In this document: piece after piece, positions 1-1,334 of the stretch | Layout: the number at the start of each line of letters is the position of its first letter | Position numbering within the stretch: the stretch's first letter is position 1 | Assembly: GCF_003334815.1 (NCBI RefSeq) | Contig: NZ_QOWO01000100.1 | Source of the DNA: Escherichia coli | GTDB taxonomy: Bacteria; Pseudomonadota; Gammaproteobacteria; Enterobacterales; Enterobacteriaceae | Length of the DNA: 1,334 nucleotides | Reading direction: 5' to 3' (one strand) | Position numbers and translations under genes: made by a program | Notes under the pieces: generated by a model | What the model was told of the DNA's origin: nothing | The model's input: only the letters and a program-made list of their open reading frames with translations | Databases searched by the model: none

Positions 1-804
1 AACCAGATGGACCCGGTGTACACGCCGGCGCGAAAAATCCACCTGTACCACTGCGACCATCGCGGCCTGCCGCTGGCGCTTGTCAGCACGGAAGGGGCAA
101 CAGAATGGTGCGCAGAATACGATGAATGGGGCAACCTGCTGAATGAAGAGAACCCGCATCAGCTGCAGCAGCTTATCCGCCTGCCGGGGCAGCAGTATGA
201 TGAGGAGTCCGGCCTGTATTACAACCGCCACCGCTATTATGACCCGCTGCAGGGGCGATATATCACTCAGGATCCGATTGGGCTGAAAGGGGGATGGAAT
301 TTTTATCAGTATCCGTTGAATCCGATCTCAAATATAGATCCATTAGGATTAGAAACACTAAAATGCATTAAGCCACTGCATTCAATGGGCGGAACTGGTG
401 AAAGAAGCGGTCCAGATATATGGGGGAATCCGTTCTATCATCAATATCTTTGTGTCCCAGATGGTAAAGGGGACTATACTTGTGGTGGCCAAGACCAACG
501 GGGAGAATCAAAAGGAGATGGTCTATGGGGGCCAGGTAAAGCAAGTAATGATACAAAAGAAGCTGCTGGCCGTTGTGACCTCGTTGAAACCGATAATAGT
601 TGTGTGGAGAACTGTTTAAAAGGGAAGTTTAAAGAGGTAAGGCCGCGTTATTCTGTATTGCCTGATATATTCACACCTATAAATTTAGGGCTATTTAAAA
701 ACTGCCAAGACTGGTCTAATGATTCTTTAGAAACATGTAAGATGAAGTGCTCCGGAAATAACATTGGACGTTTTATTAGATTTGTATTCACCGGAGTGAT
801 GTAA
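1..804 (+). CDS. rhsC: Rhs family protein, C-terminal portion (5'-partial; gene continues upstream of the window): conserved core tail plus variable C-terminal putative toxin domain
   Basis: The frame is open from nt 1 (AAC CAG precede the ATG at 7), so the ATG at 7 is an internal Met, not the start. The translation carries a terminal YD-type repeat ([22 protein letters not shown]) and the Rhs core-terminating motif [13 protein letters not shown] (DPLGL at nt 337-351). Downstream of it composition switches to AT-rich and the protein becomes a Cys/Gly-rich 150-aa tail ([14 protein letters not shown]...FVFTGVM). Stop codon TAA at 802-804. The symbol is recalled from E. coli K-12 RhsC element organisation and needs BLAST confirmation; the family call is firm. 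Confidence 0.88.
337..351 (+). other. DPxGL motif (DPLGL) marking the end of the Rhs conserved core and the boundary to the variable C-terminal domain; expected autoproteolytic release site
   Basis: Codons gat cca tta gga tta at 337-351, preceded by PLNPISNI. In characterised Rhs/YD-repeat proteins this PxxxxDPxGL element ends the core and an aspartyl-protease-like activity cleaves here. The GC-rich to AT-rich switch falls within about 20 nt of this motif. Confidence 0.8.
352..801 (+). other. Variable C-terminal domain of the Rhs protein (putative toxin domain, about 150 aa, 9 cysteines, function not identifiable from sequence)
   Basis: Everything after DPLGL to the stop. AT-rich, unlike the core. 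Residues [96 protein letters not shown]... I see no HNH, HExxH, deaminase HxE/CxxC or ART signature. Confidence 0.7.
793..796 (+). promoter_or_regulatory. Shine-Dalgarno-like GGAG for the downstream membrane-protein gene, lying inside the 3' end of the rhs CDS
   Basis: GGAG at 793-796, 7 nt upstream of the ATG at 804-806. Together with the stop/start overlap TAATG (802-806) this suggests translational coupling. Confidence 0.55.
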
Positions 805-1130
805 TGAAATATATTATTTTTTTATTCAGAGCTATATGGCTGGCTTTATCGCTTTTAATACTATTCTTTTCCATGCATAGACTTTCACTATTAGACTCCA
901 CTCGTGATGTGAGCGAGTTAATTAGTCTCATGTCTTATGGAATGATGGTAATATGTTTTCCAACAGGCATAGTATTCTTTATTGCTCTAATATTTATAGG
1001 GACTGTATCAGACATTATTGGCGTAAGGATTGATAGTAAGTATATTATGGCGATAATAATATGGCTTTATTTTCTGTCAGGAGGGTATATTCAATGGTTT
1101 GTATTAAGTAAGCGCATTATAAACAAATAA
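804..1130 (+). CDS. ybfB: Small polytopic inner-membrane protein (108 aa, about 3 predicted TM helices); putative cognate immunity protein for the upstream Rhs C-terminal domain
   Basis: Complete ORF from ATG 804 to TAA 1128-1130. The start overlaps the rhs stop by 1 nt (TAATG) and has a GGAG SD. It shares the AT-rich composition of the rhs C-terminal domain, so they look like one module. Three hydrophobic stretches: YIIFLFRAIWLALSLLILFFS, ISLMSYGMMVICFPTGIVFFIALIFIGTV and YIMAIIIWLYFLSGGYIQWFVL. The position immediately 3' of an Rhs toxin domain is the canonical immunity-gene slot. The symbol is recalled (K-12 ybfB is, to my memory, a 108-aa membrane protein downstream of rhsC) and unverified; the immunity role is inference. 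Confidence 0.72.
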   Translation: MKYIIFLFRAIWLALSLLILFFSMHRLSLLDSTRDVSELISLMSYGMMVICFPTGIVFFIALIFIGTVSDIIGVRIDSKYIMAIIIWLYFLSGGYIQWFVLSKRIINK

Positions 1131-1160
1131 ATTAAGTTAATTGCTCTTATTATTATATGT

Positions 1161-1334
1161 AACCTGGGCATTGATATCCCGTATGCCACAGACCCGGCAG
1201 GTAACCGCCTGCCCGACCCGGAGCTGCACCCGGACAGCACCCTCAGCATGTGGCCGGATAACCGTATCGCCCGTGACGCGCACTATCTTTACCGGTATGA
1301 CCGTCACGGCAGGCTGACAGAGAAAACCGACCTC
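1161..1334 (+). CDS. ybfO: Orphan Rhs core fragment (5'-truncated rhs coding sequence with no start codon of its own, continuing past the window end); probable start of a second, displaced rhs C-terminal/immunity module
   Basis: GC-rich sequence resumes abruptly near 1161 after the AT-rich module. Frame 3 is open from the stop at 1128-1130 to the window end and translates to ...[58 protein letters not shown], which contains a canonical YD-repeat (YxYDxxGRL). The first in-frame ATG is at 1248 with no convincing RBS. The symbol is recalled from the K-12 RhsC element and unverified. Confidence 0.75.

Follow-up and report, generated by a model that had tools for sequence, protein, structure and literature searches.

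Organization of the rhsC-ybfB locus

We analyzed a 1,334-nucleotide stretch of Escherichia coli DNA (contig NZ_QOWO01000100.1; hereafter, the window) that carries the 3' end of rhsC, followed by ybfB and then by the start of an orphan rhs fragment. The upstream rhs open reading frame (ORF) occupies positions 7-804 and terminates with a TAA at 802-804. Across rhsC and ybfB, the window is 100% identical to the annotated genes, including the rhsC annotated in E. coli G4/9, and the ybfB product is annotated as "protein YbfB" (WP_000873944.1). The features of the locus are given below; toxin residues are numbered from D1, the first residue of the second DPLGL motif.

1-336, + strand: 3' end of the rhsC core, with a Pfam RHS match (PF03527, E 7.6e-15) over ORF residues 11-47
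271-285, + strand: core-terminating DPIGL, within the 3' end of the rhsC core
337-351, + strand: second DPLGL motif, which starts the variable C-terminal tip; the toxin-family HMM begins here and the motif is conserved in the toxin alignment
352-804, + strand: RhsC C-terminal toxin domain (150 aa plus TAA), Cys rich, with a predicted permuted NlpC/P60 papain-like fold
439-441, + strand: codon for His35 (ORF residue 145), the predicted catalytic His, in the motif YHQYLCV on a beta-strand
703-705, + strand: codon for Cys123 (ORF residue 233), in NCQDWS, predicted to be the catalytic nucleophile and placed at the N-terminal position of a helix
793-796, + strand: GGAG, a Shine-Dalgarno-like sequence inside the end of rhsC, 7 nt before the ybfB ATG
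802-806, + strand: TAATG, in which the rhsC stop (802-804) and the ybfB ATG (804-806) overlap by one base; RefSeq genomes annotate the same boundaries
804-1130, + strand: ybfB, ATG initiated, 108 aa, an inner-membrane protein with a predicted four-helix bundle and the inferred cognate immunity protein
957-968, + strand: F52-P53-T54-G55 turn, a conserved helix breaker between helices 2 and 3
1080-1100, + strand: G93-G94-Y95-I96-Q97-W98-F99, the YbfB-family signature motif in helix 4
1161-1334, + strand: N-terminally truncated orphan rhs core fragment, annotated as a partial rhs CDS, 31 nt past ybfB

GC content is 27-46% over positions 301-1150, against 55-64% in the rhs core, falls to 30-45% past the 3' end of that core, and returns to approximately 60% in the orphan fragment. 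The rhsC core matches a median of five places per genome, and the tip is unlike those of other rhs loci. The orphan rhs fragment at 1161 lies outside the toxin-YbfB pair yet is part of the cassette array; in the genome it is followed by ybfC and further immunity genes. A 700-bp structural difference that appeared to separate strains consisted of two-piece BLAST joins, most likely caused by the repeated rhs core, and we rejected it because the annotated layout matches that of the window.

The original prediction tied the expression of ybfB to that of the rhs C-terminal domain through the TAATG overlap and the GGAG at 793-796, both of which are present in the sequence. The ybfB frame is open from position 780, and between the upstream stop and position 804 it contains no alternative in-frame start. 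Close spacing is also kept in relatives, where the two genes range from overlapping to a 13-nt gap. On the basis of the stop/start geometry and this conserved spacing, translational coupling of ybfB to rhsC is plausible. A promoter and terminator scan of the window yielded nothing above shuffled expectation, and it found no terminator between rhsC and ybfB or after ybfB. SELEX peaks hint at a possible internal promoter.

ybfB is a conserved gene for a predicted four-helix membrane protein

Under a mononucleotide model, 108 stop-free codons would arise by chance with a probability of 1.8e-4, and a 108-codon ORF was found in no frame of any of 1000 shuffled sequences; these two results rule out that ybfB is an artefact of AT richness. 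A profile search recovered 412 YbfB-family clusters (50% identity) at E<=1e-3, most of them 105-125 aa in length. Among 5426 complete E. coli genomes, ybfB was found in 2694, with at least 99% identity in 2686; the full-length gene occurs in 2659, a slight excess over the 2545 with a full-length toxin tip. Our literature search found no experimental work on the RhsC C-terminal tip (RhsC-CT) or YbfB, and the papers that name ybfB do not address its function.

In keeping with its earlier description as a very hydrophobic, polytopic protein, YbfB has a GRAVY of +1.22 and three Kyte-Doolittle hydrophobic blocks, at approximately residues 3-24, 39-77, and 80-102. An AlphaFold2 model based on a 53-sequence family alignment (pLDDT 95, pTM 0.84) places helices at residues 2-29, 33-50, 54-72, and 79-107, so that the long middle block becomes a hairpin split at the conserved FPxG. 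Charge distribution agrees with a four-span arrangement with both termini inside, for which Lys and Arg number 7.1 inside versus 1.5 outside, a bias seen in 52 of the 53 family sequences; the C-terminal charge is also fit by a three-span model with the N terminus out and the C terminus in (6.1 versus 2.5). Family net charge is +2.0 for the N-terminal tail, +4.0 for the C-terminal tail, and -1.0 for the first loop. Natural tandem fusions of two YbfB-family domains provide a further line of evidence: their linkers, 12-21 aa long and with five Lys or Arg residues in three of four cases, lack a hydrophobic segment, which implies an even number of spans per domain. The prediction had counted three transmembrane segments; the helix model, the charge bias, and the tandem fusions together favor four, with both termini most likely cytoplasmic. 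We found no experimental topology data on YbfB in the literature searched. That helix 1 might be a cleavable signal peptide was considered and rejected, as this helix is conserved, packs into the bundle with high model confidence, and carries a near-invariant Trp (W12).

Across the 53 sequences, P53, Q97, and W98 are invariant, G94, Y95, and F99 are conserved in at least 90%, and the helix 4 signature motif occurs in all distant loci. We define the family here by a length of approximately 105-125 aa, four helices, a Trp in helix 1, FPxG, GYxQWF, and a basic C-terminal tail. The most conserved positions (W12, M47, P53, and G94-F99) map to the half of the bundle predicted to lie toward the cytoplasm. 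On the periplasmic side the modeled loops comprise only about 3-6 residues, which would leave little surface for classical toxin binding. Neither YbfB nor any of its 53 relatives matched a Pfam entry at E<=1e-3, and a Foldseek search of the model against AFDB50 returned only its own uncharacterized family, with no named membrane-protein family. YbfB is, in sum, a real four-helix inner-membrane protein, as modeled, in a known kind of system.

YbfB-family genes accompany a specific Rhs C-terminal domain

Using HMMs of both families to locate the toxin and membrane-protein genes, we found that in eight of 10 independent loci the same Rhs C-terminal domain is followed, after 0-13 nt, by a YbfB-family gene. 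Intact pairs account for seven of these (E. coli, E. cloacae, Buttiauxella, and four metagenomic lineages), and in one locus both genes have decayed. The pairing is kept even in the metagenomic lineages, whose immunity proteins share only 22-32% identity with YbfB; linkage that persists to this degree of divergence indicates that the pair behaves as a toxin-immunity cassette. The surroundings share the features of Rhs cassettes, with an RHS core and DPxGL, an adjoining and co-inherited small ORF, and a low-GC cassette accompanied by an orphan cassette. These observations, from E. coli, Enterobacter, Buttiauxella, and several metagenomic lineages, support the proposal that ybfB is a putative cognate immunity gene.

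The immunity proteins diverge faster than the toxins, with identities among pairs of 23-46% and 38-71%, respectively; between E. coli and Buttiauxella, the toxins are 71% identical and the immunity proteins 32%. A mirror-tree test on seven toxin-immunity pairs detected no co-variation (r=0.17, p=0.46). YbfB-family members also occur in contexts that lack the toxin gene (loci L012/L013 and L016), and some of these are tandem double domains situated beside housekeeping genes.

The RhsC tip is predicted to be a papain-like enzyme

The original prediction likened YbfB to the immunity proteins of pore-forming colicins, and the properties of the tip argue against this analogy. The tip is hydrophilic (GRAVY -0.60) and has no hydrophobic segment, its best 19-residue hydropathy of 0.63 being far below that of a membrane helix. 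Its alignment is marked instead by nine conserved Cys residues, C123 and eight others that include two CxxxC motifs on the two main helices. H35 and C123 are invariant in 27 of 27 toxin-family sequences, down to 44% identity, as is a GGQD motif. In the structural model, H35 lies in the strand formed by residues 34-41 and C123 opens the helix formed by residues 123-139, so that the His-bearing strand precedes the Cys-bearing helix in the order typical of permuted papain-like proteins. The model matches permuted NlpC/P60 papain-like enzymes, including YiiX, TseH, PLAAT4, PPPDE, and CLN5; named Foldseek matches outside the toxin family are mostly PPPDE, and all good fold matches are enzymes. We thus regard the tip as a compact Cys/His enzyme of predicted permuted NlpC/P60 fold, putatively rich in disulfides, for which the predicted pairs are C10-C80, C39-C49, C89-C138, and C93-C134. 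The earlier suggestion of toxin action at the inner membrane or in the periplasm fits this assignment and is most likely right, judging from the nine conserved cysteines, the predicted fold, and the periplasmic action of fold relatives. The C terminus varies: in the E. coli clade the toxin has a short tail of hydrophobic or amphipathic character, which is absent from most family members, these having tails rich in Lys and Arg.

Sequence-based searches did not detect these relationships. No Pfam match was obtained for the toxin tip or any toxin-family member, and none of the 27 members matched the Pfam entries LRAT, Peptidase_C92, DUF4105, DUF6695, or PPPDE, even at E<=0.1; Pfam likewise gave no colicin or colicin-immunity match. 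A search of NCBIfam returned no match, and a sequence search of the PDB with the toxin profile gave chance-level matches only.

Comparison with characterized systems

The closest characterized system is Tox-Act1/Imm-Act1 of Salmonella enterica (STox_15; PLoS Biol 2026, PMC12994826; preprint PMC11996579). Tox-Act1 is an Rhs-borne permuted NlpC/P60 protein with phospholipase A1 activity; its toxicity is confined to the periplasm, and a membrane immunity protein counters it (PMC12994826, PMC11996579). Like RhsC-CT, it is a C-terminal Rhs tip directly followed by an overlapping gene (one base in our locus) for a small membrane immunity protein, and both pairs are missed by Pfam-type models. The two nevertheless differ at the level of sequence. 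With Tox-Act1 homologues retrieved through the degenerate DNA pattern TGNNCTTH, hhalign gave a probability of 0.1% for the toxin alignment against an eight-sequence Tox-Act1 alignment, and of 0.2% for the YbfB and Imm-Act1 family alignments. The catalytic motifs of Tox-Act1 are TGxGHxF and GNNCTTH, compared with YHQYLCV and NCQDWS in RhsC-CT; RhsC-CT is smaller (approximately 125-150 aa versus approximately 180 aa for the aligned Tox-Act1 core) and has about eight additional conserved Cys residues that are absent from the retrieved Tox-Act1 sequences. Imm-Act1 has two transmembrane segments, a periplasmic loop of approximately 35 aa, and a C-terminal FKKIR, in contrast to the four helices and near absence of loops in YbfB. 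The activity of Tox-Act1 is proven, whereas that of RhsC-CT is putative and drawn from analogy. A search by name of the supplements of the Tox-Act1 paper, a study with 128 candidates, did not find YbfB, RhsC, or the Salmonella accessions of the family.

TseH of Vibrio cholerae (TseH/TsiH system) is also toxic in the periplasm only (PMC4453574; PDB 6V98), but rather than forming an Rhs tip it is a stand-alone effector of 223 aa encoded beside a PAAR gene. Pfam places TseH in DUF6695, a family to which RhsC-CT has no match. LRAT/PLAAT (H-RAS-like suppressor) and YiiX-like enzymes have no sequence-profile match to RhsC-CT and do not possess its putative disulfide framework. They serve in housekeeping or in eukaryotic lipid metabolism and are not toxins.

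YbfB had been described as atypical for an Rhs immunity protein, a characterization that published membrane immunity proteins show to be overstated (Tsi5, PMC9637101; Imm-Act1, PMC12994826). Tsi5 of Pseudomonas aeruginosa is a small integral cytoplasmic-membrane protein that confers immunity to the Rhs toxin Tse5 (RhsP1) (PMC9637101), and membrane immunity is thus not unprecedented for Rhs. Tse5-CT is a pore-forming, depolarizing toxin without an enzyme fold, unlike the hydrophilic and enzyme-like RhsC-CT, and Tsi5 has two predicted transmembrane regions compared with four helices in YbfB. Colicin immunity proteins of the Cai/Cei type (three to four transmembrane segments) are similar to YbfB in length (approximately 110 aa), polytopic inner-membrane location, and the adjacency of their genes to that of the toxin; they have no sequence match to YbfB, and the RhsC tip contains neither a colicin pore domain nor a hydrophobic hairpin. 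The resemblance is therefore limited to size and topology.

A model for YbfB function and its alternatives

YbfB most likely shields the membrane of its own cell from a Cys-rich, predicted enzyme toxin carried at the Rhs tip. In the model that we consider probable, if with moderate confidence as a whole, YbfB is a membrane immunity protein to an envelope-attacking RhsC tip. Expression of ybfB would be tied to that of the toxin through the one-base stop/start overlap and the Shine-Dalgarno sequence inside the toxin gene. The toxin, presumably delivered by a type VI secretion system, would work in the oxidizing periplasm at the inner-membrane surface, where its most likely chemistry, by analogy with the fold-related Tox-Act1, would be cleavage of acyl ester bonds in membrane phospholipids. 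The Keio deletion of ybfB is viable in K-12 although rhsC is intact (PMC12706066), which fits a toxin that would be harmless in the reducing cytoplasm of its producer. YbfB would act in the membrane plane to neutralize toxin that has leaked or come from outside, probably by using its short periplasmic loops and the outer-leaflet ends of its helices to bind the membrane-docking or substrate-entry face of the toxin. The lipid substrate is an analogy because the pair has no sequence link to Tox-Act1, Imm-Act1, DUF4105, DUF6695, LRAT, or Peptidase_C92. Other permuted papain-fold proteins, those of the PPPDE group, cleave peptide or isopeptide bonds.

In E. coli K-12, neither rhsC nor ybfB has an assigned function. 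The two genes are carried by approximately half of the 5426 complete genomes searched for this species, and our analysis proposes testable roles for both: RhsC-CT as a minimal, disulfide-stabilized permuted NlpC/P60 envelope toxin and YbfB as its membrane-embedded antidote. It also delineates two sizeable families of proteins that are absent from current domain libraries, and the pair would be a second NlpC/P60-type toxin with a membrane immunity protein, unrelated in sequence to the first such case, Tox-Act1/Imm-Act1. If this is confirmed, YbfB would offer a small four-helix model, predicted with high confidence, for the bilayer-embedded neutralization of a soluble interfacial enzyme. Since both an Rhs toxin with an adjoining immunity gene and membrane immunity to an envelope toxin are established concepts, the surprise is moderate. 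A bolder proposal, which we regard as rather unlikely, is that RhsC-CT/YbfB represents a second, independently evolved lipid-targeting lineage of permuted NlpC/P60 toxins whose bilayer-embedded immunity acts through a mechanism undescribed for enzyme toxins, either recognition, inside the bilayer plane, of the interfacial, membrane-inserted surface of the enzyme or protection of the lipid substrate, with the conserved inner-leaflet residues W12, P53, and G94-F99 having a functional and not just a structural part.

We also considered several other explanations. The toxin might be an amidase or endopeptidase directed at peptidoglycan or lipoproteins, with YbfB still its immunity protein and embedded in the membrane by happenstance. 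Such an enzyme would draw on the same fold evidence as a lipid-directed one, would perform the classical role of NlpC/P60 proteins, and is equally compatible with periplasmic action; moreover, isopeptide bonds are the target of PPPDE relatives. Lysis and rounding were seen with TseH, first described as an enzyme acting on the cell wall (PMC4453574), but it also showed phospholipase activity in a liposome assay (PMC12994826). Almost nothing of YbfB is exposed to the periplasm in the model, and the amphipathic or polybasic toxin tails suggest docking at a membrane. Within the NlpC/P60 superfamily, acyl and lipid substrates go with the permuted branch, and known immunity to cell-wall effectors is provided by soluble periplasmic proteins or lipoproteins. 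Weighing these points, we find a cell-wall or lipoprotein substrate unlikely. We give still less credence to indirect protection, in which YbfB would alter, shield, or repair the lipid substrate without binding the toxin. The location of the invariant residues (W12, P53, G94, Y95, Q97, W98, and F99) in the predicted cytoplasmic half, off the periplasmic face, is in keeping with this explanation, as are the very short periplasmic loops, the 32% identity of immunity proteins that accompany toxins 71% identical, and the family members, some of them tandem domains beside housekeeping genes, that have no toxin gene. However, YbfB has no catalytic-looking constellation and no match to an enzyme or transporter family, an enzyme or flippase of 108 aa would be very small, and the conserved cluster at the inner leaflet may do no more than form the core on which the bundle packs. 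In addition, polymorphic toxin systems commonly include orphan immunity genes.

Two remaining explanations are very improbable in our estimation. One holds that YbfB acts as Tsi5 and the colicin immunity proteins do, recognizing the membrane-inserted helices of a pore-forming RhsC tip. A small, polytopic protein that is nearly all embedded in the membrane would suit intramembrane recognition, membrane immunity to pore formers is well documented, including for one Rhs toxin (PMC9637101), and the E. coli-clade toxin does end in a hydrophobic or amphipathic tail. That tail is nonetheless missing from most of the family, and a hydrophilic tip with nine conserved cysteines, an invariant His and Cys in a papain-like arrangement, good fold matches that are all enzymes, and no Pfam colicin or colicin-immunity match does not resemble a pore former. 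The other holds that YbfB is not an immunity protein, being instead an unrelated small membrane protein or a helper with which the producer handles its toxin, merely co-inherited with it. An osmotic role has been speculated from the location of ybfB near kdp (PMC9976479), and no growth defect is reported for its deletion. Against this, linkage tracks the toxin tip and not the chromosomal neighborhood; in unrelated genomes and metagenomes, the two genes turn up together both behind different Rhs cores and in orphan cassettes; and the position, size, overlap, and low-GC cassette fit the toxin-immunity rule for Rhs and CDI systems (PMC3150448). The Keio deletion of ybfB is viable in K-12 although rhsC is intact (PMC12706066), which fits a toxin that would be harmless in the reducing cytoplasm of its producer.

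Genomic context and expression signals of ybfB

E. coli chromosomes match the 1334 bases at up to 100% identity, and at least 80% of the window is present in 2536 of 5426 complete E. coli genomes. RefSeq annotates, in order, the 3' end of rhsC, ybfB ("protein YbfB", WP_000873944.1) and the start only of an N-terminally truncated rhs fragment. K-12 RhsC (UniProt P16918) bears the same variable C-terminal domain (RhsC-CT, or tip; from DPLGL at 337–351 to 801) at 100% identity. GC content is 55–64% in the core, 27–46% from ~300 to 1150 and ~60% again after 1160; a low-GC stretch of this kind typically marks a tip/immunity cassette that has been swapped in. E. coli G4/9, the strain with the 100% match, carries a tandem duplication of the partial rhsC and ybfB module immediately 3' of the window (L001 9161–11001; order rhsC-ybfB, partial rhsC-ybfB, partial rhs-ybfC). 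Other strains, KCTC 2571 among them, carry one copy and, downstream of it, a ybfC cassette and a gene for an NTF2-fold immunity protein.

Features of the rhsC-ybfB junction
7–804: upstream rhs ORF, stop TAA at 802–804
793–796: GGAG, 7 nt 5' of the ATG
802–806: TAATG stop/start overlap, read from the sequence
804–1130: ybfB ORF (108 aa), start ATG at 804–806

The earliest possible start in the ybfB frame is 804. At the same base composition, a 108-codon ORF has an analytical chance of 1.8e-4, and none of 1000 shuffled sequences yielded one in any frame. The overlap and GGAG are present as originally predicted, and the product is likewise strongly hydrophobic, with a GRAVY of 1.22 and hydropathy concentrated in three blocks. 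Both the gene and its signals are genuine, and coupling of ybfB to rhsC, with close spacing kept in relatives, is plausible.

A simple consensus scan of the window for sigma-70 promoters found nothing exceeding chance. A genomic SELEX study reported binding of sigma-32 and sigma-E holoenzymes within rhsC, 5' of ybfB; the authors assigned these peaks to the region upstream of ybfB, and K-12 coordinate 732870 maps approximately to window ~650–800 (PMC5493296). The peaks may mark an internal promoter permitting toxin-independent immunity expression.

K-12 is not known to possess a T6SS. Given this, and provided that the toxin stays inactive in the reducing cytoplasm of its producer, a ybfB deletion should be tolerated. 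The Keio ybfB mutant is viable (PMC12706066). As a diet for C. elegans it lowered FAT-7 expression in a genome-wide screen (P=0.0036; PMC12706066), a phenotype for which an immunity role gives no explanation.

YbfB-family genes accompany RhsC-CT homologues

Tip homologues reach down to 44% identity, and most form the end of an Rhs protein. We examined linkage both ways, from diverged toxins and from distant YbfB members.

Toxin and YbfB-family gene arrangements in relatives
L002, Enterobacter cloacae: YbfB-family ORF next, 3 nt downstream of the toxin
L003, Buttiauxella: next ORF overlaps the toxin stop
L004–6, degenerate metagenomic copy: toxin and immunity gene decayed together
L007, L009, L011, L014 (YbfB relatives, 22–32% identity to YbfB): same Cys-rich tip ends 1–27 nt upstream

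Scanning every locus with HMMs for the two families gave eight linked contexts and two without a toxin: L012/13, a tandem double-domain gene flanked by housekeeping genes, and L016, a short contig. In E. coli the distributions of the two genes almost coincide (intact ybfB in 2659 genomes, intact tips in 2545). Immunity sequences share 23–46% identity versus 38–71% for toxins, so the immunity side diverges faster; a mirror-tree test, run on seven pairs only, gave no signal. Such linkage, both behind differing cores and in orphan cassettes, is the standard genomic sign of a cognate toxin/immunity pair (PMC3150448). The circumstantial case from sequence comparison that ybfB would be the cognate immunity gene of the RhsC tip is strong.

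In L002 (1–2923) the RhsC-CT-like orphan cassette sits in an array: 5' of it lie a tip that weakly matches PLA2G12 (phospholipase A2-like) and then an ankyrin-repeat protein, and 3' of its YbfB-like gene is a 138-aa ORF of lipoprotein-like appearance. Some family members are tandem YbfB-like fusions (L012 2981–3694, L013 234–947; also P0110, P0117 and P0121). The neighbors of the one examined encode FtsJ/S4-like, methyltransferase and MFS transporter proteins, with no toxin nearby; this gene may be an orphan broad-spectrum immunity gene or reflect a toxin-independent role of the family.

YbfB family and membrane topology

A word-indexed search recovered enterobacterial relatives only (E. coli/Shigella, Salmonella at 66% identity and one 53% sequence). 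After widening the profile with two relatives from loci of diverged toxin homologues, we found 412 cluster representatives (E<=1e-3) among 1.84 billion proteins, mostly of 105–125 aa and aligned end to end. Their first loop is acidic ("DGxPNSD"), their FPxG turn contains an invariant Pro, and they share a helix-1 Trp, a GYxQWF motif and a Lys/Arg-rich C-tail.

AlphaFold2, given a 53-sequence alignment, modeled YbfB (pLDDT 95, pTM 0.84) as four helices (2–29, 33–50, 54–72 and 79–107), making the middle span of the original prediction a helical hairpin broken at F52-P53-T54-G55. Mean net charge across the 53 members is +2.0 for the N-tail, +4.0 for the C-tail and -1.0 for loop 1. A four-span N-in/C-in model places 7.1 Lys+Arg inside versus 1.5 outside and fits 52 of the 53 sequences; a three-span N-out/C-in model gives 6.1 versus 2.5, so charge alone also permits three spans. 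In four tandem two-domain fusions the linkers (12–21 residues) contain no hydrophobic segment, and three of the four contain 5 Lys/Arg. Charge bias and fusions argue independently of each other for an even span count and for both termini on the inside. The predicted polytopic membrane protein thus stands, and its three spans probably do not, judging from the helix model, charge and fusions. A literature search for experimental YbfB topology found none.

Two database entries are anomalous. A Foldseek match from Pisum sativum (UniProt Q9AVI3, 238 aa, "putative senescence-associated protein") matches YbfB at 100% identity across 107 residues, almost certainly because the plant entry contains contaminating E. 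coli sequence or derives from a chimeric clone. P0040 (175 aa, Logan assembly) joins a Salmonella-type YbfB N-terminus (residues 1–46) to an unrelated PF25218 domain ending in "NNCKTFAHD", probably by recombination or frameshift inside a toxin/immunity array.

The predicted tip structure resembles papain-like enzyme folds

Searching Pfam, NCBIfam and PDB sequences with the tip found nothing that matched. It is hydrophilic (GRAVY -0.60), has nine Cys and lacks any hydrophobic 19-mer. Counting the D codon at 337–339 as residue 1, a 27-sequence alignment shows invariant H35, C39, C49, G50-G51-Q52-D53, C89, C93, R102, Y105, C123, C134 and C138, with C10 and C80 near-invariant; each of the two main helices carries a CxxxC motif.

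Fold matches of the toxin, with match score
YiiX: 7.3
Aichivirus 2A: 6.6
TseH (V. cholerae T6SS effector): 6.4
PLAAT4: 6.1
B. cereus cysteine peptidase (3kw0): 5.9
PPPDE: 5.7
CLN5: 5.5

We infer a predicted Cys123/His35 hydrolase or acyltransferase with four disulfides, which would be active only in an oxidizing compartment; our guess at the pairs, from secondary-structure positions, is C10-C80, C39-C49, C89-C138 and C93-C134. Comparative genomics and fold evidence together support well both the immunity role and the envelope target originally proposed. The RhsC N-terminus contains DUF6531 and a weak PAAR match (E 0.18), so its delivery by a T6SS is presumed from what is generally known of Rhs proteins in enterobacteria.

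Toxin C-tails are amphipathic in the E. coli clade ([13 protein letters not shown]) and polybasic in most others. Window 754–801 (residues ~140–155) encodes the extra hydrophobic/amphipathic tail of enterobacterial members ([16 protein letters not shown]); most other members stop right after the last Cys with a Lys/Arg-rich tail such as CKKK. The two types look like alternative membrane-association devices.

Proposed mechanism and comparison with known systems

Most likely, YbfB resides in the inner membrane with cytoplasmic termini, exposing to the periplasm only residues ~30–32, ~73–78 and the outer helix ends. There it would intercept the enzyme at its outer-leaflet docking site; the amphipathic or polybasic toxin tails fit such interfacial binding. 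Simple binding sits less easily with the tiny periplasmic loops and with the clustering of family-wide invariant residues in the half of the bundle predicted to face the cytoplasm. Indirect protection, at the level of substrate, is a less likely alternative.

The suggested analogy to pore-forming colicins fails on the toxin side: the tip has neither a pore domain nor a hydrophobic hairpin. Tse5/Tsi5 offers a precedent for membrane immunity against an Rhs toxin. The nearest functional analogue, recently published, is Tox-Act1, a Salmonella Rhs tip with a permuted NlpC/P60 core, toxicity confined to the periplasm and phospholipase A1 activity on PG and PE; H43A or C151A abolishes toxicity, and the corresponding immunity protein is Imm-Act1, which contains two TM helices (PLoS Biology 2026, PMC12994826; preprint PMC11996579). 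Phospholipase activity of TseH, which is toxic in the periplasm only (PMC4453574), is reported in the same paper (PMC12994826). Using a degenerate pattern of Tox-Act1 motifs taken from the paper's primers, we collected homologues from Enterobacterales genomes and aligned toxins and immunity proteins. By sequence and model, RhsC-CT/YbfB resembles Tox-Act1/Imm-Act1 in its architecture and in where it probably acts, but hhalign probabilities of 0.1% (toxins) and 0.2% (immunity proteins) place it outside both families. The kind of system is already known. The YbfB and RhsC-CT families are both uncharacterized and missing from domain libraries.

In Morganella psychrotolerans (L018), a PAAR-fused Tox-Act1 homologue is followed by what looks like a recombined remnant of toxin tail and immunity gene, and after that by an intact Imm-Act1-like gene (8558–8914 and 8963–9226), an example of cassette reshuffling.

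Follow-up and report, generated by a model that had tools for sequence, protein, structure and literature searches.

The AT-rich block of an Escherichia coli rhsC locus: a variable RhsC tip and ybfB between two GC-rich Rhs core copies

The AT-rich block in the stretch of Escherichia coli DNA analysed here (contig NZ_QOWO01000100.1 of assembly GCF_003334815.1; 1,334 nt, hereafter the window) is the long-described variable tip of RhsC together with ybfB, lying between two GC-rich copies of the Rhs core. With a probability of roughly 85%, the window represents the junction region of an RhsC element with a history of C-terminal displacement, carrying a tip whose most likely role is that of an antibacterial toxin. 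In a Megablast search of 5,426 complete E. coli genomes, the window is assigned to the 3' end of rhsC, followed by ybfB and an N-terminally truncated RHS pseudogene. rhsC is annotated in 2,500 or more of these genomes, and the chromosomal locus lies between kdpFABC-ybfA and ybgA-phrB. This is the RhsC element of E. coli K-12 in the scheme of the Hill laboratory, with its G+C-rich core, A+T-rich core extension, dsORF and partial core repeat: K-12-type strains are 99.2% identical over 1,332 nt and share the gene order (rhsC, ybfB, truncated RHS pseudogene, then ybfC), and the window is therefore a textbook case that was already known. It differs from the K-12 element only in that, among the matches listed, 100% identity over the whole window is confined to strain G4/9, where a 1,871-bp unit stands in tandem.

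Since the work of the Hill laboratory, Rhs elements have been known for their compositional mosaic, which is the standard way to spot displaced tips. A G+C-rich core, an A+T-rich core extension and a GC-poor downstream region with partial cores have already been described, and GC peaks have been used to delimit dissociated tips (PMC2935791). The original prediction, made from the sequence, named this core-extension/dsORF framework, which is the correct known description (PMC2935791). The present locus offers a fully resolved worked example, with both boundaries placed to the nucleotide and with strains that lack the unit, carry it as a tandem duplicate or hold it at a second locus.

Anatomy of the RhsC junction

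The 3' end of the rhsC core occupies nt 1-312 on the plus strand in a frame that is open from nt 1 (GC about 57%, GC3 0.68). Residues 11-47 of this frame match the Pfam RHS family (PF03527, E 7.6e-15), while full RhsC matches DUF6531, RHS and at least 11 RHS_repeat domains. A first DPIGL motif lies inside the core end (271-285, plus strand), and the PxxxxDPxGL motif that separates core from tip spans 313-351 on the same strand, as placed by motif coordinates, a nucleotide alignment of six rhs junctions and a BLAST breakpoint at 339/340. DPxGL is present twice in the window, and cleavage by this aspartyl-protease motif is predicted. The C-terminal tip, or core extension, follows at 352-804 (plus strand) as an open reading frame encoding a putative toxin domain of 150 aa with nine Cys, ending in a stop codon at 802-804.

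The stop codon of rhsC and the ATG of ybfB overlap by one base (TAATG). This downstream ORF (dsORF; 804-1130, plus strand) is a putative immunity gene annotated as 'protein YbfB'; it encodes 108 aa at 31% GC, and hydropathy indicates three to four hydrophobic spans in the product. The last part of the unique block is an AT-rich spacer of 30 nt (1131-1160, assigned to neither strand) with 16.7% GC. Tip, ybfB and spacer make up a unique AT-rich cassette of 821 nt (340-1160, plus strand) with 36% GC and a GC3 of 0.31.

At 1161-1334 (plus strand) lies the first part of a second Rhs core, a fragment truncated at its 5' end. It copies rhsC from codon 894 onward (core counterpart NLDIRIPYATDP), and its homology is perfect from nt 1176. 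BLAST matches window positions 1176-1334 to rhsC sequence 696 nt upstream of the window, and annotation treats the fragment as an RHS pseudogene with an incomplete N-terminus. The fragment shares its reading frame with the stop codon of ybfB (1128-1130), and its first ATG is at 1248-1250. No ATG, GTG or TTG start occurs between these two points, and the orphan fragment is therefore without a start codon of its own at its 5' boundary. The orphan headed by it is rhsO/ybfO-ybfC in K-12-type strains or a second copy of the rhsC tip and ybfB in G4/9. Rfam gave no match at E <= 1 on either strand of the window, and promoter-like sites (5 versus 3.4 +/- 2.0) and terminator-like sites (1 versus 0.8) were at chance level. 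Repeats within the window were limited to one 12-nt chance pair, with no inverted repeats.

The compositional mosaic and its edges

The AT-rich mosaic is real. GC contents of about 58%, 33% and 68% had been counted by hand at nt 1-60, 841-900 and 1201-1260, and the computed 60-nt windows match them exactly (0.583, 0.333 and 0.683). A maximum-likelihood model with two change points places breaks at 297 and 1177, giving segments with GC of 0.589, 0.360 and 0.637. Its log-likelihood gain of 37.1 surpasses that of every one of 300 shuffles of the window (mean 6.8, sd 1.9, maximum 14.2), and the uniform composition that would have spoken against a mosaic was not seen.

The transitions had been predicted at about 330-350 and about 1160. 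The right one is sharp, with a 2-lnL support interval of 1157-1192 and core homology starting at 1161, whereas the left one was placed correctly to within a few tens of bases but is gradual, with a support interval of 255-647. This width arises because the first half of the tip has 45% GC and reaches 0.52-0.53 in local windows at 451-540. The drop in GC begins at about 298-330, within the conserved core end (NFYQYPLNP...), and precedes the homology breakpoints (323-351) by 25-50 nt. In all paralogs, AT-richness already sets in over the final ~40 nt of the conserved core (window 298-336, AATTTTTATCAGTATCCGTTGAATCCGAT...), and the compositional break therefore comes ahead of the break in homology.

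The block is heterogeneous, with 41.6% GC in the tip, 31.2% in ybfB and the lowest value in the spacer. GC3 is 0.31 in both the tip and ybfB versus 0.68-0.72 in the core, and the share of rare codons is 13% and 22% in the two block genes versus 3-7% in kdpA, kdpB, ybgA, phrB and the rhsC core. Since GC3 and rare codons both shift in the block genes, the bias acts at the DNA level, at synonymous sites. Windowed GC and codon usage, two of the proposed checks, both set the AT-rich block apart from its flanks, and all the checks that had been proposed favoured the cassette reading. The Rhs core, at 61% GC, is itself atypical compared with its native neighbours (50-56%).

The shift could in principle reflect amino-acid content alone, with no need of a separate evolutionary history, as the block encodes a hydrophobic membrane protein rich in Ile/Phe/Leu/Lys and a small Cys-rich domain; YbfB is indeed very hydrophobic, and the GC1 and GC2 of its gene are also low (0.32 and 0.32). 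Yet this explanation is highly improbable and is refuted by the GC3 and presence/absence data: GC3 falls by more than half and rare codons rise 3-7 fold, the most AT-rich part is the non-coding spacer, paralog homology stops at the same place, and other strains lack the block at the orthologous locus.

Variation among rhs loci and strains

The comparison of rhs loci supports the expectation that the block varies while the flank before DPxGL is kept. In rhsA, rhsB and rhsD of MG1655 and in the rhs gene at the rpmE locus, identity to the window is 79-99% over the 336 nt ahead of DPxGL and drops to random level (25-29%) over the 336 nt that follow. PxxxxDPxGL is also found at the junction of all four. 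GC falls in every paralog: the core stands at 0.53-0.60, the tip at 0.32-0.43 and the 330 nt beyond it at 0.30-0.37. Depending on the paralog, homology to the core ends between nt 323 (rhsA and rhsO) and nt 351 (the rpmE-locus rhs), leaving a unique block at about 340-1160.

The original prediction viewed the block as a cassette grafted onto a conserved GC-rich core. The right flank, however, is a 5'-truncated second copy of the core and not the graft target. This copy heads the next, displaced tip module and is neither chromosomal backbone nor the core that bears the RhsC tip; the truncated fragment runs on into a different tip and ybfC. This ybfC-linked tip joins its core via PLNPVQYIDSMGL, both in the K-12 rhsO orphan (locus L002, 10568-10960) and in the full-length rhs gene of O157:H7 (locus L005). 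In both genes, the second motif at that junction is DSMGL and not the canonical DPxGL.

The same organization is known from the C-terminal displacement arrays of Serratia SMA1610 and an E. coli clade IV locus (Jackson et al. 2009, BMC Genomics 10:584, PMC2935791). As at the rhsC locus, a GC-poor stretch lies between the attached tip and a partial core with its tip, a GC peak and homology with the core upstream mark the fragment boundary, and tips are conserved and swapped rather than mutated. Jackson et al. likewise describe tips as well conserved, with diversity arising via replacement, and cores as scrambled among paralogs (PMC2935791). A second close parallel is provided by the orphan modules of cdiA-CT/cdiI and rhs-CT/rhsI, in which the variable tip is set off by VENN or PxxxxDPxGL, a small cognate immunity ORF directly follows the tip, and the orphan keeps a piece of upstream homology with the start codon absent, as seen here (Poole et al. 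2011, PLoS Genet 7:e1002217, PMC3150448).

Among the 5,426 complete E. coli genomes, 2,779 carry the 821-nt block, at a median of one place each, and 3,888 carry core sequence, at a median of five places. Within carriers of the block, it is nearly invariant: identity is 99% or higher in 2,714 of the 2,779. Strains differ at 0-4 positions in the 821 nt of the block versus 4-17 in the 339 nt of the core flank (window 1-339), the latter clustered at 18-288; the higher polymorphism of the core flank is consistent with gene conversion among the approximately five core copies per genome. A block as conserved across strains as the core had been named as an outcome that would count against a foreign cassette. 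Taken literally this is what is seen, as the block is even more conserved where it is present, but the yardstick is ill-posed and the cassette idea stands. Being more conserved than the core where present, the block therefore varies by presence/absence and replacement, not by mutation.

Comparison of orthologous loci, also proposed as a check, shows that the block is present in some strains and absent in others. In O157:H7, the AT-rich block is absent from the same kdp-ybfA...ybgA locus, and a 1,871-bp unit is missing in O157-type strains. In O157:H7 and FDAARGOS_1277, the ybfC-linked tip sits on a full-length gene at this locus; that is, the tip of the K-12 orphan is fused to a complete rhs. 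Matches covering about 38% of the window were considered as another cassette between the same flanks and rejected: in these matches, the right flank lies upstream of the left flank, since both belong to a single uninterrupted core. Downstream of ybfC, the O157-type locus holds an 'NTF2 fold immunity protein', DUF6258 and a short RHS fragment (L005 9344-10400, L006 9316-10698), and these extra small genes suggest additional decayed tip/immunity modules before an ISAs1 remnant. In strain EC24 (NZ_CP182191.1), the block match is split in two over 1,598 nt, and the annotation under it includes an IS1A transposase; this looks like an IS1 insertion inside the cassette.

The unit is also found duplicated and at a second locus. 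In G4/9 (L001 7305-11046), the 1,871-bp unit, consisting of a core piece, the RhsC tip, ybfB and the spacer, is repeated in tandem with zero differences, so that the window matches at 8001-9334 and again at 9872-11205. The resulting order is rhsC-ybfB-[rhsC' fragment]-ybfB-[rhsO fragment]-ybfC. Across all carriers, 2,802 block places in 2,779 genomes, with at most two per genome, leave no more than 23 genomes with a second place. SCU-109 and MLI106K1 carry the RhsC tip, cut by ISAs1, together with ybfB and the same spacer-core junction in the rhs array between rpmE and metJ. In these rpmE-metJ copies (L015 5998-6460, L016 5992-6452), the displaced tip keeps its last ~100 nt (~35 codons), followed by a dsORF-f3 orphan. 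In 2014C-3075, the dsORF-f3 orphan follows rhsC-ybfB in place of ybfC.

These arrangements can be brought together in one proposed history. A GC-rich core of YD repeats, ending at PxxxxDPxGL, is fused in frame to the 150-aa variable tip and translationally coupled to the small membrane-protein gene ybfB. A segment comprising a 3' core piece, tip and ybfB most likely recombined with the resident rhs gene via core homology. The RhsC tip would thereby have been placed on the full-length gene, and the earlier tip (rhsO/ybfC) would have been shifted downstream as a silent orphan. The same homology could later permit loss, tandem duplication and transfer between rhs loci.

Alternatively, the K-12-type order may be ancestral, and O157-type strains may have lost the tip/ybfB unit by recombination between direct core repeats, in which case the polymorphism within E. 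coli would represent loss rather than horizontal gain. Direct repeats of ~1,035 nt flank the unit, making a loop-out mechanically easy; the O157 allele pattern is mostly orphan-type, as an early crossover would leave; and the near-identity of the block among carriers is compatible with long vertical inheritance. However, loss in O157 still requires an earlier acquisition, the cassette is also seen at a second locus and as diverged versions in other genera, and the core piece beside the RhsC tip is a distinct allele. Furthermore, a shared ancestral tip has been displaced independently at another E. coli rhs locus (Jackson 2009, PMC2935791). Allele sharing between core copies informs on orthology more than on the polarity of the event (insertion versus deletion). 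Taken together, a history of loss appears doubtful, and displacement of the rhsO/ybfC tip by an incoming segment is the preferred reading.

Relatives in other genera extend this picture. Homologs of the tip in Buttiauxella, Salmonella enterica and a third genome show 60-71% amino-acid identity and start exactly after DPLGL, and in all three loci a YbfB-like ORF directly follows the tip homolog (35-39% identity), the YbfB-like proteins being far more diverged than their partner tips. In E. coli, Buttiauxella and Salmonella alike, the tip has a GC3 of 0.31, and the ybfB homologs have values of 0.25-0.32, even though synonymous divergence between the tips has reached saturation (dS 3.2, or not computable). 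The cassette family therefore appears to keep a stationary low GC, rather than showing the fading trace of a recent import. Horizontal acquisition, which is supported, draws on the comparative evidence and not on GC.

It is possible, though not the favoured view, that AT-richness is a maintained property of tips and immunity genes and not a donor signature, whether through relaxed selection with AT-biased mutation in rarely expressed genes, selection for H-NS-type silencing or residence in a shared low-GC pool. The constancy of GC3 in three genera despite saturated dS speaks for it, as do the GC contents of all E. coli tips and dsORFs examined (30-43%). In Serratia, the same offset is seen in a GC-richer host, with 67.7% GC in the core versus 46.4% in the tip (PMC2935791). 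However, repeated recent imports from one low-GC pool would give an identical pattern, and maintained AT-richness is compatible with horizontal transfer, for which the presence/absence pattern and the occurrence at two loci speak.

The RhsC tip and YbfB as a candidate toxin-immunity pair

The RhsC tip/YbfB pair is uncharacterised in E. coli K-12, yet it is present in about half of the sequenced E. coli. From position and linkage, we infer that the tip probably acts as a toxin and YbfB as its immunity protein, by analogy with the modules of Poole et al., where toxicity and immunity were demonstrated for those of Dickeya. The tip would be freed from the Rhs shell through autoproteolysis at DPxGL, and YbfB would neutralise it in the producer cell. 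The literature search found no experimental report of RhsC tip toxicity or YbfB immunity and no functional study of E. coli ybfB; papers on a B. subtilis 'YbfB' and an integron 'ybfB' appear to concern other genes of the same name and were set aside.

Sequence searches of Pfam, NCBIfam and the PDB with the tip and YbfB gave no match. Homologs of the tip form only 33 clusters, all enterobacterial where the source names an organism, and its conserved residues are H10, H30 and C118 together with eight further Cys. A structure model of the tip weakly resembles permuted papain-like hydrolases, and the matches to this NlpC-P60-related fold include YiiX (2if6), PLAAT4 (7zot), CLN5 (6r99), PPPDE (2wp7) and TseH (6v98), a T6SS effector of V. 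cholerae. The tip differs from these hydrolases in having no Pfam sequence match, eight extra conserved Cys and a polytopic membrane partner. As a tentative best guess from the model, the tip may be a permuted papain-like Cys/His hydrolase that is rich in disulfides and acts at the envelope, the site being suggested because its partner YbfB is membrane-embedded. It could further be speculated, as a rather doubtful combination, that the low GC of the cassette is actively maintained through selection (for example, for silencing of toxin tips by nucleoid proteins) or stems from a permanent low-GC pool, and that the RhsC tip founds an uncharacterised family of permuted papain-like, disulfide-rich toxins against which a polytopic membrane protein protects.

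In strains without a T6SS, the rhsC tip/ybfB pair might instead be a silent relic or an internal toxin-antitoxin-like module and not serve inter-bacterial killing. EHEC RhsF/RhsFI is expressed independently of the T6SS (PMC7618764), and Salmonella Rhs elements are reported to act as type II TA-like modules (PMC7043789). In keeping with this, neither vgrG nor eagR was found beside rhsC in four E. coli loci, and PAAR gave no Pfam match over RhsC residues 1-1200. Linkage to the T6SS through PAAR or vgrG/eagR is not universal for Rhs. In addition, the full-length ORF, the tip and ybfB are intact and near-invariant in ~2,500 genomes, which argues for function; a silent relic or an internal module is considered unlikely. 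In Salmonella, a VgrG gene lies ~5 kb upstream of the tip homolog.

Follow-up and report, generated by a model that had tools for sequence, protein, structure and literature searches.

In the stretch of Escherichia coli DNA analysed here (1,334 nt, referred to as the window), a small gene with a presumed immunity role is followed by the 5' end of an orphan Rhs fragment, and the two share a reading frame with only one stop codon between them. This arrangement raises the question of whether the orphan is ever translated, by ribosomes that pass the stop or by internal initiation. A first-pass annotation had pointed out the shared frame and had remarked that it may be coincidence. Our analysis makes it very probable that the junction is a frozen accident, created by one illegitimate join and spread by homologous recombination, and that the 5' end of the orphan is an untranslated part of a silent reserve. 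Neither the locus nor the biology of orphan Rhs modules is new.

Anatomy of the locus and its junction

The whole window matches E. coli strain G4/9 at 100% identity and K-12 at ~99%, and it is the known E. coli rhsC–ybfB–ybfO (rhsO) locus between ybfA and ybgA (Table 1). It differs from K-12 at 11 positions, 10 of which lie in the core before nt 133. The parts had been correctly named in the first-pass annotation as an immunity gene and then an orphan Rhs fragment, with the immunity role being presumed. The rhsC core has a GC content of 55-65% and is closed by the demarcation motif PxxxxDPxGL (nt 322-351). The GC content of the region that follows, encoding the C-terminal toxin domain (CT-C), is 32-53%. 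The rhsC stop and the ybfB start share one base in the sequence TAATG (802-806). This overlap, together with the GGAG located 7 nt before the ybfB ATG, marks the toxin gene and the presumed immunity gene as translationally coupled.

Table 1. Features of the 1,334-nt window
Feature	Position (nt)	Strand	Basis or remark
3' end of full-length rhsC core	1..351	+	100% match to G4/9 rhsC, 99% to K-12 rhsC
RhsC C-terminal toxin domain (CT-C), AT-rich	352..804	+	stop TAA 802-804
GGAG Shine-Dalgarno (SD) of ybfB, 7 nt 5' of ATG	793..796	+	read from sequence; duplex -6.1 kcal/mol
ybfB, 108 aa, hydrophobic	804..1130	+	annotated 'protein YbfB', WP_000873944.1 / b0702
ybfB stop TAA, next base A	1128..1130	+	sole stop of frame 3 across 804-1334
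Junction linker, AT-rich then weak core match	1131..1175	+	composition and alignment to rhs cores
Orphan Rhs core fragment, 5' end (RhsC codons 899-951)	1176..1334	+	K-12 pseudogene ybfO/rhsO; RHS_core HMM
First in-frame ATG	1248..1250	+	annotated start of K-12 pseudogene ybfO (b0703); without SD

Neither the CT-C tip (150 aa, Cys-rich) nor YbfB was assigned to a family in Pfam or NCBIfam. A collection of 5.8 billion proteins contained 42 relatives of YbfB, all of them from E. coli/Shigella or a few Salmonella. The position of ybfB, its coupling to rhsC and its co-occurrence with the CT-C tip in both E. coli and Salmonella are the basis on which we presume it to be the immunity gene for CT-C.

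From nt 1176, equivalent to rhsC nt 2695 in codon 899, the sequence is nearly identical to full-length rhs genes (rhsC and rhsA of K-12 and the genes of O157:H7, O55:H7 and E. albertii). Protein-level methods push the core match back to 1155-1161. Because nt 1161-1175 match the Rhs core weakly (9/15), the breakpoint is best placed somewhere within 1155-1176. No Rhs homology was found in nt 1131-1160 (ATTAAGTTAATTGCTCTTATTATTATATGT). The GC content is 25-27% over nt 1081-1170 and jumps to 65% from nt 1171; the linker is therefore compositionally part of the AT-rich tip/ybfB cassette and not of the core. The orphan fragment matches the NCBIfam RHS_core profile (E=7e-34, profile positions 906-964), and its tblastn match spans RhsC residues 893-1249. 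The orphan core is 97.5% identical to rhsC nt 2695-3729 at the nucleotide level.

Frame 3 runs on past the ybfB stop into the Rhs fragment, as had been noted before: nt 804-1334 comprise 177 codons with the ybfB TAA as the one stop. In the linker frame 3 is open and the other two frames are closed, and the closure of these two is unremarkable. In mononucleotide shuffles at the same composition, the chance that the linker is open in a given frame is 0.41 for a length of 30 nt and 0.27 for 45 nt, the two ends of the range considered. Multiplied by the 1/3 chance of being in frame, this gives a joint probability of about 0.09-0.14. The in-frame open junction is no more than chance would give, in support of the earlier remark on coincidence.

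Reading frame at independent junctions

Eleven junctions between an immunity gene and an orphan core were collected from E. coli, E. albertii and Salmonella (Table 2). They differ in immunity gene and in core breakpoint, the latter taken as the start of the tblastn HSP. Frame offset 0 was found at 3/11 independent junctions, close to the expected 1/3, and the ybfB junction is the only one that is also open (1/11, expected 10%), in what is a small sample of 11. The frame is random across immunity-to-orphan junctions. The most direct test of frame conservation is provided by the Salmonella homologue of the cassette itself, in which the toxin tip is 83% and YbfB 66% identical to the E. coli proteins. 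There a core fragment starting at codon 1185 follows the YbfB homologue after 122 nt, and it is out of frame. The first-pass annotation had proposed that a frame relationship lost among homologous loci would speak against its reading, and this loss is what the comparison shows.

Table 2. Immunity-to-orphan junctions with different immunity genes and core breakpoints
Junction (upstream gene→core codon)	Source	Frame offset	Remark
ybfB→893	E. coli	0	open, single stop
yibA→1091	E. coli	2	
ybbC→1153	E. coli	2	TAATG overlap
yibG→1178	E. coli	0	several more in-frame stops shortly downstream
DUF6258→1153	E. coli O55:H7 / E. albertii	2 / 0	2-nt indel; stops in both
NTF2→920	E. coli	2	degenerate fragment
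70-aa ORF→796	Salmonella contig	1	
DUF4279→1117	Salmonella contig	0	2 stops in gap
YbfB homologue→1185	Salmonella contig	2	3 stops in gap
341-aa ORF→1044	Salmonella contig	2	
152-aa ORF→1139	Salmonella contig	1	

The two versions of the DUF6258 junction lie at nt 13599-14200 of the O55:H7 region (L019) and nt 12371-13015 of the E. albertii region (L008). The latter came from a search of genome contigs with the orphan core protein, which returned six loci, this being the useful one. The other matches (L009-L013) are short contigs whose proteins are 88-100% identical to the E. coli Rhs core, and they are filed under Candidatus Nanosynbacter, Flavobacterium psychrophilum and Oscillospiraceae metagenome-assembled genomes and an isolate assembly of Terrisporobacter petrolearius. 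Such E. coli-like contigs in unrelated taxa most likely represent contamination or mis-binning of Enterobacteriaceae DNA.

A Salmonella enterica contig (AAINLG010000045.1, nt 1-9413) carries a long orphan array in which at least five Rhs core fragments follow one another, with differing tips and small ORFs behind them. The CT-C-like tip (83%) with the YbfB homologue (66%) is part of this array, and another CT-C-like tip (79%) is found at the contig end, at nt 8635-9222. At the K-12 rhsD locus, the first codon of the ylbH orphan behind ybbC is an ATG that shares a base with the immunity stop in TAATG (L006, nt 6946-6952), as is typical of translational coupling. By its sequence, ylbH would be a better candidate for translation from the 5' end than the orphan in the window. 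The ybbP/rhsD locus of three further strains contained no new orphans.

Translation signals at the 5' end of the orphan

The geometry at the junction could mean that some ribosomes decode the ybfB TAA as sense and produce a membrane-anchored YbfB–linker–Rhs(899-end)–toxin fusion. In favour of this, one stop and an open linker are all that separate the two in-frame ORFs, no stop interrupts the orphan frame before its toxin tip, and the interval from ybfB to the orphan has no terminator. However, only this bare geometry of two ORFs, one frame and one stop is shared with programmed stop-codon read-through. As described above, the configuration is expected by chance in ~10% of cases, the frame is kept neither at independent junctions nor in the Salmonella orthologue, and further stops are present at the other in-frame junctions. 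Of the stop codons in E. coli, TAA is recognised by both release factors, and it terminates most efficiently and with the least leakage. With an A as the next base, it is not in a leaky context here. The predicted RNA fold of nt 1100-1260 is no better than that of shuffled sequences (z=-0.49), which argues against a downstream stimulatory structure, and an Rfam scan of the junction gave no match. Among the 42 YbfB matches, 15 proteins were read, including variants longer than 108 aa, and no read-through fusion or stop-loss variant was found in this set. The chance that read-through explains the arrangement is close to negligible.

The long YbfB variants were considered as candidate stop-loss fusions and rejected. 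Their C- or N-terminal extensions are unrelated, and none continues into the IKLIALII... sequence encoded after the stop; they are consistent with insertions, alternative starts or chimeric contigs.

Internal initiation would have to use a start codon within the orphan, and no ATG, GTG or TTG is present in the orphan frame within nt 1131-1247, the 117 nt that follow the ybfB stop. Coupled toxin–immunity pairs look different. The start codon is found at the upstream stop in rhsC/ybfB (TAATG) and in rhsO/ybfC (ATGA), and the K-12 orphan junction ybbC→ylbH also has TAATG, whereas no start lies at or near the upstream stop at the ybfB→orphan junction.

The first in-frame ATG, at nt 1248, is the start of the old K-12 ybfO model of 477 aa (MG1655 region L007, nt 6221), and initiation there would yield an N-terminally truncated Rhs protein with the orphan toxin. 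The ORF from this ATG is intact, and leaderless or SD-less initiation does occur in E. coli. Several observations nevertheless speak against it. The first-pass annotation had described this ATG as having no obvious SD sequence, and the calculated pairing agrees: the 20 nt before it have an anti-SD pairing energy of -3.2 kcal/mol, at the background level of the window (mean -2.9 kcal/mol) and well short of the -6.1 kcal/mol of the ybfB GGAG. The surrounding region is GC-rich and predicted to be paired. The ATG is simply the internal Met923 of the Rhs core, aligned in the SMWPDN sequence of full-length proteins and common to related full-length genes. In strain 755 this codon reads GCA (Ala) and the following in-frame Met comes 93 codons later; in the full-length rhs gene of E. 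albertii the position is GCC. Current annotations of K-12 and PGAP treat the orphan as a pseudogene, in PGAP an 'RHS repeat-associated core domain-containing protein, missing N-terminus'. To our knowledge, an Rhs product missing the N-terminal two-thirds of the shell cannot encapsulate or deliver a toxin, and this is what the product would be. Initiation at this ATG is thus very unlikely.

A CTG at nt 1209 was also considered as an alternative start, with an AGGU 7 nt upstream that pairs at -7.0 kcal/mol and is the only SD-like site here. It was rejected: CTG is a very poor initiator codon, and a single predicted hairpin, GGCAGG-UAAC-CGCCUGCC, contains this codon as well as the AGGU.

In every uninterrupted copy the orphan frame is open over 511-528 codons, which would in principle allow a product. 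Since a scan between ybfB and the orphan found no terminator-like site, orphan RNA is probably present as a 3' extension of the ybfB-containing mRNA. Promoter-like hexamers within ybfB (nt 1018-1057) are not in excess, with 5 found and 3.4±2.0 expected in shuffled sequence. Literature searches for ybfO, rhsO and ybfB yielded nothing on their expression or translation, and these genes are not among the entries of an N-terminomics paper. From the signals at the junction, we infer that ribosomes end at the ybfB TAA in vivo and that the orphan 5' end is not a translation start.

Occasional passage of ybfB ribosomes beyond the TAA, or restarting after it, would give small amounts of the membrane-anchored YbfB–Rhs–toxin fusion or of a truncated orphan. 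This is extremely improbable. If it were true, the 'silent' orphan would have an intracellular toxin-antitoxin-like activity without recombination in about half of E. coli strains, and low-level read-through would connect to the way in which orphan toxins stay under selection; our results give no indication of this. The idea that the shared frame has a bearing on translation of the orphan is unsupported by start codons, SD sequences, RNA structure or fusion proteins, and the frame is not kept elsewhere. The in-frame arrangement is evidence neither of a fusion protein nor of a real ybfO start at ATG 1248. It is a frame coincidence with no detectable functional correlate, which matters little alone, in the ordinary and long-annotated K-12 pseudogene ybfO.

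Two minor observations concern the surrounding sequence. A genomic SELEX peak has been listed at old K-12 coordinate 732870, in the tables of the heat-shock and extracytoplasmic-stress sigma sections (PMC5493296), and we take the sigma factors to be RpoH and RpoE holoenzyme. After conversion between genome versions the peak corresponds to about nt 675 of the window, in rhsC ~130 nt 5' of ybfB, which hints at an internal promoter for rhsC-independent expression of ybfB that possibly reads into the orphan. Mechanical ORF calls, which are the extent of the support for these ORFs, also gave a 58-codon TTG-initiated ORF at nt 1141-1317 (+ strand, frame 1) that overlaps the orphan 5' end out of frame, and antisense ORFs at nt 1091-1249 and 1137-1307.

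Spread of the junction and routes to orphan expression

Of 5426 complete E. coli genomes, 2663 (about half) contain the segment from nt 1081 to 1230 at ≥80% coverage, and 24 of the 27 full-length matches sampled are 100% identical. In the seven loci compared base by base, the TAA and the linker are invariant (7/7), and the differences are confined to the core part from nt 1190 on. The identical CT-C/ybfB/linker/core-899 junction is found at three chromosomal rhs loci, followed by four different tip/immunity pairs. At the rhsC locus it precedes CT-O/ybfC in K-12 and, in the first of the two copies in G4/9, a duplicated CT-C/ybfB. At the rhsF locus near yiiX/metJ, it precedes a DUF4329-type tip and dsORF-f3 in strains AHB5, 755, B19695 and RS571. 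At the rhsA locus of strain A16, it precedes CT-B/yhhH. In K-12 the TAA, linker and orphan 5' end are identical to those of the window bar a substitution at nt 1319; the window is closer to G4/9, where the cassette and orphan start are tandemly duplicated. The rhsF-locus copies also carry an ISAs1 element that truncates CT-C just 5' of ybfB.

These comparisons show a single ancestral event as the origin of the junction, and the cassette of tip C, ybfB and linker evidently moves between rhs genes through homologous recombination in the flanking core homology. Because the junction is a single event that spread across loci, its conservation says nothing on selection for the frame: the invariance reflects common descent and recency. 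The occurrence of the junction at three loci with four tips is a clean natural illustration of a cassette moving and displacing resident tips.

In the frozen-accident explanation that we favour, an AT-rich, horizontally acquired cassette consisting of the RhsC toxin tip, ybfB and ~30 nt of 3' flank would have been joined once to core codon ~899 by illegitimate recombination, and the resident toxin tip would have been displaced downstream as a 5'-truncated orphan. By chance the join would have put the core in the frame of ybfB, and the short linker would by chance have been free of stops. Because Rhs core homology flanks it on both sides, the cassette could then spread between rhs loci and strains by homologous recombination, carrying the same junction along. 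Ribosomes would terminate at the ybfB TAA and the orphan 5' end would not be used as a start. The orphan would be a silent reserve that comes to be expressed once it is joined to a full-length rhs gene through homologous recombination; alternatively, low-level expression may possibly arise from internal signals near the toxin domain.

This explanation agrees well with published models. In the C-terminal displacement model, tips are exchanged between loci through recombination in the core (Jackson et al., 2009; PMC2935791). The 'dissociated C-terminal tips' of that study, core fragments with a variable tip that lie silent behind an intact rhs gene, are like the orphan here. The model contrasts a GC-rich core with AT-rich tips swapped between loci, and the ybfB junction fits it directly. 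Reading-frame relations are not discussed in that paper (the terms 'reading frame' and 'start codon' do not occur), and the random frame is what our survey adds. Orphan rhs-CT genes have been described as ones that 'usually lack translation initiation signals'; in Salmonella, an orphan toxin is deployed once the orphan has been fused by recombination to the main gene, with the locus probably being duplicated first (Koskiniemi et al., 2014; PMC3967940). The rhs-CT orphan/rhsI orphan of S. Typhimurium LT2 (STM0292) likewise consists of a 5'-truncated core, tip and immunity gene after a full-length rhs gene, lacks signals for initiation and export, and comes to expression once it has recombined with the main gene (PMC3967940). 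It belongs to another core lineage and has another junction.

The E. coli orphan has the properties of such a module. Its core is 5'-truncated and homologous to the adjacent full-length gene, the gene order is rhsC–ybfB–orphan in both G4/9 and K-12, and its sequence carries no initiation signals at the 5' end. Outside the window, K-12 rhsO has its own motif PVQYIDSMGL (a DS variant of the DPxGL motif), then the tip CT-O and then an immunity gene, ybfC, which overlaps as ATGA. The same tip also occurs on full-length rhs genes. In O157:H7, a full-length Rhs ends in PVQYIDSMGL and CT-O and is followed by ybfC, and CT-C/ybfB is absent; in strain 7636 (L014, nt 9307-14073), this gene lies at the same chromosomal locus as the K-12 orphan. 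The O157:H7 arrangement is either the ancestral state or a deletion-type recombinant. The ybfC gene of strain 7636 is annotated as frameshifted.

The reciprocal product is found in G4/9 (NZ_CP060073.1), in which the whole window occurs twice in identical form (L001, nt 7001-8334 and 8872-10205). The tandem duplication has the order rhsC–ybfB–[orphan 5' end/rhsC 3' core + CT-C]–ybfB–rhsO–ybfC, with a single core crossover between the window-equivalent positions 1176 and 1370. The orphan start in the window is, in G4/9, the start of this hybrid rhsO/rhsC orphan, which also bears a tip that is found on full-length rhs. G4/9 provides a naturally occurring case of the duplicated intermediate through which Salmonella orphans have been proposed to be activated. 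Both recombination products thus exist naturally for this E. coli locus. Because of the published work and these natural recombinants, recombination with a full-length rhs gene is the most likely route of expression.

'Silent' is not absolute for the Rhs orphan family. In S. Typhimurium, a promoter (P2) 89 nt 5' of the motif-coding sequence and a CTG start are present in both the main and the orphan rhs genes, and the orphan toxins are translated at a low but detectable intracellular level (Stårsta et al., 2020; PMC7043789). The E. coli orphan toxin could likewise be translated from internal signals far downstream, near the PxxxxDPxGL-coding region, in which case the frame at the 5' junction would be irrelevant. 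At the protein level, the corresponding region of E. coli is conserved. However, the -35 (TTGACG) and -10 (CATTACAAT) hexamers of the Salmonella P2 are not conserved in the E. coli core DNA (nt 180-250 of the window), and a promoter scan of the E. coli region found nothing. Translation from such signals is unlikely as the account of this orphan. As a route it is possible but unsupported for E. coli, and it would be compatible with the frozen-accident explanation of the junction; low-level translation of the E. coli orphan is possible.

Follow-up and report, generated by a model that had tools for sequence, protein, structure and literature searches.

Rhs loci in which a full-length gene is followed by spare, detached toxin tips have been described before. 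One of the closest described systems is that of rhs-main (STM0291) and rhs-CT-orphan (STM0292) in Salmonella Typhimurium LT2, which consists of a full-length rhs gene, its immunity gene and a start-less fragment that carries another tip/immunity pair (PMC3967940). Koskiniemi et al. 2014 (PMC3967940) demonstrated experimentally that the Salmonella main rhs gene recombines with this orphan over 522 bp at 95% identity, which generates a chimeric full-length gene. According to Jackson et al. 2009 (PMC2935791), arrays of this kind arise as an incoming tip displaces the tip that is attached to the core; their arrays feature a dissociated tip, a partial core nearly identical to the core of the adjacent rhs gene, a tip/immunity region of low GC content, and a tip whose state, attached or displaced, varies among strains. 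Orphan rhs-CT/rhsI modules were defined by Poole et al. 2011 (PMC3150448). The orphan cdiA-CT/cdiI modules (PMC3150448) likewise consist of start-less tip fragments with conserved pre-tip sequence, followed by a translatable immunity gene, but belong to the CdiA family, with a VENN motif rather than the PxxxxDPxGL of the Rhs core, and use a different delivery route. Moreover, orphans can also be expressed internally, at a low level (Starsta 2020, PMC7043789). Orphan Rhs modules matter because they keep further interbacterial toxins and immunity genes in reserve, and their recombination onto the main gene changes the toxin that is deployed.

The stretch of DNA analysed here, which comprises 1,334 nt and is referred to as the window, originates from the rhsC element of Escherichia coli, and at least 80% of it is present in 2,536 of 5,426 complete E. 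coli genomes. It represents the same locus, with the same gene order from ybfA to ybgA, as the K-12 rhsC element (rhsC b0700, ybfB b0702, the pseudogene ybfO b0703 and ybfC b0704), i.e. kdp-ybfA-rhsC-ybfB-orphan-ybfC-ISAs1 remnants-ybgA. MG1655 (K-12) is 99.2% identical to the window over 1,332 nt (10 mismatches) and KCTC 2571 is 99.9% identical; the only complete E. coli genome with 100% identity is that of G4/9, in which the window is present twice. For the layout of the window, which is summarized in table 1 together with the duplications described below, the RefSeq annotation and an independently made list of open reading frames are concordant.

As such, the locus is already known: it is annotated as ybfO, represents a textbook orphan Rhs module and offers no new biology. 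It shares all of the above-mentioned features with the arrays of Jackson et al. 2009, from which it does not differ in any essential way, and its fused state, described below, would correspond to the chimeric full-length gene of LT2. In comparison to LT2, however, the homologous stretch is longer and more similar (1,036 nt at 98% versus 522 bp at 95% identity), and duplications affect the 1.9-kb unit itself rather than the whole locus as in Salmonella. Also, recombination was observed in the laboratory in LT2, whereas here it is deduced from natural alleles, and the direction of events as well as recombination rates are what we infer. The modest addition provided by the present analysis is population-level evidence for three inter-convertible states of one locus, with mapped crossover intervals: the YbfO tip on a full-length rhs gene, the RhsC tip on the main gene and YbfO orphaned downstream, and the RhsC unit duplicated.

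Table 1. Features of the window (positions in the 1,334-nt stretch) and of the tandem duplications (positions in the respective locus or in the 1,036-nt homology, as indicated).
Feature	Position	Strand	Basis or remark
rhsC core 3' end, with Pfam RHS domain	1..351	+	RefSeq rhsC; PF03527 E = 7.6e-15
Core-end motif of rhsC (13 residues)	313-351	+	within rhsC core 3' end
RhsC C-terminal tip, presumed toxin domain, 150 aa, Cys-rich, GC 41%, stop 802-804	352..804	+	orphan-core homology ends at ~339
ybfB, 108 aa, hydrophobic, presumed cognate immunity gene	804..1130	+	ORF; RefSeq 'protein YbfB', WP_000873944.1
AT-rich spacer, 30 nt, ybfB stop to first core-homologous codon	1131..1160	+	no terminator-like site
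5'-truncated rhs core fragment, left edge of the orphan (K-12 ybfO), RhsC aa 894-951	1161..1334	+	homology; PGAP partial CDS start
In-frame ATG, old K-12 ybfO (b0703) start	1248..1250	+	no Shine-Dalgarno sequence upstream
YD-repeat peptide, 18 residues	1281..1334	+	translation; inside RHS_core HMM match
Duplication, G4/9	L001 9001-12205
Duplication, L006 and L007	L006 and L007 3966-9213
B-766 middle copy	crossover 327-501 of 1,036-nt homology		6 orphan sites, then 14 main-core sites
GPEC389 middle copy	crossover 27-173 of 1,036-nt homology		3 orphan sites, then 13 main-core sites
G4/9 middle copy	crossover before 195 of 1,036-nt homology		all sites main-core

The original prediction had core-like sequence restarting about 30 nt after the stop codon of the immunity gene, and this is precisely what is found. 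Protein homology to RhsC begins with N-L-G-I-D at position 1161, exactly 30 nt past the ybfB stop (TAA at 1128-1130), where the alignment sets in at RhsC residue 894, and a RefSeq/PGAP partial coding sequence ('missing N-terminus') begins at this same base. The first bases of the fragment (1161-1175) are diverged, with 9 of 15 positions matching the rhsC core; the remainder (1176-1334) is identical at 159 of 159 positions to nt 2695-2853 of the rhsC core, i.e. aa 899-951 (blastn E = 5e-82). The translation of the fragment (58 aa) matches profile positions 908-964 of 1261 in the NCBIfam family RHS_core (NF041261) with E = 4e-33 and 114 bits, and GC content is 27% in 1131-1175 versus 63% in the fragment. 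Homology between fragment and core is thus well past chance. Two minus-strand open reading frames over the fragment (1137-1307 and 1091-1249) were discarded as chance frames in GC-rich core sequence, given that it is the plus-strand frame which shows the family match (E = 4e-33). The YD repeat (families PF05593 and TIGR01643), which had been called perfect, indeed agrees exactly, by eye, with the YxYDxxGRL(I/T) half of the consensus for Rhs repeats (YxYDxxGRLT). Taken alone, it scores weakly against Pfam RHS_repeat (PF05593; i-E-value 0.12, orphan residues 43-57) because this match is only 15 residues long, and its significance would derive from the surrounding RHS_core match.

The fragment had also been said to be without a start codon. 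This holds for positions 1131-1247, which contain no in-frame ATG, GTG or TTG, but an in-frame ATG is found at 1248, i.e. at the position where K-12 ybfO (b0703), now flagged as a pseudogene, was once annotated to start. This Met codon is also an internal codon of the full-length rhsC core, and the sequence ahead of it, GACAGCACCCTCAGC, contains no Shine-Dalgarno sequence. The ybfB frame remains open past its stop throughout 1131-1334 (a translation of 68 residues), and at 1128-1161 ybfB and the orphan fragment are thus seen to lie in one frame, with one TAA and then 10 sense codons between them. Sharing a frame has a one-in-three chance and is probably coincidence; read-through of the ybfB stop into the orphan was therefore set aside, as nothing speaks in its favour. 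An Rfam scan of the whole window at E <= 1 gave zero matches and thus indicates no structured RNA in the spacer or the fragment. A promoter scan of the window yielded five promoter-like sites, compared with 3.4 +/- 2.0 in shuffled sequence and with none of the five located in 1131-1334, and a terminator scan found no terminator-like site after ybfB.

Upstream of the fragment, the end of the rhsC core and the RhsC tip are covered by an open reading frame at 7-804 in the rhsC frame. Bases 1-339 are 97.6% identical to the 3' end of the orphan core, with nucleotide homology ending at about 339, and the tip of 150 aa that follows includes about 10 Cys residues. The ATG of ybfB overlaps the rhsC stop codon (TAATG, 802-806) and is preceded by GGAG 7 nt upstream; the gene has a GC content of 31%, and its product is very hydrophobic. 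By the position of its gene, YbfB would be the immunity protein that belongs to the RhsC tip, and a membrane-embedded YbfB hints at an RhsC toxin with the envelope or membrane as its target. The RhsC tip, YbfB, the YbfO tip and YbfC matched no family in Pfam or NCBIfam, and the literature searched contained neither functional papers on ybfB, ybfC or ybfO nor tests of toxicity or protection for the two tips. In both pairs of tip and small gene, the reading frames overlap, i.e. in rhsC/ybfB by TAATG (window 802-806) and in ybfO/ybfC by ATGA (L003 9374-9377). Together with Shine-Dalgarno-like sequences upstream in both pairs, these overlaps suggest translational coupling.

In canonical genomes, which include those of K-12, KCTC 2571, W, B and others, the fragment at the end of the window runs on as ybfO. 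Aligning it with the full-length core had been proposed as a check on the original prediction; in KCTC 2571 this alignment extends over 1,036 nt at 98.2% identity. Further downstream, a DPxGL motif, a tip and an immunity gene were anticipated, and the matching genomes do contain a distinct tip and ybfC, but the motif is a different one: the orphan core ends in PLNPVQYIDSMGL, that is with DSMGL in place of DPxGL, such that the Asp and the Gly-Leu are kept and Pro is replaced by Ser. IDSMGL (L003 8868-8906) is also present in intact full-length alleles such as L005 and is therefore probably compatible with C-terminal self-cleavage. Downstream of window positions 1131-1334, the orphan also matches TIGR03696 with 83.8 bits (cut-off 32.5) and PF03527 with E = 1.8e-14. 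As a whole it reaches 762 bits against NF041261, covering positions 908-1261 of 1261; the curated cut-off of 2000 bits for this equivalog family is missed by the window fragment (114 bits) as well as by the whole orphan, which is a C-terminal piece of the RHS_core family that is shorter than member length.

The YbfO tip at the end of this orphan comprises about 150 aa and is distinct from and unrelated to the RhsC tip, with nucleotide homology stopping at the boundary motif. ybfC, which encodes 189 aa, overlaps the orphan stop codon (ATGA), has a GAGAGG Shine-Dalgarno sequence 9 nt ahead of its start codon ATG and is intact in eight out of eight loci. The frame of the orphan is open across all 506 codons in five loci, and its tip shows 0-2 codon differences among eight loci, which is too little diversity for a test of purifying selection. 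In several lineages, IS3, IS1 or IS5 interrupts the orphan core or the tip region; in L008 (7161-9942), for instance, IS3 is found after 621 nt of orphan core.

If the main core recombined with the orphan core, the main rhs gene was predicted to become joined to the orphan tip. The corresponding deletion product was built in silico by joining 600 nt of core from ahead of the homology to the orphan core, followed by the YbfO tip and ybfC, and was searched against complete genomes, many of which match it as a single unbroken piece that is annotated as 'RHS element core protein' next to 'ybfC' and is without ybfB. In L004 (3906-8672) and L005 (3907-8672), this fused arrangement resides at the same locus between kdp-ybfA and ybgA. 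L005 (strain C 236-04A) has an intact Rhs protein of 1,399 aa, whose C-terminal 159 residues, with IDSMGL among them, match the orphan tip at 159 of 159 positions; given this match, the orphan YbfO tip is genuine. In L004, the fused rhs gene carries a frameshift, with a tet(B) region nearby. A query consisting of RhsC tip-ybfB-spacer-orphan core-YbfO tip is covered to at least 80% in 2,391 genomes, and the YbfO tip plus ybfC are found in 3,518 genomes, which puts the fused state at roughly 1,100 of the 5,426 complete genomes, an estimate by difference from a search that sometimes joins overlapping pieces. Evenly spaced sample rows of the 2,391-genome search fit the proportion of the fused state. 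The predicted fusion of the main gene and the orphan tip thus exists in nature, but the fused alleles may either be deletion products or represent the ancestral state before tip displacement, and for the latter reason do not prove ongoing switching.

Footprints of the recombination between core and orphan that the original prediction had proposed are found in tandem duplications. An exact tandem duplication of 1,871 bp, which includes the distal core, the RhsC tip, ybfB and the spacer, is present in at least three unrelated genomes (G4/9, B-766 and GPEC389), which come from differing hosts and countries; three is a lower bound, with the search sometimes joining overlapping pieces. The resulting order is rhsC-ybfB-[partial rhsC, same tip]-ybfB-[ybfO]-ybfC. 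At sites that tell the terminal orphan copy from the main core, the middle core copy carries orphan alleles on the 5' side and main-core alleles on the 3' side, with crossover intervals as listed in table 1, and within each of the three genomes the two 835-nt unique parts are identical. This is the pattern that unequal crossing-over would leave if the orphan on one copy of the chromosome recombined with the main core on a second copy. The copies in B-766 are not identical to each other, which makes an assembly artefact unlikely, and there have been at least two, and probably three, independent duplication events. In this way, the SNP-mapped hybrid core copies document recombination between core and orphan in natural isolates. 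In L006 (5837-6872), positions 405-431 of the middle core copy contain a cluster of four sites at which it differs from the main core as well as from the orphan copy at the end of the array, with alleles that are known from other strains; this patch looks like a short gene conversion, possibly from another rhs locus.

These duplications also specify what is exchanged and what the window may contain. The deleted module had been placed at roughly 331-1160; the unit that is actually exchanged comprises 1,871 bp, i.e. 1,036 nt of core followed by 835 nt that hold the tip, ybfB and the spacer, whereas 331-1160 corresponds to the net difference. The prediction that the fragment carries an alternative pair of C-terminal domain and immunity gene is borne out by the YbfO tip and ybfC in canonical genomes, but in G4/9 the fragment after the first ybfB ends in the canonical IDPLGL and is followed by the RhsC tip and ybfB once more. 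Likewise, the description of the window as one swappable cassette and the left edge of the next applies to canonical genomes, but in arrays of the G4/9 type the 'next' cassette may be the same one again. By its letters, the window matches the second G4/9 copy just as well, in which case its left-hand 'full-length core' would itself be an orphan. That the window indeed stems from a G4/9-type array, in which the RhsC-tip/ybfB unit was duplicated by unequal crossing-over between main core and orphan, is a tentative reading to which we give slightly less than an even chance. If so, such arrays would represent naturally captured reciprocal products of toxin-tip switching, and E. coli rhs orphan arrays would expand and contract in this way in the wild, i.e. 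beyond laboratory-evolved Salmonella.

Overall, the fragment very probably is the start of the orphan Rhs module ybfO, i.e. a promoter-less and start-less spare tip that can be swapped onto rhsC by homologous recombination; the observation from which the original prediction set out is thus confirmed, and its interpretation as a whole is supported, with those of its predictions that could be checked borne out, apart from the corrections of detail given above, in genomes that contain the window. The module consists of the last ~354 codons of the core without a translation start of their own, a core-end motif, an alternative tip and the separately translatable ybfC. Following established Rhs biology, the tips would be toxins that are carried by full-length Rhs and set free after the core-end motif, with ybfB and ybfC as the putative immunity genes. 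Without the N-terminal and shell-forming part of Rhs, the orphan itself would not be a deliverable toxin and would presumably stay silent until its tip is recombined onto a full-length gene. ybfC, with its own Shine-Dalgarno sequence and start codon, could plausibly shield the cell from the many E. coli that have the YbfO tip on full-length Rhs.

As to mechanism, the approximately 1 kb of orphan core with 98% identity would be a substrate for RecA-type homologous recombination with the adjacent upstream rhsC. Unequal crossing-over would remove the 1,871-bp unit of distal core, RhsC tip, ybfB and spacer and generate a full-length gene joined to the YbfO tip, with the tandem duplication of this unit as the reciprocal outcome. 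Both the fused and the duplicated outcome occur in natural genomes, with hybrid SNP patterns. The array itself most likely originated when the RhsC-tip/ybfB unit was recombined into the core and displaced the attached YbfO tip, as in the model of Jackson et al. 2009. Loss of ybfB by simple deletion would leave the recombinant sensitive to its siblings, as argued for Salmonella (PMC3967940), and simple deletion may thus be counter-selected; the cost of losing the main immunity gene favours routes via duplication (PMC3967940).

Could the orphan instead be a decaying pseudogene, i.e. what is left, with no present role, of an earlier rhs gene or an earlier insertion event? Such a history would agree with the pseudo or partial flag in RefSeq, which includes K-12 ybfO, with a fragment that has neither a start codon nor a Shine-Dalgarno sequence and with the IS3, IS1 or IS5 insertions in the orphan of some strains, but it is improbable for a sequence in which all 506 codons are open in five independent loci, whose tip differs little or not at all from the one attached to intact genes, whose arrangement is kept in about 2,400 genomes and which demonstrably joins in recombination. 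We regard it as equally improbable that the orphan is an independently and internally expressed, toxin-antitoxin-like module, which would use an internal promoter and a non-canonical start near the tip and act inside the producer, as has been reported for the Salmonella orphan, with the core sequence in the window being irrelevant. Internal promoters and a CTG start are known for the Salmonella main and orphan rhs-CT, a promoter termed P2 has been reported upstream of E. coli Rhs toxins (PMC7043789), and transcriptional read-through is plausible with ybfB having no terminator. The window itself, however, gives this reading no support, with its promoter-like sites at the level of shuffled sequence and none of them in 1131-1334. 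The region that matters here, directly ahead of the orphan core-end motif, is situated beyond the end of the window, and internal expression would be compatible with the recombination model rather than an alternative to it.

Somewhat less remote, although still rather unlikely as the sole explanation, is retention for immunity only, in which ybfC guards against the roughly 1,100 E. coli lineages with the YbfO tip on full-length Rhs, with the orphan core and tip as mere passengers. It is in line with this view that ybfC brings its own Shine-Dalgarno sequence and start ATG and is undamaged in each of eight loci, that many strains do have the YbfO tip on full-length Rhs and that orphan immunity genes are expressed and protective in CDI systems (PMC3150448). 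Yet, the toxin fragment is still intact even though this view has no need for one, and the putative protection by YbfC would complement, rather than exclude, the explanation of the orphan as a spare tip swappable by recombination.

In addition, candidate pieces of this kind are found beyond ybfC in some strains. L003 (10187-11569) and L004 (8916-10298) contain genes for an 'NTF2 fold immunity protein' and for a DUF6258 protein, along with an RHS fragment of 87 nt, which are likely to be remnants of further displaced cassettes. K-12 instead has ISAs1 (H-repeat) remnants downstream of ybfC.
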